A stretch of 64,000 nucleotides of DNA from Shigella phage vB_SdyM_006: the sequence record MK295204. The stretch is one strand, 5' to 3'. Both the position numbers and the translations under genes were made by a program. The notes beneath the pieces were generated by a model, which searched no databases, was not told the DNA's origin, and saw only the letters and a list, made by a program, of their open reading frames with translations. Shown here piece by piece: positions 1-64,000 of this stretch (within the stretch, counting starts at the first letter, position 1; every line of letters begins with the position of its first letter).

Positions 1-2046
1 TTATAGATCCTTTGGTTTTAAGTTATCATTTATAATTTTAACTTGTTCTGATGTTAATTCCGGTAAGTTAAAAATATAATAATACAATACAGGGTATTTA
101 TCGCGAATATTGTATTCGTTAGATTCAAAAATAGTTTCTGCTTGTAATTCTATTTTTTGTAATTCATCATATAATTCTGGGTCAGAATACATCGTAACAC
201 GTTTTAATTCATGATACTGACTTGGATTAATTTTGGGTTTATAATCTTTAATATTAGCAAGGTCTTTAATCCATGGTAATTTTTTAATTACATCACCATT
301 TAAAAATTTAGTTGAGTAATTAACAGGGATAGAATACGCTGTTAATTTTGCTTTTTTAATCTTTTCAGATACCAAATCTATAGCATTTGTTTCTTCGCAA
401 TAACGATATGCGGCTGGACGTATTACATGGATTTCTTTTATATCTAGATATTCACAAATTTTAACAGCCAAACGTTCTGCAATATATTTTCTATTATCAG
501 GTGAACATATAATGCTATTATCAAATGAATACAACACCGGCCCTTTTATTTCTCTGACTTCAGAAGCTGTCATAAATTTATCACGTTTAGAAAAATATTT
601 GTTCCATTTATCTTCTACTAATGACCATACTTGAACATTAGAAGCTTTAGGACGAGCTTCAGCAGGTTTTACTGATTTATACTTCTGTCTTAGTTCTGAT
701 AATTTATATAGTGTGACATCTTTACCCATAAATTCATTAATTGAATCTATAGCATATGTATCAGTATCTTTTACTACAACACATAATGAGTCAACACGAA
801 AATCAGTTGTCATGCCTCTAATAGTAGAAATTTTATTTTTACCTTTAGCGTCATCAATGATAACTACTAAATTGTCTACAGAAAAATTAAGGACTGAACT
901 TATATTCTTCTTATATTTTGTTGCTGTCTTGTATTGACCAATTCGTACTAATTTAGGAGCATTGCAAATATAATAACCTTGGAGTTCTAAGTTTGGAAAA
1001 TCATTATACTTTTTAACTAAGCCTGCAATTCGACCAAACTTTTCAGAAGAAAACCTTTGAGTAATATATGTGCTTAATGTGTATGGCTTATTATTAACGT
1101 ATCTAAGTAAAGCACGTTCGTCGTCAAAAGAATCAATATCCTTTTTAATTTCAGCAAATAGTTTATCTGTAACTTCTTTTATACGAGTTTTAATATTATT
1201 AGTTGTTTCTTCATCATAAGAAATTTCTTCACGAGAAGGAGCAATATCAAGTTCGCCTAATTTAAAACGTACAAATAACTTTTTATCATAATCTCTTAAG
1301 ACACGTATTCCAGAAAAATCGAAATGTTCACTTTTTAATGGATATCTAATTTTGCCCATAATAGCATAGACTTCAGTTTTATCATAGGCAATACCAGATT
1401 CACTAAAGAATGCTTCTTTATTAGGTAAATATTTAACATCTAATTGTTGACCAATAAAATTAGGCTTGATATCACAGAAAGTAGCAAATACGTAATGTGC
1501 TTCACCATACCATTTAGAAACATCTTTTTCTAAAACAGGAACAGTGACTTCTAATCCAGAAGGACTATCATCTTCAACATCAAATGTTGGAATTAATGAA
1601 GGTTCACCATTGTCTAAGCATGCTGTATATCCACGAGCTCGACCTTCAAAACGAGAAACAATAGAAAATGTTTCTGTATATCCAAATGGAGATTTAGAGC
1701 CAAGACCTAATGCTCCAATAAAATCGTTTGAATCAGATTTTGTTGATTCAAAATATGTTGTGTACATATGTGTAACATCTTCATCTGATAATCCAGGACC
1801 ATAGTCTCGAATAATAAAACGTGGGTCAATAGCAGAAGGAAGTGTAATGTCAAATGATTTAGTGTGCCCAGCTAAAAGATGAGCATCTGCAGCGTTACAA
1901 CTCAATTCACGAATAATTGCTCTAATCTGATTTGAATATAAGTTTTGTGATAAAACTTTAAATGCTTTAGCAGACGTGGCAATTGTAAATTTAGTGGAGC
2001 CTTTTTGGCTCCCTAACATGGTTTCATTAGTATTATGTAACTTCAT
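1..2046 (-). CDS. rIIA: rIIA protein (membrane-associated, GHKL-ATPase-like N-terminus)
   Basis: 681 aa; N-terminus MKLHNTNETMLGSQKGSTKFTIATSAKAFKVLSQNLYSNQIRAIIREL and DFIGALGLGSKSPF match remembered T4 rIIA; first gene of T4-type map; ATG at 2044-2046. Confidence 0.85.
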   Translation of the reverse strand: MKLHNTNETMLGSQKGSTKFTIATSAKAFKVLSQNLYSNQIRAIIRELSCNAADAHLLAGHTKSFDITLPSAIDPRFIIRDYGPGLSDEDVTHMYTTYFESTKSDSNDFIGALGLGSKSPFGYTETFSIVSRFEGRARGYTACLDNGEPSLIPTFDVEDDSPSGLEVTVPVLEKDVSKWYGEAHYVFATFCDIKPNFIGQQLDVKYLPNKEAFFSESGIAYDKTEVYAIMGKIRYPLKSEHFDFSGIRVLRDYDKKLFVRFKLGELDIAPSREEISYDEETTNNIKTRIKEVTDKLFAEIKKDIDSFDDERALLRYVNNKPYTLSTYITQRFSSEKFGRIAGLVKKYNDFPNLELQGYYICNAPKLVRIGQYKTATKYKKNISSVLNFSVDNLVVIIDDAKGKNKISTIRGMTTDFRVDSLCVVVKDTDTYAIDSINEFMGKDVTLYKLSELRQKYKSVKPAEARPKASNVQVWSLVEDKWNKYFSKRDKFMTASEVREIKGPVLYSFDNSIICSPDNRKYIAERLAVKICEYLDIKEIHVIRPAAYRYCEETNAIDLVSEKIKKAKLTAYSIPVNYSTKFLNGDVIKKLPWIKDLANIKDYKPKINPSQYHELKRVTMYSDPELYDELQKIELQAETIFESNEYNIRDKYPVLYYYIFNLPELTSEQVKIINDNLKPKDL

Positions 2047-2258
2047 TATTCACCTTTAGTATAAACTTTTTTAGTATAAACTTTATTTAATTCCCAGATA
2101 CATTTTTCGATACTATGTCCTTTAATATAATATTCTATGTCATTAATAGAAACTTCTAAAATATAGTATATTAAATCAGGATAAAAGCCAACAGAATAAA
2201 CCGGAGTTAATTCACCTTTATAAACTTTCCCTTCAATATCAATTCCAATATCAGCCAT
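2046..2258 (-). CDS. hypothetical protein (rIIA.1 position)
   Basis: 70 aa ORF, ATG start, 1-nt overlap with rIIA start; identity by position only. Confidence 0.4.
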   Translation of the reverse strand: MADIGIDIEGKVYKGELTPVYSVGFYPDLIYYILEVSINDIEYYIKGHSIEKCIWELNKVYTKKVYTKGE

Positions 2259-2267
2259 AATTCTACC

Positions 2268-2498
2268 TTAATCAAAAAAGTCTTGACGTTTTTCTAGTAG
2301 TTTACGAGCACCAAATAACGCATCTTCGATAGTAGTACCAAATTCTACCACGCATTCTTTGTTATCATTATAGACTTTAACTTCATATCCAATTAATTCG
2401 ACATAAAACGTCATCATTTCATAAATGGGAAGTACGGAGACTTCCCGTACTTTTCCTTTAAACCAAAAACCAACTTCACTTGTCATGATTTCATCCAT
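2268..2498 (-). CDS. hypothetical protein
   Basis: 76 aa ORF, ATG start, overlaps stop of topoisomerase gene (translational coupling). Confidence 0.35.
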   Translation of the reverse strand: MDEIMTSEVGFWFKGKVREVSVLPIYEMMTFYVELIGYEVKVYNDNKECVVEFGTTIEDALFGARKLLEKRQDFFD

Positions 2499-4306
2499 TC
2501 TTTTCTAAGCTCTGCATTATCACCAAATAACATTTCAAAAAGTTCTTTATAATTATCAGGCAGCTCAACAACGTCGTATACCGGTTTTTTAAGAACACGT
2601 TCGTATTCTTCAGAAGTTAATGACGCAAGCCCTTTAATATATCTAGGAGAACTCCAACCTTTTAATTTCGGTTTTTCTTTTTCGTATTCTTCAGCATTAT
2701 AATACCATTTTTGTTCTTTACCTTTTTGGATAATAATTAAAGGTGTTTTACAAAAACGGATTCTTTGTTCTTTATACAGTTCTGGCCATTTAGCAAAAAA
2801 TGCTAATAATGAAGGATAAATTGAACCTTGGCCATCGACATCGGCATCCGTCATAATAGCTATATTATCATACATTAAATTTTCAGGTTTTTCGCCAAGA
2901 ACAAGTCCTGTAATAGCCATGATATCAAATGCTTCTTTACTAGCCATAATATCAACATCTTTCATACCCCAAGTATTTAAAAATTTACCACGTAATGGAT
3001 AACCACCTTGTGTATCTTGGTCTCGAGATGTTAATAATTCATTTAAAGCAGAATCACCTTCTGTTAAAAACAGAGTAGTACCAGTTCCAGGTTTTCCATA
3101 TAAGTTAGCTTTAATATGTTTTGCAACTTTAGCCTTAGCAGCTTTTTTTGCTGCTTTTGTAGCCGCAGCCTGTTCAGCAGCAAGTTTACGTGCTAATACT
3201 GCTTCAATAATTGGCATTAAAACCGCTTCATTTCTCATTAACTGAGAAGCTAATTTTTTAACGTCAATATCGACATGGTTTTTAACTTCACCCCATGTAT
3301 TTGATAATCGTTCTTTTGTTTGACTATCAAACTTAAGATTACTCATATCACGAACAAATAAAAGTAGTGTCAAACATTCTTTAATTCGAGCTTTTGTGAT
3401 ATCAATTTTAAACTTACGCTTAATCATAGGCATAAGTTCAGTACATAATTCGTCCATCAACCAATCAACATGAGAGCCACCTTTTTTAGTATGGATATTA
3501 TTAACATAAGAGATATGTCTGAATCCATCAGGTGAGCGTCCAATGGCGACAGAGCAATTAGTTTGGTCTAAGACAATAGATTCTTCATCAAACTGTTTAG
3601 AATACTTCTTGAAGTTCCCTACGACTTTCTTACCATTAAATTTAAATTCAATATCAGGAAATACAACAGCTAGTGTCATTAAACGGTCAAGTGTCACATT
3701 TTTATATACATCAGATAAACTTGTATCATCAAAATGTTCAAAATCTGGAACAAATTTTACTTCTGTTCCGTGATAAGATGCTTTTTTAGTTTTCCATGAA
3801 ATATTTTCTGCACCGTCAGTACAATTAACTGTAATTTCTGTTTCGCCATTACAAGTCACACCAACAAATAATGTAGAGAAAATATTTGTTAACGCAGAAC
3901 CAACACCATTCATCCCACCAGTTTTACGTTCCGAGTCATCGCCAAAATTACCGCCAGCTCGAGGACGTGTCCATGCAGCAACAGGACCTGGGATTTCATC
4001 ACCTTCAGGAGTTAAGACTAAAGCCTGTGGTAATCCGCGACCATTATCTTTAACAGTTACAGTATCATTTTCGATAGAAACTTCAATTTTATTAGCGAAT
4101 TTAAAATTAGTTCTAATAGCTTCATCTACTGAGTTATCAATAATTTCGTCTATAATCTTAACAATACCAGGAACATATTTTATAGTGGTATACTCACCAA
4201 ACAAAAATTGTTCATTATTTTCTGATGATGAAGAACCAATATACATCCCAGAACGTTTAATGATATGTTCACGGTCACTTAAAATTTTAATTTCGTGTTT
4301 ATTCAT
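2483..4306 (-). CDS. 39: DNA topoisomerase II large subunit (gp39 with gp60-equivalent C-terminus fused)
   Basis: 607 aa; MNKHEIKILSDREHIIKRSGMYIGSS, GyrB-like ATPase motifs (DNGRGLP, GGMNGVGS), close to remembered T4 gp39; continuous ORF covering the region split into 39 and 60 in T4. Confidence 0.85.
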   Translation of the reverse strand: MNKHEIKILSDREHIIKRSGMYIGSSSSENNEQFLFGEYTTIKYVPGIVKIIDEIIDNSVDEAIRTNFKFANKIEVSIENDTVTVKDNGRGLPQALVLTPEGDEIPGPVAAWTRPRAGGNFGDDSERKTGGMNGVGSALTNIFSTLFVGVTCNGETEITVNCTDGAENISWKTKKASYHGTEVKFVPDFEHFDDTSLSDVYKNVTLDRLMTLAVVFPDIEFKFNGKKVVGNFKKYSKQFDEESIVLDQTNCSVAIGRSPDGFRHISYVNNIHTKKGGSHVDWLMDELCTELMPMIKRKFKIDITKARIKECLTLLLFVRDMSNLKFDSQTKERLSNTWGEVKNHVDIDVKKLASQLMRNEAVLMPIIEAVLARKLAAEQAAATKAAKKAAKAKVAKHIKANLYGKPGTGTTLFLTEGDSALNELLTSRDQDTQGGYPLRGKFLNTWGMKDVDIMASKEAFDIMAITGLVLGEKPENLMYDNIAIMTDADVDGQGSIYPSLLAFFAKWPELYKEQRIRFCKTPLIIIQKGKEQKWYYNAEEYEKEKPKLKGWSSPRYIKGLASLTSEEYERVLKKPVYDVVELPDNYKELFEMLFGDNAELRKEWMKS

Positions 4307-4320
4307 TATGTCTCCTTGAT

Positions 4321-4659
4321 TTAAGACGGCATCTTATCAAAAATAAAAACATAAGCATTATGTTCTTCTACCGAAAATGGTTTAACAGAAACTTCTAAAT
4401 ATTTTAAGTCTTCTTCATACATATAAGCAGAAAAATCTTTTATATCTCTTAAAGAATGTTCTTGATGTTTAAGAAGATCTCCTATTAATTTAGGATTCTG
4501 GTCCCAAACTTTAACTGGTTTTCTATATACATGAGTGATTCTAAAAGGTCTGTTATCTAACATCCATTGGTATTTGTTGAAAAGCTTCCACTGTTCAGTA
4601 TATTCTGGATTTAATCTATATAAACAATTTTGACTTAGTTCTTTTGCTGGCACCCACAT
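4321..4659 (-). CDS. hypothetical protein (goF position)
   Basis: 112 aa ORF, ATG start; position downstream of gene 39 as goF in T4; no motif recognised. Confidence 0.3.
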   Translation of the reverse strand: MWVPAKELSQNCLYRLNPEYTEQWKLFNKYQWMLDNRPFRITHVYRKPVKVWDQNPKLIGDLLKHQEHSLRDIKDFSAYMYEEDLKYLEVSVKPFSVEEHNAYVFIFDKMPS

Positions 4660-4673
4660 ATTGTCTCCATACT

Positions 4674-4694
4674 AAAAAGGACCCGAAGGTCCTT
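4674..4694 (-). terminator. intrinsic terminator hairpin (GGACC-UUCG-GGUCC plus U-run on minus strand)
   Basis: aaaaaggacccgaaggtcctt; 7-bp stem, tetraloop, A-run on plus = U-run after hairpin on minus; sits between two minus-strand genes. Confidence 0.6.
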
Positions 4695-4707
4695 AATTCA
4701 GATTAGA

Positions 4708-5100
4708 TTAGAAAAATGCTTCTAATAATTTACAAAGAGATTCTGCTTGTTCTTTTGTTTTAACTTCTAGATTCAATTTAATACTTTTACTAGAGACTTC
4801 AGTCACATCATCTTTTGGTTGTATTTCTAAATGAGAAGAATTATCTAAAGAAACACAGTATTTGTCTAAATCAAAATCAGATAGTACATAGGTGGGATAT
4901 TCTTTTGAATCAAAAATATAACCGCCACCCCAATAAAATTTTTCACATGAAATGACTTGGTCATAATCACGAAGAAATGGTTTTTCTATAAGGTCATTAT
5001 CAATTACATACTTTTTAAAATCTTTAGAAGCTTGATGATTTTTATTACTGGTAAAATCTAAAAATGCTGACATGGATTTAAATCTAAAAGTTTTAAACAT
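4708..5100 (-). CDS. hypothetical protein, member of 3-copy tandem paralog family
   Basis: 130 aa; shares FKFKS-like N-terminal motif and LLxxIEK-like C-terminus with the next two ORFs. Confidence 0.45.
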   Translation of the reverse strand: MFKTFRFKSMSAFLDFTSNKNHQASKDFKKYVIDNDLIEKPFLRDYDQVISCEKFYWGGGYIFDSKEYPTYVLSDFDLDKYCVSLDNSSHLEIQPKDDVTEVSSKSIKLNLEVKTKEQAESLCKLLEAFF

Positions 5101-5102
5101 TT

Positions 5103-5531
5103 TTAAGCCTTTTCAATATAATCTAAAAGTGTATTAATAAGTTCACGTGCTTCTTTAACTGATGTCACAGAAGATGATATTAATAATTCCTTTTTAGGTG
5201 TATCAGATTCTTTAAAATCACTTAGTTCTAAATATTCTAGAATACTCGAATCTAACTGAGACCCGATCATAGGAAAAACATAGCTTTCTTCGCCGAAATC
5301 GTCAAAAACTTGCCCATTAGAAAATACAAGTTTTAAACCTGGTAAAGGATCATCAACATTAGCTTGCTCTAATTCATAATCTTCAAAATGGAAAAGTTCA
5401 AATGGGGTGTCAAATAAATTATGATAATTAATAAACCGGATAAATCTTTGTCTAACTGGGATATCATGTCGCTCATAATGTCTAATCAACATATCAGAAG
5501 ATTTAATTTTAAATTTACCTAAACTAGTCAT
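5103..5531 (-). CDS. hypothetical protein, member of 3-copy tandem paralog family
   Basis: 142 aa; MTSLGKFKIKSSD... ...LLDYIEKA. Confidence 0.45.
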   Translation of the reverse strand: MTSLGKFKIKSSDMLIRHYERHDIPVRQRFIRFINYHNLFDTPFELFHFEDYELEQANVDDPLPGLKLVFSNGQVFDDFGEESYVFPMIGSQLDSSILEYLELSDFKESDTPKKELLISSSVTSVKEARELINTLLDYIEKA

Positions 5532-5533
5532 AA

Positions 5534-5947
5534 TTATTTCTCGATAAAATCTAAAAGTTTAATAATTAAAGCCTTTGCATCAGCTTTAGTAATAATAGGG
5601 CTGTCAACTACAATACCGTGACTTAAATTTAATTCAGCAGGACATATATAAGTGAGCATCACTGGATTTAAACGTGTGGCATTGTTTTCAAGATTAAAAA
5701 TATAGTAATCTAAATCTGCATCAGTAAATACCATGCCGTTTTCAAAAACAACTTCAATATCATTCAAATAATAGTCTTTAGATTCTACAATTCTAATATT
5801 AAAAGCAGAATCTCTAAGATTGTTTGACACTAAAAACTCGGCAAATTTAAGTCTTGAGATATTAAAAGTTTCTGCTCCAACATAATCTTTAATACTTTTT
5901 TCTGATTTGAACTTAAAAGTTCCTAGGTCTTTAATTAATTTGCTCAT
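5534..5947 (-). CDS. hypothetical protein, member of 3-copy tandem paralog family
   Basis: Track ORF 5534..5965; start moved to in-frame ATG at 5947 (AAGG Shine-Dalgarno, ATGA overlap with upstream gene); ...LGTFKFKSEK... ...LLDFIEK. Confidence 0.45.
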   Translation of the reverse strand: MSKLIKDLGTFKFKSEKSIKDYVGAETFNISRLKFAEFLVSNNLRDSAFNIRIVESKDYYLNDIEVVFENGMVFTDADLDYYIFNLENNATRLNPVMLTYICPAELNLSHGIVVDSPIITKADAKALIIKLLDFIEK

Positions 5948-6885
5948 AATACGGCCTTTGCCCATTTAGAAGTTTTGGATTTGATTTGTTGATTCAACTC
6001 ATCAATAACAACACACATTAAGTCTTTGTCATTAACCAGTTCATATTCAGGTTTACTACGATAATTCAGCCATAATGTATCGATTAAACAGTTAATAACA
6101 TCAGCTGCTTCACCAGTAGCGCATTCATCAACTTCATCTTGACGAAATGTAGCTTTAGAATATTCGCCAACTTCTTCTACTAAGTGTGCAAATACAATTG
6201 CTAAATCACGTTCAGGTGCTTTAATACACATTTTAACAGTTGGACTAATGTCTAAAATGGGTTCACAATCGAAAGATTCAATTGTCATTTTATCTAGCTC
6301 TTTTTGGTCTGCGTATTGAACAATGCTTAAATGTGTTAATTCAAAAAATTCTTTTTCGCGCTTATTGTATTGTTCTGTTCCAAAATCACCTAAATGGGCA
6401 AATGACCAAAACATTTCACCTTGGTTGTCAAAGTATTCGCCATTTAGACTAATAGATGTAGGATGACCATCTTTATCTGCTTCCAAAATAGTTAAAGTGT
6501 TAATACCTATTTTTGAATATTTTGCATTTAAAATAGGGTATAGCTCCTTTTGTTCACGTGTAATTTGTTGTGGAAGAGCTACAAAAGTATATGTACGTCC
6601 GGCCTGAAGTAATTTACGACGTGTGAATGCTTGTGCTAAACTAGATTTTGATAAAACACACCAAAACTGGTCTTTTTCATAGTCTTCTAATTCAATAATT
6701 TGATTATTGACAAGAATTTTAGACGCGCCTTCAAAGTCAATACCGTTTTGATTTATAGAAACGGTTTCTAAAATTTGAACTTCCATATTATCAAATAGCT
6801 CAATTCCACGTTCTTCTAAAATGTGTGAAAACGAACCAGTTGAAGCAGAAGAAAGATTTAATGTATATAATGCACCGTTATTCAT
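5944..6885 (-). CDS. hypothetical protein with C-terminal MazG-like NTP-pyrophosphohydrolase motif
   Basis: 313 aa; C-terminal segment LAIVFAHLVEEVGEYSKATFRQDEVDECATGEAADVINCLIDTL resembles MazG EExxE/ExxD helices; N-terminal 220 aa unassigned. Confidence 0.4.
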   Translation of the reverse strand: MNNGALYTLNLSSASTGSFSHILEERGIELFDNMEVQILETVSINQNGIDFEGASKILVNNQIIELEDYEKDQFWCVLSKSSLAQAFTRRKLLQAGRTYTFVALPQQITREQKELYPILNAKYSKIGINTLTILEADKDGHPTSISLNGEYFDNQGEMFWSFAHLGDFGTEQYNKREKEFFELTHLSIVQYADQKELDKMTIESFDCEPILDISPTVKMCIKAPERDLAIVFAHLVEEVGEYSKATFRQDEVDECATGEAADVINCLIDTLWLNYRSKPEYELVNDKDLMCVVIDELNQQIKSKTSKWAKAVL

Positions 6886-6889
6886 AATA

Positions 6890-7105
6890 TTATCCTCTTA
6901 AATTTTCAAAAAAGAACTCAGTTTTAGCATCAGTTCCAGTTGAACTGATAACACGTGTATAAACTTCAACGACTTTATTGTTTTCAAACACATAAAGATT
7001 TGTTAAATGAATCATATGAGAAACACAAGATTCTTTTTGGGTCACAGACATTGTATTTGAATATAAAACATCTTCAAATTGGTCACGACTAATTTCGATT
7101 TTCAT
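6890..7105 (-). CDS. hypothetical protein
   Basis: 71 aa ORF, ATG start. Confidence 0.3.
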   Translation of the reverse strand: MKIEISRDQFEDVLYSNTMSVTQKESCVSHMIHLTNLYVFENNKVVEVYTRVISSTGTDAKTEFFFENLRG

Positions 7106-7152
7106 TATAAACTCCGTTGTATTTGTTTTGATGTTTGTATAGTACTAAATAA

Positions 7153-7173
7153 AAGAGGTCTTGTAAACCTCTT
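7153..7173 (-). terminator. putative intrinsic terminator hairpin
   Basis: aagaggt-cttgtaa-acctctt followed by T/A-rich runs on both strands; intergenic after dexA stop. Confidence 0.4.
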
Positions 7174-7180
7174 TTTTGAA

Positions 7181-7861
7181 TTATTTTTTAATTGATACAG
7201 GATCGATATCTTGTTCGTCTGGGACTTCTTCTAATCCAAGAGCATATCGTTCTGCAGTTTTAAGCATAATAATGTCTTTAGCACAGTCATGAATAGAGTC
7301 ATGCAAAACAAACCCGTTTAAAACACCTTTACGAATAGGACACATTGTCATATCACGGTCTAATAAAAGCTTTCTAATAGAAGTTCTTGTGTCATTTTGG
7401 TTCCAGAAAACAATGAATTCTTTTTTAAATGTATCAATATCTTCGATCTTAACACCAGAATCAAGTTCACGTTGTGTTATCATGTGTTTTAAAATTGGAA
7501 AGTCAAAAGACATACCACGAGAATATCCTTGAGACTTCCAGAAATCAATTCCTTGAGAGTCTAAATATTCTTTTAATATATCTAAACCTTCATTAATAGA
7601 CACATCCTGTGGGGACCTGGCTAAATTCTTTTTAGCTTCTTGTGATTGTCCTTTCCACCATTCAACAGTAGATTTATAGAAAACTCTTTTTCCTTTTTGT
7701 GAAGCCAAATCAAATTTAATTCGGAGACCACGTTTAACTAAATCTTCAAACGATTCAACTATAGTTGGGTCTGAATTAAATGTTATAATAGAAAGGTCGA
7801 TAACAGCCGAATCTGGCTGATTACCAAAAGTTTCTAAGTCAAATACAAAATCAATTGCCAT
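7181..7861 (-). CDS. dexA: exonuclease A (DnaQ-like 3'-5' exonuclease)
   Basis: Track ORF 7181..7951 begins at an upstream alternative start; in-frame ATG at 7861 gives MAIDFVFDLETFGNQ (DnaQ exo motif I), 1-nt TAATG overlap with dda stop; T4 order dda-dexA. Confidence 0.7.
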   Translation of the reverse strand: MAIDFVFDLETFGNQPDSAVIDLSIITFNSDPTIVESFEDLVKRGLRIKFDLASQKGKRVFYKSTVEWWKGQSQEAKKNLARSPQDVSINEGLDILKEYLDSQGIDFWKSQGYSRGMSFDFPILKHMITQRELDSGVKIEDIDTFKKEFIVFWNQNDTRTSIRKLLLDRDMTMCPIRKGVLNGFVLHDSIHDCAKDIIMLKTAERYALGLEEVPDEQDIDPVSIKK

Positions 7862-9183
7862 TATATATACCACACATTTTTCTGAGCACGAGTTGTTCCA
7901 ACATACAATAACTGTGAAGCAACATCGACTTCTGCATATTTTATAATACAAGGAGTATAAAGAAAACTATTTTTTACAGTAACACCTTGTGCCTTATGAA
8001 TTGTACTACATGGTATTGGTTTAACTTTGGAAAATGCATCTTTGATTTCCCAGAAATCATCCCAATAAGCACGCCCATTTCCTGATTTATATTGTTGGGC
8101 AACTTTACCTAAAAACATCCAAAGTTGAGTCTGGTTTTCTTCACCATAAACAACGTTAATGTAATTCGTTGTACCTTCGTCAATAGATTGAACTTTTAAA
8201 AGAAAATATGGCAAACTGATTTTAAAATCAACACCACGACATTCTAGTTTACGGTTCATTTCTTTTATTTCTAGAACTTGTACAACTTCGCCGTTATTAA
8301 AGATGATTTCTTTCATCTTTTTACCTTCAAACTTAATAGTTTGCATAAACGGCTCTTGCATTACTAAAGATTCACCCACAATAAATGGTGCTTCAGACTT
8401 ATAAAAATTCTTACGAATGATCTGGTTTAATTTGTCAACAGATTTATTTGTGTATGCAAAAAATCTATTATCAAAAAAATCTTCTTGACATTTAATTTGC
8501 TTAAAATAATCCAGCATCATATCACGTAAAGACGATGGGTGGAAAACGCCTTCTCCATTCTGGATGTTTTCTCGAATCCACCCACCATTTCTAATTTCTG
8601 TAGCAACTTCAATAATAGGTTGATTAGAACGTTTTACTTCTGTTAGATGCATTTGTTTAAAACGCTGATCTGTAAAAAATCTTGATACACCTGGATCGTC
8701 TTGTGGCTTCAACTGGGCTTTATCACCAATAGCAATAACAAGAGTCCAAGGCATAATATTATTCATTAATAACTCAAAAAGCTTAGTGTCATAAAATGAA
8801 GCTTCTTCACAAATAAGAACACGAATTTTATCTAATTCTGGAGCCTTGCGTTGTTCAAAAATACGGTGCTCTTCGTATGTGACTGGGTTTATTTTTAAGA
8901 TACTATGAATTGTAGAAACTTCTCGGCCTGTAAAATCTGCAAGAACTTTTTTAGATGCGTGTGTTGGTGCAGCTAAAACAACCCCAGGAATACCTTCTTG
9001 TTCAATAAAGTCCATAATAAACTTCATTAACAAACTTTTACCTGTACCTGCAGGGCCATTAATAGTTAAATGCGATACTTTAGCTTTCCAATTTGATTCT
9101 TGTTCATAAGCTTGTGTTATTAAATCTGTCGCACATTCATACGCTTCCCTTTGACCTTTTGTCAAGTCGTCAAATTCAATCAT
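7861..9183 (-). CDS. dda: Dda DNA helicase (SF1)
   Basis: 440 aa; HLTINGPAGTGKS Walker A, AAPTHASKKVL, STIHSILKINPVTYEE match remembered T4 Dda. Confidence 0.85.
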   Translation of the reverse strand: MIEFDDLTKGQREAYECATDLITQAYEQESNWKAKVSHLTINGPAGTGKSLLMKFIMDFIEQEGIPGVVLAAPTHASKKVLADFTGREVSTIHSILKINPVTYEEHRIFEQRKAPELDKIRVLICEEASFYDTKLFELLMNNIMPWTLVIAIGDKAQLKPQDDPGVSRFFTDQRFKQMHLTEVKRSNQPIIEVATEIRNGGWIRENIQNGEGVFHPSSLRDMMLDYFKQIKCQEDFFDNRFFAYTNKSVDKLNQIIRKNFYKSEAPFIVGESLVMQEPFMQTIKFEGKKMKEIIFNNGEVVQVLEIKEMNRKLECRGVDFKISLPYFLLKVQSIDEGTTNYINVVYGEENQTQLWMFLGKVAQQYKSGNGRAYWDDFWEIKDAFSKVKPIPCSTIHKAQGVTVKNSFLYTPCIIKYAEVDVASQLLYVGTTRAQKNVWYI

Positions 9184-9473
9184 ACTATTTTCACCCTTTT
9201 AACATAAAGTGTATCTAACATTCTCTTATAGAGTGTCGTCAAATATTCCGGTTTGTTGATTATTGTTTTTTCCTCTCGTTTAAACCAAAGGAATCGATGA
9301 TATTTTATATTGTATTTTGGTTTAAGCTCTTTAGAAAGATATTCTTTAAAACGTTTAAAGGCCTCATTAGAGAGACCTTTTGTTTTATATATCATTAGAA
9401 CTTGAGTATCAGGGTCTTGACATATAACATCAAATCCTGAAGAGTCTTTGTAGACTATCGCATAATAATACAT
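9180..9473 (-). CDS. hypothetical protein (dda.1 position)
   Basis: 97 aa, ATG start, ATGA overlap with dda. Confidence 0.35.
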   Translation of the reverse strand: MYYYAIVYKDSSGFDVICQDPDTQVLMIYKTKGLSNEAFKRFKEYLSKELKPKYNIKYHRFLWFKREEKTIINKPEYLTTLYKRMLDTLYVKRVKIV

Positions 9474-10089
9474 AAAGTTCTTTTCCTACTCTTTTATAAG
9501 AAGAATCTAATGAAATACCTAAATATAATTTTAATTTATCTAATTTAGATAGCTTATTAAATCTTTCTCCAGACTTAATAATAGTTTTTAATATACTAAT
9601 ATCTTTATCTTTAGATTTAACACATTTTTTATATTCTTTATTAAGACGTTTCATTTGCGCTTCTTTTAATCTAACAGATTCTGCTAATTGTTTATCATTT
9701 GGACAACACGCTAAACGCTTTTTAAGTTGGTTCAATTTTATTTGAGCTCTATCAAGTCCAGCTTTTGTTGTCTCTTTTGAGTTTTCACGTGATTTAATTA
9801 TAGCTTTAAGACCTTCTATATCTCGGTCGCCTTTATATTGATTATAAATTCCTTTGATAGGAATAACATTCCCTTTAACATAACCTTTGGAATTATCGAA
9901 TCGTTCAAAAGTAAGAGCATTCGGGTCATTTCGTTTAAATGACACAGAAATCGGTTCATCTGAATAAGCACACTTTGTTTGCTCACAAATATTTTGAACG
10001 TATCGCTTGGATAAATTAAACTCTTTATTGCGGGCTTTAGCAGACTGTTTTAAGTGCTTGAATTTACTACTTAATTGTTTAGAATCCAT
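9430..10089 (-). CDS. hypothetical protein, basic, coiled-coil C-terminus
   Basis: 219 aa, ATG with strong AGGAGG Shine-Dalgarno; occupies the srd/modA/modB region of T4 but no ART or sigma motif recognised. Confidence 0.4.
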   Translation of the reverse strand: MDSKQLSSKFKHLKQSAKARNKEFNLSKRYVQNICEQTKCAYSDEPISVSFKRNDPNALTFERFDNSKGYVKGNVIPIKGIYNQYKGDRDIEGLKAIIKSRENSKETTKAGLDRAQIKLNQLKKRLACCPNDKQLAESVRLKEAQMKRLNKEYKKCVKSKDKDISILKTIIKSGERFNKLSKLDKLKLYLGISLDSSYKRVGKELYVLLCDSLQRLFRI

Positions 10090-10145
10090 TTTTTCCTCCT
10101 AGATTTGATGGAAAGAATAATATAATAATCTAGGAGGAATGTAAA

Positions 10146-10340
10146 CTAATTAATGTAAACTATTTTTCCATTGATAGAGTATGTGATGGAAATTTCTTTT
10201 TTAAATCTATCTTTAATGCTTTCCGGGTAAATAGGAAGAATAGAATCGACAATTCTTAATTGGTCTTCTACACTCATAGAAGGACTAACAGGAAAGCCTT
10301 GTTTTTGAAGGATTCTAGACATTTGCATTAATGTTAGCAT
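10146..10340 (-). CDS. hypothetical protein
   Basis: 64 aa ORF, ATG start, stop-start overlap with gene 56. Confidence 0.3.
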   Translation of the reverse strand: MLTLMQMSRILQKQGFPVSPSMSVEDQLRIVDSILPIYPESIKDRFKKEISITYSINGKIVYIN

Positions 10341-10864
10341 TAATAACCTCGGCTTTGACGATCAAAGTTCTCTGCATTTTTTAAATAATACAAAACAAAG
10401 ATTTCTTCTGAAGACATACCAAGTCCAATAAGTTTATTCATAAAGAAATGCACTTGGTCAATCAATTCAAATTTTACTTCAAGTTGATCTGCTTCCGATA
10501 ACTCATCAAAAGGTTTTTTAGACATTTCTTCATGGCGAGCTTTCCAAGGTTTCCATACTGCTGATGCTTCTTTATCGCCATTAGACATACCGCCTAAAGA
10601 TGTATATAATTCACGGGTTTCGTCGTTTAAATAGTCATCTTGACTACGCATCCATTTAAGGATATCGCCACAAGTTTTTAATTCATCAGGTGACTGATTA
10701 TTAAATGGTTTATTTTTTGCTAAAAACACTTGCAATGATTTTTGCATATCAAGCATAACTTGTAAAGGATCACGTCCTGTTGAAACAATATCAGAATATG
10801 CTTCACGTGCTTTTGATAAAGAGTCTTCATCTACTAAAGTTGAACATACATTAAAATGAGCCAT
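10340..10864 (-). CDS. 56: dCTP pyrophosphatase gp56 (MazG-like)
   Basis: 174 aa; MAHFNVCS...DPLQVMLDMQKSLQ...ETRELYTSLGGMSNGDKEASAVWKPWK...EEIFVLYYLKNAENFDRQSRGY closely matches remembered T4 gp56. Confidence 0.8.
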   Translation of the reverse strand: MAHFNVCSTLVDEDSLSKAREAYSDIVSTGRDPLQVMLDMQKSLQVFLAKNKPFNNQSPDELKTCGDILKWMRSQDDYLNDETRELYTSLGGMSNGDKEASAVWKPWKARHEEMSKKPFDELSEADQLEVKFELIDQVHFFMNKLIGLGMSSEEIFVLYYLKNAENFDRQSRGY

Positions 10865-10872
10865 AATTTTCC

Positions 10873-11436
10873 TTATTCATAATGGATTAAAGTTTTTTGT
10901 GGTTGAGTAACGTTAATAACAGAACAAATTTTATCACATGACGGGTCTAAAGCTGAAATCCAAAAACCTGAGTCGTTCCATAAAGGCTCTTCAGAATATG
11001 CATAGATATCACCGTTTCGGTTTGTAGCAATATAATTTTTATCCTTTTTTATAAAAAGGGTTTTGCCAAAATATTCAACTTGTTTATATATCTCTTCAAC
11101 ACAATGGTCCCAAATAATTGAAGGGTCTTCTTGTTTAATTAAAAAATCTTTTGCTTCTTGTTCGGTATCAAAATAAAGACCTTCTGGTTTATGTGAACCG
11201 ACATAATAAAAAATTCTGTCTGGTGTATTTACTTGTTCTAAATCTTTTAATCTGTATGTATTAAATGCACCATTATCCCAGTTCACTTTAACACAATATC
11301 CATTAGTACCTTGATATTCTTCAGTAATTGTCCCTTCGACATGTGGATTTTCACGTTCTGGATTGGTAGAGTACCATTCAGAAGTTTTAGAAATACGTAC
11401 ACGATTACCTGGATAAAGCTGGTTTTTCTCTAACAT
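10873..11436 (-). CDS. hypothetical protein, tandem paralog family (copy A)
   Basis: 187 aa; N-terminal GNRVRISKTSEW...NP..EGTIT motif and C-terminal NYIATNRNGDIY shared with next ORFs. Confidence 0.45.
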   Translation of the reverse strand: MLEKNQLYPGNRVRISKTSEWYSTNPERENPHVEGTITEEYQGTNGYCVKVNWDNGAFNTYRLKDLEQVNTPDRIFYYVGSHKPEGLYFDTEQEAKDFLIKQEDPSIIWDHCVEEIYKQVEYFGKTLFIKKDKNYIATNRNGDIYAYSEEPLWNDSGFWISALDPSCDKICSVINVTQPQKTLIHYE

Positions 11437-11651
11437 TATACTTTCCTTAAACTTTTAGTCCAATGCACATTAATAGAGCATTTATCAATATAAAATATAT
11501 CACCAGGTGTAACCCAAATATACCCAGGATTTAAATATGGCCTTTTAGTGAATCCATATAAACGCCCATCAGATTCCATAGCAACATATTTTACATCATC
11601 ATTAACAGATAACTGTAGACCTAAATAATCTACAGTTTTTGTATTAACCAT
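11436..11651 (-). CDS. hypothetical protein, truncated paralog (C-terminal domain only)
   Basis: 71 aa; DYLGLQLSVNDDVKYVAMESDGRLYGF resembles C-terminal halves of flanking paralogs. Confidence 0.35.
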   Translation of the reverse strand: MVNTKTVDYLGLQLSVNDDVKYVAMESDGRLYGFTKRPYLNPGYIWVTPGDIFYIDKCSINVHWTKSLRKV

Positions 11652-12201
11652 ATTCTACAAGAGAATTTTTAGCTGTAAACGGTGCAGCACTGTTAAAACT
11701 ACCAATCCAATAGCAATTTTTATCGTAGGCCCGCCATTTTTGTAATAGATTATCGTATTCTGGTTTATCCCAGAATCCATTTACAATACCATCGACATTA
11801 GTAGCAATATAATTAATTGATTCCGGGACTTCAAATTCTTTGCCTAAGTAGTTCAGAACTTTTGTTTTGTCTTTAGGTCTTTCAACAAAAGAGCCCCAAT
11901 CAATAGTTTTTAATTGCAAATTACGTAAATGTTCTTTTGCTTCTTGTTCGGTGTCAAATACTTGAAGTGTTTCATTATTAAGAACACCATACACAAACAC
12001 TGGGTTGTTTACTAAATACAGATCTTCTTCTTTGTATTCATTATAAGACCCAAGGTCCCATTTTACACCAATAGGAAGAGTATTTCCAACAACAATGTCA
12101 GTTATAGTTCCTTCACAATTTGGATTAGCCTCTGTATTACCAGCAGCAATCCAATTAGAATTAGAACTAATTTTTACACGATCGCCTTTTTTAAATTTCA
12201 T
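11644..12201 (-). CDS. hypothetical protein, tandem paralog family (copy B)
   Basis: 185 aa; MKFKKGDRVKISSNSNW...NPNCEGTITD; FDTEQEAKEHL shared with copy A (FDTEQEAKDFL). Confidence 0.45.
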   Translation of the reverse strand: MKFKKGDRVKISSNSNWIAAGNTEANPNCEGTITDIVVGNTLPIGVKWDLGSYNEYKEEDLYLVNNPVFVYGVLNNETLQVFDTEQEAKEHLRNLQLKTIDWGSFVERPKDKTKVLNYLGKEFEVPESINYIATNVDGIVNGFWDKPEYDNLLQKWRAYDKNCYWIGSFNSAAPFTAKNSLVEYG

Positions 12202-12776
12202 TATAATTCCACCAAAGAATTTTTAGGATTTTCGATAACTTCTGCTCTAATAAGCAGTTCTACTTCTATGTCGCCACACTCGTCAGACCAAATACCGTCA
12301 TCTTCGTCATAAGTAGGTTTATGCATAAACGAATAAATATCGCCATCTTCATCAGTAGCAATATAATAATGGTCATCTTTAACTAATAATTCAACACCAA
12401 GATAATTAACAGATTTATATCCAGGAATATGTTGTTTATACGAAACTTTAAGTTTTGGTTCTTTATATGTAAGTTTTTCTAATTCCAAATTAGCCGTATG
12501 TAGTGAAGCAAATGTGCCATTTTTAGGGTCACCAAAAAATCCAATAGTGTAAAGAATTTTAGGCTCTATATTTTTAGCAGAAACTAAATCTTCTCCACGA
12601 TAAGTATTCGTGTAGCCCGAGTCCCATTGAACCTTGATAAAATGAGTGTCTTCATCGATTTGAGGGTACAATTCAATAACTATTCCTTTTACATCAGATG
12701 GGTTGTGGTCTGACTTGCCAAAATATTGTGAGCCAGGAGCAAGTAATACTTTATCACCGATATTAAATTCGCTCAT
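12201..12776 (-). CDS. hypothetical protein, tandem paralog family (copy C)
   Basis: 191 aa; MSEFNIGDKVLLAPGSQYF...NPSDVKGIVIE; HYYIATDEDGDIYSF. Confidence 0.45.
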   Translation of the reverse strand: MSEFNIGDKVLLAPGSQYFGKSDHNPSDVKGIVIELYPQIDEDTHFIKVQWDSGYTNTYRGEDLVSAKNIEPKILYTIGFFGDPKNGTFASLHTANLELEKLTYKEPKLKVSYKQHIPGYKSVNYLGVELLVKDDHYYIATDEDGDIYSFMHKPTYDEDDGIWSDECGDIEVELLIRAEVIENPKNSLVEL

Positions 12777-12786
12777 TATGAGTCCT

Positions 12787-13239
12787 TTATTTTAAGATAT
12801 TTGAAGCTAATTGGATATCATAAAAGGATAACCCAATTAAGCCATTAACTTGAATGAAGTTGCCTTCTAGGCCATATACATAATGCTGAATAGAATCATC
12901 TAATACAACATATTTTTCGACTTTATGGTCTAAAACATACCTTAAGATACTTACACCGCGTGATCGTCCGCCACCAGTATAATCTATTGTATCATAGATG
13001 TCTATTCCTAGAGCTTCAGAGATTTCTTTTTCTCGCTCTTTGCATTTGGGGTCTCCAGACGGTCTGGCCCAAGAAGAAATTAAAACAACTTTAGCGTCGA
13101 CACACGATAATAGGTCATGGAAACGTTGCAATTCATAGTGTCCAATATAACCTAAACGTGTTCTAACTGCTAAATCATCGTCAAAACATGATCGTTGGCT
13201 ATTTAACACACCGTCAATATCAAGAAATATCACATTCAT
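12787..13239 (-). CDS. HAD-superfamily hydrolase-like protein
   Basis: Track ORF 12787..13254; start moved to ATG at 13239 (TAATG coupling); MNVIFLDIDGVLN = HAD motif I (DxDG). Confidence 0.45.
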   Translation of the reverse strand: MNVIFLDIDGVLNSQRSCFDDDLAVRTRLGYIGHYELQRFHDLLSCVDAKVVLISSWARPSGDPKCKEREKEISEALGIDIYDTIDYTGGGRSRGVSILRYVLDHKVEKYVVLDDSIQHYVYGLEGNFIQVNGLIGLSFYDIQLASNILK

Positions 13240-13424
13240 TAGTTTTCTTCCCATGCATCACATTCTGTTGTGTCATCACGAACTACGTCTTCGTCAATTA
13301 ACACACCACAACCGTATTCTTCAACATCTTTTAAAGCCTCTTCAATTGTTTCAGCTTCAACTTCATAAATCCGTCGTCCGCGAACATATCCTGAAAAGTT
13401 TACTCCAACTTTAAATTTGGCCAT
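13239..13424 (-). CDS. hypothetical acidic small protein
   Basis: Track start is TTG; first ATG at 13424 with GGAG Shine-Dalgarno; 61 aa. Confidence 0.3.
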   Translation of the reverse strand: MAKFKVGVNFSGYVRGRRIYEVEAETIEEALKDVEEYGCGVLIDEDVVRDDTTECDAWEEN

Positions 13425-13740
13425 ATTCTTCTCCAATTTTAATTAAAATTTTTGCCAATGCTTCTTGGTATGTTTTTCCTGCTAAACTAGAGTCAAAATT
13501 AGAACTTATTAAGCTATCACTTTCCGAAGTCCAAAAATCTCTATGATGTGTAACAGAAATTTTATGCTTCTCGATAACTTCAAAAATATTCTTAGGTGGA
13601 TTTTTAAAGAAGTCGAATTCATACCAATTATATCCATCACCCCAATGAATAGTATCACCAGAACCATCAGACACATCTTCCCAGTCAACAAACAAAGAAA
13701 GTAATTTTTGATTCATTTCTTTTTTAGTCATATCAGACAT
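13411..13740 (-). CDS. hypothetical protein
   Basis: 109 aa ORF, ATG start. Confidence 0.35.
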   Translation of the reverse strand: MSDMTKKEMNQKLLSLFVDWEDVSDGSGDTIHWGDGYNWYEFDFFKNPPKNIFEVIEKHKISVTHHRDFWTSESDSLISSNFDSSLAGKTYQEALAKILIKIGEEYGQI

Positions 13741-13742
13741 AA

Positions 13743-14762
13743 TTATCCCTTACAGTATTTTGCATGTCTAAGTTTAGCTTCCAATCCAGAACATATATTA
13801 TCTTTCATATATTGCTCTATTTCTTCTGCAGTAGCACCTTCTTTAACAATCATATCATTGACATCTTTGGATGTAAACTTTAATTTATCCCACATAACAA
13901 CTTTTTCACCGGCTTCAATTAATTTTTCCAGACGTTTTGATGTATCTGGATGTCTAGGTTCATTATCTAGTACCCACACACGAGTATGCGGGAATGGAAC
14001 AAAATCAAGACTTAAAGTACCGCCTGTTATTGCACAGGAATTAGGAATAAACAAAGAATCTAACGGCCCTTCAAACATAAAAACAGTTTTATTTGGGTCA
14101 ACTGTATCTTGTCCGTATATCTTAGTAGAACTCTCAGAAGCTTTTATTGTCACATATTTTGCATTAGATTTCTTTAAAGCCCTTCCTTGGAAACTTTCTA
14201 TCTCACCATCTTTATTGAAAATAGGAATAACTAATCTATATTCTTGTTTTGGCGTGTCGTAAGTCCCAGGAACAACACTGTTACATAATCCTTGCCAATC
14301 TGTAGTAAACCATAACCTTGACCATTTGTCTTTAGGAATCTTCCTGGCCTTAACATAAGATATAATAGGGTGCGATTCCGGTAATTTATCTAATCGTTCA
14401 GAAAAATTTAATTTTTCTATTATCTTTTTAGGGGCATGTTTGGGTTCGAATTTTTCTACGGGTTTATAAAAAACATTTTGTTCTTTTCTGCGCTCCATTA
14501 ATAAAGAAGGCCAGAGTTCAGGATGATGGTCTTTAACAAATTCAGTAAAAGGTCTGCTATAATCACAGTTAAAGCATTTTACCCAGAGACAATCCATTTC
14601 TTGGAGTTCTATAATCCAGAATCTAGCTTTAGTTTCAGAAACAGCCGAATCACCACAAATAGGACACCTACAGTTAACCCTAAATGGTGAATTACTAGTC
14701 TTTTTATACATTGGTTCAAATCTGACAATATTGTCAGCAAAATCATAATCAGCTAAAAACAT
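13743..14762 (-). CDS. 61: DNA primase gp61
   Basis: 339 aa; zinc ribbon CRCPICGDS...C..C, then VKARKIPKDKWSRLWFTTDW, ESFQGRALKK, RVWVLDNEPRHPDT, SKDVNDMIVKEGAT match remembered T4 gp61. Confidence 0.85.
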   Translation of the reverse strand: MFLADYDFADNIVRFEPMYKKTSNSPFRVNCRCPICGDSAVSETKARFWIIELQEMDCLWVKCFNCDYSRPFTEFVKDHHPELWPSLLMERRKEQNVFYKPVEKFEPKHAPKKIIEKLNFSERLDKLPESHPIISYVKARKIPKDKWSRLWFTTDWQGLCNSVVPGTYDTPKQEYRLVIPIFNKDGEIESFQGRALKKSNAKYVTIKASESSTKIYGQDTVDPNKTVFMFEGPLDSLFIPNSCAITGGTLSLDFVPFPHTRVWVLDNEPRHPDTSKRLEKLIEAGEKVVMWDKLKFTSKDVNDMIVKEGATAEEIEQYMKDNICSGLEAKLRHAKYCKG

Positions 14763-14775
14763 ATATCCTCTATAC

Positions 14776-14798
14776 CAAAAAAGGAGCCATGGCTCCTT
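14776..14798 (-). terminator. intrinsic terminator hairpin
   Basis: aaaaaaggagccatggctcctt palindrome with A-run (U-run on minus) between 123-aa ORF and gene 61. Confidence 0.5.
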
Positions 14799-14809
14799 TA
14801 TATCATAAT

Positions 14810-15181
14810 TTAATTAGTAGCATCTTTTTTCTTTTTCTTGCCTAATTTATTAGGGCCTTTTGAAGTAATAGAACCGGTGGTTTTTCCTGATGCAATGTTT
14901 TCTATACTTCCACCAGAATCGCCAGCTACCATTTCTTCTATAATCGGATGTTCTAAAAATGATTCATCCAAATTATAGTCATCCATTATCTCATATACTT
15001 TTTTAACCCGTTCAGCATAAATTTTTGAACCTTGCTTTAACCACCTTACATCTTTGTGTAACCGGGTATAAGAAGGGTCATGCATAACAAATTTAATAAC
15101 ATCACCGTTTTCATTAATGATGCCTTTTTTAAAGGCATCCCATTCAGTAAAAGGCATTTCTAATAATTCAATTATGCTCAT
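14810..15181 (-). CDS. hypothetical protein with lysine-rich C-terminal tail
   Basis: 123 aa, ATG start, ATGA overlap with gene 41. Confidence 0.35.
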   Translation of the reverse strand: MSIIELLEMPFTEWDAFKKGIINENGDVIKFVMHDPSYTRLHKDVRWLKQGSKIYAERVKKVYEIMDDYNLDESFLEHPIIEEMVAGDSGGSIENIASGKTTGSITSKGPNKLGKKKKKDATN

Positions 15182-16599
15182 AAAATTAATCCTTCTAAAC
15201 TATCTGCTAATTTATCAATCTTATCACGAGTATTTAATTCTGCTTGGTTAATCATTTTACCTTGGACTACATTAAGGTCTGGTTCTTCTTTGATAGTCGA
15301 ATCAGTTTCTACCCAGCGTTGATTACCCTTTTTAACAATTAAATTAAACTTGTTCCATTTATTTTTATCTCCATATCGAGATTTAATTTGTTTAATTAAT
15401 TGTTGTCCCATTTGGGCCAGTTCTTCTGTTTCTACAACACCCAACATAAAATCTGCTGTGGCTGGTAAACCTGCTGATTCAGCCACATCTGCCATTTCCA
15501 TATCAGACGCTGACCAGGCTTGTCTTCCGGTTTGAGCAGCTGTCCATAGTACTGTTTGGGTTTCAATAGCAAGACCACGTAATTCTTCAGCAATTGCTTT
15601 AATTAAAGTATAGCTATTTTCTGTGAATTTTAAACGAGTACTACCACAAATGCCAAGATAGTCGATAATAATAACATCTGGAATAAACCCATCTTTTAAT
15701 TTAAGTTCATTTAAAAGAGCTCGGAATGTATTAGCATTAGCGCCGCCAGTCGGATATTGTTTGAATTTTAATCTTCCTGGGGTTTTTCCACCGGAACCTT
15801 TTTTAAGGCGTTCCATTTTTGCCTTAAATTCCGCATAAGTAATATTATTATTATCAATGTCATCTAATGAGACATCCAGTAAATTGGCGTCAATACGTTT
15901 TGCACAGACATGCTCTGCCATTTCCATACTGATATATAAAACGTTATATCCAGTTTGTAAATAGTCTGCAGCTAAAGAACATAGACCAAGTGATTTACCA
16001 ACGTTAACACCTGCCATTAAAATGTTAAGTGTACCTTTTTCAGCACCACCTTTAGTTATTCTATTAAGAATAGATAGTTTAAAAGGAATCTTATTAGCTT
16101 TTGTTTGGTACAATAACCAGCGTTTTTCATAATCATCAAAATAATCATGACCAATATCAGAATCAAAGCAAATAGACAATGCTTCTTGAAGAATCTCAGG
16201 AATAATTCCTTTATCTGGGAGTCTTTTATCGCGTTTGGATTCTTCTAAAGTTGCATTAGTTTGAATTTCGATACTTTTAGACATAGCATTATAAAGAGCT
16301 ATATCTTGGACATACTTTTCTGTAGATTTGACCAGCCAATCAAAATCTTCAGGAGTATTTTTCATTTTCCCTAAAAATTCTTTAGCGGCTTTAAATTGGG
16401 CTTCACCAAGAGAACTATTATCAATAGCAATATCTAATGCTGTCATTGATGGGACAGATTTAAATTCTTCTACGTGTTTTTTAATAGTGTCAAAAACCGT
16501 TTTAGAAGACCCGTCAAAATATTCTTGTTTTAAATATGGCCATACTTTAATGAAATAGTCTTTATTATAAATTAGCTGAGATAATATTACATTAACCAT
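15178..16599 (-). CDS. 41: replicative DNA helicase gp41 (DnaB-like)
   Basis: 473 aa; NILMAGVNVGKSLGL Walker A, RecA-like core, size and position as T4 gp41. Confidence 0.85.
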   Translation of the reverse strand: MVNVILSQLIYNKDYFIKVWPYLKQEYFDGSSKTVFDTIKKHVEEFKSVPSMTALDIAIDNSSLGEAQFKAAKEFLGKMKNTPEDFDWLVKSTEKYVQDIALYNAMSKSIEIQTNATLEESKRDKRLPDKGIIPEILQEALSICFDSDIGHDYFDDYEKRWLLYQTKANKIPFKLSILNRITKGGAEKGTLNILMAGVNVGKSLGLCSLAADYLQTGYNVLYISMEMAEHVCAKRIDANLLDVSLDDIDNNNITYAEFKAKMERLKKGSGGKTPGRLKFKQYPTGGANANTFRALLNELKLKDGFIPDVIIIDYLGICGSTRLKFTENSYTLIKAIAEELRGLAIETQTVLWTAAQTGRQAWSASDMEMADVAESAGLPATADFMLGVVETEELAQMGQQLIKQIKSRYGDKNKWNKFNLIVKKGNQRWVETDSTIKEEPDLNVVQGKMINQAELNTRDKIDKLADSLEGLIL

Positions 16600-16961
16600 T
16601 AGTGTCCCTTAAAGATGTCAAAAATACTAAAACCTTTTTTAACTTCAGTATTTTCAATTTGTGTTTTAATACATTTTTCTATGTGAGGTTCTAAAATATC
16701 TTTAGGTAAATCAGAAAGCGTAGAATAATCATATTCTACTTTACCGTTTTTAATATCTATAGAATGGATATACACTAAGTGTGGAGTATTATTGATTAAT
16801 ACAATTATTTCTTGGATAACATTTTTCATAGATTCTTTAACAACTTCTAATGACTTTTCATATATCTCTTGGTCATTTCCGATGTCATCAAGAATCTTAA
16901 ATTCTTGGTCAAAGTTTTGCATAGATATAGTTTCCGCAGTCCCAAATTCGTCGAAGACCAT
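16599..16961 (-). CDS. hypothetical protein (gene 40 position)
   Basis: 120 aa, ATG start; lies between gene 41 and the uvsX side as gene 40 does in T4; sequence not recognised. Confidence 0.3.
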   Translation of the reverse strand: MVFDEFGTAETISMQNFDQEFKILDDIGNDQEIYEKSLEVVKESMKNVIQEIIVLINNTPHLVYIHSIDIKNGKVEYDYSTLSDLPKDILEPHIEKCIKTQIENTEVKKGFSIFDIFKGH

Positions 16962-18288
16962 TATTATAACAGTTTTCTACTTCAGTTAATTTAGGATTAA
17001 AATAGTTAAGTTTATCTTTTAATTTATGTTTCATAAAAGACGATCGATGATATAACTTATCCTTTACAACATAATAATAACATGGTTCTGTTGTTCCAAT
17101 ATAAGTAAGGGCTAGTTTATTATACACATTACCTTGAGACCATCGTCTATTGGCATAAGATATAAACGATAAACCATTAAGAAGTCTAGAAGCTCCGCCA
17201 ACAACAGTATGTCCTATTTTAGAACATAATCTAAGAAGTTCTAGGTCATAATTATTATTATATCTAGTTTTACCTAAAACAGCCACTTGGACTAGTTCAT
17301 TATTATAAAATAGGCCTTTGTATATCGAACCAGGGCATTTTCCTTGTAAATGATTCTGTTCAACGAACTCATTAGCAAGCTGCTTATCTATATCCTTTAA
17401 TTCACACTTACGAGCATAAATTCTTTTAGATAACCCAAGTTTGTTTTTTATGACAGATTTCCATATTTCTTTTTTAATAGGGTCAATCCATTCGCTTTCA
17501 AAAATATGAAGAAGATGTATTCCTTTAGATTCACATAATTCGGTTTTATCTAAATGATACTTAGATAATCGTTTATCATCTTCTTTTGTTCCTGAAGAAT
17601 GCCAATAAATGCCATTAAATTCTATTGCCAGGGAATGACCAGGAACATAAATATCTAATTCATATGGTAATATAACTTGTTTAGTGTTGTGTTCACAGGA
17701 CACACCTAGAGAACACACGTAGTCATATACTTCTTGTTCTAATTGAGATTTTCCTGATAATGATTTAATAGGATACCCATGTTTTTCCATGAACTTAAAA
17801 GCAGAGGAATGAGAATTTAAAGATAGTCCAAAATGCTCAGCAACATAAGTCCAATGTTTATTTGATAAAGATTCCATTATCTCTTTATTTTTTATGTCAT
17901 CCAGGTTTTTATATTCCAATTGTAGTGGATGTTCACCTAGATTATATTTCTTTCCTCCCCATTTTCGTTGTTTACCGTATTTAGAAACACACGTTGCTTT
18001 TGTTTTGTCTTGGACTTTTTTAGATTTAATAGAACATCTATTAGAACAGACTTCAAGAAGTTTATTTCTATATACAATAACTGGTTTACCACAATGGCAT
18101 TTAGGTATATCATTAGAACAATTTATTCCATTTTCAAGAAACACAACAACCTGGGGTAAAGACACCCCAGGAAAGTTTTTAGTTATTTCTTGAAATAAGT
18201 CTTTACGGTTCTTTTCTAGCCAGGCTAAATTTCTTTTAGAAACTAATCGCCCATTAGAATAGCATAAAGATTTTATTTCATTTATCAT
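16909..18288 (-). CDS. putative freestanding nuclease (homing-endonuclease-like), Cys-rich N-terminus plus Vsr/DUF559-like PD-(D/E)xK motif
   Basis: 459 aa inserted between uvsX and gene 40 (absent in T4 there); CHCGKP...CSNRC; ELDIYVPGHSLAIEFNGIYWHS resembles Vsr-type endonuclease core; ATGA coupling to uvsX. Confidence 0.4.
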   Translation of the reverse strand: MINEIKSLCYSNGRLVSKRNLAWLEKNRKDLFQEITKNFPGVSLPQVVVFLENGINCSNDIPKCHCGKPVIVYRNKLLEVCSNRCSIKSKKVQDKTKATCVSKYGKQRKWGGKKYNLGEHPLQLEYKNLDDIKNKEIMESLSNKHWTYVAEHFGLSLNSHSSAFKFMEKHGYPIKSLSGKSQLEQEVYDYVCSLGVSCEHNTKQVILPYELDIYVPGHSLAIEFNGIYWHSSGTKEDDKRLSKYHLDKTELCESKGIHLLHIFESEWIDPIKKEIWKSVIKNKLGLSKRIYARKCELKDIDKQLANEFVEQNHLQGKCPGSIYKGLFYNNELVQVAVLGKTRYNNNYDLELLRLCSKIGHTVVGGASRLLNGLSFISYANRRWSQGNVYNKLALTYIGTTEPCYYYVVKDKLYHRSSFMKHKLKDKLNYFNPKLTEVENCYNNGLRRIWDCGNYIYAKL

Positions 18289-19436
18289 AGTTCGTCCATA
18301 GCATTAAGTTCTTCAATAGTAGAACGAATACCAGATGAACCAAAAACGTGTTCTTCCACTTTTAGATTCATTAAGTCTTCAACTTCTTGTTCTACTGATT
18401 CGTCATTAATCATCTGTCCTAATTTATAACGTGTTTCAATAGCTTCACGGAACGGGCCATGTTTTAATAATGGTCCCCAGAATGCTACGCATCTTGTATC
18501 TTTAGCACGCCAATTCTTTTCTTCAGGAACGATTTCACCCGTTTCTGTGTCTAAAAATGCTTGAGTATACCAGCCATTTTTAGGTTTAACAACAAATCCT
18601 AATTCCAGACCCATATCAAGCAAACCAGAATAAGGGTCAATACCGCCATCAAATGTGACATCAATAAAGAATTTAGATTTTTCTTTAACTGTACGTGATT
18701 TTTCGACATTTAATACAAATTGATAACCTTGAAGATCTGTACCATCTTTAATTTGACGTCGACCAATAATATATACATTATCAGCAGAATACATTACACC
18801 TGTTCCGCCTGTCATAACAGTTTTACTAAACATTTCCATTGTTTCAATTGTATGGTTAATCCCGACACATGGAATATCTTTTAATGTAAAATATGGAGTG
18901 GCCATACGGAACAATGATTTTAACTGCTTGGCCCGTGTCATATCTGCAACAGATTTTTCATTTAATGCATCTTCAACTTCTTTCTTAGAAGCCAGGTTAC
19001 CAATAGAGTCGATAAATACAATAACCTTTTCACCTCGTTCAATAGTTTCTAATTGATTAATCATATCAATTTTAAGTTCTTCAACGTTTTTAACTGGTGT
19101 ATGAACAACACGGTCTGGGTCAACACCCATAGAACGAAGATAAGCACTTGTGATACCAAATTCTGAGTCATAAAATAAGCAAATTGCATCTTTATATGCT
19201 TTCATATAAGCAGCAACTAATGTTAAACCCATATTTGATTTAAAGTGTTTACTTGGACCAGCTAAAATAGTAATACCAGATTGAAGGCCACCTGTGATAT
19301 CACCGGACAATGCAATATTTAATGTTGGAATTTTAGTTCTTACAACAGACTTCTCATTAAAAAACTTTGATTCACTAAGTACAGAAGTCATTTTATTTGT
19401 TGAAGCTTTCATTAAACGTGTTTTTAAGTCTGACAT
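18285..19436 (-). CDS. uvsX: UvsX recombinase (RecA/Rad51-like)
   Basis: 383 aa; MSDLKTRLMKASTNK...ILAGPSKHFKSN...near-collinear with remembered T4 UvsX. Confidence 0.9.
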   Translation of the reverse strand: MSDLKTRLMKASTNKMTSVLSESKFFNEKSVVRTKIPTLNIALSGDITGGLQSGITILAGPSKHFKSNMGLTLVAAYMKAYKDAICLFYDSEFGITSAYLRSMGVDPDRVVHTPVKNVEELKIDMINQLETIERGEKVIVFIDSIGNLASKKEVEDALNEKSVADMTRAKQLKSLFRMATPYFTLKDIPCVGINHTIETMEMFSKTVMTGGTGVMYSADNVYIIGRRQIKDGTDLQGYQFVLNVEKSRTVKEKSKFFIDVTFDGGIDPYSGLLDMGLELGFVVKPKNGWYTQAFLDTETGEIVPEEKNWRAKDTRCVAFWGPLLKHGPFREAIETRYKLGQMINDESVEQEVEDLMNLKVEEHVFGSSGIRSTIEELNAMDEL

Positions 19437-19490
19437 TTTTTATCCTTTAAAAATGACAAACATAATATTTTACTCAAATCACAAATTAAT

Positions 19491-20405
19491 TTAGATTTCC
19501 CAAATTGGGCCTTGAACTATAATATCTTCGTATTTAGGTAATGCATAAATGCATTGTACATTACATTTAAAATATATAAATTCTGCTAAACCTGGATGGA
19601 ATACTTTTTCTGGGTTTTCTTCATATATGATAGTTGGTTTAGACTTCAATGCATGGTAATAATTAGGCTTATTTAATTTTAATAATTCACAATCAGGATA
19701 TTTTTCTTTATCCCAAGAATCATTAGGGTCTGTTATAACCAATTTCAAATCATATCTTTTACATAGTTTATACACATAATCAAAATCATAACATTTATCT
19801 GATATCCTAAACGGAAAGAATACTGTATTCTTCCAATCAAAGTCTATACAAGATTGTTGCATAAACTTCTCAGGAACACCAGGACGAATTACTTCTTGTG
19901 TGACAAGTATTTTATCACTATACGCCCCATAACTAACTAGAACGTCTTTCTGGCACTTATTTAAGACTGTTGTATAGATACTTGAGTTAACAGATTCAAC
20001 ATCAGTATAAATGAACTCGTCTATATATGATCTTGGATTCAAAGGGTCTTTAGTAATATTAAAATTATAAAATACTGGAAAGGTTCCTTTATATCCTGTT
20101 ATATCAGAAACTACTGCATCTAAATGGTAAAATTCGGCAATAGAATCGATAATAAATGTATTATATTCCCAGAAATATTTTCGAGTTTTATATGCATTTT
20201 CTTGATAAACAACTTCTTCAAAAATCACGTTAGGAAAATATTCTTTAAGTTCAGTTATATCTTCGCATTGTAAACTATGAGGAATTACAATTACATCTCC
20301 ATCTTGGTACCGATTTAAATGTAATTGAAGATTACCGTCTTTTAACAGGGAGTATTTCCCTGTTTTATAAGACCTCATAGAATAGATAGGCACAATTAAA
20401 TTCAT
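19491..20405 (-). CDS. hypothetical protein in beta-gt position (candidate transferase, unproven)
   Basis: 304 aa, ATG start; occupies the slot of beta-glucosyltransferase next to gene 42 but shows no resemblance to remembered T4 beta-gt. Confidence 0.3.
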   Translation of the reverse strand: MNLIVPIYSMRSYKTGKYSLLKDGNLQLHLNRYQDGDVIVIPHSLQCEDITELKEYFPNVIFEEVVYQENAYKTRKYFWEYNTFIIDSIAEFYHLDAVVSDITGYKGTFPVFYNFNITKDPLNPRSYIDEFIYTDVESVNSSIYTTVLNKCQKDVLVSYGAYSDKILVTQEVIRPGVPEKFMQQSCIDFDWKNTVFFPFRISDKCYDFDYVYKLCKRYDLKLVITDPNDSWDKEKYPDCELLKLNKPNYYHALKSKPTIIYEENPEKVFHPGLAEFIYFKCNVQCIYALPKYEDIIVQGPIWEI

Positions 20406-20415
20406 AATTATTCTC

Positions 20416-21108
20416 TTATAGAAATGAATTTACATATTCTATATCACGTTCAAAAATATGCGCAGAAACCATTGAATGTGTGTAATGGCCAATTTCTACG
20501 TTACATTCTGAAGCAATATATTCCATTAATTTACCTTGTAAGTAAATATCAAGTTGTAATACTATAGCACAATTTTGAGAACGCATATGAGTATGGGCAT
20601 ATAATTTATTATCACGAATATAATATGTGACAGAATCAGTACATGGATATTCCAATGTTTCGTCGTCAAGTGATAATAATGCTTGGTCTTGTTCTTGAAG
20701 AATTTGAAAAACAACACGTCTCGAACCAGGTTTTTCTTTAAGTTCTTTAAGTAAAACTGGAAGTTGAGCTACAATACGAGGACCATAGAATGTATTGAAG
20801 TTTTCTGGAAGGATATCGCTTTTAGGCTTATCAATAAATTTAGCAACATTAGGATATTCTTTAAATGCTTCAATAGCGTTGGTCCCACCAGAAATCATAA
20901 ATTGCCAGAAATCTTCTGCGTACTTATAATCAATACGGTTTATTTTTTCGTCACTAAATTTATATGTAGAAGGGTCCATTACACGAAATGTTAATGACCC
21001 TATTTCTCTACATGGCCCAATACGAGAATCTACTTTAAATTCATATAGATCAATAACGGTTTCATTAACAGCTTTAAAAGCTTCTTCAAAAGTATTTCTG
21101 ATAATCAT
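20416..21108 (-). CDS. 42: dCMP hydroxymethylase-like (thymidylate synthase superfamily) gp42
   Basis: 230 aa; EYPCTDSVTYYIRD (active-site Cys region) and RSQNCAIVLQLD resemble gp42/TS motifs; position as T4 gene 42. Confidence 0.7.
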   Translation of the reverse strand: MIIRNTFEEAFKAVNETVIDLYEFKVDSRIGPCREIGSLTFRVMDPSTYKFSDEKINRIDYKYAEDFWQFMISGGTNAIEAFKEYPNVAKFIDKPKSDILPENFNTFYGPRIVAQLPVLLKELKEKPGSRRVVFQILQEQDQALLSLDDETLEYPCTDSVTYYIRDNKLYAHTHMRSQNCAIVLQLDIYLQGKLMEYIASECNVEIGHYTHSMVSAHIFERDIEYVNSFL

Positions 21109-21479
21109 AACATTTCCTGTAATTTTTTAGAGTAATTCATTAAAAACACTAATAATGGTTGTGCCTCTGGTGGTGTTTGTTGTAATTTTTTAGATTCAAC
21201 GACACCATTATACACTGGAAATCCTTTAGCCTTTTTGGTTTGACCTATTTTAATGGCTAATTTATTACGTGCATTAAACAATTCGATCATTTGTTTATCT
21301 ATTTCTTGAATAGCTTTACGATCTTCGTCTAATGTGTCTTTAACATGCCCTTTTAATTGTTCTTTTAATTGTTCTTTGATTAATCTTTGATTACATTCTT
21401 TAATAAATCCTTTAGGAAACGGTGGTACTTCTATCCCAGGATAAATAGGCCAAACCGGTGCGCCATCTATATGATGCAT
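21105..21479 (-). CDS. chorismate mutase-like (AroQ class) protein
   Basis: 124 aa; residues ~45-124 DRKAIQEIDKQMIELFNARNKLAIKIGQTKK...YSKKLQE align to AroQ catalytic positions (R, R, K, E, S, Q); ATGA coupling with gene 42. Confidence 0.45.
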   Translation of the reverse strand: MHHIDGAPVWPIYPGIEVPPFPKGFIKECNQRLIKEQLKEQLKGHVKDTLDEDRKAIQEIDKQMIELFNARNKLAIKIGQTKKAKGFPVYNGVVESKKLQQTPPEAQPLLVFLMNYSKKLQEML

Positions 21480-21664
21480 TATTTCACCTCTATTGAAATG
21501 TTTATACGTTCTACAGGTCTAGGAAGTTCTAAATAAATATTATTTCCTTTAGACCTTACTTTATATCCTTGGGCTTTAAATGTATCTATAATGATTTGTT
21601 TACAGCTACTTGAATAAATCACACCATTTTTATTAGGAGTATCGGTCTCAATTAATTTTACCAT
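21479..21664 (-). CDS. hypothetical protein
   Basis: 61 aa, ATG start, 1-nt overlaps on both sides. Confidence 0.3.
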   Translation of the reverse strand: MVKLIETDTPNKNGVIYSSSCKQIIIDTFKAQGYKVRSKGNNIYLELPRPVERINISIEVK

Positions 21665-21873
21665 TATTTACCTACTATTTTGCCAGTTTCTGGTCCTTCA
21701 TACAAAGTGGACTTTACTATAAAGTCACTTAACCCTTTATTATATCTTTTAAACTTTGACACTTCAGAATCACATATTAATTGAGCTAGATTCTCTTGAT
21801 ACATCATTAAGCAGGGAATAACCCTGCTTAAAAAGGTTTTCTTTGTATTAATTTTCTGGATATCTTGATTCAT
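21664..21873 (-). CDS. hypothetical protein
   Basis: Track start is GTG at 21882; first ATG at 21873; overlaps 3' end of next ORF. Confidence 0.25.
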   Translation of the reverse strand: MNQDIQKINTKKTFLSRVIPCLMMYQENLAQLICDSEVSKFKRYNKGLSDFIVKSTLYEGPETGKIVGK

Positions 21874-23014
21874 CGTCAGCACCGTCTAAAACTTTAATTT
21901 CAATTTCGTCTGGACGACGATCATTTTTAGATAATTGACGTTTATAATATCGTTCACAATATTTACAAGTCGTTCCGCAGATTTCGTTAGCACAATCAAA
22001 ATCAGGGTGTTTAAACCATCGTTTCTCTAAAAATCCATCTAACAATGATGTTTCTAAATACACCTGGTGTTCATGATCTAATTCTGATTTACCATTATAA
22101 ATTGTTTCTAATGGTTTCCAAAGTTCAAGTAAATTACCTGTGAATTGTTCTGATGCATAGGCTTCTAGAACTTTAACAATATATTCTGTTGTGCCTGTAC
22201 GTCCAGAAACTTTAAATTGAGAAATACCAATAGAACGATATAACTCTAAATCTTGTGGACGAACAAATCGAGTTCTAAGCCAGTTAAACGGGTCTGTATC
22301 ACGGGCTTTAATACAATGTTGCATTGGATATCCACCTAAAGATTGAGCATCTTCAGCTGTTATATCTGTAGAATGGAAAATATAACAAGAATCTCTGTAA
22401 GAACAGTGTGTTGTATATCCTTTACCAGCATTAGAACAAAATTCATTAACTAAGACTTCAAAAATAATATTATTTTTATTACAGAACTCAGCTGCACGTT
22501 TTAAGAACGAAACACTTCGGTTTTTATGAATACCACAACAAACTTTTTTAATATTATATTGGTCATGAAGATATTTTATTTGTGTGACAGCATCAACGTG
22601 TAGAATAGTCGAAACTTCAAATTGAATATGTTTATTTACTTCACGGATGATTTCCATAATAATTGGATTGGCAACAGTCACACGATAAACGCCAATACTC
22701 CATAAATATTGAACATAATCTTGGATGGCTTTCTTTTTCCAATCCTGTAGTTCACGTTTAGAGCCAGGGTTAATCGTGTTCAAAGTATAGTTGAAACATA
22801 TTCCTAAATCATTACAACGTTGTACGTATATTTCTAGTTGTTCGTCTTTGACATCCGGTAATCTAAAATCTGGTCGTGCTGCAGCAAAAGCCATTGCACG
22901 TGTACTTCCATAAACTTCATTAATAACACTATTAGGATATTTTTCGTTTAATTCAACGATTTTATCAAGTAAAGCCAAATCAAAATTTGTTCCTACTTTA
23001 AATGTATTTTTCAT
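21848..23014 (-). CDS. peptidase U32-family-like protein (RlhA/TrhP/UbiU-type, candidate Fe-S hydroxylase)
   Basis: Track start TTG 23032 lies in terminator hairpin; ATG at 23014 has AAGGA Shine-Dalgarno; GISQFKVSGRTGTTEY resembles U32 signature G[VI]xx[FL]K[IV]EGR; EFCSNAGKGYTTHCS Cys motif; C-terminal CxxxxCxxxCxxC. Confidence 0.45.
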   Translation of the reverse strand: MKNTFKVGTNFDLALLDKIVELNEKYPNSVINEVYGSTRAMAFAAARPDFRLPDVKDEQLEIYVQRCNDLGICFNYTLNTINPGSKRELQDWKKKAIQDYVQYLWSIGVYRVTVANPIIMEIIREVNKHIQFEVSTILHVDAVTQIKYLHDQYNIKKVCCGIHKNRSVSFLKRAAEFCNKNNIIFEVLVNEFCSNAGKGYTTHCSYRDSCYIFHSTDITAEDAQSLGGYPMQHCIKARDTDPFNWLRTRFVRPQDLELYRSIGISQFKVSGRTGTTEYIVKVLEAYASEQFTGNLLELWKPLETIYNGKSELDHEHQVYLETSLLDGFLEKRWFKHPDFDCANEICGTTCKYCERYYKRQLSKNDRRPDEIEIKVLDGADDESRYPEN

Positions 23015-23030
23015 TTTAGTCCTTATTACC

Positions 23031-23049
23031 AAAAAGGCCTTTCGGCCTT
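23031..23049 (-). terminator. intrinsic terminator hairpin (AAGGCC-GAAA-GGCCUU plus U-run)
   Basis: aaaaaggcctttcggcctt; near-identical copy at 47483-47502. Confidence 0.55.
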
Positions 23050-23052
23050 ATA

Positions 23053-23259
23053 TTATTTTTTCTTTAACTGTGTTGCTGCGTCTTCTAATTTAAGAGACAT
23101 ATCTTTAAAATTAACATCTTTGCCTTGAATACCAGAAACAATGCCAGAAACAAGAATCATAAATGCTAATAATACCGCAAACAATAATACAAAAACCGAA
23201 CACGCTACACCAATAAGAATACCTAATACAAGATTTTTAAAATAGTTTAATACTTTCAT
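23053..23259 (-). CDS. small membrane protein (imm-like by position)
   Basis: 68 aa, hydrophobic LVLGILIGVACSVFVLLFAVLLAFMILVSGIV; lies between genes 42 and 43 as imm in T4. Confidence 0.35.
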   Translation of the reverse strand: MKVLNYFKNLVLGILIGVACSVFVLLFAVLLAFMILVSGIVSGIQGKDVNFKDMSLKLEDAATQLKKK

Positions 23260-23819
23260 AATTGTCCTAATTTCGTGTTAATATAATTTGTTACATCTGC
23301 ATAAGAATAACCAGATAGAACATTATTATTTGAATCATGTTCTAATAACTTAAAATTTCTAATACCAAATTCTTCATAAAACATGTCATACACCGTAATG
23401 ATATCATTGAACTGTTCTTTTGATAACTTAATTAAGTCATCTTCAAAATCAGAATTAATTTTATTTCTAGTTAATCCGATAACCAAACATTTGTTTTTTA
23501 AATTAATAAGGTCCATAACATAATTATTAAATGTTTCTTGAGTCTCTTTAATAACAAATGATTTACCATGGTGTTTACGATAGATATAATAAACCATATT
23601 ACTTAAAAAGCAACGGTCTAATATATACTTTTTAGATGGGTCTAAATGATTTAGCATTGTATCAAAAATTGCTACTTCATTACGAGTAGCAATAGTAAAT
23701 AATCCATCTGAAGTTTTCTTAGGGAACTCTAATAAAGTAAATCCTTCATTATTGATTAAGTGTTGTATTAGAGTTGTTTTACCAGTATTATCAGGTCCTT
23801 CAATAGCAACAATATTCAT
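23256..23819 (-). CDS. P-loop kinase (thymidylate/nucleoside-kinase-like)
   Basis: 187 aa; MNIVAIEGPDNTGKTTL Walker A at N-terminus typical of small nucleotide/sugar kinases; ATGA coupling. Confidence 0.5.
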   Translation of the reverse strand: MNIVAIEGPDNTGKTTLIQHLINNEGFTLLEFPKKTSDGLFTIATRNEVAIFDTMLNHLDPSKKYILDRCFLSNMVYYIYRKHHGKSFVIKETQETFNNYVMDLINLKNKCLVIGLTRNKINSDFEDDLIKLSKEQFNDIITVYDMFYEEFGIRNFKLLEHDSNNNVLSGYSYADVTNYINTKLGQL

Positions 23820-24193
23820 TTTATCTCCGGAGTATATGGTTTGGCCGATTCTAAAGTAGACATTCTAACATGGTTTTTAAATGTTTGTGGGTCCATTGCT
23901 TTGTCATCGATAATCCAGTCATAAGATGGTTTATGGGTCAAAAGCTCATGATATTTCAATCCAATTTTATTAAGATTAATAACGAGTCCAGGAACTATTT
24001 CTGATGCTATTTTACCAGGTCCAACAGAAGTCATACCACGAGAAGTATAAAGTGTGATATGATGGCCCTGGTCGTACAGGGCGTTAATCATAGCTACCAT
24101 TTCTTCATCAGGTACAAAGTTCTCATAATCTCTATTATTATTCCATAATGTGATTGTATTATCAATGTCAAAAAACAGTTTTAAAGGTTTCAT
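23816..24193 (-). CDS. HAD-superfamily phosphatase
   Basis: 125 aa; LFFDIDNTIT = HAD motif I DxDxT; ATGA coupling with flanking genes. Confidence 0.55.
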   Translation of the reverse strand: MKPLKLFFDIDNTITLWNNNRDYENFVPDEEMVAMINALYDQGHHITLYTSRGMTSVGPGKIASEIVPGLVINLNKIGLKYHELLTHKPSYDWIIDDKAMDPQTFKNHVRMSTLESAKPYTPEIK

Positions 24194-25839
24194 TTAATTA
24201 AAATCCATTGTTTATGCAATTCTGATTGAATATGATTCATCATATAAACTTGTCCGGTTTCTCTATCATGGAGTTCCCATTTAGAAGGACATTTAGTAAT
24301 AATAGAGGCTGTCACGGGTTCTTTTGTTTCAGGAACTATTGCTCCATCTGTAAGGACACGTGGAAGCCCTTTAACAAATGAAGTTAATAAGTACATTCCA
24401 TAAAAATATGCAGATACCGCTTTTAATGGATTATTTTTAAAATATCCACCTAATGCTATCCAGATAATTCCTAGCCATAATTTATGTTTTGGCGTAACAA
24501 AATCTTGGTCTAAATAATCTGTCATTAAAGGTTTAATATCAACTATTGCTGAATCTCCTTCAATAGATAGACCACCCCATAATGGGTCTGCATTAAACTC
24601 GTCATATCCACTTAAAGCATAGAGAATTTTAGCTTCGTCATAAGTTCGTGGACCATAAAGTTCAGTGTGTCCAAAATATCCTCGTGGGTCAATAAATTTT
24701 ATTTCATTATCATCACTAAGCATAATATTACTAAAATTTAAGTCACCATGAATTAATTGATATTCTGTTTCTTTTAAATGAGGTAAAACTCTTTTTAAAA
24801 GACGGTTCAATGAGCCAATTTTAACCCCGTTAACATATTTGATTCCAAAAGAATCAATCATGTCTTGAATAGATGCACACCGGTCAATAACTTTTGTATA
24901 AGCTTCTTGTTTAATGTCGGCATCAATCTGATTCTTTTCAGGAATATATCTATCCCCAAATACACTTTCTTTGAGAATTTTTGGCAATAATTCTGGTGTA
25001 AACTTTTCATACATAGAAGAACCGTAGATTCTTTCCATTGTCATGATATTACATGTTTCTGTAGGTGTCATATAAATCATAGGAACATTACGGACACCTT
25101 TTAAATTAAGATACCAATTAAGTTCCTTTTTCTGAAGTTCTTCACCTTTAGGGTTTAAAGCTTTTTTAATAACATAACCATCTTTTAATGTAATTTCATT
25201 AAACTCTCGATTTAATTCTTTACTATCATGGGCTTGCCTTAATTTAGGAATATCGCCAATATCAATTAAATCAAATAAACTTTCTTCTTGAAAATCTGAA
25301 GCTTTTAAAAACTCTACAAAATCATGCCCTTTAGTTATATAATCAGGAATAGGTTCTAAAAAATCAAAATTTGTTTGATAGATACCAACGATGTTTCCAC
25401 CTGTAGCACCAACGTTATCGATTTTTCCATCTTTAAAACTATATCGACATTTATCCCCGTAAGTATAAATTTTATTTTTACCCCATTCGAATTCACGTCG
25501 TCCGTAAAATTTAGGAATAACATCACACCAATTGTAAATGACATTATGTCCATCAACATCAGAATGGATTTTATTAATTGCATACATAGAACCGTATGCT
25601 TCATCAACACATCTAACAGTTATAGTTAAGCCCATAGTTTTTGCATAACCTTGAACAAGGTCTTTAAATTTACTATGGACTACAACAATAATTTCTTCTG
25701 CCCCAACATTAGTATACAAATCATATAAATGTTTTAAAACAGTATGTTGTTTATAATTGACTAAGACTTTTGGAATATGTGATGTAATAGGATAAAGTCT
25801 GGTCGCAAGACCAGAACCAAGAATAACAACTTTCTTCAT
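24190..25839 (-). CDS. bifunctional sugar-1-phosphate nucleotidyltransferase / APH-choline-kinase-like kinase
   Basis: 549 aa; N-terminal VVILGSGLATRLYP (G-x-G-T-R-L NTP-transferase motif); C-terminal LIHGDLNFSNIML...IDPRG (Brenner kinase motif). Confidence 0.6.
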   Translation of the reverse strand: MKKVVILGSGLATRLYPITSHIPKVLVNYKQHTVLKHLYDLYTNVGAEEIIVVVHSKFKDLVQGYAKTMGLTITVRCVDEAYGSMYAINKIHSDVDGHNVIYNWCDVIPKFYGRREFEWGKNKIYTYGDKCRYSFKDGKIDNVGATGGNIVGIYQTNFDFLEPIPDYITKGHDFVEFLKASDFQEESLFDLIDIGDIPKLRQAHDSKELNREFNEITLKDGYVIKKALNPKGEELQKKELNWYLNLKGVRNVPMIYMTPTETCNIMTMERIYGSSMYEKFTPELLPKILKESVFGDRYIPEKNQIDADIKQEAYTKVIDRCASIQDMIDSFGIKYVNGVKIGSLNRLLKRVLPHLKETEYQLIHGDLNFSNIMLSDDNEIKFIDPRGYFGHTELYGPRTYDEAKILYALSGYDEFNADPLWGGLSIEGDSAIVDIKPLMTDYLDQDFVTPKHKLWLGIIWIALGGYFKNNPLKAVSAYFYGMYLLTSFVKGLPRVLTDGAIVPETKEPVTASIITKCPSKWELHDRETGQVYMMNHIQSELHKQWILIK

Positions 25840-25886
25840 TTCAAATCCTTATTAATTTAGTGTATAAGAATAGTATCATTAAATTC

Positions 25887-26519
25887 TTATAAGCTCTCAC
25901 TTTTAAGGGCTTTACCTAATGACCCACCAGGATGAAATGTTAAAAAGTCTTGACGTGTAAATCCACGTTCTGCAGATAGATTAATAGCAAAGGTGTCAAT
26001 TAGTGCTAAAAGAACTGTTGTGCTTGTAGTTGGAGCGAGATTGTTCTCATCTGATTCTACAACGTTACCAGTACAAAAATCATAGTCAAAAATAGAACGT
26101 GTACCTTGGTATAGGTCTTCATTACAATGTAACAAGATTTGTTTAACATTTGGTCTAATCTGACGTAGATGTTGAGCAGCATATAAAAGTTCTTGTGTTT
26201 TACCAGAACGAGAAATATGAATAATAACATCATTAGGACCAATAAAACCTGCATCGCCGTGAGAATAATGAGCTGTATTTAAATACATACTTGGAATTCC
26301 AAGTGAAGCAAATGTTTCTGAAGCCTTAGTGGCGATATTAGCATTTTTACCAATGCCTGTTATGATTACTCGACTTTCATAGTTAGATAAACCAGGCGCT
26401 CTTAGAACGTCTAATATTTGATTATACTTATCGGCATCCATTGTAATAGTAAGTCCAAGCGCATGTAAAGTTTTAGCTTGAATCATAATAGAACTACAAG
26501 CTCTTTTAATTGGATTCAT
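25887..26519 (-). CDS. SIS-domain sugar-phosphate isomerase (KdsD/GutQ-like arabinose-5-phosphate isomerase)
   Basis: 210 aa; VIITGIGKNANIATK...HISRSGKTQEL...APTTSTTVLLALIDTFA...HPGGSLGKAL aligns with KdsD SIS domain. Confidence 0.65.
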   Translation of the reverse strand: MNPIKRACSSIMIQAKTLHALGLTITMDADKYNQILDVLRAPGLSNYESRVIITGIGKNANIATKASETFASLGIPSMYLNTAHYSHGDAGFIGPNDVIIHISRSGKTQELLYAAQHLRQIRPNVKQILLHCNEDLYQGTRSIFDYDFCTGNVVESDENNLAPTTSTTVLLALIDTFAINLSAERGFTRQDFLTFHPGGSLGKALKSESL

Positions 26520-26969
26520 TTATTTTTTCTCGCAAAGTTTCTTTAATGTAGGAATGTCATACTTAACAACCTGAGAATAATCACCAGTTGTCATTGCATT
26601 TTGTTGCATAACACGGTATGTGATAACAGCTCGTTGATAACAATTGAGCTCAACTTTTTTAGGTTGTTCCATTGGAGGAAGATTTCTATCTTTAGCTAAT
26701 TGAGCGTCAACTCGTGCTGAAGCTTCTGCGATTTCAGCACGAACACGTAATCTGTCTGCTTCTCTTTTGGCATCAAGTTGACGTTCTAATTCAGCTCTAG
26801 ATTGATATTGTGGATTTTTATTAAAATAAGCGATTCCATTAGATGTTGATGCTAACTGCCCAGATTGTTGCATTCTAGCTTCACGTTTAGCTTTATAAGC
26901 TTCGTATTCAGCTTGGCTCATACATCCAGTCATAGTTAAACAAATAAGGCCGATTAAAATGTGTTTCAT
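26520..26969 (-). CDS. predicted lipoprotein
   Basis: Track start TTG; ATG at 26969 with GAGGAG Shine-Dalgarno; MKHILIGLICLTMTGC signal plus lipobox; Ala/Arg/Gln-rich mature part. Confidence 0.45.
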   Translation of the reverse strand: MKHILIGLICLTMTGCMSQAEYEAYKAKREARMQQSGQLASTSNGIAYFNKNPQYQSRAELERQLDAKREADRLRVRAEIAEASARVDAQLAKDRNLPPMEQPKKVELNCYQRAVITYRVMQQNAMTTGDYSQVVKYDIPTLKKLCEKK

Positions 26970-27024
26970 AATATGTCTCCTCAATAAATTTAATCGGAAC
27001 TATATCACTTATTTTGTGTCAGCA

Positions 27025-29736
27025 TTAAAAATCAAACAAATCAGCTAAAGAAGATTTTTTCTCATAATCGATTTTAGCGGCTGATGTAAATGATGTTAAA
27101 GGTTTAACAAAAGTTTTATTAAACAATTCTTGATAGTCAAGATTCCGTTTAACAAATTCTTCAATTTCTTGTGGTAAATCAGATCCAGATGGCCAAGAAA
27201 TACATTTTTCATTGAACGGATTGCCTTCTTTTAATGGAAGAACTTTAACTTTCTCACCTTCAAAAATAGGAGGAGCACCATCAACATGTTTTGTTGCTCG
27301 ATTATATGCTAATACACCTTTAACATGATAAGGACATCCTTTAGTAGGAAATCCTTCTGCATCAGAATACTTCATAAGATTATTAGCACTTGATACAGAA
27401 GCTATTGAGCTATAATCGTTTTCTCTGAATTGTTTTTCAAATTCTTTATAATATTCTTGTAATGATTCTTCACCTTCTTGAAGCATTCTTCGAATACATT
27501 CTTTTAACGCAACTTGACAACTTTTTGGTGTACTAGATTTTTGTGTTTCTAGACCCATGATTTTTAATTCTGGTGTTTCGTATCTGGTACCTTCCATATC
27601 CCAGACATTTAATGCATATCGTTTCTTAGCAGTCCAGAATCCACCAAGACCTTTTGTTCCTAGAGGAGGACCAGCAATGGCTTCTCGGTCCATGAACATC
27701 AAATGTTCTCTGTTGTTCATGTATTCTTTTAATTCACGATACGCTGTATCAATTGCAGGTTCCATTTTCTTAGAAGCAAATTCTGATAAGAAATCTACTA
27801 ATTTTTGTGTATCATTATTAAATTTGTGTTCAATTTTATCAACTAAATTATCAACACACACATAAACAGAATCCGTGTCACCTGCAATGACATAAGAATG
27901 ATTTTCTGTTCCAAGTGTTGCATTTAAATATTCGTTAATTTTACGTTCAATCCATTGGATTGCTAGTTGTCCAAATAATGTAATAGCTGATGCATTTCGT
28001 AAATCATAGTAACGGAAGTAAATATTACCTAAAGCGCCATAACAAGAGTTAATCAATAATTTTCTGTTAATTTGGGCTGTATTAGATGTTACAATAACCC
28101 ACTCGCAGTATTCTAATAATTTCTCTAAAGATTCTTTAGAAGCAGTATTTAATAAAGCTTTAAAGTCTTCATTAAAATCAAATCTGCCGTCAACTTCTGG
28201 TAATGTTAAGTTACCAAATTGATCTTTATGAATTGCAGCTTTTACTAATTCTGCATTACGTTTAGCTGCTAACATATATCCTTTATGTTCTTTACGCTGT
28301 AAGAATACTTTTTCTACTTCTTCAGGAATAACGCCTTTATATGTTTTATCATACATCCAACCATTAGGAGAACATGAATAAACATCACTTGGTCTTGGAG
28401 CAGTTTTATTAATATAATCCGACATTGGCGAAACAGGGAAGCTTCCTACTAATGTTTCTGGACTAATATTACCTTGTCTAATGATACTTGGGTACAGACT
28501 TGTAAGGTCAAAACTTAAGACCCAACGATACGCATTAGGAATAGGTTCTTTAACATAAGCACCTGGATAACTCTGTCTGATATGTTGTTTTAATTCAGGA
28601 ATAACTTTCTTTTTATCTTTAAGTGAGTTAAAGATAATTGCATCCCAAGTTTTAATAGGACTAAACACTGATTGAATTTGCATTTTAGAATAATATCCAA
28701 GAGATAATGCAAGTTCAATAAACTGACGTTTCTTATCAATTGCCTGTACACGATTAACGTCTTCGATGTTATAACTAATATATCGGTTATGATTTAACAT
28801 CCTTAATTTATTAATCGCCCCGTCATATTTTAATTTACCTTTACCAGTTTCGTATTCAGCAATAAAATCTAAATTATAAGCTGGCTGATTAGTAAAACTA
28901 AATTTCTTATATAAGTCTAAATAATCAAGAATAGAAACACCCATGATATCAAAAATTTGTTTATCACCATAAATGTTTTGAATTACTTTAGAACGTATTT
29001 TACGACATGGAGACATTCTCTTTGCAACTCGTTCACCTAAAACATTAGTGATTCTATTAATGATATAAGGAATATCAAAACCTTCTACGTTCCAACCAGT
29101 AAAAATAACAGGAGGTTTTTCTTCCCATAATCGAACATATTCTAATAATAATTCTTCTTCTGTTTCGAAAGGAAGATAAACAACTTTATCAATAATTTCT
29201 TGAGATAATTCGTCACCACCTTGATTTTCTGGTAACGCAGCTAATTTAGAGTCCCATTTAGAGACACTGCCAAAAGCAGAATTTAATAAGTCAAATACAT
29301 AAAACTTATCATCAATCGAATCGTAATGGGTGATTGCATCTATTTCGTATAGAGCTAGTTCTGGTTTAGGAAAATCAGTACCAGTAACTTCGATATCACA
29401 GTTTGCAATACGAATGTATTTTCGATTATACATAACATCGTAAGCATAATTATCGCTGATGTACGCTAATTTAAAATCATCCATACCCATGACTTCTTGG
29501 CCTACATCTTTCATTCGTTTAGACCAATCACGTGCATCTTGGATAGTCTTAAATTTTTTACGTGTACAATACTTTCCATAGATATCTTTATATTTTGTTT
29601 CAGTTCCTTCTACTGTGTGCCAAAACAATGATGGTTCATATTGTACCGTTCGACGTCGTTCTTTACCATCTGAATCGATATATCGTTCAAAAATGTTATT
29701 ACCAATTTGTTCTACATTTAAATAAAATGGTTTCAT
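27025..29736 (-). CDS. 43: DNA polymerase gp43 (family B)
   Basis: 903 aa; MKPFYLNVEQIGNNIFERYID..., exo and pol motifs (FDIE, YGDTDS-like GDTDSVYV, SLYPSII) collinear with remembered T4 gp43. Confidence 0.9.
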   Translation of the reverse strand: MKPFYLNVEQIGNNIFERYIDSDGKERRRTVQYEPSLFWHTVEGTETKYKDIYGKYCTRKKFKTIQDARDWSKRMKDVGQEVMGMDDFKLAYISDNYAYDVMYNRKYIRIANCDIEVTGTDFPKPELALYEIDAITHYDSIDDKFYVFDLLNSAFGSVSKWDSKLAALPENQGGDELSQEIIDKVVYLPFETEEELLLEYVRLWEEKPPVIFTGWNVEGFDIPYIINRITNVLGERVAKRMSPCRKIRSKVIQNIYGDKQIFDIMGVSILDYLDLYKKFSFTNQPAYNLDFIAEYETGKGKLKYDGAINKLRMLNHNRYISYNIEDVNRVQAIDKKRQFIELALSLGYYSKMQIQSVFSPIKTWDAIIFNSLKDKKKVIPELKQHIRQSYPGAYVKEPIPNAYRWVLSFDLTSLYPSIIRQGNISPETLVGSFPVSPMSDYINKTAPRPSDVYSCSPNGWMYDKTYKGVIPEEVEKVFLQRKEHKGYMLAAKRNAELVKAAIHKDQFGNLTLPEVDGRFDFNEDFKALLNTASKESLEKLLEYCEWVIVTSNTAQINRKLLINSCYGALGNIYFRYYDLRNASAITLFGQLAIQWIERKINEYLNATLGTENHSYVIAGDTDSVYVCVDNLVDKIEHKFNNDTQKLVDFLSEFASKKMEPAIDTAYRELKEYMNNREHLMFMDREAIAGPPLGTKGLGGFWTAKKRYALNVWDMEGTRYETPELKIMGLETQKSSTPKSCQVALKECIRRMLQEGEESLQEYYKEFEKQFRENDYSSIASVSSANNLMKYSDAEGFPTKGCPYHVKGVLAYNRATKHVDGAPPIFEGEKVKVLPLKEGNPFNEKCISWPSGSDLPQEIEEFVKRNLDYQELFNKTFVKPLTSFTSAAKIDYEKKSSLADLFDF

Positions 29737-29790
29737 GTATTTTCCTAGTTTTAATTCCGAGTGATTAGAATATTAAAAGGGACGTTGTCC

Positions 29791-29988
29791 CTATATTTCG
29801 ACTACTGTTCTTTCCCAGTTTGGAAATCTATCTGCGTTGTATGTAAAAACCGATATACATTTTATTTCTGGGTTAGTTCGAACAGCTTTAGATACTTGTG
29901 TTGCTATTTGTTGGGTCATTGATTGTGATTCGAAAAAAGAAGGGCCTCTAGAGGCCACATTCCAAAATTCTTTATTATAATAATCCAT
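29791..29988 (-). CDS. hypothetical protein
   Basis: Track start GTG; first ATG at 29988 immediately after regA stop; 65 aa. Confidence 0.3.
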   Translation of the reverse strand: MDYYNKEFWNVASRGPSFFESQSMTQQIATQVSKAVRTNPEIKCISVFTYNADRFPNWERTVVEI

Positions 29989-29989
29989 A

Positions 29990-30355
29990 TTAATTACCAA
30001 TTCGATATTTGTGGATAAGTTTCCAATCTTCTTTTTGTTTAAAAGAAATAACACGGAAATTATGTTCTTCTGGAAGGTCTAAACTTTGTCCTTTAATAAT
30101 ATCACAAAGTTCCCAAGACTCTAATAAAGTTGCGATAGAATCTCGACGTTGAATGTCTTCTTTAGAAATATCAACTTTACGTCCGTCTAATTTTAATAAT
30201 TCTTTAAAATGGACAATAAAGTATTTTCCTTGTTTTTGGAGAATATGACAGCTTTGATATAGTTCTTTTTTAGAATTATTCGCAATACCAATTCGAGTTA
30301 ATGTTTCACGGATTTTTAGAAAATCTTCAGGAGTTTTTAATTTAATTTCAATCAT
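29990..30355 (-). CDS. regA: translational repressor RegA
   Basis: Start moved from TTG to ATG at 30355; MIEIKLKTPEDFLKIRETLTRIGIANN...NFRVISFKQKEDWKL matches remembered T4 RegA (122 aa). Confidence 0.8.
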   Translation of the reverse strand: MIEIKLKTPEDFLKIRETLTRIGIANNSKKELYQSCHILQKQGKYFIVHFKELLKLDGRKVDISKEDIQRRDSIATLLESWELCDIIKGQSLDLPEEHNFRVISFKQKEDWKLIHKYRIGN

Positions 30356-30357
30356 AA

Positions 30358-30930
30358 TTACCAAGCCTTTACAAGTTTATTGATTTTTGTTCTATCGGTT
30401 TTATTTTTAATAACTGTTTTTAAGAAATCTTCAGTTACCATAGCCTTAGTTTTCTTTAAAAAATTAGTTAAAGTTCCTTTGGCTTTCATTATTTTATAAT
30501 ATTCATCTGCATCTCTTGTATTAATTACAAAATAATTAGAGATTAATTGTAATATTACTTTATATTCGGAATCATCATTATATTTTGCCCATTTTCCATA
30601 GCGTTTTCCAGCTTGTATCGATGCACGATAATAATTATAATGGGCCTCATCTGATAATTCAGAACCATATAGATTCATATAATGAACTGGGATAATACAA
30701 TCTACATGTTGACTCAAAGCATTGTCAACCCAATGCTTTGAGTATTGTTCAGATTGCTCAATTGTTAAATCATTTTTTGATACGGTTATCCCATTTAAAA
30801 TAGAAAACATAACATTTTCGGAATCTTCTTTAAAGGAATCTGCTAGTTTCTTAACAGTGTCCCAATCTTGATTCATCCATGCTAATTCGTGTTCGTTTAA
30901 ATCAGGTTCGTCTTCAAATAAATTATACAT
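30358..30930 (-). CDS. 62: clamp loader small subunit gp62
   Basis: 190 aa; LNEHELAWMNQDW...GKRYGKWAK resembles T4 gp62; position between 44 and regA. Confidence 0.8.
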   Translation of the reverse strand: MYNLFEDEPDLNEHELAWMNQDWDTVKKLADSFKEDSENVMFSILNGITVSKNDLTIEQSEQYSKHWVDNALSQHVDCIIPVHYMNLYGSELSDEAHYNYYRASIQAGKRYGKWAKYNDDSEYKVILQLISNYFVINTRDADEYYKIMKAKGTLTNFLKKTKAMVTEDFLKTVIKNKTDRTKINKLVKAW

Positions 30931-31885
30931 TCCATGTTAATCCCACAGCTAAGCTGACAAAAGTTGACATTAACAAAAGTTCTGTATTAGATGCTAGGCC
31001 AAAAAATTTATTAGCATCACCTACGGTCTCATACATATGGACAACACCTACTGGTTTTAATAGTGGGTATAATTCATTAGCTAGTTGAAGTATAAAGGTT
31101 TTAAAGTCTGGGGCATATTTTATTGCAAGAACTCGTAAATCTTTTATATTTTTATTCTTTAATGCTGTTATCACATCATCAATTTGTGATTTTTTGTCTA
31201 CAATACGACTTAAAATACCAGTATCAATTTTACCGTTTACAGAATAGATATCAAGTTCATTAACGGTTTTTCTTAAATCAGGAAAATTCTGTTTAACTAA
31301 ATGAGCCAAGATCTTAATATCTTCTATTTCAATATTTTCGGCTTTACAAATTTCAGTACAACGTTTAATCATGTCCTTCATCATCGTGATTTTATCTTCA
31401 TCTGATGGGTCAGTGAATTTAATAACACGAGCACGAGACTGAAGTGGTTTAATAATACCTTCTAAATTATTTGCCGTAATAATAATTGAGCAATTTTTAG
31501 AATAGGTTTCCATAAAAGACCGTAAATGACGTTGTGCATCACCTAATCCAGCTCTATCAAATTCATCAATAATGATAATTTTATTGCGTCCTTCTAAAGA
31601 ACCAGATGAAGCAAAAGGTGTTAATTGTGTTCTAATAAAGTCAATCTTACAGTCTGCACCATTAACAAACATATATTCAGAATTAGTTTGTTTAGCCAGG
31701 ATTAAAGCTGTTGTAGTTTTACCTGTTCCTGGGCTAGGTGATGTTAAAATTAAATGCGGAATACGGCCCTTATTAATAAGGGCATTAAACGTTTCTTTAT
31801 CATGTTTAGGTAAAATACATTCATCAATAGTTTGAGGGCGATATTTCTGCTCAAACATAAACTCGTCTTTATTAATAGAAATCAT
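30923..31885 (-). CDS. 44: clamp loader large subunit gp44 (AAA+)
   Basis: 320 aa; FEQKYRPQTIDECILP, SPSPGTGKTT Walker A, IIIIDEFD Walker B. Confidence 0.85.
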   Translation of the reverse strand: MISINKDEFMFEQKYRPQTIDECILPKHDKETFNALINKGRIPHLILTSPSPGTGKTTTALILAKQTNSEYMFVNGADCKIDFIRTQLTPFASSGSLEGRNKIIIIDEFDRAGLGDAQRHLRSFMETYSKNCSIIITANNLEGIIKPLQSRARVIKFTDPSDEDKITMMKDMIKRCTEICKAENIEIEDIKILAHLVKQNFPDLRKTVNELDIYSVNGKIDTGILSRIVDKKSQIDDVITALKNKNIKDLRVLAIKYAPDFKTFILQLANELYPLLKPVGVVHMYETVGDANKFFGLASNTELLLMSTFVSLAVGLTWNV

Positions 31886-31899
31886 AACATTAGTTTACC

Positions 31900-32580
31900 T
31901 TAAAATGTGTGAGATGATTCTTGTTCCAGTACAATAACGTATTTAAATGTAGGTGTTTCGAATTTAATTGCGCCTTTACTTGAAATCATAATTTTATAAT
32001 CAGCCATCAGTAACTTCATGTTATTCATGTTGATAACAAATTTAAATGTTTCTGAAGATTCCCATTCACCTACTTCGATGGAAAATAAAACTTTTTCTAA
32101 ACTAGAATCCACAGCTTTATTATAACCGTTAATCACAATTTTATTGTCTAATGATTCAATAGCAATAGTATCAGCACCAACAGCACGAGTCATTTTAGTG
32201 ATTTGCTGGAGATCTTCAGCTTTTAATTCAAAAATAACGTCAGCAACAGGAAAACCAATCGGATTTTTCGGAACAACAATCGTACTTAAATCTGCTGTAG
32301 CAAAAAATACTTCAGTTCGATCATTTTTAATGACAGCCACACGTTCGCGTTCATTATGGGTAATTGTCGCATCTTCACCAACAAGACTCAAAATAGATAA
32401 AAATCCAGGTAAATCATAAATAGGCATTTCTGAATCGATTTCATCAGCAATAGTTGCATCAGCATAAATTGTCTTGTTAATAGCTCGGGTCATGATAAAA
32501 TTGCCTGGTTTTAAAACAATACCAGGATTAATAGAACTAAAGTTTTTAAGAACAGTTAAAGTGTCTTTACTAAATTTCAT
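31900..32580 (-). CDS. 45: sliding clamp gp45
   Basis: 226 aa; MKFSKDTLTVLKNFSSINPGIVLKPGNFIMTRAIN collinear with remembered T4 gp45. Confidence 0.85.
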   Translation of the reverse strand: MKFSKDTLTVLKNFSSINPGIVLKPGNFIMTRAINKTIYADATIADEIDSEMPIYDLPGFLSILSLVGEDATITHNERERVAVIKNDRTEVFFATADLSTIVVPKNPIGFPVADVIFELKAEDLQQITKMTRAVGADTIAIESLDNKIVINGYNKAVDSSLEKVLFSIEVGEWESSETFKFVINMNNMKLLMADYKIMISSKGAIKFETPTFKYVIVLEQESSHTF

Positions 32581-32589
32581 TATATTACC

Positions 32590-32910
32590 TTATTTCAAAT
32601 TTTTAATTACTATTGAGGCTGCTTTTAATAATACATCAGAAGTATCGATTTGATATTTCTCTTCAAGAATATCAGTTCCTGGAATTAACTTTGCGCCGTT
32701 AGCAATGGCTGTTGTTTTATAATCTTTTAACCATTGAACATATTCTTTAGATACTTTTGAATCAAGGTCTTTATATAAAGAAAACCGTTGTTCTTTTGGT
32801 AAAGAGAGGAATTTTGTTTTATGTTTTTCCGGTAATTGTGATACCCATGCTTGACGAATTGCATTTTTAAAATCTTTATCTTTGAGTTTAGTTTCTTTAA
32901 TCATATACAT
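32590..32910 (-). CDS. hypothetical protein (rpbA position)
   Basis: Track start TTG; first ATG at 32910; position as rpbA after gene 45. Confidence 0.35.
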   Translation of the reverse strand: MYMIKETKLKDKDFKNAIRQAWVSQLPEKHKTKFLSLPKEQRFSLYKDLDSKVSKEYVQWLKDYKTTAIANGAKLIPGTDILEEKYQIDTSDVLLKAASIVIKNLK

Positions 32911-33079
32911 CCTCAACAGTCCAGTAATTGTGTCTGTTATTCATAATTTTAGGAAGTTCGTCTCCGAACTTCTCTTCAAGTTGTTGTTTTGTAACCAGTA
33001 TTATATCATCTGAGTATCTATTGCAAAGATAATATTTTTTTATTTCTGGATAAGTTTCTAAATCTGTAAATAATCTCAT
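32897..33079 (-). CDS. hypothetical protein
   Basis: 60 aa, ATG start, ATGA coupling with gene 46. Confidence 0.3.
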   Translation of the reverse strand: MRLFTDLETYPEIKKYYLCNRYSDDIILVTKQQLEEKFGDELPKIMNNRHNYWTVEDVYD

Positions 33080-34761
33080 TGTTCTTCTTTAACTGTAAAT
33101 CGGCCAACTTTATTCATTATAATATGTCTATCATAATCTTGTGGATTATGGTCACTATGAGAAATAATAAACACGTTATGATCTTCCATTGAATTAAGAA
33201 TTGACATGATTCCTTTAGAAGCCTCAGAATCCATACTACCATCAAAAACTTCATCTAAAAACAACGTTTTTATATTAACACCAGATATCATCGATGCAAT
33301 ATCATGCCATGTAAATAAAATTGCCGAATCAATTCTTGCCTTTTCACCTTCACTAAACGAAAAATAAGAAAATGTTTCTCGTCCACGAGAATTAATAGTT
33401 TCTACAAATTCTTCGTTTAAAGTGACTTGATAATCAGCACCTAATTTAGATAAATGTTTATTCAGTTGTTTATTAAACAAAGGAATATATTTAGAAATTA
33501 TGGCGCCTTTAATACCAGAATCTTTTAACATCTCTGTTAAAATACCTCTATGATATTTTTCCATAACCATATCGGTTTTAAGTTTAACAATTTTATCAAG
33601 ATCTTTTAGTAAAGCTTCGATTTTATCTGTGTTATCGATTTTTTCTTTTGATGCTTGCTCTATTGCTGAATTTAATTTATCAACATTGCTTGACGCCTTT
33701 AATATTGATTCTGTAATAGACCGGATTTCCATGTTCAGTTCAGAAACTTTTCGTTCTTGCTGTCTAAACATATCAAGTTTGTGTTCAACGTCTTTAGACA
33801 TATCAGAAAGCTTATTTAAGGCATTATCACACTTAGTAATAGATTCTTTAATGACTGGGACTTTAGACGTTCCTTGAAGTTCCTGCATACATGTAGGACA
33901 TGCACCACCTTTATCATATAATGATACAACTCGTGTGTAATTATCCTTTTCAGCCTTGACTTTAGAAATAGCTTGAACAATTTTAGTCATAGATAATTGT
34001 GGATTATCGCCTAAAACTATTTCTGATAATTGTTTTTGCAATTCTTCTATTTTAGCTTTACCTTCTTGTATTTCAGAAAGTTGTTTATCTTTTAATTCTT
34101 GGTACCGTTCAATATTAGCAGAAGACATTTTTTCTTGAGATTCTGCAAATTCTTTTTGGACCTTTAATTGGGCATCAATAGAATCTTTTTTAGTATCAAC
34201 AATAGCAAGCTTTTGATTTAATTCTCTGATGTAAGTTTTATTAAGTTTATCCATCACCCCTAATGTGTTTACATTTAAAAGGTCTTCTACTAACCTACGT
34301 CTTTCCGGGGTCTTTTGTTGCATAAAAGGAATAAAGCCTGCAGTACCAAGGACAATTGTATTTTTAAACGTTTCCATATTCATTCCAATCATTTGTTCAA
34401 ACTTTTCTTGGAAATCTTTTACAGAAGCATCTTCGTCTAAAGGTTGTCCATTAACTTGGATTTCAAATACAGTTGGCTTTTGTCCTCGTTTAACATAATA
34501 TTCATCAGAGCCGTATTTAAACCACAAGTCAACTAATAATTCTTTTTTATTAAATGTGTTAACTAATAAACCCTTTTTAATAGGTCTAAATGGTTTTCCG
34601 AATAATGCAAAACATACTGCTTCTAGCATAGTACTTTTACCAGCACCATTTTTACCTGTAATAAGTGTTTTATGGTGTTGGTCTAATGAAATATCAATAG
34701 GAGATTGTCCTACTGATAATATGTTTTTGTATTTTACTCTAATTAATTTAAATTCTTTCAT
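33076..34761 (-). CDS. 46: recombination endonuclease subunit gp46 (SbcC/Rad50-like ATPase)
   Basis: 561 aa; TGKNGAGKSTMLEA Walker A, long coiled coil, C-terminal LFLDEVFDGSMD signature/Walker B. Confidence 0.85.
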   Translation of the reverse strand: MKEFKLIRVKYKNILSVGQSPIDISLDQHHKTLITGKNGAGKSTMLEAVCFALFGKPFRPIKKGLLVNTFNKKELLVDLWFKYGSDEYYVKRGQKPTVFEIQVNGQPLDEDASVKDFQEKFEQMIGMNMETFKNTIVLGTAGFIPFMQQKTPERRRLVEDLLNVNTLGVMDKLNKTYIRELNQKLAIVDTKKDSIDAQLKVQKEFAESQEKMSSANIERYQELKDKQLSEIQEGKAKIEELQKQLSEIVLGDNPQLSMTKIVQAISKVKAEKDNYTRVVSLYDKGGACPTCMQELQGTSKVPVIKESITKCDNALNKLSDMSKDVEHKLDMFRQQERKVSELNMEIRSITESILKASSNVDKLNSAIEQASKEKIDNTDKIEALLKDLDKIVKLKTDMVMEKYHRGILTEMLKDSGIKGAIISKYIPLFNKQLNKHLSKLGADYQVTLNEEFVETINSRGRETFSYFSFSEGEKARIDSAILFTWHDIASMISGVNIKTLFLDEVFDGSMDSEASKGIMSILNSMEDHNVFIISHSDHNPQDYDRHIIMNKVGRFTVKEEQ

Positions 34762-35780
34762 TATGAGTTAACCGATTCAACATGTAGGCTTAAGGCATAT
34801 TTAAATAATATTTCTTTTTCGTCTTCAGACAAGCCTTCTAATGCATTGATATATTCTCGAATGATAGTTTCTAAACTTTCAACAACAATATCATCAGAGT
34901 CATCAACTTCAGGTCCATCTGTAGCTACTTTAGAAACAACCTTTAATGAATGGACTACGGATTCTAATTTAGATTCAAATTCTGTAAATTTATCATCCAT
35001 TTTATTAACAATAACACGAACAGCGATATCTTTATAATCTTCAGGGTTAATATCTGAAGGATATTGAACACGTTGGTGCCACATTGTTTTATTTTGAACA
35101 AACTCTACACTAGAATCTTTAGGGTTAAATATCCATACACCTCTAGGGTCATCCTCATCGCCAGCAGTAATTGAATATGGAGTTCCAATATATAATACAT
35201 TACCAGCTTCAGAAATCGTATGGAAGTGGCCTGAATAGACTTTATCATATTTTTTAAGAAAGTCTGGTTCTAGTCCATGGGATTTCATTCCTTTATAAAA
35301 ATAAAATCCGTTTAATTCCCAATGTCCAATACATATTTTAGCATTAGACTTTTTAATATGGTCTAAAATCTCTTTAGTGTTTTCATCGCACATCCAAGGA
35401 ATTAAATCAATTAATGTTCCTTCTATTTCGACTGTTGTTGGTTTATCATAAATTGTTATATTATCATGTTTTGATAATAATTCCGAAACCGAGTTAGGAT
35501 GGATTTTATTTTTGAAATGTAAATCATGATTACCAATAATAACATGCAAGTTAATACCAGCTTCTTTAAGTAAATCCACATTTTCTCTACTAAATTCCAT
35601 TGTGACATGTGTAATGGCTTTACGTACATCGAACCAATCACCAAATTGAATAACTTCTGTGATTTTGTTTTGTTTACAAATTTCGATAATTTGTTTTATT
35701 GAATCTCTTTGGATATTTTGAATCCAAGGGTCGTCTTTAGCGACCCCATAATGTAAATCACCTACAAATAAAATCATCAT
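34761..35780 (-). CDS. 47: recombination endonuclease subunit gp47 (SbcD/Mre11-like phosphoesterase)
   Basis: Track start is GTG at 35810; ATG at 35780 with AAGGA Shine-Dalgarno gives MMILFVGDLHYG (Mre11 motif I), GNHD motif present. Confidence 0.8.
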   Translation of the reverse strand: MMILFVGDLHYGVAKDDPWIQNIQRDSIKQIIEICKQNKITEVIQFGDWFDVRKAITHVTMEFSRENVDLLKEAGINLHVIIGNHDLHFKNKIHPNSVSELLSKHDNITIYDKPTTVEIEGTLIDLIPWMCDENTKEILDHIKKSNAKICIGHWELNGFYFYKGMKSHGLEPDFLKKYDKVYSGHFHTISEAGNVLYIGTPYSITAGDEDDPRGVWIFNPKDSSVEFVQNKTMWHQRVQYPSDINPEDYKDIAVRVIVNKMDDKFTEFESKLESVVHSLKVVSKVATDGPEVDDSDDIVVESLETIIREYINALEGLSEDEKEILFKYALSLHVESVNS

Positions 35781-35794
35781 AATATCCTTGTCAA

Positions 35795-35989
35795 TTAAAA
35801 TTGATACCACTTTTTAATTCGTGCATTATCAGCAATAACTTCTTCTTTACCAGAGAAATTATAAGGAACCTGTGTAGATATCATCTTTGCACTTTTTTTA
35901 TTAAGCTTTACAAAATAATCATTGCCAAATTCAAATAAAGAATCAGGCTTAAGTTTTTTAAATGTCGTCTTTAGTATCATTTTTAGCAT
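35795..35989 (-). CDS. hypothetical protein
   Basis: Track start TTG; first ATG at 35989; 64 aa. Confidence 0.3.
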   Translation of the reverse strand: MLKMILKTTFKKLKPDSLFEFGNDYFVKLNKKSAKMISTQVPYNFSGKEEVIADNARIKKWYQF

Positions 35990-36287
35990 CTTCAATTATT
36001 TTAAATAAGGCTTTTCTTGATGTTTCATAACAATAGTCAAGAACTGCTTTATCTGTTGATTGTTTATAAATTTTACGAAGTTTACCTAAAGCATAAACAA
36101 ATTGTTCTTTATTACCTTTAAGTAAAGAATCTTCATAAAGTCCTTTTAAACGTTTAATTTCTCGTCGTTCTTTACGAAGAATAACGTCGGCCCGTTTTTT
36201 AGCTTCTTCAAAAAGTTTTTCTTCATAGTCTTTAACTTCAGGGTCTAATTGAGATAAAGAATCAATTTTTATTTCTTGATTAGTCAT
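35958..36287 (-). CDS. hypothetical protein
   Basis: Track start TTG; first ATG at 36287; 109 aa. Confidence 0.3.
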   Translation of the reverse strand: MTNQEIKIDSLSQLDPEVKDYEEKLFEEAKKRADVILRKERREIKRLKGLYEDSLLKGNKEQFVYALGKLRKIYKQSTDKAVLDYCYETSRKALFKIIEDAKNDTKDDI

Positions 36288-36483
36288 TATATTTCCATTC
36301 AAAATCAAAATAAATATTAAAATCCTCTATAGTATAGAAATAAGAAAACTCTCCCTGTTCAACAGAGATTGTCTCATCATATACATTAGTCGGATCAATT
36401 AAAACTGGTATATTGTACTTCTCTTTTAATAGAAGCTTAATAAGATATGGTAATGCATTTATATCGTTATATTCTTCAATCAT
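36280..36483 (-). CDS. hypothetical small protein
   Basis: Full track ORF (to 36588) overlaps gene 55 by >100 nt; internal ATG at 36483 avoids overlap; weak call. Confidence 0.2.
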
Positions 36484-37024
36484 CGGGGTTAGATTGAGTT
36501 TCTGCTTTAAGTAATTCATAAAAATCATCCAATGTCGGTCCTGTATCATCAGCCTTTTTTGACCCGCTAGATTTAACAGAACTTTCATAAGAGTTTAATT
36601 TATCATATATGTCTTGTATAAACGTTTCGTCTGCAATTTGAGATAAATCTGTATCAAATTCATCATAAACGTTATGGACAAAGTAGCTATATTTTATTGC
36701 CATTTCTTTTCGTTCTTTTTTAATACGCTGAACAAATGCATTAAAACAAGCCTTAGTGATGTAAGCATGTGGATTATTATATTTCTTCTCATCAAAGCCA
36801 TATAAACCTTTTATAGTAGCTTCAATACCGTCCCAATACATTTCTTGTTTCCAATCAGGTGTATATCCAGAAAAGTTATAACGATAGGAAAGGCCTTCAG
36901 CTATAAGCATAATAGCGCGTCCAATAGAATCAGGGATTTTTACCTGATAACCAGCATCATAACAGTCTTGTTTCCACTTACAAATTTCTTTATATAATTC
37001 TTTATTGTTAATATAATTATTCAT
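36476..37024 (-). CDS. 55: late-transcription sigma factor gp55
   Basis: Start moved from TTG to ATG at 37024 (GGAGG Shine-Dalgarno 6 nt upstream); [22 protein letters not shown]...[24 protein letters not shown] matches remembered T4 gp55. Confidence 0.85.
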
Positions 37025-37073
37025 CAAGAACCTCCAAGTTAATTATATACAAAAATAATATTTTGCATTTGCA

Positions 37074-37096
37074 ATCAAGGAGCTGCGCTCCTTGAT
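37074..37096. terminator. GC-rich perfect hairpin with T-run on plus strand only
   Basis: atcaaggagc-tgc-gctccttgat (10-bp stem) followed by atatttttattatttt on plus strand; on minus strand no U-run follows. Confidence 0.35.
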
Positions 37097-37129
37097 ATTT
37101 TTATTATTTTATTAAGTTCTTTATATATT

Positions 37130-37232
37130 ATATATAACTATTAAGTAATAAATTAGTAACTCTAGTAAATTAATTTATTAAAAGTCTAGTATATTCTATA
37201 TAACTATTAAGTAATAAATTAATAACTCTATG
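37130..37232. repeat. two ~34-bp direct repeats (1 mismatch) spaced ~67 bp in intergenic region
   Basis: tatataactattaagtaataaatta[g/a]taactcta at ~37131-37164 and ~37197-37230; minus-strand reading contains GTTACT...17 nt...TATATAAT-like sigma70/T4-early promoter elements. Confidence 0.6.
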
Positions 37233-37235
37233 TTA

Positions 37236-38657
37236 CTATTTTCTGGTATGTTCTATCCAGTCTTTTACTATTTTTTGATCTTCTATATTATCAGGGTCTA
37301 ATTTTCTACCTAGTTTTCTTAGAAGATACATATAACGATATTTTTCTTTAGTAGTCATTTCGTATTGTTTTTGAAATGATAATCGCTTTCTTGTTTGTTT
37401 TGCTTTAGGAACTTCTAACATGTAATCAGTACAGATAGTAGCATTTTTAAAATACTTATCTTTTATATACTTTGCTAATCTCATATCAGGAACAAATAAA
37501 TTAACTTTTTTATTGCTTTTATTGACCCGGATATTAGTTCTTGCACATAATTGAAAAGCCGGTTCAAGATATTTTGATACTATATAAGCGTTAACTAATT
37601 CATCTTCTTCTAACCCTGCTGATATAGCAAGTTCTTTTAGTATAGGAATTTGCCATGGTAATGGGTTAAAGCTAAACATGACTACAACGTTCCTATAATC
37701 CGTATAGGAGTTTAATCCATGTGGGTTATATGGAACTTCAAGTCCTTTATTAAAACGCGCCCTGTATGAATTCCTGGTGTATATAAATGGCTCATCTCCA
37801 ATTAACCCGTCAAGAATATTTTTGATTCTGGAATAATTGGTTAAACCATCAATTTCTTTATCAGCATTATGTTTAGACCAAGAATTTTCAAACATAACGT
37901 TTATTTGGATTCTTGAAGTATTAGAATATTCTTTAAATACGAGTTTATCTTCTAGAGGTGATTTAACAAAATCCCATTTGTTAAAATATTTTAGAATTTT
38001 ACCAGTAAAAGTGTCTTCTATATTTGCTGCAGAAATAGTTACTTTATCAAAAACTTCCCAATCTTTACTAGACACGTCATTAATAAAATAGCATGTTGCG
38101 CCAGATTCCGTTTTAGATATTTTTGTTGGAATACCTTGTAATAAAGCTTTGTATAAAGGGAGTAAACTCACACAGATATCATCTAATTGGTTAATACCCT
38201 GTAATGCAAGTTCTTCTATTTCTTCTTTATATTTTTCATCTAAAATAAGATCTGATAATCCATCACTTATAGGAAGACAATATTTAAGGATTTCTTCTAA
38301 ATTATGAGAAAACGTAAATTTATTAAATGACACTAATTCTGGGACTTCATCAATATATAGACTAAATCCTTTGAACTTACTAAAATCCGTAATTGATAAC
38401 AATGCAGAATGAGTTATAAACAAAACATCTGCTTGTGTTTCTTCAATAGCTTTATTAACAGACTTTGAGCCAAGTTTATTGTCAGAATCAATTAATACCC
38501 CTTGTCCGCCCAACGAGCAAAAATAATCAAAGGATTGCTTAGACAAAAGCCTCGATATCGAGGCTATAATTGATTTTTCTTTTTTATTGACAATATTTTC
38601 TACAATGGCTTTAGTCTTTCCAGCAGCTGGAATTGCTTTTAAGACTTCAATTTTCAT
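37236..38657 (-). CDS. P-loop NTPase (Walker A and B), function unknown
   Basis: 473 aa; KAIPAAGKTKA Walker A near N-terminus, LYIDEVPE Walker B; no counterpart of this size remembered between nrdH and 55 in T4. Confidence 0.45.
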   Translation of the reverse strand: MKIEVLKAIPAAGKTKAIVENIVNKKEKSIIASISRLLSKQSFDYFCSLGGQGVLIDSDNKLGSKSVNKAIEETQADVLFITHSALLSITDFSKFKGFSLYIDEVPELVSFNKFTFSHNLEEILKYCLPISDGLSDLILDEKYKEEIEELALQGINQLDDICVSLLPLYKALLQGIPTKISKTESGATCYFINDVSSKDWEVFDKVTISAANIEDTFTGKILKYFNKWDFVKSPLEDKLVFKEYSNTSRIQINVMFENSWSKHNADKEIDGLTNYSRIKNILDGLIGDEPFIYTRNSYRARFNKGLEVPYNPHGLNSYTDYRNVVVMFSFNPLPWQIPILKELAISAGLEEDELVNAYIVSKYLEPAFQLCARTNIRVNKSNKKVNLFVPDMRLAKYIKDKYFKNATICTDYMLEVPKAKQTRKRLSFQKQYEMTTKEKYRYMYLLRKLGRKLDPDNIEDQKIVKDWIEHTRK

Positions 38658-38968
38658 TATTTAAATCCATTTGCACGTAATTTTTTATATTTACGAATAC
38701 CTTTTGTAGTAATTTCTGTAGGACCTTGGATATTAGGCTCGACACCAAATGCCTGAATACCAAAGTTATTTAGAATAGACTCTACCATAATTTCTCTAAT
38801 ACCTGTTTTAGAAATTTGGTGATGGTCTTTGTTAAGAGAGGAATGAAGCTTTTGTTCATGTATATCTAAAAATCTTGGAGTTACAATTTTATCTTCACTT
38901 AATAATTCTTCAGCGATAGGAAAAATATAATTTTTAATTTCATTGCGAAGTAACTTACTCATAATCAT
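38657..38968 (-). CDS. hypothetical protein
   Basis: Track start TTG; ATG at 38968; 1-nt overlap with ATPase gene. Confidence 0.3.
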   Translation of the reverse strand: MIMSKLLRNEIKNYIFPIAEELLSEDKIVTPRFLDIHEQKLHSSLNKDHHQISKTGIREIMVESILNNFGIQAFGVEPNIQGPTEITTKGIRKYKKLRANGFK

Positions 38969-39233
38969 CTCCAATATATTTTTTTAATCCAGATAAACCA
39001 CCAACTGATTTATCATTAATGAATATTTGTGGGTATATAATACTAAGGTTTTGTTTATTAAGCATTTTTGCTAGAGAAATAATTGTTTCTCTGTGATAAT
39101 CAAATCCTTCTGGTGTATTATATAGAACCGGGATAAAAGTGTACTCTAATTTATGTTCTTCACATAATCTAACAGCTTCTTTACATGAATAACAACGACC
39201 AACTTCTTCAGGAATGCCATAAATTATTATCAT
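38955..39233 (-). CDS. nrdH: glutaredoxin-like protein NrdH
   Basis: 92 aa; CYSC redox motif near N-terminus, thioredoxin-fold length; adjacent to nrdG/nrdD. Confidence 0.6.
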   Translation of the reverse strand: MIIIYGIPEEVGRCYSCKEAVRLCEEHKLEYTFIPVLYNTPEGFDYHRETIISLAKMLNKQNLSIIYPQIFINDKSVGGLSGLKKYIGDDYE

Positions 39234-39466
39234 AAAAATTTAGTAAGGCCAACATTCATATAAAATCTATGTTTGATATTAGGACCTTTAACTTCAATTG
39301 CCATTTTGTCATAAATTATCCAAATATACTGATAATCTACATCAGAAGGGAGATTGAACATATTATTGTCTTCTAATTTAGCATTTAAAAATTTAATGCT
39401 TAAAAAGCCTAATCCAAAGTCACATTCTTCCCAACTTCGGATTCCTAGTTGTTCTTCAATTGTCAT
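39230..39466 (-). CDS. hypothetical protein (paralog of next ORF)
   Basis: 78 aa; GIRSWEECDF...NMFNLP similar to GIESWESDWF...NIFGLP in neighbour. Confidence 0.35.
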   Translation of the reverse strand: MTIEEQLGIRSWEECDFGLGFLSIKFLNAKLEDNNMFNLPSDVDYQYIWIIYDKMAIEVKGPNIKHRFYMNVGLTKFL

Positions 39467-39467
39467 A

Positions 39468-39710
39468 TTATTCTCTTTCTAAAATAAATTTTTTAATATT
39501 GTAATCTATACCATCAGATTCTTCAACGTCTTTAACATTGAAGCCATCGCCATAATAAGTTATAGAATAATAATTAGGCAAATTTTCTGGTTTAGGAGGC
39601 AATCCAAATATGTTATTTTCTTTTAGGACAACACCACAAAAACATTCTTGTTCTCTATCAAACCAATCAGATTCCCAGCTTTCAATACCATAAGCATCAT
39701 CTAAAATCAT
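39468..39710 (-). CDS. hypothetical protein (paralog of previous ORF)
   Basis: 80 aa, ATG start. Confidence 0.35.
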   Translation of the reverse strand: MILDDAYGIESWESDWFDREQECFCGVVLKENNIFGLPPKPENLPNYYSITYYGDGFNVKDVEESDGIDYNIKKFILERE

Positions 39711-39718
39711 AATAACCC

Positions 39719-40195
39719 CTAGTTATAGTTAACCCATTTATTATTAATTTTTCTATACATTTTTTGATTATCTGAACCACGATAAGGCTTATCAGTTGGT
39801 TTAGTATAGTCATACTTTCCATCTATAATAACATCAACATACTCTAAAAGCTCTAAGGCTTCTTCTGGGATATCATTAAATTCATATCCGGTCCAAAGCC
39901 ATACATCTTTCCCTGTTTGTTCTTTAACTTTTTTACAGATATCAATAACGGATTTAATGTTAGAACGATACAAAGGGTCGCCGCCTGTGATTGTTAAACC
40001 TTTAATATATGATTTATTAACCATAGAGATTAAATCGTCTAGAGTTGATTCTGTGAACTCCTGTCCATTACGCTGGTTCCAAGTAGACTTGTTATAGCAT
40101 TGTTCACATTTATGAGAACATCCAGTAACAAAAAGGACCGTTCTAAATCCTTCGCCGTTTAAAGAATCACATGGGACAAGTGATGCATAATTCAT
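39719..40195 (-). CDS. nrdG: anaerobic ribonucleotide reductase activating protein NrdG (radical SAM)
   Basis: Start moved to ATG at 40195 (GGAG Shine-Dalgarno); MNYASLVPCD...FVTGCSHKCEQCYN (CxxxCxxC), GGDPLY; matches T4 NrdG. Confidence 0.8.
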   Translation of the reverse strand: MNYASLVPCDSLNGEGFRTVLFVTGCSHKCEQCYNKSTWNQRNGQEFTESTLDDLISMVNKSYIKGLTITGGDPLYRSNIKSVIDICKKVKEQTGKDVWLWTGYEFNDIPEEALELLEYVDVIIDGKYDYTKPTDKPYRGSDNQKMYRKINNKWVNYN

Positions 40196-40209
40196 TTTAT
40201 TCTCCATAC

Positions 40210-40231
40210 CAAAAAGGACCCGAAGGTCCTT
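40210..40231 (-). terminator. intrinsic terminator hairpin (identical to 4674-4694 element)
   Basis: aaaaaggacccgaaggtcctt; U-run on minus strand; upstream of nrdG start. Confidence 0.6.
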
Positions 40232-40233
40232 AA

Positions 40234-40566
40234 TTAACAATAAGCGTAGCATTCATTAGATTTTTTCTTATATACAGAATCACTATTTGTCCAGTCAACA
40301 TCTTCGGGGTCAAAATAACATTCTGCATCTTCATATGAACTTTCTAATCTAAGAGCTTTATGGGCAATTAGACGTTTGTCAGAACGAGATATTTTAGCTT
40401 GAACATTTTTAACTTCGGAAGAGATTCCTTTCCAACGTTTAGGTTTATCAGAGTGAAAAATATTATTTGATACTTCTGTTTGACAGATATTACCACGTGG
40501 TTTTCTTGAAGTAACATCATAATAACCATTATTTTTAACAGTTTTTCTTCTAATAGTTTTACCCAT
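40234..40566 (-). CDS. hypothetical basic protein
   Basis: 110 aa, ATG start. Confidence 0.35.
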   Translation of the reverse strand: MGKTIRRKTVKNNGYYDVTSRKPRGNICQTEVSNNIFHSDKPKRWKGISSEVKNVQAKISRSDKRLIAHKALRLESSYEDAECYFDPEDVDWTNSDSVYKKKSNECYAYC

Positions 40567-40575
40567 ATTAATTCC

Positions 40576-40839
40576 TTATGCTAAATGTCTACTCAAATGC
40601 GAAAACCCATTATCTTCTAACTTTTTAATATTTCTTTCTAAAGAATCTTTGTCGTATACAAAATACCCATCATCGGCTTTTATAATAGTACTTTGGCCAG
40701 TTTCAGGGTCTCTTGCAATAGCCAAACCAATATGATGAAGGACTGTTGTATTAATAAAATACAAAAGACCTAAATCCGACATATCATTCCAGTCTAATTC
40801 TGGTTTTTCTGGAATAATATTAATTCCTCTTTGTTGCAT
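40576..40839 (-). CDS. hypothetical protein
   Basis: 87 aa, ATG start. Confidence 0.3.
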   Translation of the reverse strand: MQQRGINIIPEKPELDWNDMSDLGLLYFINTTVLHHIGLAIARDPETGQSTIIKADDGYFVYDKDSLERNIKKLEDNGFSHLSRHLA

Positions 40840-40849
40840 ATATTAATCC

Positions 40850-41041
40850 TTAAAACAATTGGATTCGTTCTTCTAAAATATTTTCATATTCTATCATAGT
40901 GTTTAATTGAACTGTTAATAAAGCTTGTTCTTTTTCACTTAAAGAGTTAAACATGTCGGTCGTTCTAAAAGATGATAATTTATAAATTTTATCACTTAAT
41001 TCGGTCTTTTCATCAATTACTCGTTGTTGATGTGGTTGCAT
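40850..41041 (-). CDS. hypothetical protein
   Basis: 63 aa, ATG start. Confidence 0.3.
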   Translation of the reverse strand: MQPHQQRVIDEKTELSDKIYKLSSFRTTDMFNSLSEKEQALLTVQLNTMIEYENILEERIQLF

Positions 41042-41084
41042 ATATTAATCCTTTATCAAATCCAGTGGCAGGATGCCATGGTAA

Positions 41085-42956
41085 TTAGTCTAATTTATCA
41101 TTTAATATTGGTTTAGCAATATGTTTTGTTCTATGGATAACTTCTTTTTGTTTACCTTCGTTAAACCCACGAGAAGCAGGATTTCCAAGATATCCACAGG
41201 TACGACGGACAACAGACATTTTCTTTACATCCATTTCACCACATTTTGGACATTTAAACCCATTTTCTGTAGGAATAAATTCTCCATGGAATTCACATGT
41301 AAAGCATTGGTCAACAGGAGTATTTGTTCCAAAATAATCTAGATTTTCTACAGCATAATCCCAGACCTGTTCTAATGCATCAAGATTATCCTTCATATTA
41401 GGGAGCTCAACATAAGAAATATGACCACCAGATGCAATACGGTGATAATCCTTTTCAAATTCAATTTTCTCAAATGGATTAACTTTACGTTCAACATCAA
41501 GATGGAAACTATTTGTGTACCAACCTTTATCTGTAATTCCTTTAACAGAACCAAATTCTGCTTTATCTAATTTGCAGAATCTGTGACATAAACTTTCTGC
41601 GGGAGTAGAATAAAGACTAAATGCATATCCAGTTTCTTCTTTCCATTTAGAAAGATAATAATTTATTTCTTTAAGAATATGTTTACCAAATTCTTGGGCT
41701 TCTTTATTATCAAATGGTTCATCATTAAAAATCAGTTTTAATGTTTCGTGTAAACCAATATATCCTAGCGAAATAGAACTTCGTCCATTTTTAAATAATG
41801 ATAATATTTCGTCATTAGGGTTCATACGAACACCAAAAGCGCCACCACAATATAAAATTGGAGCTACAGAAGCTTTTGCACCACGTAAAGAATCAATTCT
41901 AGTCATAAGAGCAGTATAACAGAGGCCAAGACGATCTCTCAATGATTGGATATATGATTCTTTAGATAAATTGTCACTACCTAATTCCAGGGCTATTCTA
42001 GGAAGATTTAATGTGACTACACCTAGATTATTGCGTCCATCTAAAATTTCTTTGCCATTTTCTTTATAGACACTTAAAAAAGATCTACACCCCATAGGAG
42101 AAACTGGGACCGAACTACCGGTTATTTCTTTATTAATTTTAGACGAAATAATATCTGGGTACATTCTTTTAGCTGAACATTCTAATGCTAATTTTTTAAT
42201 AAAATAATTAGGGTCTTCAGGTTTAAGATTAATTCCTTCTTCAATAAAGAAGACTAATTTAGGAAATATCGCAGTTACTTCATCTTTGCCTAAGCCTTTA
42301 ATTCTATTTTTAAGAATAGCTTCTTGGATAACTGTGCCGGCCCATGAAGTAGAAGTTCCAAAAGAAATAGTCACAAATGGCGTTTGTCCATTAGAGCTAA
42401 AAAGCGTATTTATTTCATATTCATACGCTTGGAAAGCGTCATAAACATCTTTTTCTGTCTTCTTCATAGCATAATCTTCCCAATCAGGAATACGCCATTC
42501 AAAAGCTTCATTAAGATGTTTTTGGTATGTAGCTTCTACGTAAGGCTCAAGAACAACATCAACATTTGCAAATGTTGTTCCACCATATTGATGAGAAGCA
42601 ACTTGGGCTGTGACTTGGGCCATAATTGCACAAGCTACACCAATTGATTTAGGTGTTTCTATTTCCGCGTTACCAAGCTTAAATCCATTTTCAAACATGC
42701 CTTTTAAATCAACTAAACAACAATTTGTAAAAGGCAGTGATACACTATAATCTAAGTCATGATAATGAATAATACCTTTGTCGTGTGCTTCTACGACATT
42801 AGAAGGCAATCTACTACGAGCCACGTACTTGGAAGCAATTCCGGCCAGTAAGTCACGTTGAGTAGGAAAGACACCATAGGGCTTGTTTGCATTTTCTGTA
42901 GAAAGTTCATTTGATTCACGATTACATACCTCATTAATTTGAGAAATTAAGTTCAT
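41085..42956 (-). CDS. nrdD: anaerobic ribonucleoside-triphosphate reductase NrdD (glycyl radical enzyme)
   Basis: 623 aa; C-terminal zinc ribbon CFTCEF...CPKCG and glycyl radical motif RRTCGYLG; continuous ORF (no intron). Confidence 0.85.
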   Translation of the reverse strand: MNLISQINEVCNRESNELSTENANKPYGVFPTQRDLLAGIASKYVARSRLPSNVVEAHDKGIIHYHDLDYSVSLPFTNCCLVDLKGMFENGFKLGNAEIETPKSIGVACAIMAQVTAQVASHQYGGTTFANVDVVLEPYVEATYQKHLNEAFEWRIPDWEDYAMKKTEKDVYDAFQAYEYEINTLFSSNGQTPFVTISFGTSTSWAGTVIQEAILKNRIKGLGKDEVTAIFPKLVFFIEEGINLKPEDPNYFIKKLALECSAKRMYPDIISSKINKEITGSSVPVSPMGCRSFLSVYKENGKEILDGRNNLGVVTLNLPRIALELGSDNLSKESYIQSLRDRLGLCYTALMTRIDSLRGAKASVAPILYCGGAFGVRMNPNDEILSLFKNGRSSISLGYIGLHETLKLIFNDEPFDNKEAQEFGKHILKEINYYLSKWKEETGYAFSLYSTPAESLCHRFCKLDKAEFGSVKGITDKGWYTNSFHLDVERKVNPFEKIEFEKDYHRIASGGHISYVELPNMKDNLDALEQVWDYAVENLDYFGTNTPVDQCFTCEFHGEFIPTENGFKCPKCGEMDVKKMSVVRRTCGYLGNPASRGFNEGKQKEVIHRTKHIAKPILNDKLD

Positions 42957-43423
42957 TTTAAAGATTTCCTTAAAGCTTTTTTGTATCTTTTAGTTAACTC
43001 GGTTTTTGTATCTGTTTCTAGATATTCAAATCCGTGTAATACCATTTCTTCTATCATTTCTTCTTTAGACAACCGAGAAAACTCTTTAGATTTGTCTATT
43101 ATATACTGTGGATGGATAGGATTTTCACTGCTGTCTTTTTTTAAGTAAAATAAAAGGTTCTCCATCCAATTAATATATTCTACTTTAGATTTTAGTCCTG
43201 AACGATTAAATTTATGCTTCAACTGTCCTTCTGCTGCATTACATAAAGGGCATAATAATCCACGAACTCTTCCAGCTTCAGGACCAGATAACGCATGGTC
43301 ATGGTCCAAATGATTTTTTTGAACATCTTTATCTAATTCTAAACGACAAATACAACAAAGGCCCTTTTGGGCCTTATATAATTTTTCTTTTTCTTGTTTA
43401 AATGATTTTCCGGATAATAACAT
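42953..43423 (-). CDS. 49: recombination endonuclease VII gp49
   Basis: 156 aa; GLCCICRLELD...NHLDHDHALSGPEAGRVRGLLCPLCNAAEGQLKHKFNRSGLK closely matches remembered T4 endo VII. Confidence 0.85.
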   Translation of the reverse strand: MLLSGKSFKQEKEKLYKAQKGLCCICRLELDKDVQKNHLDHDHALSGPEAGRVRGLLCPLCNAAEGQLKHKFNRSGLKSKVEYINWMENLLFYLKKDSSENPIHPQYIIDKSKEFSRLSKEEMIEEMVLHGFEYLETDTKTELTKRYKKALRKSLK

Positions 43424-43462
43424 TATAACCCCTATAATTTATCATATAGAGGTATTTATTAA

Positions 43463-43717
43463 TCACCAAACCAAATATTGTGGAGTCAGCTTTTTAGTAT
43501 ACTTAATAAGATTTCTTATTTGTTTTCTTGTAGGTTTAACATCAAAAACATTTAAAGCCACACGTTCATGTGGATATTCACCCACTTTAACTTTTAATGT
43601 CCATCCTAAAACTATATGTGGAGCCATTTTACAATAAGAAATTTGTACCTTTACCGGATTTTTAGCATCATTACTTGAATACTGTATAATTGATGGTGTA
43701 TTAATTTCATAGCTCAT
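43463..43717 (-). CDS. hypothetical protein
   Basis: 84 aa, ATG start. Confidence 0.3.
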   Translation of the reverse strand: MSYEINTPSIIQYSSNDAKNPVKVQISYCKMAPHIVLGWTLKVKVGEYPHERVALNVFDVKPTRKQIRNLIKYTKKLTPQYLVW

Positions 43718-43720
43718 AGC

Positions 43721-43876
43721 TCATAGTTCACCTGTCTCATACCATTTTTGTTCTTGCTCATCTGTATCAAAGAAACCTTCAAGTCCAGTAGGAAGAGCAC
43801 CCGAAATTCTACTTAGAAGGCTATATAATTTTTCGTTTTGGTCTTCTAAATAAGCAATACGATCTTTATCGTTCAT
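43721..43876 (-). CDS. hypothetical small protein
   Basis: Track ORF extends to 43924 overlapping nrdC; ATG at 43876 follows nrdC stop with AAGGA Shine-Dalgarno. Confidence 0.25.
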   Translation of the reverse strand: MNDKDRIAYLEDQNEKLYSLLSRISGALPTGLEGFFDTDEQEQKWYETGEL

Positions 43877-44138
43877 TAATATATTCCTTAAATTTATCAA
43901 ATCCACCAATAGATTTATCATCAATAAAAATCTGTGGCATTGTTAATCCAACTTCTGAGCGTCGGTTTAAACGTTGTACTAATTCATCAATAACTTGTTT
44001 ATTAAGAACAGGTCCTTCAGATTCTGAAACAGGAATAAAAGTATATTCGAGTTTTTTAACATCTGCTAATCGTTTAGCGTTAATACATGGAACACATTTA
44101 AAGTGTTTAGGGTCAAATCCGTAAATTTCTATTTTCAT
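43866..44138 (-). CDS. nrdC: glutaredoxin NrdC
   Basis: 90 aa; MKIEIYGFDPKHFKCVPCINAKRL...GLTMPQIFIDDKSIGGFDKFKEY matches remembered T4 NrdC. Confidence 0.75.
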   Translation of the reverse strand: MKIEIYGFDPKHFKCVPCINAKRLADVKKLEYTFIPVSESEGPVLNKQVIDELVQRLNRRSEVGLTMPQIFIDDKSIGGFDKFKEYINER

Positions 44139-44404
44139 TTAGATACTGCCATTCTTGTTAATACTGCAGGTAAAGTGAATAATGTAATACTTGGGTGGTC
44201 GACCCAATCGATTTCTTCTACTTCGCCATCATCATCTACAATAGTTTCTTTAAAGAAATCGGCTTCACGAAAATATTGACCTGCAACAGAAGAAAATTGT
44301 TCGCGATTAAGGCCATATTTAGCTAGGGTTTCATCAGAAACTTCTTCATTAGTTAAAACATCAATAGAATGAAAATATTTAGATTTTGTTCTTGTTACTT
44401 GCAT
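44135..44404 (-). CDS. hypothetical protein
   Basis: 89 aa, ATG, ATGA coupling. Confidence 0.3.
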   Translation of the reverse strand: MQVTRTKSKYFHSIDVLTNEEVSDETLAKYGLNREQFSSVAGQYFREADFFKETIVDDDGEVEEIDWVDHPSITLFTLPAVLTRMAVSK

Positions 44405-44414
44405 ATAAATGACC

Positions 44415-44639
44415 TTATTTAATTAAAAAATTGACATAACGTTTACACACGGTATGGATAAAAATAAACACATTTGAAATGATAGTGAGAGTAAAAATTA
44501 ATGGCCACAACAATAAAAGTATAACAAAAGCCTGTACAGGGCTCTCGATATCCATTGTTTTTAATCTAGAATCAAATTTAAAACAAGCAGAAGCTATAAC
44601 GAAAGATACTACAATATAACTAATAATATACAATAGCAT
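44415..44639 (-). CDS. hypothetical membrane protein
   Basis: 74 aa, two hydrophobic segments. Confidence 0.3.
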   Translation of the reverse strand: MLLYIISYIVVSFVIASACFKFDSRLKTMDIESPVQAFVILLLLWPLIFTLTIISNVFIFIHTVCKRYVNFLIK

Positions 44640-44652
44640 TTTATTTCCTCAA

Positions 44653-44832
44653 TTAAAAAGTCATTTTGCAATGTCGACATTTATATTTTAAGTCTTTATA
44701 TTGCCATGATACTAATTGCACCTGGTTTGTCCCACACCCCGGACAGTGCGGAATATTTTTAGAAGCATCTTCACGACGCTTCACCATTTCTTCTACTTTT
44801 TCCCAATTAATAATATCTTTATGAAGAACCAT
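44653..44832 (-). CDS. small zinc-ribbon protein (not in ORF track, 59 aa)
   Basis: Hand-translated: MVLHKDIINWEKVEEMVKRREDASKNIPHCPGCGTNQVQLVSWQYKDLKYKCRHCKMTF; CPGCG...CRHC four-Cys ribbon; fills gap between flanking genes. Confidence 0.35.
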   Translation of the reverse strand: MVLHKDIINWEKVEEMVKRREDASKNIPHCPGCGTNQVQLVSWQYKDLKYKCRHCKMTF

Positions 44833-44834
44833 TA

Positions 44835-45830
44835 TTATTCCTTAAAATTGTAGTAGCTTTTTACTTCTTGTAAATAAACATCATGGATAAACTTATTCCA
44901 AAATTCTGTATCAACCTGTTTAGGCATACCATTTTTAGCAGCAATTATTGCTTTCTTTTCAACATCATCTACAATTGCTTCTAAATTCTGTTGAACGAGT
45001 TTAAAATCGATTTTACCTTGTTTGATATCTAATATTTGTCCTGACATTTTTAATGGCATAACTAAATCGCCAGTATCATAGATTTCGGCTAATTGTACAC
45101 CTGCTCTATATGCATGGCTTAAAGCTTTCCAATCAATACCTTCATTAGCTTCTGCTTTACGAGCTCGTTCGCCATAATTTTGTTCTAGTTTAACAAGAAC
45201 TTTGTTGAATTCAGCATTAGTGAGTGTATCTTGGAATTTTCGGTCTAATAGGCTATAAAATGTTTGTTTACCCGTTTTTTCATTTTCTGTGCTTGTCCAG
45301 AATGCAACACTTGATTTAGGAAGAGCACCTTTCATATGTTCTAAACGAATTGGTGCTCCATTATCAAACACAGGACCCCAGTCATTTGAAACTTTTAACG
45401 CAGCTCTTAACGCAGCTAATCTTGAACCTTTTACACCGTATTTCGATGCCTGTTTACGAACATATCCTAAATAGGCCTTCATATTAGTTGTATAAAATCT
45501 CGAACGATTATCTCTAATAAACCGCCATACTTCTGGTAAATCAGAATGAATGACCATTTGGTCTGGTGCATGGATTAAATCAAGCGCTACGGTTTCACCA
45601 GATGCCGCTAGGTTTAAAAAGTATTTTAACGAATATAATTCATGATCAACATCATCTGAAGTGTTCTTAGATGACCCAGGATTGGTATTCATGTTAAAAT
45701 GCTCTTTAACACGACATGAAATAATACTTTTGGCATCTGGAATATAAATTTCTTTATAATCTAAATCCGATTCTGGAGTACTAGTTCCATATAAATGAGA
45801 ACCAAATAAAATTTTTGCTACAGATTTCAT
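44835..45830 (-). CDS. hypothetical protein with Pol-beta-type nucleotidyltransferase-like N-terminal motif
   Basis: 331 aa; FGSHLYGTSTPESDLDYK resembles G[SG]x(9-13)DxD NTase signature. Confidence 0.35.
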   Translation of the reverse strand: MKSVAKILFGSHLYGTSTPESDLDYKEIYIPDAKSIISCRVKEHFNMNTNPGSSKNTSDDVDHELYSLKYFLNLAASGETVALDLIHAPDQMVIHSDLPEVWRFIRDNRSRFYTTNMKAYLGYVRKQASKYGVKGSRLAALRAALKVSNDWGPVFDNGAPIRLEHMKGALPKSSVAFWTSTENEKTGKQTFYSLLDRKFQDTLTNAEFNKVLVKLEQNYGERARKAEANEGIDWKALSHAYRAGVQLAEIYDTGDLVMPLKMSGQILDIKQGKIDFKLVQQNLEAIVDDVEKKAIIAAKNGMPKQVDTEFWNKFIHDVYLQEVKSYYNFKE

Positions 45831-45832
45831 TA

Positions 45833-46306
45833 TTATTCCTGTTCTTGTAAAGAATTAATAGTATCATTATAAATTCGTTTAGCTTTTTCTTTGTCCGAAA
45901 CGTATCCAAAAAGATAATCTAAAGCTTCTTTCGAAATATCTTGATACTTCACTTTCCACTCTTTGTAGTATTCGGTCAATTGCTGGTCTTTTTTAAACAA
46001 TTCATCTAATAAAGGAATGACTTTTTTATAATGGAAAATACAGGTTCCAATAACTTCCGAAATGTATTCATCTTTAACAGGAGTGCCAGACGTAATTAAA
46101 TTATCTGTGATTTGTAAATTAAAGAACGCTGTTTTGCAATCTGATAACACTGGATTGTTAAAAGCATACAAGTCTTCACATAATTCAGTTATTCGTTTTT
46201 CTGCTTTCTTTTGTTTTGCTGACGGGTTAACAAGCCCACCGAATAATTGGATTGGAGGATATTTTGCAATATTAGAAATAAAAGTTCTTTGTAATTGTAA
46301 AGACAT
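45833..46306 (-). CDS. hypothetical protein
   Basis: 157 aa, ATG start. Confidence 0.3.
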   Translation of the reverse strand: MSLQLQRTFISNIAKYPPIQLFGGLVNPSAKQKKAEKRITELCEDLYAFNNPVLSDCKTAFFNLQITDNLITSGTPVKDEYISEVIGTCIFHYKKVIPLLDELFKKDQQLTEYYKEWKVKYQDISKEALDYLFGYVSDKEKAKRIYNDTINSLQEQE

Positions 46307-46315
46307 ACTTTATCC

Positions 46316-46534
46316 TTATAATAAAACCCATTTGCCATTGTAGTTATTATCATCATTATCTGTAGACACAATAAGATGATCACCGTCAGTCCAAAGTTTA
46401 ATTTTGTAAAGATCATCGCATATACGCCTAGCGTAGTAAATTCTGTTTTCTTCAATGCCATTAACTAAGTTATTATGGTCATCTTTATTACTAATACAGC
46501 CTAATTTAACTAATTGTGTCATTCTTTCATCCAT
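46316..46534 (-). CDS. hypothetical protein
   Basis: 72 aa, ATG start. Confidence 0.3.
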   Translation of the reverse strand: MDERMTQLVKLGCISNKDDHNNLVNGIEENRIYYARRICDDLYKIKLWTDGDHLIVSTDNDDNNYNGKWVLL

Positions 46535-46752
46535 CCATACACAGAATATTTAATTTTAAAATCCATTTCTTCAGAATATGTATATGACTGTGTCATTCTA
46601 TTATACTCAACAACTATATCTTTAGCGTTTGGATTTGAAAAAATAGCTACAGGATTTAATCCCATAGCAGAATAAACAACATCACTTTTAAATTTATAAT
46701 CTAAGCCATTAACTTTGTATACTTTATTTTCTTTTAACATTGTGGTTCCCAT
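46519..46752 (-). CDS. hypothetical protein
   Basis: 77 aa, ATG start. Confidence 0.3.
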   Translation of the reverse strand: MGTTMLKENKVYKVNGLDYKFKSDVVYSAMGLNPVAIFSNPNAKDIVVEYNRMTQSYTYSEEMDFKIKYSVYGWMKE

Positions 46753-47312
46753 TTTAAATTAAAGGCGTCCATTGCTGTGTTATCGGAGCTGCGAATAAGA
46801 ATTGGTTCTTTATCGTCTTCTTGTATTAATACAGTCTTATCTGTTAAATACAAAACTTTAAATTGTTTGCCTTTATTCGAAGTGATAACATCATCTTCTT
46901 TAAGTTGTACCCAAGAATAGCCTTTAGTTTCTTTTGACCAGGTCATATCGGATAAATTAATCGGATTATTATTTTTATAAACTGTCAAAATCATATTTGC
47001 AGGAATTATAATAGACCCTGAAGAAATAAACTCATATAAATTGACACCTTTAAAAGATGACATGATGTTCCCAAGAACAGCACCAGAGCTAAATTGTTTA
47101 GAAATCACGCTTATTGTATCTCTTAAAGGACTTACATAAATTACTTTGGCCTTAAGACGAAATGGAAGAGCAGTGTTTTGATATAAAGGGGCCCACATAT
47201 CTATAGGGTCTTTAATTGGCTTTTCTGATAAAATAATTTCAATTTGATCATCTTCTTTTAAATGAACCGCTGTTTTAGTTGTAGTTCCGTATTTACTTTG
47301 TAAAATAGCCAT
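46734..47312 (-). CDS. hypothetical protein
   Basis: 192 aa, ATG start. Confidence 0.35.
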   Translation of the reverse strand: MAILQSKYGTTTKTAVHLKEDDQIEIILSEKPIKDPIDMWAPLYQNTALPFRLKAKVIYVSPLRDTISVISKQFSSGAVLGNIMSSFKGVNLYEFISSGSIIIPANMILTVYKNNNPINLSDMTWSKETKGYSWVQLKEDDVITSNKGKQFKVLYLTDKTVLIQEDDKEPILIRSSDNTAMDAFNLKWEPQC

Positions 47313-47482
47313 TATGCACCTTGATATACTTGTTCAATAATTAATTTAAGTTTTAATGCATCTTCTTTAGATAAAACAACAAGGTCATCATCTTGTTCAA
47401 TAATAAAATTATCGGTTTTATCTGAAATGCCTGCTTTAAAATCATCACTAATAAATTTATTTCCAATCCACATAATTTCTCC

Positions 47483-47502
47483 AAAAAAGGCCTTTCGGCC
47501 TT
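47483..47502 (-). terminator. intrinsic terminator hairpin (AAGGCC-GAAA-GGCCUU plus U6)
   Basis: aaaaaaggcctttcggcctt immediately downstream of stop at 47506; same element as 23031-23049. Confidence 0.6.
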
Positions 47503-47505
47503 GTA

Positions 47506-48228
47506 TTATTTAAATTCGATAAAGTTACAATGTTTGCCTTTAAAAGATTCATGGATTTCTTCAGTTAAAGATTTCTCACGTAATTCAATATCTTTTTTGA
47601 TATTAGTATGTTCTAAACGAGCTTTAAGTTTTCTTTGTGCAATCTTTTTAGGGATATAATCACAGAATAGCCAAACACCGCCAACAATAATGACAAACAC
47701 AAGACAACATACAACTGCAAATAGAATAGCACCTAGAATATAAGCACCGATTGTTAATCCAGTTCCAAGAGTAATACCATAATAAGTAAGAATATTAATT
47801 AATGCTGTTCCACCTAAAGAACCAAAAGCACCACATAAAGCAGCAATAAGGAATGTAAAGAACAAACTTCGACCTAATAAATTCCAGAAATACCCACAGA
47901 TGCTTTTTGGCATACTAGCTTTAGGTGTAATTAATTTAGTTAATTTATAGTGCCAAGTATCTTTTTTAATTTCAATTTTCGGTGCAACAGAAGATAATCT
48001 GATGTCAACAATATCATTACCCCAGATATGATACTCATTATCAATAACTTTAAAATCTGTATTAACAATATAGCCATTTGAAAATACAAAGATATCGTGT
48101 TTATTAGATTTAGCGAGTTCAATTAAATTATTTGCAATTATAGATGCTTCTTCTTTAGTGGCCCATTCAGAATTAATACGGTGCCATTTAGGAGTTTCGG
48201 TATTAATTAAAAGTTCAATAGTATACAT
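47506..48228 (-). CDS. hypothetical membrane protein
   Basis: 240 aa; central Gly/Ala-rich transmembrane block (FFTFLIAALCGAFGSLGG...VFVIIVGGVWL). Confidence 0.35.
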   Translation of the reverse strand: MYTIELLINTETPKWHRINSEWATKEEASIIANNLIELAKSNKHDIFVFSNGYIVNTDFKVIDNEYHIWGNDIVDIRLSSVAPKIEIKKDTWHYKLTKLITPKASMPKSICGYFWNLLGRSLFFTFLIAALCGAFGSLGGTALINILTYYGITLGTGLTIGAYILGAILFAVVCCLVFVIIVGGVWLFCDYIPKKIAQRKLKARLEHTNIKKDIELREKSLTEEIHESFKGKHCNFIEFK

Positions 48229-48446
48229 TATATTTCCTTAAAAGAGTTTAGTAAAGCTTTAAATCTACGAAGTTCATCAATATCTGCACCAGAAGTTATA
48301 ACACCACTAAATTCAAAAGCATAGTCAAATTCGTCTTTATATTTGTGTTGAATTAAAACTGTTTGACGACGATTTAACGGTCCATAATTAATAATGCGTT
48401 TTGTTCTAACAGGAACACCTTCGGTAATTTCAGTTTTTATTTCCAT
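48228..48446 (-). CDS. hypothetical protein
   Basis: 72 aa, ATG start. Confidence 0.3.
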   Translation of the reverse strand: MEIKTEITEGVPVRTKRIINYGPLNRRQTVLIQHKYKDEFDYAFEFSGVITSGADIDELRRFKALLNSFKEI

Positions 48447-48708
48447 CTCGGTTCTCTAGCTCTGTCTCTGGTAAACAAGAAATGCCAGAAGAAGCGTTTT
48501 GATATGAGGCCATGACCCAACATGTCACTTTATACTCAGAATCTTTAATTTTAAAAATAGTTGGCTCATACTCAAACTTGTACCAGCCGGATTTAGATTT
48601 AAGGCTGATTGATGTTGTCTTTACATCTAAGACATCTAATGTTTTTTGTTTATCTTCGGCATAAGCACTAACAGATAAAGCAACTAACAAAGCAATTAAG
48701 TACTTCAT
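48430..48708 (-). CDS. hypothetical secreted protein
   Basis: 92 aa; MKYLIALLVALSVSAYA signal peptide. Confidence 0.35.
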   Translation of the reverse strand: MKYLIALLVALSVSAYAEDKQKTLDVLDVKTTSISLKSKSGWYKFEYEPTIFKIKDSEYKVTCWVMASYQNASSGISCLPETELENRDGNKN

Positions 48709-48915
48709 TTAAAGCCCTTTATTCTTAATAAAATGAGTATTCCATGTATTTGAATTGAATGCCCAGATTAAAATAGCAAGCCATCCAAAAACAGTCCATC
48801 CAAAAACAAAGTTAGCAATAAAAATAGAAGTCTTTGCACAATGATCTCTGTACCATGCCACAAAGAATGGTAAAAAATAAACAACAACTAAAGCTATCAG
48901 AGTTAAAAGTTCCAT
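48709..48915 (-). CDS. hypothetical membrane protein
   Basis: 68 aa, hydrophobic. Confidence 0.3.
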   Translation of the reverse strand: MELLTLIALVVVYFLPFFVAWYRDHCAKTSIFIANFVFGWTVFGWLAILIWAFNSNTWNTHFIKNKGL

Positions 48916-49109
48916 TACTGTTCCTTTTTAATTAAACGAGATGCATAAGGAATTTCGTCATTAAATTTAATAAAACGTTCTTTTTCAATGAGAAGTCCAA
49001 GACCATAAACAACTATACCAGTTAAACCAGTATACATAACAATATACTCCATAGATTCAACAATAATTGTATCACCTATGTTAATAAGACCTAATTCTGA
49101 TAGCTTCAT
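48915..49109 (-). CDS. hypothetical membrane protein
   Basis: 64 aa, hydrophobic core. Confidence 0.3.
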   Translation of the reverse strand: MKLSELGLINIGDTIIVESMEYIVMYTGLTGIVVYGLGLLIEKERFIKFNDEIPYASRLIKKEQ

Positions 49110-49110
49110 T

Positions 49111-49296
49111 TTAACCTCTATCTTTTAAAGATTGACGACGTTGGTCGTATTGATATTCTTGAACAAGACGTTCTATTTGTGACTGTGACAGAACTACACA
49201 ATCATGACCTTGGTCTAGCATATACGAACCAGATTCGGTAGATGTTACTCTTACATCTAAGTTTCTGTTTTTATTATCAACCAAATAAAAATGCAT
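49111..49296 (-). CDS. hypothetical protein
   Basis: 61 aa, ATG start. Confidence 0.3.
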   Translation of the reverse strand: MHFYLVDNKNRNLDVRVTSTESGSYMLDQGHDCVVLSQSQIERLVQEYQYDQRRQSLKDRG

Positions 49297-49422
49297 TAAT
49301 CCTCCAGAAACTGCTTTTTATGTTTTTGTTTACGATTTGAATCTTGTTCACATTTCTTTTTATCTTTGTGAACTGAAGCACGATTAAAGTCGTGTTTAGC
49401 TACAAAATTATTTTGTTTCATA

Positions 49423-49686
49423 TTACCTCAACTGTGAGTCTTTAGAACCACGTCTGTTGTAATAAGATGTGGTTATAATATCATGACTTTCTTGACAAGT
49501 ACAACAATAATTACAATTTTTTATTATTTGTCTACGACGTTCAGGGATCTCTTCACCACAATCAAGACAGTATATATCATTATTTGAAGAAGAATTGAGC
49601 AGGCTTAACCTGGCCCACTCAATAGCATCTTTTATGATAGCTTCTTTAGTTGCAAAACTATCATCTGAAGGACCCCATCCGTTCAT
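49423..49686 (-). CDS. DksA/TraR-like C4 zinc-finger protein
   Basis: 87 aa; CLDCGEEIPERRRQIIKNCNYCCTCQ resembles DksA/TraR C4 finger. Confidence 0.4.
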   Translation of the reverse strand: MNGWGPSDDSFATKEAIIKDAIEWARLSLLNSSSNNDIYCLDCGEEIPERRRQIIKNCNYCCTCQESHDIITTSYYNRRGSKDSQLR

Positions 49687-50001
49687 TTAAGCACCTATAA
49701 AAACCATCATTGCAGCAATAAGAACATTTTCATGAGAAGCCGATAAATCAAAAGTAAATGTAGTAGGGCCTACATGTTTAAGATTTTTATACGCAGCTGG
49801 GTTAAGATGTTCTTCAAAATTAATAGAAATATTGTGTTTGCTCATAATAGGTAAAGCTTGTTCAACGTTAAAACACGGATTAAAAATAATCCAAGAATCA
49901 CGAAGACGGATTTCAAAATTGTGCTTAAAGCAAACCACTTCCAGGCCTAATTTTTCTGCTACTTTTTTATTAAGATAAAATACATTTTCTGCACTAATCA
50001 T
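49687..50001 (-). CDS. hypothetical protein
   Basis: 104 aa, ATG start. Confidence 0.3.
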   Translation of the reverse strand: MISAENVFYLNKKVAEKLGLEVVCFKHNFEIRLRDSWIIFNPCFNVEQALPIMSKHNISINFEEHLNPAAYKNLKHVGPTTFTFDLSASHENVLIAAMMVFIGA

Positions 50002-50570
50002 TTCTGCACCATAAAATTGTAAATAAATCGATAAACATCATCAGGGTTTTTCTGTTCCCAGATATCTAATTTTGGCTCATGGGAGACAATCTTCTGATAA
50101 TGATTGTGCACATTTAAATGATTTTGATGAAGCCAATTAACAAATGCTTGGCCAATTCGCTGAGTACCCTTATCAGCTTCTTTATCCCAATACATGTACC
50201 AATCATGCATGTCACAGTAATTTAAAAGTTTAGGGATGTCTTTTTGAAGAGAATCAATAAATTTTTGTTTTTCATGCGCAGATAATGCTTCGTAATCATC
50301 AAGAGTCATTGTGGGCTCACATTTTGTATTGCTGAATTTTAAAGCATCTACATACATATTAAAGGCTTTAACATTTTTATTTCCATTAAAACCTAAATCA
50401 TCAATGCAGACGGTTTTGACTTGTAGGTTATTAGTCAGAACAGAAATACTTCTGTTAGATGGATTCCAATGACTAACAACTTCATATTCAATAACATTTT
50501 TATTTTGGCCTGAAACACCAACATAAAACTTTTTACCGATATTTAAATCAGTCAGTTTAATACTAGACAT
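49998..50570 (-). CDS. hypothetical protein
   Basis: 190 aa, ATG start. Confidence 0.35.
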   Translation of the reverse strand: MSSIKLTDLNIGKKFYVGVSGQNKNVIEYEVVSHWNPSNRSISVLTNNLQVKTVCIDDLGFNGNKNVKAFNMYVDALKFSNTKCEPTMTLDDYEALSAHEKQKFIDSLQKDIPKLLNYCDMHDWYMYWDKEADKGTQRIGQAFVNWLHQNHLNVHNHYQKIVSHEPKLDIWEQKNPDDVYRFIYNFMVQK

Positions 50571-50573
50571 AAA

Positions 50574-50738
50574 TCACCGTTTAAAGTTTTTAGAATGATA
50601 AGATTTATCTTGAGCAACTGGTAAGTCAAGAACGTCAGAAATACCAATTTTAGCTGGGCGAGCTGTCAGCCTATCTTGGACATCAACTTTCTTTTCAAAC
50701 TGACCAGCTAACAGGTAATATAAACGATCATTAGACAT
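50574..50738 (-). CDS. hypothetical small protein (not in ORF track, 54 aa)
   Basis: Hand-translated MSNDRLYYLLAGQFEKKVDVQDRL...; ATG with GGAGAG Shine-Dalgarno. Confidence 0.25.
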   Translation of the reverse strand: MSNDRLYYLLAGQFEKKVDVQDRLTARPAKIGISDVLDLPVAQDKSYHSKNFKR

Positions 50739-50803
50739 AATTCTCTCCATTTGTTTTAATGAGGCTATACTATTACAAAATATAGCCTTTGTACACTTAT
50801 TTT

Positions 50804-51226
50804 TTAGATTTTTTCAAAACCTGATTCGTCGCAATCATTTTCATCATAAAACACGGTGTACCCAAGTTTTATCATAGCTTGTAGAGTAGCATTCATGATA
50901 TCAATATTTTCTTCAGAATGGTTCATATTTAAATAAACATAAGCAGAATCACCTGTATGCTCTTTATACTCGTCTTCATTAATTGTCACAACAAAAATAG
51001 ATTTTGGTGATTTGTTTCGTGTAAAATACAGTCGAAAGCACTCTAAATTGTAAGCAATAAGTTCACAAATGGAATTAGTTTTATTTCTCACATTTAAAGA
51101 TTCAAATGAATCTTTAAAAATAGATGAATTTAATTCTTTAGATTCTAAATTGATGCAATCAATAATATCGTTTACTGCTTTGATTTTATCATCACAAAGA
51201 ATCAAAGCTCTAGAACACATTCCCAT
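50804..51226 (-). CDS. hypothetical protein
   Basis: 140 aa, ATG start. Confidence 0.3.
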   Translation of the reverse strand: MGMCSRALILCDDKIKAVNDIIDCINLESKELNSSIFKDSFESLNVRNKTNSICELIAYNLECFRLYFTRNKSPKSIFVVTINEDEYKEHTGDSAYVYLNMNHSEENIDIMNATLQAMIKLGYTVFYDENDCDESGFEKI

Positions 51227-51227
51227 T

Positions 51228-51839
51228 TTATTGTCCCTCTACTTTTTTAGTCATGGAATCAAAAACTAAACCAACACTTTCATTCAAAACAGATTTTAAA
51301 GAATTAAACATCTGTCCATCATTCATATGACTCAACCGATCATAAGCGACCCAACCTGCATCATTAGTAAATGTACCCCATTCAGATTCAAAAAATGCAC
51401 GAACTTTCTCGATTTCTTCTTTAGTTGGCACTTTTAATCCAACAAAAGTGTCTTCTAATTTTTGTTCCAAGTTACGAGACGTTTCTCTGTATACTGCTTC
51501 TAAAGAACCAATAAGAATTGACGGATCACGAGTATACGCTAAAGCTTCTTCATAAGTATAAAATGAAAAGTGATTATTGTAACGAGAACGATCAGGATTA
51601 GGCATAATGATGTTCATATCTTGTAAAGAACGCTTAACAATTTGGTCTGGGTCATAAGGCGATTTACAATCTACCCACCAGGCCCATGCCTCAGTATATC
51701 TGAATTTTTCATTGTATGGCAAAGAAACAACGGTCAATTTAACTGCATTATTAATATTAGAACCACTAATAGTTTGACCATACCCAACATAAAAAGTAAA
51801 TCCAGGAACAAGGTCTTCAAACTTAACATTCTTAATCAT
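51228..51839 (-). CDS. hypothetical protein
   Basis: 203 aa, ATG start. Confidence 0.35.
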   Translation of the reverse strand: MIKNVKFEDLVPGFTFYVGYGQTISGSNINNAVKLTVVSLPYNEKFRYTEAWAWWVDCKSPYDPDQIVKRSLQDMNIIMPNPDRSRYNNHFSFYTYEEALAYTRDPSILIGSLEAVYRETSRNLEQKLEDTFVGLKVPTKEEIEKVRAFFESEWGTFTNDAGWVAYDRLSHMNDGQMFNSLKSVLNESVGLVFDSMTKKVEGQ

Positions 51840-51916
51840 GATAATTCTCCTTTGATTTGATAAAGCTTATAATATCATAGACCAAGGCAAAGTAAACAAT
51901 TATTTTCATTTAAAAC

Positions 51917-51941
51917 CAAAAAAGGAACCTTTTGGTTCCTT
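51917..51941 (-). terminator. intrinsic terminator hairpin overlapping stop codon
   Basis: aaaaaaggaaccttttggttcctt; U-run on minus; same stem as 63721-63746 element. Confidence 0.55.
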
Positions 51942-52314
51942 ATGATAACGATAACAAATACTTAGTCTTTTTACAAAGTGTCATAATTTCATCTAATGCA
52001 GATTGTCCTGCACTACAAGTCGAGTCGTAGATTTCTTCTCCTAAAGAAATTATTTTATCTAATATTTCTGTAGATGATTCTATTTTTGTTGGGAAATTTC
52101 TAGTGTAAGCACCACCACTCCCTAGATATATCTCAACAAATGTGTCTATTAATTCTGGCATATCTTCATAGAAATCTTCATATACTTTATGATGCGCATA
52201 GCTTTTTGTTTCGAAGTGATATGAGTGCATGTAAGAAGAACTTATTAAACATAATCCAATAAATTCACTATGCCTTGTAGACTTGGGTTTTACAAACGTA
52301 GAAAAATCATTCAT
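51940..52314 (-). CDS. hypothetical protein (rI.-1 position)
   Basis: 124 aa, ATG, overlaps rI stop. Confidence 0.3.
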   Translation of the reverse strand: MNDFSTFVKPKSTRHSEFIGLCLISSSYMHSYHFETKSYAHHKVYEDFYEDMPELIDTFVEIYLGSGGAYTRNFPTKIESSTEILDKIISLGEEIYDSTCSAGQSALDEIMTLCKKTKYLLSLS

Positions 52315-52609
52315 CGTGTACTAATTCCTTTTTAAGATTGTATACGTATTCTTGTGCTGCTGTTTTGCCATCTTCACTACATTTGTTATTTTGACAGTTT
52401 GTTTCTTCCCATTTGGTTCTAATGAAAGCATAAAACTGCTCAGATTCTTCTTTAGAAGGTTCTTTCAATTTACTGTACACAGACATGGCACCTTCAGCGT
52501 ATACATTAAAATATTTATCGTCTGATGCATACGCGCTAGAAAACCCAATGCATAGTGTTAAAACACATGCAATTATGCCAGGTGAAAAGTAATTTTTGAA
52601 CTCGGCCAT
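52307..52609 (-). CDS. rI: lysis-inhibition regulator rI-like (signal-anchored periplasmic protein)
   Basis: 100 aa; N-terminal hydrophobic anchor GIIACVLTLCIGFSSAYA; EQFYAFIRTKWEE resembles remembered rI segment; located just 5'-distal of tk as in T4. Confidence 0.5.
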   Translation of the reverse strand: MAEFKNYFSPGIIACVLTLCIGFSSAYASDDKYFNVYAEGAMSVYSKLKEPSKEESEQFYAFIRTKWEETNCQNNKCSEDGKTAAQEYVYNLKKELVHDE

Positions 52610-52636
52610 AAGGCCTCCATTATTCTAGTAAATCAT

Positions 52637-52849
52637 TTAATGACTTATAATCTTAAATTTATAAATCATCTTGACTTCAGAGAAATAGTTGAGTAGCTTT
52701 TTATACTGCAAATAATCAGCATGACTTTGGGTTTTATCAAACTCAAGCTCTGCCATTTTTAAACACGGCTTAAATTCTCTTATATGAATACCTAGTTCTA
52801 ATGCTGACATATTTCTTAAAGTTTTTTTAGAAAGCATATCAATAGTCAT
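52637..52849 (-). CDS. hypothetical protein
   Basis: 70 aa, ATG start. Confidence 0.3.
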   Translation of the reverse strand: MTIDMLSKKTLRNMSALELGIHIREFKPCLKMAELEFDKTQSHADYLQYKKLLNYFSEVKMIYKFKIISH

Positions 52850-52870
52850 AAAATCTCCAGTCAGTTTATA

Positions 52871-53437
52871 TTATTTATTAAATTCAAAATAATGCTTACG
52901 ACAAAATGATTTGTACTTATCATCACCTCCTATTTCAATTGTGTCTCCTTCTTTAACTGCTTTTCCTGAAGGGCTACACTTTGCTGTATGGGTTGCTTTT
53001 CTTCCACACCAACAAACTGCTTTTAGTTCTTCTAATTTATCAGCCCAGGCTAATAAAGCAGCTGAGCCTTCAAACAATTCACCTTTAAAATCAGTTTTTA
53101 ACCCAAAGCACATAACTGGGATCTGATGATTGTCGACAATTTTTGTCAATTGAAGAACCTGAGCCTTTGTTAAAAATTGACATTCATCAATAAGAATAGC
53201 TGCATTGTTTGTACCAATACTTAAATAAAGATTATACAAATCAGTTTCTTTAGAAAATAAAATACACTGTTCTTTTATCCCAACCCTACTAGAAATAACA
53301 CCTTTATCACGAGTATCAATATCGGGTTTAAGAAGTAAACAACTCATTTTTTGCTCTTTATAATTATTATTAACGGATAACAATTTTAAAGATTTACCAG
53401 CTGCCATAGAACCATATACAAAATACAATTGAGCCAT
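52871..53437 (-). CDS. tk: thymidine kinase
   Basis: Start moved to ATG at 53437 (AAGGA Shine-Dalgarno); MAQLYFVYGSMAAGKS Walker A, ILIDECQFL, C-terminal zinc site CWCG...CRKH; matches remembered T4 Tk. Confidence 0.8.
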   Translation of the reverse strand: MAQLYFVYGSMAAGKSLKLLSVNNNYKEQKMSCLLLKPDIDTRDKGVISSRVGIKEQCILFSKETDLYNLYLSIGTNNAAILIDECQFLTKAQVLQLTKIVDNHQIPVMCFGLKTDFKGELFEGSAALLAWADKLEELKAVCWCGRKATHTAKCSPSGKAVKEGDTIEIGGDDKYKSFCRKHYFEFNK

Positions 53438-53438
53438 A

Positions 53439-53651
53439 TTATTCCTTAATCCATTTAACCCAAAGAACACATTCTGCTTCTTTAGGTTTACCTGTTTTTG
53501 TTTTATAAGTATATACTACTTTGTGTTCTAAAAATTTAATAGGGTCTGTTAAGCCTACCCATGTCTTAGTTTCTCTAATAGATTCATGATGACTCAGAGA
53601 AATAAGGCGTCCTTCTTTTTCCATTTTAAATGGATGCGGTAAATGTGTCAT
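53439..53651 (-). CDS. hypothetical protein
   Basis: 70 aa, ATG start. Confidence 0.3.
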   Translation of the reverse strand: MTHLPHPFKMEKEGRLISLSHHESIRETKTWVGLTDPIKFLEHKVVYTYKTKTGKPKEAECVLWVKWIKE

Positions 53652-53767
53652 TCAAATGTACCTCTAAAAGCAAAAAATATACAAATAGCCAAAACTGGAA
53701 AAAGAATAACAGAAACTAAGGTATTAATAAACAATTCGCTAAGTAAAAATTCCATATTTGTTCCAAA

Positions 53768-54208
53768 TTATTTTAATTCTTTAAATCTCATTTTATCATG
53801 ACCATCTATTCGATAAGTCCCGTATTGTCCAACATTATCCACTATATTAACAACAATTTCACCATTGCAAACTCTAAATAGTCTAGCAAGTTTAGTCACT
53901 TCATACTTATTGATAATAAACTGGGGACCAAGAATGTCCCCATGAACTGCTCGATTACACCCAGAAACAAAAAATTTACCATTAGGAATAGATATAGAAT
54001 CAGAATGGTCAATTAAAGAATAAAATGTTGCTCCAAAGACACGTTTTTTAGGTTGCCAAACAATTTCTATATTTGACTTTTTGAGACCTGCATTTTCTAT
54101 CAAAGACCCAGATATTCCGTATAATTTAGGATTTACATATCCTGGGACTTCATACCATGAGAAAGTGCAAGAACTAAAAAATATAAGACATGCTAATAAG
54201 TATTTCAT
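53768..54208 (-). CDS. hypothetical secreted protein or lipoprotein
   Basis: 146 aa; MKYLLACLIFFSSCTF signal/lipobox-like. Confidence 0.35.
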   Translation of the reverse strand: MKYLLACLIFFSSCTFSWYEVPGYVNPKLYGISGSLIENAGLKKSNIEIVWQPKKRVFGATFYSLIDHSDSISIPNGKFFVSGCNRAVHGDILGPQFIINKYEVTKLARLFRVCNGEIVVNIVDNVGQYGTYRIDGHDKMRFKELK

Positions 54209-54519
54209 TGATTTATCCCTGCAATGTATTTGTCCATTAATGCTCCTCTATATGTTTCACATATTTCGCTATTAGGCGCCTTTTCGCATAAAGAAGATAG
54301 TGAATTTGCTTTATTTTTTAAAGCAGATATTTTGTACTCCGCATCTTTTTTTGATTGTAAAAATCCTTCATGAAAAGAAGTGCTCAATTCAACAGATAAA
54401 ATATTGATACATTCTATATCATCACCACAAAAGTATTTTGCTACATCTATAGATTCTGACATATTATTAGATGCAATCACCGGAAATGTTACTAAAAATA
54501 ACAATAAAAGTTTTTTCAT
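54205..54519 (-). CDS. hypothetical secreted protein
   Basis: 104 aa; MKKLLLLFLVTFPVIAS signal peptide. Confidence 0.35.
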   Translation of the reverse strand: MKKLLLLFLVTFPVIASNNMSESIDVAKYFCGDDIECINILSVELSTSFHEGFLQSKKDAEYKISALKNKANSLSSLCEKAPNSEICETYRGALMDKYIAGINQ

Positions 54520-54522
54520 AAC

Positions 54523-55083
54523 TTACTCCATTGTGTTTCCTACAATAGAATTAGATTTAAGATATTCTGCAATTGTTCGAACTTCATAAGAATATGTTTG
54601 TCCAGGTTTATATTTCCAATTATAGCCGGCATTGTAGCTTGCCAAAGCTTTATTGATATCTCCTTTATGGACTTTTAACCAACTTTTAAGTTCTACATGG
54701 CTCCAATATGCAGAATTTCCTCTATCTAATAGTTCTTTAATTATATCAGAATCTGGCTTAGGAGTTCCGGCTAATTTAAGACGGTTCCTAACAGTTTTAA
54801 TATAATTTTGGAACATACCATAAGCATGGTGGTTTTTCCGGTAAACTACCAAATTTGGGTTCTCGTACCCAGAACTTTCTTTAAATGCTATAGCAGCAAA
54901 TATATACCCAAGATGCTCTTCATCTTTTTCAAAGTCTCTTGGTTCTCCGTTTTTGTTAAATTGTTGTCCAAAATGGTATGCATAATTTAGATTATCATAT
55001 TGTTCGTATGATAAATTATTAGGCAAATAAACTGCACTACAAGAAACCGAGACAAATAATAAAGCGATTAATAAATATTTCAA
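54523..55083 (-). CDS. secreted lytic transglycosylase (SLT domain)-like protein
   Basis: 186 aa; signal peptide; AIAFKESSG (catalytic E-S), AYGMFQ, SYNAGYN SLT-like motifs; apparent TTG start overlapping regB stop. Confidence 0.5.
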   Translation of the reverse strand: MKYLLIALLFVSVSCSAVYLPNNLSYEQYDNLNYAYHFGQQFNKNGEPRDFEKDEEHLGYIFAAIAFKESSGYENPNLVVYRKNHHAYGMFQNYIKTVRNRLKLAGTPKPDSDIIKELLDRGNSAYWSHVELKSWLKVHKGDINKALASYNAGYNWKYKPGQTYSYEVRTIAEYLKSNSIVGNTME

Positions 55084-55499
55084 AATTTAATTACCTTTGT
55101 TGAAATTTTAGATGATAAACGTGTTGGATTAACTATAGCCATACGACATGTTAATCCATATGTTCCCTGTGTTCCTTCAGATGAAGTGAATCCAATCCAT
55201 AGTTTCCCATCTGTAATTTCTAACCTAGTAGGTCTATATTCGATATTAGGGTCTGGATTTTCTATAGGCATATCAGGCAATTTACAGTAGTCTAAAATAG
55301 ATTCCTTTGCCTGATATAATTTATTTAATAGACTAAAAATATCACTTAACGGAATTCCACGTTCTAAAGTCCTGTCAATAATATGACTTTGGAATTTAAT
55401 ATGGAACCCAGCGTTTTCTTGATTTAATTTTGAGTTAATTTCTGAGAAAGCATCAGCGAACTTCCTACGTGCTTTGGCTCGTTCTACATGAATGTTCAT
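55080..55499 (-). CDS. regB: endoribonuclease RegB
   Basis: 139 aa; ...IEYRPTRLEITDGKLWIGFT...CRMAIVNPTRLSSKISTKVIKF matches remembered T4 RegB. Confidence 0.75.
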   Translation of the reverse strand: MNIHVERAKARRKFADAFSEINSKLNQENAGFHIKFQSHIIDRTLERGIPLSDIFSLLNKLYQAKESILDYCKLPDMPIENPDPNIEYRPTRLEITDGKLWIGFTSSEGTQGTYGLTCRMAIVNPTRLSSKISTKVIKF

Positions 55500-55897
55500 T
55501 AAATAGTCTCCAATTTTTTACCATAAAACTTATACCAATCAGGTTTTTGAGCGATTTTTTCATCTAATCTTGATTTAGATAAAGATATATCGTCTTCAGA
55601 CGGTGTATAATCATTATACCATTCTTTAGGAAAAATGAAATCAATTTTTTCAAAAGAAATGTTAAAGCCACGTTTTTTACATTCTTGGACTATCTGTTGT
55701 TGGCGAATTTCTAAAAATTTGAGTTTGTTATAAAAGAATTTGACATGACCTGTACCAAGGACGTAGTTGGCAGGAATTTTGACTGGTTTACCAAAAGCTT
55801 TTAAAGCCAAAGTAAACACACGTGGAAGTTCGCGATATTCAGCGATGAGATGTTGATCGGTAAGAAGTGCTGGGTCTAAAAGATTAATACGTGTCAT
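55499..55897 (-). CDS. denV: endonuclease V (pyrimidine dimer DNA glycosylase) DenV
   Basis: 132 aa; MTRINL...DQHLIAEYRELPRVF...GTGHVKFFYNKLKFL...RLDEKIAQKPDWYKFYG matches remembered T4 DenV. Confidence 0.85.
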   Translation of the reverse strand: MTRINLLDPALLTDQHLIAEYRELPRVFTLALKAFGKPVKIPANYVLGTGHVKFFYNKLKFLEIRQQQIVQECKKRGFNISFEKIDFIFPKEWYNDYTPSEDDISLSKSRLDEKIAQKPDWYKFYGKKLETI

Positions 55898-55949
55898 ATA
55901 TCCTCCATTAATTTAAGAATATACTAACACGTATTTTTATTAAAGTAAA

Positions 55950-56318
55950 CTAAATTGTATCAGTAAATGTTCTGTTAATTACATCTTCTTTCTGTTCATC
56001 AGTTAAAGAATTAAATCTAACAGCGTATCCAGAAACTCGGATAGTTAACTGTGGGTATTTTTCTGGATTTTCTCTTGCGTCTAATAACATTTCTTTGTTC
56101 AATACATTAACATTTAGATGCTGGCCACCTTCGATTCGTGGAGCAAATTCTAAAGCTAAATCTTTTTGAGTAGAATTACCAAATGAAGTCATTGGAACAA
56201 CTTCATCTTCTTTAAAATATTTTGATGCTAAAATTCTACAATTATTTGTTTCTGTATCTACTAAAAAGATTGTTCCATAAAAAGGACCAGAAACAAGTTG
56301 TCTTGCTTGAATTGACAT
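55950..56318 (-). CDS. autonomous glycyl radical cofactor (GrcA/YfiD-like; T4 Y06I-type)
   Basis: 122 aa; [11 protein letters not shown]...[34 protein letters not shown] nearly identical in pattern to E. coli GrcA glycyl-radical domain. Confidence 0.85.
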
Positions 56319-56482
56319 TATTTTACCTCGTACATGTATGGATTAGTATCGTTAATATCTTTAACAAATCCATAGAATTTTTTATTGACATATAATGCAA
56401 TAGCATTTTTATGTTGGACCCATGCTAAATTATATAACTTATCAGAATTACCAAACGCACCTTTAGCTTCATTTAAAATCAT
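56318..56482 (-). CDS. hypothetical small protein (not in ORF track, 54 aa)
   Basis: Hand-translated [54 protein letters not shown]; TAATG coupling to GrcA-like gene. Confidence 0.25.
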
Positions 56483-56484
56483 AA

Positions 56485-56973
56485 TCAACACCCAATAAAA
56501 TATATAATAGGATAATAGCCAGTAAAAGCTATTGTACTTGTTAAAGCATCAATAAAATCAAAAGTGTTAAGTCCCATAGGTTCTTCAATAATAAAAATTG
56601 GAGAATTTAAACAACGGCCTCTAAAACGATTATGCCAACTTGGATTGGATAATGCTCTTCTGGAAGCTTTAATAAACTCTACACTTTTAATAGGTTTAAT
56701 GCCTGTCTTTTCAACATGGCCATTATATTTTAGTTTTGTGTCTAAAGCAGTATGCCCGATAATAAAAATATCTCTATGTGGATTTCTTAGTTTTTGTTCT
56801 AAAGCAAATTCTGATATTTGAGTAGATTTGTAAGTTTGACGTCCAAAATCAAGTTTGCATTGACGATATTCATAAACTACACTAAATATTGAACGTGTTA
56901 CCGTCCTCATTTTATTAGTATCATTTGCTTCACATTTATCTAAAAATTGTGTCATTAAATCATAGTAGTTCAT
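56485..56973 (-). CDS. hypothetical protein
   Basis: 162 aa, ATG start. Confidence 0.35.
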   Translation of the reverse strand: MNYYDLMTQFLDKCEANDTNKMRTVTRSIFSVVYEYRQCKLDFGRQTYKSTQISEFALEQKLRNPHRDIFIIGHTALDTKLKYNGHVEKTGIKPIKSVEFIKASRRALSNPSWHNRFRGRCLNSPIFIIEEPMGLNTFDFIDALTSTIAFTGYYPIIYFIGC

Positions 56974-57164
56974 TTGTTTCTCCTAATGGCCTTACTAGAT
57001 GAAATAGTAAGGCGTAGTGATAATTTAAGTTAAAATAGCCTTTTCTAATATTTCTGCTTTGGTCCAAGTAATGCCAAAACATTCCATTGGCGTTTTATCG
57101 TTAGTAAATAAATTGTTTACTAGTTGTTTGCACTCAATTTCTATGAGTTTTAAATCGGTTTCTG

Positions 57165-57347
57165 TCATAGATTTACTTCTTTAATTACAATTTTTTCGCT
57201 ATACCCAGGATAATCACATTTAATATAACTATCTTGGGATAATTTACTTTCAAACATCCAATCTTCTAATTGTTGTTCACCAGAACATGACATAAAGGCC
57301 ATAAACGATTCGGCTAAATGGTCATCAATCTCTATAGTAATTTGCAT
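57165..57347 (-). CDS. hypothetical acidic small protein
   Basis: 60 aa, ATG start. Confidence 0.3.
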   Translation of the reverse strand: MQITIEIDDHLAESFMAFMSCSGEQQLEDWMFESKLSQDSYIKCDYPGYSEKIVIKEVNL

Positions 57348-57348
57348 A

Positions 57349-57720
57349 TTATCTCTTTAATTGGAAATGAGGACCATCTTTAAATGTTTTCCAATCACCA
57401 CCCCATTCTATAGCAATACCAAGTTCATTTGCTGCTTGTTTCATTGCTTTGGCAACGAGTTCAAATTTAGACCAATCTTGCCATGGGATAGCTTTATTAA
57501 CTAATGGTCCTAAGTCTACGGCTTCACCTGTCAAATGATAAGAATTCATAGTTTTAGAAACGCCTTTTCGGACATTTTCTTTTTGCTGTTCTACCGAACG
57601 TAGGCCTTCAATAACCATAAAATCTATCTCGGTTATTTGAATTGCTCGCTCTACAACTTTAACAAGCTCAGGTTTAACGCCTTTTAATCTATCTTTTGAT
57701 CTTTGTGATAATACGTACAT
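57349..57720 (-). CDS. endolysin, L-alanyl-D-glutamate peptidase (peptidase M15C)
   Basis: 123 aa; NSYHLTGEAVDL (SxHxxGxAxD) and DGPHFQL (zinc ligands) as in T5-type M15 endolysin; replaces T4 e-lysozyme in this region. Confidence 0.65.
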   Translation of the reverse strand: MYVLSQRSKDRLKGVKPELVKVVERAIQITEIDFMVIEGLRSVEQQKENVRKGVSKTMNSYHLTGEAVDLGPLVNKAIPWQDWSKFELVAKAMKQAANELGIAIEWGGDWKTFKDGPHFQLKR

Positions 57721-57759
57721 AAGTTTCTCCTTTGTTTGCTTATGTACGTATTTATTAAA

Positions 57760-58209
57760 TTAGAAATCCTTATATCCTGGTGATAATTCACTAAGCATGT
57801 CTAAAAAGTGTTTAGAATCTGCAGCTAGCTCATCTTTGTTAACAGCCAATAGAATTGGTTCATTAAGTAGATTATACTTTTTAACCATTGCTTTAAAATA
57901 TGCTAAAAGATGATTATCAGTTTTTACTGATACATGGATATCGTCATCATAAGAATCAAACCCGTCATCATAAGTAGTATATCCATAAATGGTAAATACA
58001 ACATTTTTTAATTCTTCTAAAGGATTTTCTACATCAGGGAAATGCTTAGTTAATAAAGGTTTTAGACTTTCGCCATAAGAAGCAAGCACTTTATCTGTTA
58101 GTTCTAAAGTAATCTCACATTCAACCATGTCGTGTTTAATTCGTCCACCTTCTTCAAAATCACCAACTTCAGCAATTAAATCAAATAGTTCTTTATCGTT
58201 AATAATCAT
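57760..58209 (-). CDS. hypothetical acidic protein
   Basis: 149 aa, ATG start. Confidence 0.3.
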   Translation of the reverse strand: MIINDKELFDLIAEVGDFEEGGRIKHDMVECEITLELTDKVLASYGESLKPLLTKHFPDVENPLEELKNVVFTIYGYTTYDDGFDSYDDDIHVSVKTDNHLLAYFKAMVKKYNLLNEPILLAVNKDELAADSKHFLDMLSELSPGYKDF

Positions 58210-58450
58210 TTTGTTTCCTTAAAATAGATGTACCATAATTAATATAATAAACATCATCTTTGTCTAAGCAACAGGTTCCAATAAAAATCTTATGGGTACA
58301 AGATTGCAATGAAGCTAATGCTTCTTTAAATGTTATTGCATTAACTACAGCAAGTTCATTTGTTAAGATGGTATGATTGCCTACATAAGCAAAATCATAT
58401 TCACTATTATTGATGACCCTAATAATAGTTGTTGGATGTATTTCGGTCAT
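58199..58450 (-). CDS. hypothetical protein
   Basis: 83 aa, ATG start. Confidence 0.3.
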   Translation of the reverse strand: MTEIHPTTIIRVINNSEYDFAYVGNHTILTNELAVVNAITFKEALASLQSCTHKIFIGTCCLDKDDVYYINYGTSILRKQNDY

Positions 58451-58740
58451 TGAATTTTATCCTTAAACCGTTCTTGTGTCCATTCGTCAAGTCGTATAAT
58501 AAAGTCGTTATCAGTAGGGCCTATATATTTTTCTACTGCTAAAATATGAAGTTCTACTACAGAAGACGTATCATTATAAACAGCTTGGGCCAATTCTTCT
58601 AGAGACCCTTTAAATGCTCTAGAATAACATTGACCTAAAACACCTGAACTAATAAAAACTGGCTCAGTTTGTCGTTTTACAGATAAATTAGGATAAAAAT
58701 ATTTTACAAGATTAATAAACTCTTCAGTTAAGTCTGTCAT
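58447..58740 (-). CDS. hypothetical protein
   Basis: 97 aa, ATG, ATGA coupling. Confidence 0.3.
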   Translation of the reverse strand: MTDLTEEFINLVKYFYPNLSVKRQTEPVFISSGVLGQCYSRAFKGSLEELAQAVYNDTSSVVELHILAVEKYIGPTDNDFIIRLDEWTQERFKDKIQ

Positions 58741-59147
58741 AAATCTAGTACCTTAATTAACAATTTAGCCTGGGATTTTGAGCAATATTTAGAGATATCA
58801 TTCAAATCAACCCATTTAAATTGGTCGTTTTCTGGGAATGTTTTACCATATTTAGTATACATACTAGTACATACACAGGTCTCAGCATCAGGAAAGTGTT
58901 CACTATCATATAAAAACAAATGCATGTTTTTGCCTTTATAATAAAAGTGTTCGCCCAAATCAATTAGTTCTTCAGGGTCTTTAACATCAAAATTTGTTTC
59001 TTCTTTAACTTCTCTTAAAGCGGCTTCTAATGCTGTTTCACCTTCATCAATATGGCCTTTAGGAATACCCCAATAAGGAGTATTTGTTGCATGGCATAAA
59101 AGGATTTGTTCGTTTTTTATAAAAATAATTCCAGATGAGATTTCCAT
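58737..59147 (-). CDS. nudE: Nudix hydrolase NudE
   Basis: 136 aa; Nudix box GHIDEGETALEAALREVKEETN. Confidence 0.7.
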   Translation of the reverse strand: MEISSGIIFIKNEQILLCHATNTPYWGIPKGHIDEGETALEAALREVKEETNFDVKDPEELIDLGEHFYYKGKNMHLFLYDSEHFPDAETCVCTSMYTKYGKTFPENDQFKWVDLNDISKYCSKSQAKLLIKVLDL

Positions 59148-59155
59148 TTTTATCC

Positions 59156-59377
59156 TTAATATTCAGCGTTATATAATCGAGACATAAGGTCTCTTAACAT
59201 TTTTGCTTCTTCATTAGATAGACTTAATGATTCGCGATAATTAATGTCACTTGGGATATCTGAATTATTTTTTAAAGTGTCAAATAAAACATCCATGCCA
59301 TGTTCTGTAAATTCTACATCCTCACAGAACAAATAATGATCACTAGATTCGCTAGTGATATGAAAAGCTATATACAT
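59156..59377 (-). CDS. hypothetical protein
   Basis: 73 aa. Confidence 0.3.
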   Translation of the reverse strand: MYIAFHITSESSDHYLFCEDVEFTEHGMDVLFDTLKNNSDIPSDINYRESLSLSNEEAKMLRDLMSRLYNAEY

Positions 59378-59637
59378 TTTATATCCTCTATAATTGAAAG
59401 AGTGTAATTAAGACTATATTTAAATTGTGTGGATTCACTCCATGAGACATCTCCTCGATATCCATACATAGTATCATAAACTATAAGAACACGGTCAGCA
59501 CCATTATCTAATAAAAAGCCATAATAAATTGTAAATTGACGGTCTTTAACACTATTATAGATATAGCAGTCTTTATATCCTAAAGTGGTTTTTATTTTTA
59601 AGGTGCTTCCAATTTCAATTACTAAATTAGGGTTCAT
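59368..59637 (-). CDS. hypothetical protein
   Basis: 89 aa. Confidence 0.3.
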   Translation of the reverse strand: MNPNLVIEIGSTLKIKTTLGYKDCYIYNSVKDRQFTIYYGFLLDNGADRVLIVYDTMYGYRGDVSWSESTQFKYSLNYTLSIIEDIKCI

Positions 59638-59897
59638 TTTCTTTTGGCCTTTATATAATCGTTTATATTTTCTATGCGTTCTAATTCTTTTTCTTTTTTA
59701 ATAGACCTGTAATTAAACACATATTTTATGCCTTCATAAATGAAAATCATAATAGGTATAACTACCATTACAGAACTACATAGTAAAAATATTTGTCCTT
59801 TATTAAAATCTTCTGATAAAGTCTCGTCAATTAGTCCGGATATTAAAACTGCTATGCATGACCACATAAGCCAGATTACTAAAATTGTCTCAACCAT
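59634..59897 (-). CDS. hypothetical membrane protein
   Basis: 87 aa; two hydrophobic helices. Confidence 0.3.
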   Translation of the reverse strand: MVETILVIWLMWSCIAVLISGLIDETLSEDFNKGQIFLLCSSVMVVIPIMIFIYEGIKYVFNYRSIKKEKELERIENINDYIKAKRK

Positions 59898-60163
59898 TAT
59901 AAATGTCCTCGCTTAGAGTTAATGTATGTCTCGACTTCTCTTTTTGTACGGTCAAAAGCTTCTTTTTGCTCATATACTTCTTGAGATTTTTTATATTGCT
60001 TATTAGCATTGATTTCTTTATAATTAGCAGCATATACGTAAATATAAAAGGCCCAGACCATAGGACAAATCATGGATGTAAATTTAGTATAAAACGGTTT
60101 GTTTACAATAGGATATAAACACCAAAAGAAGAACGTAAATATAATATAATTAGCCCAAATCAT
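59897..60163 (-). CDS. hypothetical membrane protein
   Basis: 88 aa; hydrophobic N-terminal half. Confidence 0.3.
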   Translation of the reverse strand: MIWANYIIFTFFFWCLYPIVNKPFYTKFTSMICPMVWAFYIYVYAANYKEINANKQYKKSQEVYEQKEAFDRTKREVETYINSKRGHL

Positions 60164-60639
60164 TTTGTGTCTCCTTTAATTTCATCAAGAAAGTCAAAAT
60201 AAGCGTTAGGATAAAACAATAGAATAAATGGTGTCATTGCTAGCCCAATAGAATACAATATCATACTCAATAAATCTGTAGAATAATGTATAAAGAAAGG
60301 CCAAACTATTAAAATATACATCATTATCATAAAAATAGTGTTCATCATATAAATATTGGACAATTTATGCGGTACACTGTAATACCCGTTTTGGTATCTA
60401 TTGTTATTATTACTTAATGAAATTACAATATCACCTACCGTCTCTTTATCGAAACCTAAATTTATTGTTTCAAACATGACAAAGAGTCCTAAAACTATAC
60501 AACTTATTAAAAATAATAATGAATATGCAAACCCTGCTCCTGTGTTTGCCCACATATCAAATGAGAACAATGTATTTCCAGATAACACAAGTAAAAATAT
60601 AAAGACAACTTTGTTGATTTGAGATAATAAATAATTCAT
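60160..60639 (-). CDS. hypothetical polytopic membrane protein
   Basis: 159 aa; several hydrophobic segments. Confidence 0.35.
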   Translation of the reverse strand: MNYLLSQINKVVFIFLLVLSGNTLFSFDMWANTGAGFAYSLLFLISCIVLGLFVMFETINLGFDKETVGDIVISLSNNNNRYQNGYYSVPHKLSNIYMMNTIFMIMMYILIVWPFFIHYSTDLLSMILYSIGLAMTPFILLFYPNAYFDFLDEIKGDTK

Positions 60640-61127
60640 AATTTTTTCCTACATTGCATAATATATTCTTCAAGAAAAGTTAATTTATTTTCCAGAACGT
60701 CTAAATATTCTTTTTCAAAATTAAAAACAAATTCAATAAGGTCAACATTAGTATTAAAGCATTTTCTATAAGATTCAAAAGATGAAAAATAATGTGCATT
60801 ATCTACGCCAACAAAAAAAGTAATGGCTATATCATCCTTTTTAAAACCAAATAACACATTTGATGATTTTAATGTATCTTCAATTTGGTCAAACTGTATA
60901 ATTGTTTTATTTTTGTCGTCTTTATAAGAAGTAGAATAACACCATATGGATTTAAATGGGTACACTATATCATTTAAAGAACAGTGATTCAACAAGATAT
61001 TTTTTATAGCATTAGCTTTAGCTTCAGGCATATTAAATAGTGGAATCACATAAGAAGTATCGCTTAGTTTTGAATATTTAGAAATAGGGTCTACTAATCT
61101 TAGTACTTCATTAAGCCATTGTTGCAT
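60636..61127 (-). CDS. hypothetical protein
   Basis: 163 aa; ATG with GGAGG Shine-Dalgarno. Confidence 0.35.
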   Translation of the reverse strand: MQQWLNEVLRLVDPISKYSKLSDTSYVIPLFNMPEAKANAIKNILLNHCSLNDIVYPFKSIWCYSTSYKDDKNKTIIQFDQIEDTLKSSNVLFGFKKDDIAITFFVGVDNAHYFSSFESYRKCFNTNVDLIEFVFNFEKEYLDVLENKLTFLEEYIMQCRKKL

Positions 61128-61144
61128 TATAACCTCCTAGTAAA

Positions 61145-61162
61145 ATGGGCCTTTCGGCCCAT
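61145..61162 (-). terminator. putative terminator hairpin
   Basis: atgggcc-tttc-ggcccat followed on minus strand by TTTT then Shine-Dalgarno of next gene. Confidence 0.4.
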
Positions 61163-61177
61163 TAATCAGTTTACTGA

Positions 61178-61774
61178 TTATTTGTTAAAAGTATCAACAT
61201 ATAATTCGAGTTCAGACATATTAACCGAAACATTAGAGCTTTCTGTAAATGTGTCAACTTCTGTAATAATAGTATCAACATCTACTAATACATGGTCTGT
61301 AGAAGCCATTACATCTTCAGGTAATTTGATACCTAATGCATCAGTTTCTTTGTTCAATTTAATAACTTCTAAATTAGCTTTAATTTCTTCTAATTTATCA
61401 GCAAGTTCAACAACTTTTTCTGCGATCGTAATAATAGATTTTTTACGATTTTCAACTTCGGTTTCTAAAGCTTCACCCAATTTTTTATATTGCAAAGCAG
61501 CGATAAAATATGCTTTTGGCACGGCTTGTTCTTTGCTTTTTAAGAGACGAATATGGTCTTCTTTTAGTTTACTGTTTTTAAAGTGGTCTTGAGCCTTGGC
61601 TTTTAAGTGCTCAATGCTTTGAGTTGCAGTAATTTCAGCATGACGTAAACTGTCAATTTTATTGATGATTAACGTCGCAGCTTGGGTATAACGTTCTTCA
61701 GCAGATAAATTGCTTTTGAAGAAAGAAGTTAATTTAGTAGATACGAAGTTTTTAGCAGTTTTTAATAAGCTCAT
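61178..61774 (-). CDS. hypothetical coiled-coil protein
   Basis: 198 aa; heptad-rich, Lys/Glu-rich. Confidence 0.35.
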   Translation of the reverse strand: MSLLKTAKNFVSTKLTSFFKSNLSAEERYTQAATLIINKIDSLRHAEITATQSIEHLKAKAQDHFKNSKLKEDHIRLLKSKEQAVPKAYFIAALQYKKLGEALETEVENRKKSIITIAEKVVELADKLEEIKANLEVIKLNKETDALGIKLPEDVMASTDHVLVDVDTIITEVDTFTESSNVSVNMSELELYVDTFNK

Positions 61775-61965
61775 TTTATTTCCTTACATGTATTAGTTTC
61801 AAAATCAACAATAATATTTTTACGTTCAATGCCAAGATTAATTAATTTAGAAATACATTGACCTTGGATTTTTTGGTCTTCTAAACCTTTAGAAACACTT
61901 TTAGATAATGCACTCCATGAAAAACAAATAACTATTAAAATAACACATCCAATTAAATATTTCAT
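61771..61965 (-). CDS. hypothetical secreted small protein
   Basis: Track ORF to 62025; ATG at 61965 with GGAG Shine-Dalgarno gives MKYLIGCVILIVICFSWSALS signal peptide. Confidence 0.3.
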   Translation of the reverse strand: MKYLIGCVILIVICFSWSALSKSVSKGLEDQKIQGQCISKLINLGIERKNIIVDFETNTCKEIK

Positions 61966-62031
61966 GATATACTCCATTTGTTTTGATGTGTCTATAGTAT
62001 TATAGATTTTTTGTGTTGTAAACATTTATTT

Positions 62032-62487
62032 TTAATTTTTTGAAATTAATTTTCGACATTGGTTTATGTATGCTTTGCGCTGGTTGTCCTCTAATTTTTC
62101 TAGATACGCAGCTTTTTGATCTTTAAAATTAACTAATCTTTCACTTATCTTATTAAATGTATCAGATTTAAGATAAAATACAGATCTTTTAGATTTAAAT
62201 TCAAAATAAGCTATAACAGTTCTTGACACATTTTCTCCTGGCTTCACTTGTGTCCTAGTACTTAATGGAAAATTCAAGTACATTGCAGCTGTGTATTCAG
62301 CCAAGAAGAAAGTCACTTTATCGACGTTATATAAGAGCCAGGACAATATATCATCTTCATTGATATATCTAAATTCAGATTCAATTAAAAGCCTATACCG
62401 AAGATCTGAGACTTGACATTTGCCAGCTTCATAAGAAGGCTCAAAACTTTCTGTGATGACAGAAAGTTCATCTAAATTATAATTCAT
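62032..62487 (-). CDS. hypothetical protein, tandem paralog family (copy 1)
   Basis: 151 aa; shares YxxxxxxVxFxxAEYTAAMYLNFPL and C-terminal AYIxxCRK with next two ORFs. Confidence 0.4.
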   Translation of the reverse strand: MNYNLDELSVITESFEPSYEAGKCQVSDLRYRLLIESEFRYINEDDILSWLLYNVDKVTFFLAEYTAAMYLNFPLSTRTQVKPGENVSRTVIAYFEFKSKRSVFYLKSDTFNKISERLVNFKDQKAAYLEKLEDNQRKAYINQCRKLISKN

Positions 62488-62914
62488 TTAGAGATTCCTT
62501 TATTTTATTTCTACATGATTCAATATAAGCTAAACGTTCAGAAGTTTTGATGGCTTCAATAAATTTGGTTCTTTTATTTTTAAAATCGTCAAACTCAGAA
62601 TATACACTATTGAAAAAATCAGCATCTAAATATACTACGTATTTTTTGTCGTCAAGCATAAATTCAGCTATAACCATACTAGTATATTTTGGGGCTTTTG
62701 AGCCAAGATATATTTTATTTAAACCTTTTAATGGAAAATTCCCGTATGTAGCATACTCGTAGTCAGCGCAATAAAATCTAACAGAACTTACATTATGGTA
62801 CATCCAATTGACAAAGTACTTAGTATACTGTTTATTTTTTCTACGTAAATCAGCAACTAAATATCCTGCTTCTTCTTCATCAAATAATGCAATAAAGTCA
62901 AAATTATTTTTCAT
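62477..62914 (-). CDS. hypothetical protein, tandem paralog family (copy 2)
   Basis: Track start TTG at 62950; first ATG 62914; YCADYEYATYGNFPL, AYIESCRNKIK. Confidence 0.4.
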   Translation of the reverse strand: MKNNFDFIALFDEEEAGYLVADLRRKNKQYTKYFVNWMYHNVSSVRFYCADYEYATYGNFPLKGLNKIYLGSKAPKYTSMVIAEFMLDDKKYVVYLDADFFNSVYSEFDDFKNKRTKFIEAIKTSERLAYIESCRNKIKESLNEL

Positions 62915-63374
62915 GGGTATGACCTTTAATTTTACGACGACATTTTTCAATATAGAAGTCTAATTCATTGGTATACTTAGAATTTACATAAATTTGTTTA
63001 TTTTTACTAAAACCTGAAATACCTTTTAAAACACCTTTGGCTTGATTATAGTCTATAAAGAACACATGTTCTTTATTATCGTACATAAATCTTAAAGCAA
63101 AAGTATCTTTATAGATATTAGATTCTTTTGTAACGATAGAATTAGTAGATTTATCAAGTGGCAAATTACATGCAAGAGCACAAGTATACTCACACTCATA
63201 TAATGTCACATAATTTGTATTAGTATACAAAAAATCTAGAATCTCATCAGAGGTCCAAGCTTTCTCAATATCATTTCCTAGAACACGTAGTTTCCAAAAA
63301 GTGGATTGACGTATATCAGCCCAGATAACATTATTATCTTTGCCTGCTTCAGGTCCTTTAAAAATATCAATCAT
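62904..63374 (-). CDS. hypothetical protein, tandem paralog family (copy 3)
   Basis: 156 aa; ECEYTCALACNLPL, FYIEKCRRKIK. Confidence 0.4.
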   Translation of the reverse strand: MIDIFKGPEAGKDNNVIWADIRQSTFWKLRVLGNDIEKAWTSDEILDFLYTNTNYVTLYECEYTCALACNLPLDKSTNSIVTKESNIYKDTFALRFMYDNKEHVFFIDYNQAKGVLKGISGFSKNKQIYVNSKYTNELDFYIEKCRRKIKGHTHEK

Positions 63375-63664
63375 TATATCCTCTCACAAAAAGCCCAATT
63401 AGCATGATAAACTGAAGCGCCTTTAGTATCATTCATGCACACTAAGTCTACAGGAGACACCACTCTATATAAAACAGGTTCTCCACCTAATGAACGCGCA
63501 GCTCTTCCGGCATAAATTTTAGCCAAACCTAAATCTTCAGTAAAGAAAACTCGGTCTAAATTTTTCTTACGTCCTTTTTCAGAAATAGTCTCAGTTGTTT
63601 CTGGTGGAAGTAACATATGTTCAATACCACATACAGAAGAAGAACCATGATAAAAAGTTTTCAT
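63374..63664 (-). CDS. small protein with Arr-like (rifampin ADP-ribosyltransferase-type) motif pattern
   Basis: 96 aa; FYHGSSS near N-terminus, then RVFFTEDL and GGEPVLYRV resemble Arr H-G-T / Y-F-S / Y-I-Y-x-V-E pattern; weak, by eye. Confidence 0.3.
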   Translation of the reverse strand: MKTFYHGSSSVCGIEHMLLPPETTETISEKGRKKNLDRVFFTEDLGLAKIYAGRAARSLGGEPVLYRVVSPVDLVCMNDTKGASVYHANWAFCERI

Positions 63665-63720
63665 TATAGACTCCGTTTTTAAATTATGTAGCTATTATAC
63701 ACACAATTTTTAATTTGTAC

Positions 63721-63746
63721 ATACTATAAACGAAAAAAGGAACCAA
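63721..63746 (-). terminator. intrinsic terminator hairpin (bidirectional-looking)
   Basis: cgaaaaaaggaaccaaaaggttcctt; U-run on minus strand; follows stop of partial gene at 63752. Confidence 0.55.
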
Positions 63747-63751
63747 AAGGT

Positions 63752-64000
63752 TCCTTTAATTTTAGATACATCCACCACAAGAACTATGTCGCCAATCTTC
63801 TTCGTTAATATGTGGATAAAGAGCATATAAGATTTTTTCGATATCTTTAAATCCATGTCTTTTTAAAGACGAAACTAATGAGTTAGTATCGTGTTTCAAC
63901 ATTAATTGGACCCAACTTTCTGGACTTAACCCTGCTGTATAAGAATCCCATTCTTCAGACCAATTATCGTCAAAACGCCAGGTGTCATAAGATTTACGTG
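63752..64000 (-). CDS. hypothetical protein, C-terminal fragment (N-terminus beyond window end)
   Basis: Hand-translated open frame ending ...HINEEDWRHSSCGGCI-stop at 63752; no start inside window. Confidence 0.35.

What the first reader, a model, noticed from the sequence alone, without database searches (positions are those of the whole stretch)
59634..60639. Three consecutive small membrane proteins
Three adjacent translationally coupled ORFs (87, 88, 159 aa) are strongly hydrophobic; candidate holin/antiholin-like, exclusion or membrane-remodelling functions near nudE and the endolysin.
Basis: seen in the sequence. Interest (0 to 1): 0.25.

Follow-up and report, generated by a model that had tools for sequence, protein, structure and literature searches.

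The report
Early membrane-protein cassette of T4-like phage
Three real, back-to-back small inner-membrane protein genes of a T4-like Proteus/Shigella phage occupy the same position as phage T4's uncharacterised e.2-e.4 genes; they are early accessory genes of unknown function, not the phage's lysis (holin/antiholin) genes.

Summary
Three translationally coupled minus-strand ORFs lie at 60160-60639 (159 aa, 4 TM), 59897-60163 (88 aa, 1 clear and 1 marginal TM) and 59634-59897 (87 aa, 2 TM). The two small ones carry basic tails. All three are under purifying selection (dN/dS 0.25-0.29).

The window is Shigella phage vB_SdyM_006, a Bragavirus (T4-like). The holin/antiholin reading is not supported:
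- The phage has a T-type holin, and RI and RIII lysis-inhibition proteins, elsewhere. An Imm homologue is also elsewhere in the window.
- The trio sits in an operon behind a sigma-70-type early promoter, with no late promoter in sense.
- No holin, antiholin or Imm profile matches any of the three.

By synteny and architecture the trio corresponds to T4 e.4/e.3/e.2, which are annotated as predicted membrane proteins. In T4 these have early RNA, are detected as protein, and show no fitness effect on knockdown. Sequence homology to them could not be shown.

The three families are Bragavirus-only orphans. They form a sharply bounded divergence island and are present or absent in different members of the genus.

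B88 and C87 end in a [FY][IV]xx[CSK][RK] motif. In this genome it occurs only in this locus, and it is shared with neighbouring soluble e.5-like proteins and with T4 e.3/e.4/e.5.

Function is unknown. The most likely role is an early, cytoplasm-facing inner-membrane accessory (host-interaction) function. Interest is low to moderate.

The parts
60160..60639 (-). A159 (vBSdyM006_107): 159-aa protein with four predicted TM helices. Predicted N-in/C-in, with a conserved 44-aa cytoplasmic loop containing ETxxLGFDKETxG.
   Evidence: ORF. Hydropathy and charge distribution (K/R 6 inside, 0 outside). AlphaFold2 helices 3-24, 35-60, 89-119 and 122-154, at low confidence. Conserved loop motif against a 33%-identical orthologue. 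Only two relatives among 1.84e9 cluster representatives.
59897..60163 (-). B88 (vBSdyM006_106): 88 aa. Has TM1 at 1-17, a marginal aromatic TM2 at 28-44, and a 41-aa basic tail ending ..ETYINSKRGHL.
   Evidence: Orthologues phiP43_157 (80% identity) and SJ_197 (36%).
59634..59897 (-). C87: 87 aa. A 2-TM hairpin (5-23 and 36-52) with an acidic 12-aa loop, followed by a 35-aa basic helical tail ending ..NDYIKAKRK.
   Evidence: AlphaFold2 pLDDT 76 with helix 33-86 continuous. Orthologues phiP43_158, SJ_198 and Pm5461_105.
60636..61127 (-). up163: soluble 163-aa protein ending ..EEYIMQCRKKL. Its stop overlaps the A159 start. It is the positional counterpart of T4 e.5.
   Evidence: Top hit (E 0.013) of a tail HMM built only from other genera.
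61128..61177 (-). Intergenic double hairpin (..GGGCCGAAAGGCCC then AUUUUA), followed by the SD AGGAGG of up163. Likely an attenuator or RNA-stability element that marks the 5' edge of the coupled block.
   Evidence: Sequence. Fold of -19.1 kcal/mol. The same hairpin sits directly upstream of Pm5461_105 and is annotated there as a terminator. T4 has a stem-loop between e.6 and e.5.
59156..59637 (-). dn89 and dn73: two soluble small proteins translationally coupled downstream of C87. dn73-like proteins (N-terminus MAIAIYIKSE.. / MAVAVHVKFE..) follow the membrane genes in Klebsiella phage Roth66 and Serratia phage Muldoon as well.
63694..63757 (-). Terminator hairpin followed by a sigma-70-type early promoter (TGTACA-16-TATAAT). 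This is the nearest upstream promoter of the operon that contains the trio.
   Evidence: It resembles the GTTTACA..TATTATA early promoters annotated in Pm5461.
59620..60920 (.). Divergence island: about 10% nucleotide divergence from phiP4-3, inside DNA that is otherwise 0-1% divergent. It covers C87, B88, A159 and the 3' part of up163.
   Evidence: dS is 0.18-0.32 inside the island against 0-0.07 in the flanks.
60348..60355 (+). The only TATAAATA (T4 late-promoter consensus) in the 64-kb window. It lies antisense inside A159.
   Evidence: It is conserved in phiP4-3. Pm5461 and SJ_PmiM also each carry one antisense copy inside their cassettes, at different sites.

Best explanation
The three ORFs are genuine, early-expressed, non-essential accessory inner-membrane proteins. 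They are the Bragavirus version of the membrane-protein cassette that T4-like phages carry between e.6/e.5 and nudE. In T4 that cassette is e.4, e.3 and e.2.

Proposed mechanism:
- They are co-transcribed from a sigma-70-type early promoter and translated by coupling, together with the soluble e.5-like protein up163.
- They insert into the host inner membrane with almost all extramembrane mass facing the cytoplasm.
- B88 and C87 are N-in/C-in helical hairpins. Their second TM helix continues as a 35-40-residue basic helix ending in a YIxxKR motif.
- That motif is shared with the neighbouring soluble paralogues.
- I therefore infer that the tails are membrane-anchored interaction modules. They would tether or sequester a cytoplasmic partner (the e.5-like proteins or a host factor) at the membrane early in infection.
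- The role would be host takeover, anti-defence or phage-phage competition. It would not be membrane permeabilisation for lysis.

Shown here: the ORFs, their membrane character, the coupling, purifying selection, the synteny, the restricted distribution of the motif, and the absence of a late promoter.

Inferred only: the early timing in this particular phage, the topology, the tether mechanism, and the biological role.
For: Identity and context.
- The window is vB_SdyM_006, with 96% nucleotide identity to Bragavirus phiP4-3.

Synteny.
- T4 order: e.6 > e.5 > e.4 (2 TM) > e.3 (2 TM) > e.2 (1 TM) > nudE > e.
- Window order: e.6 homologue (31% identity, phrog_1203) > up163 > A159 > B88 > C87 > dn89 > dn73 > nudix > endolysin.
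- Similar blocks occur in Mosigvirus, Gaprivervirus, Dhakavirus, Klebsiella phage Roth66 (three consecutive TM proteins) and Muldoonvirus.

T4 experiments.
- e.2-e.6 all have early RNA, and all are detected as proteins.
- Knockdown of e.2-e.6 gives no fitness effect.

Expression signals.
- An early promoter with terminator lies at 63757-63694.
- There is no sense TATAAATA, or 7/8 variant, at 59-61 kb.

Topology.
- K/R lie almost entirely on one side of each protein.
- C87 has a continuous TM2-to-tail helix.

Motif.
- [FY][IV]..[CSK][RK] within the last 25 aa occurs in 6 of 124 window ORFs, all at 59634-63374.
- In phiP4-3 it occurs in 6 of 29 ORFs in the locus and 0 of 230 ORFs elsewhere.
- Arg codons vary, and in several genes the motif lies more than 20 nt from the next start. 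Selection therefore acts at protein level.

Accessory, arms-race-like behaviour.
- The trio forms a divergence island.
- Pm5461 keeps only the C87 type. PM2 lacks the whole block.

Canonical holin, RI, RIII and Imm are all encoded elsewhere.
Against: - No significant sequence or profile similarity ties A159, B88 or C87 to T4 e.2/e.3/e.4. The PHROG HMMs of e.3 and e.4 do not hit them.
- hhalign gives C87 family against e.3 family only 42% probability, while an unrelated TM control pair reached 36%.
- A tail HMM trained on other genera ranks B88 only 4th (E 0.63, and not over the motif). It does not find C87.
- In B88 and C87 the conserved Cys of the motif is Lys.
- Part of the motif overlaps the Shine-Dalgarno sequence of the next gene, so dual-coding constraints contribute.
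- Early timing in this phage is inferred from promoter consensus and from T4. It was not measured.
- The sigma-70 consensus scan as a whole is not enriched over shuffles.
- No experiment anywhere assigns a function to the T4 counterparts.
- A 2-TM, N-in/C-in protein with a charged C-tail is also the topology of class II holins.
Confidence: 0.6

Rival explanations
1. Lysis control. One or more of the three are a holin, pinholin or antiholin that works with the nearby M15 endolysin. GenBank annotators of Serratia phage Muldoon made the same call for the equivalent genes.
For: B88 and C87 have the class II holin-like layout: two TMs, a short loop and a charged C-terminal tail. The endolysin is 1.9 kb downstream. 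The Muldoon counterparts are annotated "putative holin or antiholin" purely on TM content and proximity.
Against: - The genome already has a T-type holin, RI and RIII.
- No holin or antiholin profile matches the trio.
- There is no sense late promoter near the trio, whereas the endolysin has its own AATAAATA 28 nt upstream.
- The T4 counterparts are early genes and their knockdown has no fitness effect.
- Related phages with the same endolysin lack two (Pm5461) or all three (PM2) of these genes.
- Gene order e-nudE-e.x is general T4 synteny, and in T4 the holin t lies far away (established T4 genetics).
Confidence: 0.06
2. Superinfection exclusion or immunity. The proteins would alter the inner membrane so that DNA of secondary (related) phages cannot enter, in addition to the canonical Imm.
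For: - Early operon, small inner-membrane hairpins, and dispensability in T4 for the counterparts.
- Allelic cassette behaviour with elevated dS, and presence/absence polymorphism within one genus. This is typical of phage-phage or phage-host conflict genes.
- T4 Imm is likewise a small 2-TM early protein (established knowledge).
Against: - A bona fide Imm homologue already exists at 48709-48915.
- There is no similarity to PF14373.
- Periplasmic loops are 13 aa or shorter and carry little that could contact an incoming tail tip.
- The conserved parts are cytoplasmic: the tails and the A159 loop ETxxLGFDKETxG.
- No experimental exclusion phenotype is known for T4 e.2-e.4.
Confidence: 0.15
3. 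The ORFs are decaying or functionless filler of a hyperplastic region. Hydrophobicity would be a by-product of AT-rich, T-rich codons, and the shared C-terminal motif would only reflect translation-initiation signals of overlapping downstream genes.
For: - The genome is 31% GC.
- The families are orphans, with 2 relatives among 1.84e9 cluster representatives.
- The block is dispensable within the genus.
- The motif often overlaps AAGGAA / AGGAAA Shine-Dalgarno sequences.
- dN/dS (0.25-0.29) is higher than for up163 (0.11).
Against: - dN/dS is well below 1, with many synonymous changes.
- Reading frames, TM architecture, tails and the motif are kept in orthologues at 30-36% identity.
- Only 10 of 122 ORFs in the same AT-rich window have a TM-like segment.
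- The motif is conserved where it is not near a start codon, and with varied Arg codons.
- The T4 counterparts are detected as proteins.
Confidence: 0.04

Closest known systems
Phage T4 e.4, e.3 and e.2 (formerly msp5, msp6, msp7; phrog_2604, phrog_2330, phrog_35263/2203): three consecutive "conserved hypothetical, predicted membrane proteins" between e.5 and nudE
   Same: - Same genomic slot, downstream of the e.6 homologue and an e.5-like soluble protein and upstream of nudE and the endolysin.
- Same strand and overlapping, coupled reading frames.
- e.3 and e.4 are 2-TM hairpins with basic C-terminal tails ending F[VI]xx[CS]R, as B88 and C87 are with YIxxKR.
- Function unknown.
   Different: - No demonstrable sequence homology.
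- A159 has four TMs and no T4 equivalent.
- T4 e.2 has a soluble N-domain with one C-terminal TM.
- The motif Cys is replaced by Lys.
- The Bragavirus proteins lack the 15-25-aa N-terminal extension of e.3/e.4.
T4 Imm (superinfection immunity protein, PF14373)
   Same: A small, early inner-membrane protein with two TM segments, encoded by a non-essential accessory gene.
   Different: No profile match. The phage's real Imm homologue is at 48709-48915. Imm has no long basic helical tail with this motif.
Class II holins / pinholins (for example S21 of phage 21), and the T4 T holin / RI antiholin system
   Same: B88 and C87 share the 2-TM, N-in/C-in topology with a charged cytoplasmic C-terminus.
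   Different: - Early rather than late gene context.
- No family match.
- The T-type holin and the RI and RIII proteins are present elsewhere.
- RI acts through a periplasmic domain, which these proteins lack.
Klebsiella phage Roth66 (120, 98 and 108 aa) and Serratia phage Muldoon gp121/gp120 membrane ORFs
   Same: Runs of two or three small TM proteins in the same slot. They are followed by a dn73-like protein and nudE. Tails end FIKEVRRK, WIRSCRK and FIKYCKDKY.
   Different: Different sequence families. The Muldoon ones are annotated as holin/antiholin without functional evidence.

Membership tests
Holin (T4 T-type or class I/II/III holins) | Sequence or profile match to a holin family | tested here: not met
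   Pfam, PHROGs and NCBIfam give no holin hit at E <= 0.1.
Holin (T4 T-type or class I/II/III holins) | Late expression, co-regulated with the endolysin | tested here: not met
   There is no sense TATAAATA, or 7/8 variant, at 59-61 kb. The nearest upstream promoter is sigma-70-type, at about 63.7 kb. The T4 counterparts have early RNA. Timing was not measured in this phage.
Holin (T4 T-type or class I/II/III holins) | It is the phage's membrane-lesion protein, with no other holin present | tested here: not met
   gp238 of vB_SdyM_006 is a T-type holin. phiP43_014, "holin lysis mediator", lies next to the gp38-type gene.
Holin (T4 T-type or class I/II/III holins) | At least one TMD with a charged cytoplasmic C-terminus | tested here: met
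   B88 and C87 have this layout. The feature is not specific to holins.
Holin (T4 T-type or class I/II/III holins) | Triggered hole formation or lethality on expression | not testable with these tools
   Needs an induction and complementation assay.
T4 RI antiholin (PF24205) | Profile match, plus a periplasmic domain that binds the holin | tested here: not met
   No match for the trio. The true RI is at 52307-52609 (E 4.4e-31). The trio's periplasmic loops are 13 aa or shorter.
Imm superinfection immunity (PF14373) | Profile match | tested here: not met
   No match. The true homologue is at 48709-48915 (E 1.3e-14).
T4 e.3/e.4-type membrane proteins (phrog_2330 / phrog_2604) | Position between e.6/e.5-like genes and nudE, same strand, coupled ORFs | tested here: met
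T4 e.3/e.4-type membrane proteins (phrog_2330 / phrog_2604) | Two TM helices followed by a basic helical tail of about 35-50 aa | tested here: met
   C87 clearly. B88 with a marginal TM2. A159 does not fit, having 4 TMs and no such tail.
T4 e.3/e.4-type membrane proteins (phrog_2330 / phrog_2604) | C-terminal [FY][IV]xx[CS][RK] motif | tested here: inconclusive
   Present as YIxxKR, with Lys in place of Cys. It is locus-specific: 0 of 230 ORFs elsewhere in phiP4-3. It is not recovered by an HMM trained on other genera.
T4 e.3/e.4-type membrane proteins (phrog_2330 / phrog_2604) | Significant sequence or profile similarity | tested here: not met
   No PHROG hit. hhalign gives 42% probability against 36% for an unrelated TM control pair. 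Only weak web-like hits exist: C87 to phrog_2203 (E 0.057), and SJ_198 and T4 e.4 both to phrog_944 (E 0.003 and 0.02).
T4 e.3/e.4-type membrane proteins (phrog_2330 / phrog_2604) | Early transcription and dispensability | not tested
   Shown for T4 only. For this phage it is inferred from promoter motifs and from presence/absence within the genus.

The most novel reading that the evidence does not exclude
The C-terminal amphipathic helix ending [FY][IV]xx[CK]R would be a previously undescribed, portable interaction module of T4-like phages.
- It is attached either to soluble domains (the e.5 family; up163 and the three tandem paralogues at 62032-63374) or to 2-TM membrane anchors (e.3, e.4, B88, C87).
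- Co-translated members would assemble through it into a membrane-tethered complex.
- The variable parts of that complex (a divergence island, with presence/absence within a genus) would be tuned to host or rival-phage targets.
- The cassette would then be a modular anti-defence or exclusion locus.
- The antisense late promoter found inside the cassette in all three Bragavirus variants would shut it off late in infection.
Probability: 0.15. Interest if true: 0.55.

Novelty: new member of a known kind. Interest (0 to 1): 0.27.

Why it matters
It corrects a tempting mis-annotation: TM proteins near an endolysin called as holin/antiholin. That call already exists in GenBank for Serratia phage Muldoon.

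It also links three orphan genes to the long-known but uncharacterised T4 e.2-e.4 block.

The block is widely conserved in position but fast-evolving in sequence. It carries a locus-restricted C-terminal motif shared between membrane and soluble neighbours.

That makes it a reasonable, testable candidate locus for host-interaction or anti-defence functions in T4-like phages. T4 genetics (HIDEN-SEQ or CRISPRi-ART under defence-system challenge) could address it directly.

On its own, the finding is an ordinary set of hypothetical membrane proteins.

Tried and rejected
- Pfam, PHROGs and NCBIfam scans of the trio gave only sub-threshold noise.
- A PDB sequence search with A159 found nothing.
- Word-indexed searches of 5.8e9 proteins, one per protein, found only the protein itself or near-identical (78-95%) Bragavirus copies.
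- A full HMMER search of 1.84e9 cluster representatives with an A159 profile found only two Bragavirus proteins.
- tblastn against 50,697 phage records found Bragavirus hits only.
- Foldseek against BFVD gave no hits for C87 and only E > 1 for the low-confidence A159 model, so I did not spend the third fold search.
- The search for related loci with the e.6 alignment returned only 6 loci. I sampled genera by tblastn and record fetches instead.
- hhalign between small family alignments gave suggestive scores. These were rejected as proof because an unrelated TM control pair scored almost as high.
- The tail HMM supports the soluble e.5-like proteins marginally but not B88 or C87.
- The generic sigma-70 and terminator scan is no better than shuffles overall. 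Only the intergenic terminator-plus-promoter at about 63.7 kb is convincing.
- MotA-box middle promoters: none near the trio.
- Literature searches found no functional study of T4 e.2-e.5. The Miller et al. T4 genome review was not available.
- A159 as a fusion of two B88/C87-type units: no hhalign support.
- Spanins were rejected because the trio has no periplasmic domains.
Full report
**1. What is there**

The three ORFs exist exactly as described, all on the minus strand:
- A159 at 60160-60639 (159 aa)
- B88 at 59897-60163 (88 aa)
- C87 at 59634-59897 (87 aa)

Each start overlaps the previous stop (ATGA or TAATG), and each has an upstream AGGA/GAGGA-type Shine-Dalgarno sequence. The coupled chain is longer than the finding states. 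It runs up163 (60636-61127) > A159 > B88 > C87 > dn89 (59368-59637) > dn73 (59156-59377).

Hydropathy by Kyte-Doolittle and by the Hessa biological scale gives:
- A159: four TM segments (11-27, 40-56, 101-117, 126-142).
- C87: two TM segments (5-23, 36-52).
- B88: one clear segment (1-17) and a marginal, Tyr/Trp/Pro-rich second segment (28-44). That segment is more hydrophobic in the orthologues.

B88 is therefore "hydrophobic" only in its N-terminal half. Residues 48-88 are highly charged, as are residues 53-87 of C87.

Lys and Arg lie almost entirely on one side of each protein. This predicts N-in/C-in topologies, periplasmic loops of 13 residues or fewer, and all sizeable extramembrane parts in the cytoplasm.

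AlphaFold2 on shallow alignments gave two results:
- C87 (pLDDT 76) is a helical hairpin whose second helix runs uninterrupted from residue 33 to 86.
- A159 (pLDDT 54, low confidence) has four long helices and a short helix in the 57-100 loop.

No dedicated TM predictor was available.

**2. Are they genes, and is the cluster more than chance?**

Against phiP4-3, dN/dS is 0.25 for C87, 0.29 for B88 and 0.29 for A159, with 13-17 synonymous differences each. Phage SJ_PmiM has a syntenic trio (SJ_196/197/198) at only 30-36% identity that keeps lengths, TM layout and tails. These are real coding genes.

In the window, 10 of 122 minus-strand gene-like ORFs have a TM-like 19-mer. Three in a row has permutation P = 0.045.

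**3. Where the window comes from**

A159 and B88 are 100% identical to vBSdyM006_107 and _106 of Shigella phage vB_SdyM_006. The region is 96% identical to Proteus phage phiP4-3 (Straboviridae, Bragavirus).

In phiP4-3 the three genes are phiP43_156, 157 and 158. They are annotated "hypothetical" or "putative membrane protein".

**4. Not the lysis system**

- The genome paper assigns the endolysin (ORF98, PF13539), a T-type holin (gp238), RI (gp85) and RIII (gp200) (PMC7925395).
- phiP4-3 has the holin next to the gp38-type gene, as T4 does, and has rIII and rI elsewhere.
- Within the window, 52307-52609 matches the T4 antiholin family (PF24205, E 4.4e-31).
- Also within the window, 48709-48915 matches Imm_superinfect (PF14373, E 1.3e-14).
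- The trio matches no Pfam, PHROG or NCBIfam family.
- TATAAATA, the T4 late promoter, occurs once in 64 kb against 16.6 expected, and that copy is on the opposite strand.
- No 7/8 variant lies in sense at 59-61 kb. The endolysin, by contrast, has AATAAATA 28 nt before its ATG.
- The nearest upstream promoter on the coding strand is a terminator-plus-sigma-70-type promoter at 63757-63694. It resembles the early promoters annotated in Pm5461.
- A strong double hairpin (-19 kcal/mol) sits between the e.6 homologue and up163.

**5. What it corresponds to**

The T4 gene order is e.6 > e.5 > e.4 > e.3 > e.2 > nudE > e. The window's 198-aa protein (61178-61774) is the e.6 homologue (31% identity, phrog_1203).

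T4 e.4 and e.3 are 2-TM proteins with basic tails, and e.2 has one C-terminal TM. T4's own annotation calls all three "predicted membrane protein". An old GenBank record names the block msp1-8.

The same e.6 > e.5 > e.4 > e.3 block is kept in Mosigvirus, Gaprivervirus and Dhakavirus. Two more distant phages show close parallels:
- Klebsiella phage Roth66: e.5-like > three consecutive TM proteins > dn73-like > nudE.
- Serratia phage Muldoon: e.5-like > two TM proteins > dn73-like > one further small ORF > nudE.

Karamvirus, Tulanevirus and Pseudotevenvirus keep an e.5-like protein but have no TM genes there.

The trio is therefore the Bragavirus edition of a positionally conserved, sequence-variable membrane cassette.

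For T4, published omics class e.2-e.6 RNA as early. The proteins are detected: e.4 and e.5 early, e.2 and e.6 middle, e.3 late (PMC9697503 supplements). CRISPRi-ART knockdown of e.2-e.6 gives no fitness effect, and their prior essentiality is listed as unknown (PMC11879866 supplements). I found no functional study of these genes.

**6. Homology could not be proven**

- The three families are orphans. There are two relatives each in 5.8e9 proteins.
- There are two hits for A159 in a full HMMER scan of 1.84e9 cluster representatives.
- tblastn finds Bragavirus only.
- The PHROG profiles of e.3 and e.4 do not hit the trio.
- Weak bridging hits exist: C87 to phrog_2203 (the e.2 family) at E 0.057, and SJ_198 and T4 e.4 both to phrog_944.
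- Small-profile hhalign gives e.4-e.3 71%, e.3-e.5 tails 61%, C-B 50% and C-e.3 42%. An unrelated TM control pair reached 36%.

I therefore claim positional and architectural equivalence, not membership.

**7. The shared C-terminal motif**

B88 (..ETYINSKRGHL) and C87 (..NDYIKAKRK) end like four soluble neighbours:
- up163: ..EEYIMQCRKKL
- the 62032-62487 product: ..AYINQCRK..
- the 62477-62950 product: ..AYIESCRN..
- the 62904-63374 product: ..FYIEKCRR..

The last three are tandem paralogues (phrog_16787).

The regex [FY][IV]..[CSK][RK] in the last 25 residues hits 6 of 124 ORFs in the window, all within 59634-63374. In phiP4-3 it hits 6 of 29 ORFs in the locus and 0 of 230 elsewhere.

The same motif ends T4, Mosigvirus and Gaprivervirus e.5, e.4 and e.3, and several Roth66, Muldoon, Karamvirus and Tulanevirus proteins in this region.

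At DNA level it often overlaps the Shine-Dalgarno sequence of the next overlapping gene (AAGGAA = Lys-Glu; AGGAAA = Arg-Lys). But Arg codons vary (CGA, AGA, CGT, AGG). In e.5 of Gaprivervirus and in the three window paralogues, the motif lies more than 20 nt from the next start. Selection at protein level is therefore the main cause, with dual coding on top.

A tail HMM built only from other genera ranks up163 first (E 0.013) and the 62032-62487 product second among 458 six-frame ORFs. It does not significantly recover B88 or C87.

The spacing i, i+1, i+4, i+5 puts the conserved residues on one helix face. This fits the continuous tail helix that AlphaFold2 predicts for C87.

**8. Evolutionary behaviour**

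Against phiP4-3 the DNA is 0-1% divergent, except for a sharply bounded island at about 59620-60920 with roughly 10% divergence. The island covers C87, B88, A159 and the 3' part of up163.

Both dS (0.18-0.32 against 0-0.07 in the flanks) and dN are raised. This indicates import of a diverged allele by recombination, not merely relaxed constraint.

Within the genus the cassette varies:
- SJ_PmiM carries a second allelic type of all four genes.
- Pm5461 has the hairpin followed directly by a C87-type gene only.
- PM2 lacks the whole block, including e.6.

This is typical of accessory genes involved in host or rival-phage interaction.

**9. Mechanism and confidence**

I hold with fair confidence (about 0.6) that these are early, dispensable inner-membrane accessory proteins with cytoplasm-facing functional parts, equivalent to T4 e.2-e.4 and unrelated to lysis.

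The more specific idea has about 0.2-0.25 confidence. It is that B88 and C87 are membrane anchors presenting an interaction helix shared with the co-translated soluble e.5-like proteins, so that a partner is tethered at the membrane. This is an inference from the motif distribution, the coupling and the predicted topology.

The best-conserved parts of A159 are its N-terminus and the cytoplasmic loop ETxxLGFDKETxG. That again points to a cytoplasmic interaction surface.

Rivals are an Imm-like exclusion role (0.15), lysis control (0.06) and functionless filler (0.04).

**10. Verdict**

The novelty is that of new, orphan members of a known but uncharacterised kind. The locus-restricted C-terminal motif, the divergence island and the antisense late-promoter consensus are small new observations that make the T4 e.2-e.5 block a more attractive experimental target.

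Overall interest is low to moderate.

Noticed in passing
window 59634-63374 (minus strand); also L007 (T4), L015-L017, L020-L023: A C-terminal motif [FY][IV]xx[CSK][RK] ends six ORFs of this 3.7-kb stretch and no other ORF of the window. In phiP4-3 it occurs in 0 of 230 ORFs outside the locus. It also ends T4, Mosigvirus, Gaprivervirus and Dhakavirus e.3/e.4/e.5 and proteins of Roth66, Muldoon, Karamvirus and Tulanevirus. It partly overlaps downstream Shine-Dalgarno sequences but is conserved at protein level.
   Followed up: partly
window 62032-62487, 62477-62950 (likely true start 62914), 62904-63374, and 60636-61127: Three tandem paralogues of about 145-156 aa (phrog_16787, unknown function), plus up163, form an e.5-like soluble family upstream of and adjacent to the membrane trio. 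The alignment with phiP4-3 breaks down from about 62360 onward, through an indel or a replaced segment.
   Followed up: partly
window 60348-60355 (+); L002 5853 (+); L003 5148 (+): The only TATAAATA in 64 kb (16.6 expected) lies antisense inside A159 and is identical in phiP4-3. Pm5461 and SJ_PmiM each also have one antisense copy inside their cassette, at different positions. None of ten other T4-like loci examined has one. This may be a late antisense promoter that silences the early cassette.
   Followed up: partly
window 59620-60920: A sharply bounded island of about 10% nucleotide divergence from phiP4-3, in otherwise 0-1% divergent DNA. dS is raised about tenfold, which is a recombination-import signature.
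   Followed up: yes
window 48709-48915, 48915-49109, 52307-52609: A canonical Imm superinfection-immunity homologue (68 aa, PF14373) is immediately followed by a 64-aa protein with a Phage_tudor match (at the Pfam threshold) and a TM-like segment. The RI antiholin homologue (PF24205) lies at 52307-52609.
   Followed up: partly
window 47506-48228: A 240-aa protein with about three TM-like segments and weak, sub-threshold similarity to PspB and to the SAVED-fused 2TM effector domain (Saf_2TM).
   Followed up: no
window 57749-57756 (minus), upstream of the endolysin at 57349-57720: The M15 endolysin has AATAAATA (7/8 of the late-promoter consensus) about 28 nt before its ATG. There is no perfect sense-strand TATAAATA anywhere in the window.
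   Followed up: partly
window 61771-62025: A fourth small membrane-type protein (84 aa, one TM or signal anchor) is coupled to the e.6 homologue, two genes upstream of the trio.
   Followed up: no
L015 4231-5025, L016/L017 4191-4979, L020 5299-5825, L023 5868-6449: In Mosigvirus, Gaprivervirus, Dhakavirus and Karamvirus, the slot after e.3 holds two or three small soluble paralogues that all end in WVSSSxxC (Karamvirus variants: WLSSSDMC and WYTSSC). This is another unexplained C-terminal signature. T4 e.2 instead ends in a TM segment.
   Followed up: no
L022 5632-6289 (Serratia phage Muldoon gp121/gp120): GenBank annotates the positional equivalents as "putative holin or antiholin" solely on TM content and proximity to the endolysin. 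Given the T4-type synteny, this is probably a mis-annotation.
   Followed up: partly

What the first reader, a model, noticed from the sequence alone, without database searches (positions are those of the whole stretch)
62032..63374. Third tandem paralog triplet near the window end
Three ~150-aa ORFs share a Y-x-A-x-Y-x-x-A-x-Y-x-N-F-P-L core and a C-terminal A-Y-I-x-x-C-R-[KN]-K motif, with overlapping starts and stops.
Basis: seen in the sequence. Interest (0 to 1): 0.4.

Follow-up and report, generated by a model that had tools for sequence, protein, structure and literature searches.

The report
Three tandem paralog phage early genes
Three neighbouring genes of a T4-like Proteus/Shigella phage are real, fast-diverging copies of one small protein of unknown function; this is ordinary for the variable parts of such genomes, but their tail motif links them to a wider, uncharacterised T4 gene group.

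Summary
Three minus-strand genes (62032-62487, 62477-62914, 62904-63374; 151, 145 and 156 aa) are true paralogs (BLASTP E 3e-20 to 4e-11) joined by 11-nt start/stop overlaps. They match ORFs 111-113 of Shigella phage vB_SdyM_006 exactly.

- **Distribution:** the family (phrog_16787, function unknown) occurs only in Bragavirus phages, with 2-3 copies per genome. A profile search of 1.84 billion proteins found only its five subfamilies.
- **Coding status:** dN/dS is 0.14-0.39, so the genes are functional, but they diverge much faster than their flanks.
- **Expression:** they follow a terminator plus early-type promoter and a highly conserved 96-aa gene. No late promoter is present.

The C-terminal motif is not private to the triplet. 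The signature [YF][IV]xxCR+basic also ends a 163-aa ORF and, as a K-for-C variant, two small membrane ORFs nearby. It also ends T4 e.3 and e.5 and their counterparts in Morganella, Klebsiella and Aeromonas phages, always near gene e.6. The triplet is probably a lineage-specific expansion of this group. Its function is unknown; I infer non-enzymatic host-interaction proteins.

The parts
62904..63374 (-). g3, paralog 1 of the array (156 aa; subfamily C; identical to vBSdyM006_113)
   Evidence: ORF. BLASTP to g1 and g2. phrog_16787 E 9.6e-55. P0001 is 100% identical. dN/dS 0.20 against phiP4-3.
62477..62914 (-). g2, paralog 2 (145 aa from ATG 62914; the ORF also opens at TTG 62950; subfamily B; vBSdyM006_112)
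   Evidence: AAAGGT Shine-Dalgarno 7 nt before the ATG; 11-nt overlap with the g3 stop. Exact look-up. dN/dS 0.14.
62032..62487 (-). g1, paralog 3 (151 aa; subfamily A; vBSdyM006_111)
   Evidence: AlphaFold model with pLDDT 80.4 and pTM 0.73. Exact look-up. dN/dS 0.16.
63374..63664 (-). Conserved 96-aa gene that heads the same transcription unit (phrog_2110). Its stop shares 1 nt with the g3 start.
   Evidence: Found in 609 phage records at about 70-78% identity, sometimes named ADP-ribosyl transferase. GGAG Shine-Dalgarno.
63694..63757 (-). Terminator-like hairpin (63757-63736) directly followed by a sigma-70/early-type promoter-like site (63721-63694). This is a PeSL-like composite at the head of the cassette.
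   Evidence: Pattern scan, sequence. The PeSL concept comes from PMC2839356 and PMC4122927. This is a consensus match only and is not experimentally shown.
60636..61127 (-). 163-aa soluble ORF ending in YIMQCRKKL. Probably a distant fourth relative of the triplet. It sits where T4 has e.5, immediately downstream of e.6.
   Evidence: Best non-family ORF for the triplet HMM (E 0.025). hhalign P 5e-4 over 106 columns. Reciprocal ranks 1 and 2-4 among 105 window ORFs. In Foldseek, phiP4-3 g3 and g2 are its top non-self hits, but the model is poor at pLDDT 52.
61178..61774 (-). 198-aa homolog of T4 e.6 (phrog_1203), the conserved anchor of the locus
   Evidence: tblastn finds 1,200 phage records including T4 e.6.
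61771..62025 (-). 84-aa single-pass membrane ORF between the triplet and e.6, in the same gene string
   Evidence: Hydropathy.
59634..60163 (-). Two small membrane ORFs (87 and 88 aa) ending in YIKAKRK and YINSKRGHL. These are K-for-C variants of the same tail motif, in the position of T4 e.3/e.4.

Best explanation
**Shown.**
- The three ORFs are real protein-coding genes that are co-oriented and overlap at their ends. They lie in the early-gene variable region between the tRNA cluster and the e/nudE genes of a Bragavirus (T4-like) phage.
- They arose by tandem duplication and have diverged to 23-34% identity.
- They remain under purifying selection.
- Each is predicted to be a soluble ~150-aa protein with a disordered N-terminus, a small alpha/beta domain and a long basic C-terminal helix.
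- The family is confined to Bragavirus.

**Supported but not proven.** The triplet is a lineage-specific expansion of a broader, locus-bound group of T4-like accessory proteins clustered around gene e.6. The group includes T4 e.5-type soluble proteins and e.3-type membrane proteins. What unites it is a C-terminal amphipathic-helix signature, hydrophobic-[ED]-x-[YF]-[IV]-x-x-C-R-basic.

**Inferred.** The proteins are non-enzymatic binding proteins made early in infection. The conserved tail helix would be a common structural or docking element, and the fast-diverging alpha/beta domain would recognise variable host or defence targets. That would explain why 2-3 very different copies are kept and why alleles are exchanged between phages.
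For: **Paralogy and family.**

**Restricted distribution.**
- A profile search of 1.84e9 representative proteins returned only the five subfamilies, plus one spurious sushi-repeat hit.
- tblastn against 50,697 phage records hit only three Proteus phages.
- IMG/VR holds only phiP4-3.

**Coding and selection.** dN/dS is 0.14-0.20 (window vs phiP4-3) and 0.37-0.39 (Pm5461 vs SJ_PmiM), against 0.02-0.08 for the flanking 96-aa and e.6 genes. dS is 0.32-0.42 in g2/g3 against 0.02-0.07 in the flanks, which indicates allelic exchange.

**Copy number.** Copy number and subfamily content differ between lineages: A+B+C in one, D+E in the other.

**Expression context.**
- A terminator plus promoter-like site lies upstream of the 96-aa gene, followed by a gene string with 1-, 11- and 11-nt overlaps and Shine-Dalgarno sequences.
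- The window holds a single TATAAATA, on the opposite strand, against 16.6 expected.
- The T4 e.x genes carry annotated early promoters.

**Structure.** pLDDT 80, no TM segments, C-terminal 35 residues with net charge +2 to +6.

**Tail signature across genera.** It occurs in 23 proteins from phages of six host genera. Y/F, I/V and R are invariant and C is present in 21 of 23. Synonymous codon variation shows the selection acts on the protein.

**Link to the 163-aa ORF in the e.5 position.**
Against: - No function is demonstrated for any member or for T4 e.3-e.6.
- Homology between the triplet and T4 e.5 beyond the tail is not significant (hhalign P 0.034; no cross-PHROG hit).
- The tail could have spread by recombination of a 3' module and need not reflect whole-gene ancestry.
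- In short-tail members the R-[GK]-K codons double as the Shine-Dalgarno of the next gene, so part of the motif may be constrained at the RNA level.
- The triplet lies upstream of e.6, whereas CR-tail genes in the other genera examined lie downstream of it.
- Early expression rests on consensus scans only.
- 'Non-enzymatic' rests on an absence of hits, and absence of hits is weak evidence.
Confidence: 0.5

Rival explanations
1. The triplet is an independent Bragavirus ORFan family. The shared C-terminal motif is a mobile 3' module, or a by-product of gene-junction constraints, acquired by recombination in a shuffling-prone region. It would then share no whole-domain ancestry with e.5-type proteins or the 163-aa ORF.
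For: - Cross-family similarity is concentrated in the last 13-35 residues.
- PHROGs keeps the families apart.
- The motif sits on both soluble and membrane proteins.
- In several genes the Arg/Gly/Lys codons form the next gene's Shine-Dalgarno.
- T4-type variable regions are known to shuffle modules (PMC2839356, PMC4122927).
Against: - hhalign aligns 106-123 co-linear columns between the triplet and the 163-aa family, with reciprocal top ranks among 105 ORFs.
- The predicted secondary-structure order is similar in both.
- Foldseek ranks triplet members as the top non-self hits of the 163-aa model.
- Codons of the Y/F-I/V-x-x-C part vary synonymously, and this part lies upstream of the Shine-Dalgarno.
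Confidence: 0.25
2. The paralogs are dedicated partners of the conserved 96-aa protein encoded just upstream, a putative minimal ADP-ribosyltransferase. They could act as regulators, specificity adaptors, immunity proteins or substrates, for example through the invariant Arg of the tail.
For: - The genes share an operon, and the 96-aa stop overlaps the g3 start by 1 nt.
- The same order is seen in phiP4-3, Pm5461, SJ_PmiM and Logan contigs.
- Some records name the 96-aa protein ADP-ribosyl transferase.
- There is a weak hhalign match of its FYHG[ST]/[VI][FY]F[ST] motifs to ARR-2 (P 0.002).
Against: - The 96-aa gene occurs in 609 phage records, nearly all without this family, and is often next to dmd elsewhere in the genome.
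- In Morganella phage MP1 it sits at the same locus without the paralogs.
- Its ART identity is unverified: no Pfam, NCBIfam or PDB hit.
Confidence: 0.1
3. They are polymorphic internal head (IP-like) proteins. Like T4 IPI, they would be packaged into the capsid and injected to counter host restriction.
For: - T4 ipI/ipII/ipIII lie in the same general region.
- IPs are small, variable and multi-copy.
- The triplet has a disordered N-terminus.
- The MP1 virion preparation contained several proteins from this region.
Against: - There is no capsid-targeting sequence. T4 IPs and MP1 gp136 begin MKT[YF][QK]EF, and the triplet N-termini do not.
- No late promoter is present.
- The MP1 mass-spectrometry list also includes clearly non-structural enzymes.
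Confidence: 0.04
4. They are degenerate DEDD-type (RNase H-like) 3'-5' exonuclease domains that act as pseudo-enzymes or nucleic-acid end binders.
For: - From my own knowledge of the DEDD motifs, the family invariants D-x-R, N-[FL]-P-L and Y-x3-C loosely echo ExoI, ExoII and ExoIII.
- The C-terminal helix is basic.
Against: - The catalytic E/D/D are absent.
- No Pfam or PDB sequence signal appears even at E 10.
Confidence: 0.04

Closest known systems
phrog_16787 (PHROGs v4, unknown function); GenBank hypothetical proteins vBSdyM006_111-113, phiP4-3 phiP43_150-152, Pm5461_109/110 and SJ_190/191
   Same: The three ORFs are full-length members (E 1e-46 to 1e-54) and exact matches to vB_SdyM_006 ORFs.
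   Different: Nothing differs; this is the family itself. It has no assigned function, and I found no description of its paralogy, subfamily structure or tail motif in the papers searched.
T4 e.5 (phrog_2607, 'conserved hypothetical', 202 aa), with T4 e.3/e.4 and their counterparts downstream of e.6 in T4-like phages
   Same: - Early, non-core genes in the e-to-tRNA variable region around e.6.
- Overlapping gene strings.
- The same C-terminal signature [YF][IV]xxCR+basic within 2-15 residues of the end.
- A soluble alpha/beta-plus-helix layout in the e.5-position proteins.
- Weak co-linear profile similarity through the 163-aa ORF.
   Different: - No significant sequence similarity beyond the tail.
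- The triplet lies upstream, not downstream, of e.6.
- It is 150 aa, not 200 aa.
- It is present in 2-3 copies.
- e.3/e.4 are membrane proteins, whereas the triplet is soluble.
Variable ORFan cassettes of T4-type hyperplastic regions flanked by PeSL promoter/terminator elements (PMC2839356, PMC4122927)
   Same: - Location in a variable region between core blocks.
- A terminator hairpin plus early promoter-like site at the head of the cassette.
- Lineage-specific presence and copy number.
- Mosaic dS consistent with recombinational exchange.
   Different: PeSL identity was not tested against the published consensus. Only one such element was found in 60000-64000. The internal junctions are overlapping ORFs, not PeSLs.
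T4 internal proteins IPI/IPII/IPIII
   Same: Small, polymorphic, multi-copy genes in the same genome region.
   Different: No capsid-targeting sequence, no late promoter, and no sequence similarity.

Membership tests
phrog_16787 (Bragavirus ORFan family) | Significant full-length match to the family HMM | tested here: met
   E 2.7e-46, 1.3e-51 and 9.6e-55, covering about 145 of 148 profile positions.
phrog_16787 (Bragavirus ORFan family) | Mutual significant similarity of the three ORFs (paralogy) | tested here: met
   BLASTP E 3e-20, 2e-12 and 4e-11.
T4 e.5-like proteins (phrog_2607) | Significant sequence or profile similarity over the domain | tested here: not met
   hhalign of the triplet against e.5 gives P 0.034-0.07, and only the tail aligns reliably. 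No phrog_2607 hit.
T4 e.5-like proteins (phrog_2607) | Position immediately downstream of e.6 | tested here: not met
   The triplet lies upstream of e.6 (61178-61774). The 163-aa ORF occupies the e.5 position.
'CR-tail' group (defined here: e.3/e.5-type genes around e.6) | C-terminal [YF][IV]xxCR followed by basic residues, within about 15 residues of the end | tested here: met
   YINQCRKL, YIESCRNK and YIEKCRRK. The same signature occurs in 23 proteins from phages of six host genera.
'CR-tail' group (defined here) | Common ancestry of the whole protein, not only the tail | tested here: inconclusive
   Triplet against the 163-aa family gives P 5e-4, 106 columns and reciprocal top ranks. Links to e.5, MP1 gp107/108 and the Aeromonas and Klebsiella proteins are weak.
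T4 internal head proteins (IP) | N-terminal capsid-targeting sequence (MKT[YF]QEFI..E) | tested here: not met
   The triplet N-termini are MNYNLDEL, MKNNFDFI and MIDIFKGP. T4 IPs and MP1 gp136 carry the sequence.
T4 internal head proteins (IP) | Late promoter (TATAAATA) upstream | tested here: not met
   The 64-kb window contains one TATAAATA, on the opposite strand at 60348.
DEDD 3'-5' exonucleases | Conserved acidic ExoI/II/III catalytic residues | tested here: not met
   The family invariants are D, R, A, N, P, F, Y, C and R, with no DEDD set. No Pfam signal at E 10.
DEDD 3'-5' exonucleases | Significant fold match | tested here: not met
PeSL-flanked hyperplastic-region cassette | Composite terminator stem-loop plus early promoter at the cassette border | tested here: inconclusive
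   A hairpin at 63757-63736 and a 10/12 promoter-like site at 63721-63694 lie upstream of the 96-aa gene. This is a consensus match only and was not compared with published PeSL sequences.
Known anti-phage defence / anti-defence protein models (PADLOC-DB) | HMM match | tested here: not met
   No hits at E up to 1.

The most novel reading that the evidence does not exclude
The C-terminal Phi-[ED]-x-[YF]-[IV]-x-x-C-R-basic helix may be a previously unrecognised interaction or modification module of T4-like phages. It would tether a set of interchangeable soluble 'sensor/effector' domains (the triplet, the 163-aa ORF, e.5-type proteins) to small membrane-anchored proteins carrying the same tail (e.3-type) around the conserved e.6 protein. 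The result would be a modular, membrane-associated early complex whose soluble subunits are swapped and multiplied during host adaptation. The invariant Cys-Arg could be its functional core: a contact point, a redox site, or a target of a phage arginine-ADP-ribosyltransferase.
Probability: 0.1. Interest if true: 0.6.

Novelty: new member of a known kind. Interest (0 to 1): 0.3.

Why it matters
By itself the triplet is one more lineage-restricted ORFan expansion in a T4-type variable region. It is useful as a marker of Bragavirus diversification and as a candidate host-range or anti-defence locus for phages considered for Proteus/Shigella therapy.

The tail signature is the more general point. 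It ties the triplet to T4 e.3/e.5 and to similar genes in phages of at least five other host genera. This gives a handle on a block of T4 genes (e.3-e.6) for which I found no assigned function. A single motif mutant (C-to-S or R-to-A), or one interaction screen in T4 itself, could say what the whole group does.

Tried and rejected
**Domain and model libraries.** Pfam, NCBIfam and PADLOC scans of the triplet and its neighbours gave nothing above noise, even at E 10 across all 10 family members.

**Predicted structures.** Foldseek against BFVD found only the family itself as significant. Weak hits to T4-like phage proteins from Morganella MP1 and Aeromonas AS-yj are suggestive only, and their identity with the e.5-position genes is inferred from length. 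AFDB50 was unavailable.

**Wider sequence searches.**
- The 1.84e9-protein profile search found no new relatives. The one extra hit, P0010, is a eukaryote-type sushi-repeat artefact.
- The search for related loci with the alignment failed because no block was conserved enough. With g3 alone it recovered only phiP4-3.

**Internal-protein idea.** Rejected: no capsid-targeting sequence and no late promoter.

**The 163-aa ORF.** Its AlphaFold model was poor (pLDDT 52), so the fold comparison is only a ranking hint.

**The e.5 family.** It turned out to be narrow (Tequatrovirus and Mosigvirus only), which limits profile depth.

**The 96-aa neighbour as an ADP-ribosyltransferase.** There is no Pfam or PDB hit, and only a weak hhalign match to ARR-2.

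**Other checks.** Rfam found nothing in 59000-64000. Literature searches for T4 e.3-e.6 functions found nothing, and the T4 genome review was not held.
Full report
**What the window is.** The 4 kb around the finding is 95% identical to Proteus phage phiP4-3 (Straboviridae, Bragavirus). The three ORFs and the nearby 163-aa ORF are exact matches to ORFs 111, 112, 113 and 108 of Shigella phage vB_SdyM_006. The paper describing that phage reports it as close to phiP4-3 and Pm5461 and does not discuss these genes (PMC7925395). The region lies between the tRNA cluster and the nudix (nudE) and endolysin genes. In T4 this stretch holds e.2-e.8. Every gene in it is annotated 'hypothetical'.

**Observation check.** Three minus-strand ORFs occupy 62032-62487 (g1, 151 aa), 62477-62950 (g2) and 62904-63374 (g3, 156 aa).
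- g2 most likely starts at ATG 62914 (145 aa). An AAAGGT Shine-Dalgarno lies 7 nt upstream, and the phiP4-3 annotation uses the same start.
- Pairwise BLASTP gives 34%, 30% and 26% identity, with E 3e-20, 2e-12 and 4e-11. All three hit phrog_16787 at E below 1e-45. The paralogy is real.
The C-terminal Y-I-x-x-C-R is invariant in all ten family members I assembled.
- The overlaps are real and stereotyped. Both internal junctions are 11 nt, ATGAAAAATAA and ATGAATTATAA. In each, a Shine-Dalgarno (AAAGGT or AAGGAA) is encoded in the tail of the upstream gene, which is an arrangement suited to translational coupling.

**Distribution.**
- The family is extremely narrow. A profile of eight members searched against 1.84 billion representative proteins returned five clusters, which are the five subfamilies, plus one spurious repeat protein.
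- tblastn against 50,697 phage genomes hit only phiP4-3, Pm5461 and SJ_PmiM. IMG/VR held only phiP4-3. Two Logan contigs show the same gene order.
- The vB_SdyM_006/phiP4-3 lineage carries subfamilies A, B and C (g1, g2, g3). The Pm5461/SJ_PmiM lineage carries two other subfamilies, D and E, at the same place.
- Subfamilies are only 17-36% identical to each other. The flanking 96-aa and e.6-like genes are 90-94% identical between the two lineages.

**Are they functional genes?** Nei-Gojobori dN/dS is 0.14-0.20 for g1-g3 against phiP4-3 and 0.37-0.39 for D and E between Pm5461 and SJ_PmiM. This is purifying selection, but clearly weaker than on the flanks (0.02-0.08). Synonymous divergence is mosaic: 0.42 and 0.32 in g3 and g2, against 0.016-0.07 in g1 and the neighbouring genes. 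The g3-g2 segment was therefore probably exchanged by recombination with a more distant phage (inference).

**Expression context.**
- A hairpin with a T-run lies at 63757-63736 on the minus strand, directly after the preceding gene. A 10/12 sigma-70-type promoter-like site (63721-63694) and a GGAG ribosome-binding site for the 96-aa gene follow it.
- From there the 96-aa gene, g3, g2, g1, an 84-aa membrane ORF and the e.6 homolog run on with overlaps or gaps of a few bases.
- A terminator/early-promoter composite of this kind resembles the PeSL elements described at the borders of variable cassettes in T4-type phages (PMC2839356, PMC4122927). I did not compare sequences.
- The T4 late-promoter box TATAAATA occurs once in the 64-kb window, on the other strand, against 16.6 expected.
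- The equivalent T4 genes carry annotated early promoters in record L13089. Early expression is therefore likely but not shown.

**The protein.**
- AlphaFold2 on the eight-sequence alignment gave pLDDT 80.4 and pTM 0.73. The model has a disordered N-terminus of about 21 residues, three short strands, a helix, a strand, and a long loop that carries the conserved EY..A..N[FL]PL motif. A beta-hairpin, a helix and a 30-residue C-terminal helix follow. From about residue 81 onward the 10-residue block means are about 89-93, falling to 69 at the last residue.
- The proteins have no TM segments. Their pI is near neutral, and the last 35 residues carry net charge +2 to +6.
- No Pfam, NCBIfam, PADLOC or PDB-sequence match exists.
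- Foldseek against BFVD finds the family's own models (TM 0.72-0.89) and, weakly, proteins of other T4-like phages.

**The tail motif is shared well beyond the triplet.**
- In the window, [YF][IV]xx[CK]R occurs six times in 20,508 positions of 129 minus-strand ORFs. All six are within the last 22 residues of ORFs between 59634 and 63374: the triplet, a 163-aa soluble ORF (YIMQCRKKL) and two small membrane ORFs (YINSKRGHL, YIKAKRK).
- In the syntenic locus of Morganella phage MP1, six genes end the same way. Two are soluble paralogs (gp107/108, FVDECRRR) and four are membrane proteins (gp106, gp110-112, e.g. YIKQCRGKK).
- In T4, e.3 (membrane) ends EFVIDCRKIK, e.5 (soluble) ends KFVKECREYVKAITIPSK, and e.4 has a shifted variant.
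- I used the e.6 homolog as an anchor; it is present in 1,200 phage records. With it I found the motif in the genes just downstream of e.6 in a Mosigvirus-like coliphage, a Klebsiella phage and an Aeromonas Tulanevirus. A C-I variant occurs in Aeromonas AS-yj. The motif was absent from a Pseudotevenvirus and from an Ackermannviridae phage.
- Anchored on the Cys, 23 tails give the consensus Phi(-7)-[ED](-6)-x-[YF](-4)-[IV](-3)-x-x-C(0)-R(+1)-[KGR]-[KR], lying 2-15 residues from the end. The spacing fits one face of an amphipathic helix.
- Codons for Y/F, I/V, C and R vary synonymously (TAT/TAC/TTT, ATT/ATA/GTT, TGT/TGC, CGT/CGA/AGA/AGG/CGG), so the conservation acts on the protein.
- In the short-tail genes the Arg-Gly/Lys codons also spell the next gene's Shine-Dalgarno (AGAGG, AGGA, GGAGA). 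This may add an RNA-level constraint on the basic end of the motif.

**Is the triplet related to these genes beyond the tail?**
- For the 163-aa ORF, which sits where T4 has e.5, the evidence is consistent but individually weak:
  - it is the best non-family ORF for the triplet HMM (E 0.025 among 458 ORFs);
  - hhalign gives P 5e-4 over 106 co-linear columns;
  - against 105 window ORFs, the 163-aa profile ranks g3, g2 and g1 as numbers 2, 3 and 4 after itself, and the triplet profile ranks the 163-aa ORF first after its own members;
  - the order of predicted secondary-structure elements is similar;
  - Foldseek of the low-confidence 163-aa model places phiP4-3 g3 and g2 as its top non-self hits in BFVD.
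- For T4 e.5 the link is weaker still. The 163-aa family against e.5 gives P 0.003, and the triplet against e.5 gives P 0.034. PHROGs keeps all these families separate.
- My reading is that the triplet is probably a distant, lineage-specific offshoot of the e.5-type soluble proteins. A shared recombining 3' module cannot be excluded.

**Mechanism.** No member of this group has a known function, and I found no literature on T4 e.3-e.6. Several features fit early accessory proteins that bind host or defence components and do not catalyse a reaction:
- the location in a variable region;
- the probable early expression;
- the lack of any catalytic signature;
- retention of several highly diverged copies under purifying selection;
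- lineage-specific subfamily sets;
- signs of allelic exchange.

In this view the conserved tail helix is a common structural or docking element, and the divergent alpha/beta domain provides specificity. This is an inference, and I give the specific mechanism low confidence.

**Alternatives considered.** I considered three other readings. One is that the paralogs are partners or substrates of the upstream 96-aa protein. That gene occurs in 609 genomes, nearly all without the family. The second is that they are internal head proteins, but they have no targeting sequence and no late promoter. The third is that they are degenerate exonucleases, which the structural evidence does not support.

**Verdict.** The observation and the 'tandem paralog' interpretation are correct. 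As a biological feature the triplet is ordinary for T4-type variable regions. The added value here is twofold: the family is shown to be a Bragavirus-restricted, rapidly diversifying set, and its tail motif connects it to the uncharacterised T4 e.3/e.5 gene group across several genera.

Noticed in passing
window 63374-63664 (-): The 96-aa protein heading the operon (MKTFYHGSSS...) is very strongly conserved. It occurs in 609 phage records across Escherichia, Klebsiella, Acinetobacter, Aeromonas and Vibrio phages at about 70-78% identity. In other genera it often sits next to dmd, and some records name it 'ADP-ribosyl transferase'. It has no Pfam, NCBIfam or PDB sequence hit. hhalign to ARR-2 aligns its FYHG[ST] and [VI][FY]F[ST] motifs only weakly (P 0.002, probability 13%)..
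   Followed up: partly
window 59634-61127 (-); L007 6100-8948; L008 4458-5771; L017, L018 and L016 downstream of e.6: The C-terminal signature Phi-[ED]-x-[YF]-[IV]-x-x-C-R-basic is shared by soluble and small membrane proteins clustered around gene e.6. It is seen in T4 (e.3, e.5) and in Bragavirus, Morganella MP1, a Mosigvirus-like phage, and Klebsiella and Aeromonas phages. Selection acts at the protein level, but in short-tail genes the basic codons also form the next gene's Shine-Dalgarno.
   Followed up: yes
whole window (1-64000): The T4 late-promoter box TATAAATA occurs once (60348-60355, + strand) against 16.6 +/- 4.1 expected from shuffles. This is strong avoidance, consistent with a 64-kb block of early/middle genes all on the minus strand.
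   Followed up: no
window 10873-12776 (-), 5103-5965 (-), 38955-39233 / 43866-44138 (-): There are other paralog sets in the same window. One is three ~185-190-aa tandem ORFs plus a 71-aa fragment-like ORF at 10873-12776 (E down to 5e-23). Another is two ~143-aa tandem ORFs at 5103-5965 (E 1e-8). A third is a dispersed pair of ~90-aa ORFs (E 4e-18). None carries the CR tail.
   Followed up: no
window 62477-63374 compared with L001 8484-9378: Synonymous divergence from phiP4-3 is mosaic. dS is 0.42 (g3) and 0.32 (g2), against 0.016-0.07 for the 96-aa gene, g1, the 84-aa ORF and e.6. This suggests a recombinational replacement of the g3-g2 segment.
   Followed up: partly
window 63694-63757 (-): A perfect 9-bp-stem hairpin with a T-run is followed within 15 nt by a promoter-like TGTACA-16-TATAAT. 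This resembles the PeSL terminator/early-promoter composites reported to border shuffled cassettes in T4-type phages.
   Followed up: partly
L002 5831-6103; L003 5420-5692; L007 9865-10137 and 11047-11316: A 90-aa gene (MKLQRNSIKVQ...) lies between the paralog array and e.6 in Pm5461 and SJ_PmiM and is duplicated in Morganella MP1 (gp115, gp118). It is absent from the window and from phiP4-3, which is another sign of cassette turnover at this locus.
   Followed up: no
L007 10506-10946 and 11399-11830 (MP1 gp117, gp119): Two ~145-aa MP1 paralogs upstream of the 96-aa homolog end in Y[VA]SNYR[RK], a Y-for-C variant of the tail. Both were detected by mass spectrometry in the MP1 phage preparation (PMC5384007). 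They show no detectable similarity to the triplet HMM.
   Followed up: partly

What the first reader, a model, noticed from the sequence alone, without database searches (positions are those of the whole stretch)
63374..63664. 96-aa protein with Arr-like ADP-ribosyltransferase motif pattern
FYHGSSS...RVFFTEDL...GGEPVLYRV resembles the H-G-[ST] / aromatic-x-[ST] / Y-x-V-E arrangement of rifampin ADP-ribosyltransferase (Arr) and related minimal ART folds. A phage-encoded mini-ART could modify host RNA polymerase or nucleic acids. The match is by eye and the protein is shorter than Arr.
Basis: inference. Interest (0 to 1): 0.45.

Follow-up and report, generated by a model that had tools for sequence, protein, structure and literature searches.

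The report
Mini Arr-like ADP-ribosyltransferase of T4-like phages
The 96-residue phage protein is a very small enzyme-like protein of the ADP-ribosyltransferase fold, most similar to the rifampicin-modifying enzyme Arr; the family was already catalogued by computer analysis, has never been tested in the laboratory, and almost certainly does not act on rifampicin.

Summary
The window comes from a T4-like Proteus phage (Bragavirus, 94% nt identity to phiP4-3).

Evidence that it is an Arr-related ART:
- The protein has no Pfam hit of its own.
- A confident AlphaFold model (pLDDT 90) finds Arr (2HW2) as its best solved-structure match. The next ~30 matches are all ADP-ribosyltransferases.
- Its relatives at E ~1e-25 include domains inside giant phage "polyvalent" proteins. 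Many of these score on Pfam Arr-ms, three above the curated cut-off.
- A profile of the wider family aligns to Arr at 95.9% probability (H6 = Arr H19, F40 = Y49, Y51 = W59, and the invariant SEKGRKKN loop = Arr's D-loop).

It is 75% identical to ZZ1p0068, evidently the namesake of the "p0068-like" ART family described by Iyer/Aravind in 2022.

It is not a true Arr. It ends about 45 residues early, lacks the rifampicin-binding helix, and has no alignable equivalent of the catalytic Asp84.

The most likely role is an early-expressed NAD+-dependent modifier of a host macromolecule. This is inferred, not shown.

Interest is modest.

The parts
63374..63664 (-). CDS of the 96-aa mini ART (p0068-like family, Arr-related)
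   Evidence: ORF list; PHROG 2110 E 2e-54; 609 phage records by tblastn; AF2 pLDDT 90.4; Foldseek top hits Arr, then other ARTs
63641..63652 (-). Residues 5-8, Y-H-G-S: strand-1 NAD+ motif. H6 aligns with Arr His19 and G7 with Arr Gly20 (nicotinamide pocket)
   Evidence: H6 in 208/209 domain copies and G7 invariant in A1 and A2; alignment to Arr; role of Arr Gly20 from bioRxiv 10.1101/2025.02.20.639278
63551..63604 (-). Residues 21-38, PETTETISEKGRKKNLDR: the equivalent of Arr loop Val32-His46 (the 'D-loop' lining the NAD+ donor site). Contains invariant E29 and near-invariant G31, R32, K34, N35
   Evidence: Conservation; aligned to Arr E40/G42/R43; D-loop assignment in Arr. pLDDT is lower here, 74-77
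63539..63550 (-). Residues 39-42, V-F-F-T: strand-2 motif. F40 aligns with Arr Tyr49 and T42 with Arr Thr51
   Evidence: F40 208/209, T42 206/209; alignment
63512..63514 (-). Y51, invariant aromatic in the long helix, 11 residues after F40. Aligns with Arr Trp59 and is the likely second wall of the nicotinamide pocket
   Evidence: 209/209; alignment. The correspondence to the Y-x10-Y pair of diphtheria toxin and PARP rests on my own knowledge
63383..63385 (-). E94 on the last strand. Invariant in the T4-like subfamily only; candidate replacement catalytic acid
   Evidence: 25/25 in A1. An acidic residue sits at position 75 or at 94 in 183/209 domains, and at both in only 9. The spatial role is not tested
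63671..63674 (-). Shine-Dalgarno GGAG, 6 nt upstream of the ATG
   Evidence: Read directly from the sequence
63694..63721 (-). Promoter-like site TGTACA-16 nt-TATAAT (10/12 match), resembling T4 early promoters
   Evidence: Consensus scan. Comparable GTTTAC/GTGTAC-17..19-TAnnAT sites lie upstream of the orthologue in 6 of 8 genera examined. Function is not shown
63736..63757 (-). Terminator-like hairpin (9-bp stem, T-run) that closes the upstream unit, so the ART starts a new transcription unit
   Evidence: Scan: 2 sites found against 0.4 expected

Best explanation
The gene encodes a minimal (about 90-residue) NAD+-binding ADP-ribosyltransferase domain of the 'p0068-like' family, and its closest characterised relative is the rifampicin ADP-ribosyltransferase Arr. 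Shown: it has the ART fold, and it keeps the NAD+-site elements shared with Arr. These are His6-Gly7 on strand 1, Phe40-x-Thr42 on strand 2, Tyr51 on the helix, and a highly conserved SEKGRKKN loop that corresponds to Arr's donor-site D-loop. Shown: the same domain occurs inside giant phage and conjugative-element 'polyvalent' proteins, next to ART-PolyVal, NUDIX, GNAT, Toprim, portal and tape-measure domains. Inferred: in T4-like phages it is made as a free protein from an early, sigma70-type promoter directly after infection, binds NAD+, and transfers a single ADP-ribose to a host macromolecule (protein or RNA/DNA) to help take over the host or blunt a defence, as T4 Alt/ModA/ModB do with an unrelated ART type. 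It does not act on rifampicin, because the part of Arr that forms the rifampicin cleft is missing. The catalytic acid is not identified. Arr's Glu82/Asp84 have no counterpart in the T4-like subfamily, and Glu94 on the last strand is the best candidate.
For: Fold: the AF2 model has pLDDT 90.4 and pTM 0.82. Foldseek against PDB ranks Arr 2hw2 and 9iaf first (prob 1.00, TMq 0.67/0.64), followed only by ARTs down to rank 35: cholera, pertussis and typhoid toxins, Tpt1/KptA, tankyrase, ParT. In BFVD the third hit is a 94-aa viral protein named 'Ms Rifampin ADP-ribosyl transferase', E 8.6e-9, TM 0.78. Sequence: the A1 profile finds 220 representatives. The matching regions of P0127, P0137 and P0154 score above Pfam Arr-ms gathering, and 26/50 and 31/55 relatives hit PF12120. 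The A2 profile against PDB puts Arr first, E 0.0024. hhalign of A2 against an Arr alignment gives 95.9%, E 5e-9, in a register that pairs H6/H19, F40/Y49, T42/T51, E29/E40, R32/R43, Y51/W59. Conservation: H6 208, E29 207, F40 208, T42 206 and Y51 209 of 209 domains. Family identity: 75% identical to ZZ1p0068, and the ART+Dmd context described for the p0068 family (PMC9503650) is exactly what HX01 and JS10 show. Effector context: fusions with ART-PolyVal, NUDIX, LPD23, ddrB-ParB, portal and minor-tail domains. Early expression: own promoter-like site, terminator upstream and SD, and early-promoter-like motifs upstream in other genera.
Against: No enzymatic activity has been shown for any member, and I found no experimental paper. 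The window protein alone has no Pfam, NCBIfam or PDB sequence hit. The T4-like subfamily alone aligns to Arr only weakly (hhalign 40.7%). Foldseek E-values against PDB are modest (0.018). No acidic residue is conserved across the whole family at the place of Arr Asp84, and the profile alignments stop just before it. The 'Tyr' of the H-Y-D triad is Phe here. The target and biological role are entirely inferred. The promoter call is a consensus match only.
Confidence: 0.6

Rival explanations
1. It is a non-catalytic or merely hydrolytic NAD+/ADP-ribose-binding protein: a sponge or decoy for NAD-derived immune signals, or a NADase. It would keep the NAD+ pocket of the ART fold but would not transfer ADP-ribose to a target.
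For: The residues conserved family-wide are those of the NAD+ pocket and D-loop. No acidic residue is conserved family-wide where Arr has Asp84. The protein is extremely small, with no obvious substrate-recognition element beyond the core.
Against: 88% of domains do carry an acidic residue at one of two alternative positions, 75 or 94. ARTs without the Glu (H-Y-I/L/Y PARPs, Tpt1) are still transferases (and my own knowledge). The domain sits among enzymatic effector domains in polyvalent proteins.
Confidence: 0.2
2. It is the toxin of a phage-borne type II toxin-antitoxin pair, as proposed for p0068-family ART plus Dmd. In this phage the downstream, translationally coupled 156-aa protein would act as the antitoxin.
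For: The ART stop overlaps the dmd start in HX01 and abuts it in JS10. The proposal is in PMC9503650. In the window the next gene starts on the last base of the ART stop codon.
Against: The downstream neighbour is unrelated from genus to genus: Dmd, TM peptides, a Cys-rich 56-mer, a 79-mer, or a gene on the opposite strand. In T4, dmd sits next to gene 41 without any ART, so dmd is in its ancestral place and the ART is the insertion. No Dmd homologue was found in this 64-kb window. The phrog_16787 paralogues occur only in Proteus phages. Overlapping start and stop codons are the norm in T4-type genomes (my own knowledge).
Confidence: 0.1
3. It is a true Arr orthologue that ADP-ribosylates rifamycins and confers antibiotic resistance on the infected cell.
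For: Arr is the closest solved structure and the closest Pfam family.
Against: The NCBIfam rifampin_ARR equivalog is not hit by the window protein, and relatives reach only ~25 bits against a cut-off of 130, covering positions 3-70 of 131. The protein ends about 45 residues before Arr does. The model has only one long helix, whereas Arr's rifampicin cleft needs alpha1 plus the C-terminal alpha2 (PMC8120803). There is no equivalent of Asp84. A lytic T4-like phage gains nothing obvious from rifampicin resistance.
Confidence: 0.02
4. It works like Tpt1/KptA, using NAD+ to remove or modify a phosphate on RNA. This would be RNA repair or RNA-end modification rather than protein modification.
For: Tpt1/KptA structures appear among the Foldseek hits at ranks 4, 20 and 21, and a phage 'RNA 2'-phosphotransferase' appears in BFVD. 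The invariant basic GRKKN loop could bind phosphate (inference). One relative is fused to a 2H phosphoesterase. PMC9503650 speculates on RNA substrates.
Against: No Pfam Tpt1 hit for it or its relatives. TM-scores to Tpt1 are low (0.33-0.46, against 0.67 for Arr). Tpt1's separate RNA-binding lobe is absent in a 96-aa protein (my own knowledge).
Confidence: 0.08

Closest known systems
p0068-like ART family (H-Y-[EDQ] clade; Aravind et al. 2015; Iyer, Burroughs, Anantharaman and Aravind 2022, PMC9503650)
   Same: The window protein is 75% identical to Acinetobacter phage ZZ1 protein ZZ1p0068. Close homologues in coliphages sit immediately upstream of dmd, exactly as that paper describes. Several GenBank and UniRef records already name it 'ADP-ribosyl transferase'.
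   Different: In this Proteus phage there is no Dmd next to it; three lineage-specific paralogues follow instead. That 'p0068' refers to ZZ1p0068 is inferred from the name and the context, because the family definition paper was not available.
Arr, rifampin ADP-ribosyltransferase (PDB 2HW2, Pfam PF12120, NCBIfam NF033144)
   Same: Same fold and best structural match. The N-terminal ~75 residues are homologous, including the His-Gly-[ST] strand, D-loop, aromatic-x-Thr strand, helix with the second aromatic residue, and the following strand. Both are unusually small ARTs.
   Different: 96 aa against 143 aa. Phe replaces Tyr49. There is no alignable Glu82/Asp84. Arr's C-terminal region with helix alpha2, which closes the rifampicin cleft, is missing. 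It fails the Pfam and NCBIfam thresholds. The basic, invariant GRKKN insertion in the D-loop is absent from Arr.
ART-PolyVal / N4-like ART (PF18760) of polyvalent proteins (Iyer et al. 2017, PMC5512222)
   Same: Both are phage-borne H-type ART domains found in the same giant polyvalent proteins, and are predicted to be delivered or early effectors.
   Different: They are separate domains. In P0139, P0132 and P0165 the ART-PolyVal region and the region matching this protein lie side by side without overlap. This protein and its family give no PF18760 hit.
T4 Alt / ModA / ModB
   Same: Phage ARTs of T4-type phages that act on host proteins at the start of infection. This is the functional analogy used for the proposed role (PMC5512222).
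   Different: They belong to a different ART clade (R-S-E active site, about 200-680 aa), and Alt is packaged in the head. This protein has His, not Arg, on strand 1 and is 96 aa.

Membership tests
ART superfamily (fold level) | Split beta-sheet ART fold | tested here: met
   AF2 pLDDT 90.4. Foldseek PDB ranks 1-35 are all ARTs, led by Arr. BFVD hits include proteins named Arr, Tpt1-like and DarT.
ART superfamily (fold level) | Strand-1 His (or Arg) followed by Gly-[ST], which binds NAD+ | tested here: met
   Y5-H6-G7-S8. H6 is present in 208/209 domains and aligns with Arr His19.
ART superfamily (fold level) | Strand-2 aromatic-x-[ST], plus a second aromatic residue about 10 residues later | tested here: met
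   F40 208/209, T42 206/209, Y51 209/209. They align to Arr Y49, T51 and W59. The aromatic residue is Phe, not Tyr.
ART superfamily (fold level) | Catalytic Glu/Asp/Gln on the later strand | tested here: inconclusive
   Profile alignments end just before Arr Asp84. The T4-like subfamily has V75-C76-M77 there. E94 is invariant in the subfamily only. Acidic residues at positions 75 and 94 are largely mutually exclusive. No coordinates were available to check the geometry.
ART superfamily (fold level) | NAD+-dependent ADP-ribose transfer | not testable with these tools
   Needs biochemistry.
Arr (rifampin ART; PF12120 / NF033144) | Score above the curated family thresholds | tested here: not met
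   The window protein gives 0 Pfam hits at E<=10 and 0 NCBIfam hits. Relatives reach 27-29 bits on PF12120 (cut-off 25) but only ~25 bits on the equivalog model (cut-off 130).
Arr (rifampin ART; PF12120 / NF033144) | H-Y-D triad (His19, Tyr49, Asp84) | tested here: not met
   His is present, Tyr is replaced by an invariant Phe, and there is no conserved Asp equivalent. The triad is taken from PMC8120803.
Arr (rifampin ART; PF12120 / NF033144) | Rifampicin cleft formed by helix alpha1 and the C-terminal helix alpha2 | tested here: not met
   The protein ends at residue 96. The model has one long helix (45-59) and strands to the C-terminus. Matches cover only positions 1-67 of 99 (Pfam) and 3-70 of 131 (NCBIfam).
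p0068-like ART family | Full-length homology to the prototype ZZ1p0068 | tested here: met
   P0035 = ZZ1p0068: E 6e-43, 75% identity, 100% coverage. Locus confirmed.
p0068-like ART family | Adjacent Dmd 'antitoxin' (described for a subset only) | tested here: not met
   No Dmd homologue in the window. The neighbour is a phrog_16787 protein. Dmd adjacency is seen in HX01 and JS10 only.
ART-PolyVal (PF18760) | Match to PF18760 | tested here: not met
   No hit for the window protein or for the 50 family domains. PF18760 occupies a different region of the same polyvalent proteins.
Tpt1/KptA RNA 2'-phosphotransferase | Match to the family model and a two-lobed architecture | tested here: not met
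   No Pfam hit. Foldseek TMq is 0.33-0.46, below Arr. A 96-aa protein has room for one lobe only.

The most novel reading that the evidence does not exclude
This would be the smallest self-sufficient ADP-ribosyltransferase known (about 90 residues). It would have shed Arr's catalytic Asp and substrate helix and moved its catalytic acid to the last strand (Glu94 in T4-like phages, Glu75 in polyvalent-protein copies). It would use its invariant basic GRKKN D-loop to act on an unconventional substrate, such as an RNA or DNA end or an NAD-derived immune signal, rather than a protein side chain. That would make it a broadly conserved early counter-defence enzyme of T4-like phages.
Probability: 0.15. 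Interest if true: 0.65.

Novelty: new member of a known kind. Interest (0 to 1): 0.3.

Why it matters
If it is active, this protein defines the lower size limit of the ART fold. It would add a fourth, unrelated ART type to the T4-like phage toolkit beside Alt, ModA and ModB. It is present in more than 600 sequenced phages of Escherichia, Klebsiella, Acinetobacter, Aeromonas, Proteus and others, many of them phage-therapy candidates. It is as well conserved (65-80% identity across genera) as core replication or structural proteins, even though it changes position in the genome. That degree of conservation suggests a conserved host target worth identifying. The link to Arr also bears on the old question of what Arr-type enzymes did before they met rifamycins. 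None of this is new as a prediction: the family is already in the literature and in some annotations. What is missing is biochemistry.

Tried and rejected
- Direct Pfam, NCBIfam, PADLOC and PDB sequence searches with the single protein gave nothing. The A1 profile (T4-like subfamily only) against PDB gave only a spurious periostin match. The link to Arr appeared only after I widened the family with the representative search.
- I looked for a conserved partner gene (antitoxin or reversing enzyme) downstream of the ART in 8 genera. The neighbours are unrelated to one another, so I rejected a general two-gene system.
- I tested whether the downstream 156-aa protein is Dmd-like. BLAST gave only one weak local match, to the second paralogue (E 0.003 over 31 aa), which I do not take as evidence.
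- I tried to read the family-defining review (Aravind et al. 2015) and the supplement of PMC9503650. Neither is held.
- The literature search for 'p0068' was swamped by p-values.
- dN/dS against phiP4-3 was uninformative, with only 2 nt differences.

Full report
**Observation**

On the coding strand the ATG is preceded by GGAG six bases upstream. Further upstream lie a sigma70-type promoter-like site (TGTACA-16-TATAAT, 63721-63694) and a terminator-like hairpin (63757-63736) that closes the preceding gene.

The window is a T4-like Proteus phage: 94% nucleotide identity over 2 kb to Proteus phage phiP4-3, genus Bragavirus, Straboviridae. tblastn finds the protein in 609 phage records, almost all at 60-80% identity. 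The hosts are Escherichia, Klebsiella, Acinetobacter, Aeromonas, Enterobacter, Vibrio and others. It is therefore a real gene under strong constraint.

**What the protein is**

The single sequence has no Pfam hit even at E<=10, no PDB sequence hit and no NCBIfam or PADLOC hit. It does match PHROG 2110, which has unknown function.

An AlphaFold2 model built on 25 homologues is confident: pLDDT 90.4, pTM 0.82, with six strands and one long helix. Foldseek against the PDB gave these results:
- Ranks 1 and 2 are the rifampicin ADP-ribosyltransferase Arr (2hw2, 9iaf; probability 1.00, TM 0.67 and 0.64).
- Every match down to rank 35 is an ADP-ribosyltransferase: cholera, pertussis and typhoid toxins, Tpt1/KptA, tankyrase and ParT.
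- The E-values are modest (0.018), so I looked for independent sequence evidence.

**Sequence evidence for the link to Arr**

- An HMM of the T4-like subfamily (alignment A1), searched against 1.8 billion representative proteins, found 220 relatives. Many are not small free-standing proteins but domains inside proteins of 250 to 3,900 residues.
- In several of these (P0127, P0137, P0154), the region that matches my profile at E ~1e-25 scores above the Pfam gathering threshold for Arr-ms (PF12120).
- 26 of 50 excised domains and 31 of 55 full-length multidomain relatives hit PF12120, with a best E of about 1e-10.
- A profile of the wider family (A2), searched against PDB sequences, puts Arr first at E 0.0024.
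- hhalign of A2 against an alignment of 18 Arr proteins gives 95.9% probability and E 5e-9 over 70 columns. The T4-like subfamily alone gives the same register but only 40.7%.
- In the viral structure library, the third-best match is a 94-residue protein named after Arr-ms (E 8.6e-9, TM 0.78).

The ART fold and a specific relationship to Arr are therefore well supported.

**Anatomy**

The alignments pair the residues as follows:

| Phage protein | Arr |
|---|---|
| His6 | His19 |
| Gly7 | Gly20 |
| Phe40 | Tyr49 |
| Thr42 | Thr51 |
| Tyr51 | Trp59 |
| Glu29 | Glu40 |
| Arg32 | Arg43 |

In 209 full-length copies of the domain, H6 is present in 208, E29 in 207, F40 in 208, T42 in 206 and Y51 in 209.

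The most conserved stretch, S-E-K-G-R-K-K-N-L-D (residues 28-37), lies in the segment equivalent to Arr loop Val32-His46. The recent Arr-inhibitor study equates that loop with the donor-site D-loop of other ARTs, and the same study places Gly20 and Tyr49 in the nicotinamide and adenosine pockets (bioRxiv 10.1101/2025.02.20.639278). So the residues under the strongest selection are those expected to hold NAD+.

It is not catalytic.

**Why it is not an Arr**

- Arr's triad is H19-Y49-D84, and its rifampicin cleft is built from helix alpha1 and a C-terminal helix alpha2 (PMC8120803).
- All profile alignments stop at Arr Glu82, just before Asp84. Matches cover only positions 1-67 of the 99-position Pfam model and 3-70 of the 131-position NCBIfam equivalog model. 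On the equivalog model, relatives score ~25 bits against a cut-off of 130.
- The phage protein ends about 45 residues earlier than Arr and has no second long helix.
- Where Arr has E82-D83-D84, the T4-like subfamily has V75-C76-M77.

**What is already known**

Iyer, Burroughs, Anantharaman and Aravind (2022, PMC9503650) list a 'p0068-like' family of the H-Y-[EDQ] clade among the most frequent viral ARTs. They describe it next to dmd in Escherichia, Shigella and Salmonella phages, propose a toxin-antitoxin pair, and speculate about RNA substrates.

One of my hits, 75% identical to the window protein, is ZZ1p0068 of Acinetobacter phage ZZ1. In HX01 and JS10 the homologue lies immediately upstream of dmd. 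I conclude that this is that family. The step from the name to the family is an inference, because the defining review was not available. Some GenBank and UniRef records already call the protein 'ADP-ribosyl transferase'. I found no experimental study.

**Context and likely role**

The large relatives carry ART-PolyVal, NUDIX, GNAT, Toprim, LPD23, ddrB-ParB, CHAP, PcfJ, a lambda-type portal, a minor-tail/tape-measure domain and a 2H phosphoesterase. This is the repertoire of the 'polyvalent proteins' that phages and conjugative elements are thought to deliver into the recipient cell (PMC5512222). ART-PolyVal and the present domain occupy separate, adjacent regions of the same proteins, so they are distinct ARTs.

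In T4-like phages the domain is free-standing. It sits in different neighbourhoods in different genera: between 41 and dmd, near srd/rnlB, near inh/hoc, and after the tRNA cluster. T4 itself has 41 directly next to dmd with no ART. Its downstream neighbour is unrelated from genus to genus, which argues against an obligatory two-gene system.

In six of eight genera the start codon is preceded by GTTTAC/GTGTAC/TGTACA, then 16-19 nt, then TAnnAT, often after a terminator hairpin. This resembles T4 early promoters (my own knowledge of that consensus).

The best-supported reading is an early-expressed, NAD+-dependent mono-ADP-ribosyltransferase that acts on a host macromolecule, analogous in role to Alt/ModA/ModB. 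The fold, the family and the NAD+ site are shown. Catalysis, timing and target are inferred. The rivals are a non-transferring NAD+/ADPr binder or NADase, a toxin with a neighbouring antitoxin, a true rifampicin ART, and a Tpt1-like RNA enzyme; they are scored in the rival-explanations section above.

**Verdict**

The protein is nevertheless a member of an already catalogued, biochemically untested phage ART family. It is not an Arr orthologue. Novelty: new member of a known kind. Interest: 0.3.

Noticed in passing
window 62032-63374 (minus strand): ORFs 62904-63374, 62477-62950 (probable ATG at 62914), 62032-62487: Three tandem paralogues (about 145-156 aa) of PHROG 16787, unknown function, lie directly downstream of the ART, and the first starts on the last base of the ART stop codon. 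tblastn finds them only in five Proteus T4-like phage records. The first is 83% identical to its phiP4-3 counterpart, against 99% for the ART, so it is a fast-evolving, lineage-specific gene array.
   Followed up: partly
window 63374-63664 compared with L002 4001-4291: The ART ORF differs from phiP4-3 at only 2 of 291 nucleotides, while the surrounding 2 kb is 94% identical. This points to unusually strong local conservation or a recent exchange of this gene.
   Followed up: partly
L001, L003-L009 (HX01, RB16, ZZ1, Aeromonas 31.2, Vibrio 501E54-1, JS10, Serratia 4S, T4): The ART gene occupies different genomic neighbourhoods in different Straboviridae genera and is absent from the 41-dmd junction of T4. 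It behaves as a mobile accessory gene, yet keeps 65-80% protein identity across genera.
   Followed up: partly
Relatives P0132, P0139, P0165, P0169, P0143, P0180 (representative-protein hits): The mini Arr-like domain recurs inside giant polyvalent proteins, often right next to a second, different ART (ART-PolyVal). It also occurs with NUDIX, with a portal plus a 2H phosphoesterase, or inside a tape-measure-like protein. Having two ART types in one polypeptide suggests different substrates.
   Followed up: partly
Alignment of 209 domain copies, positions 75 and 94 of the window protein: Acidic residues at positions 75 and 94 are almost mutually exclusive (60 and 132 copies, both in 9, neither in 26). 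This may mark a relocated catalytic residue, but it is confounded by the split between the two clades.
   Followed up: partly
window 61178-61774 (minus strand): A 198-aa protein matches PHROG 1203 (unknown function, E 3e-63) and has weak coiled-coil-type Pfam similarities only. It is another conserved phage protein of unknown role in the same early-gene block.
   Followed up: no
window 63762-63902 (minus strand): A 46-codon ORF ending in ...SSCGGCI stops just before the terminator-like hairpin upstream of the ART. I did not check whether it is a real gene.
   Followed up: no
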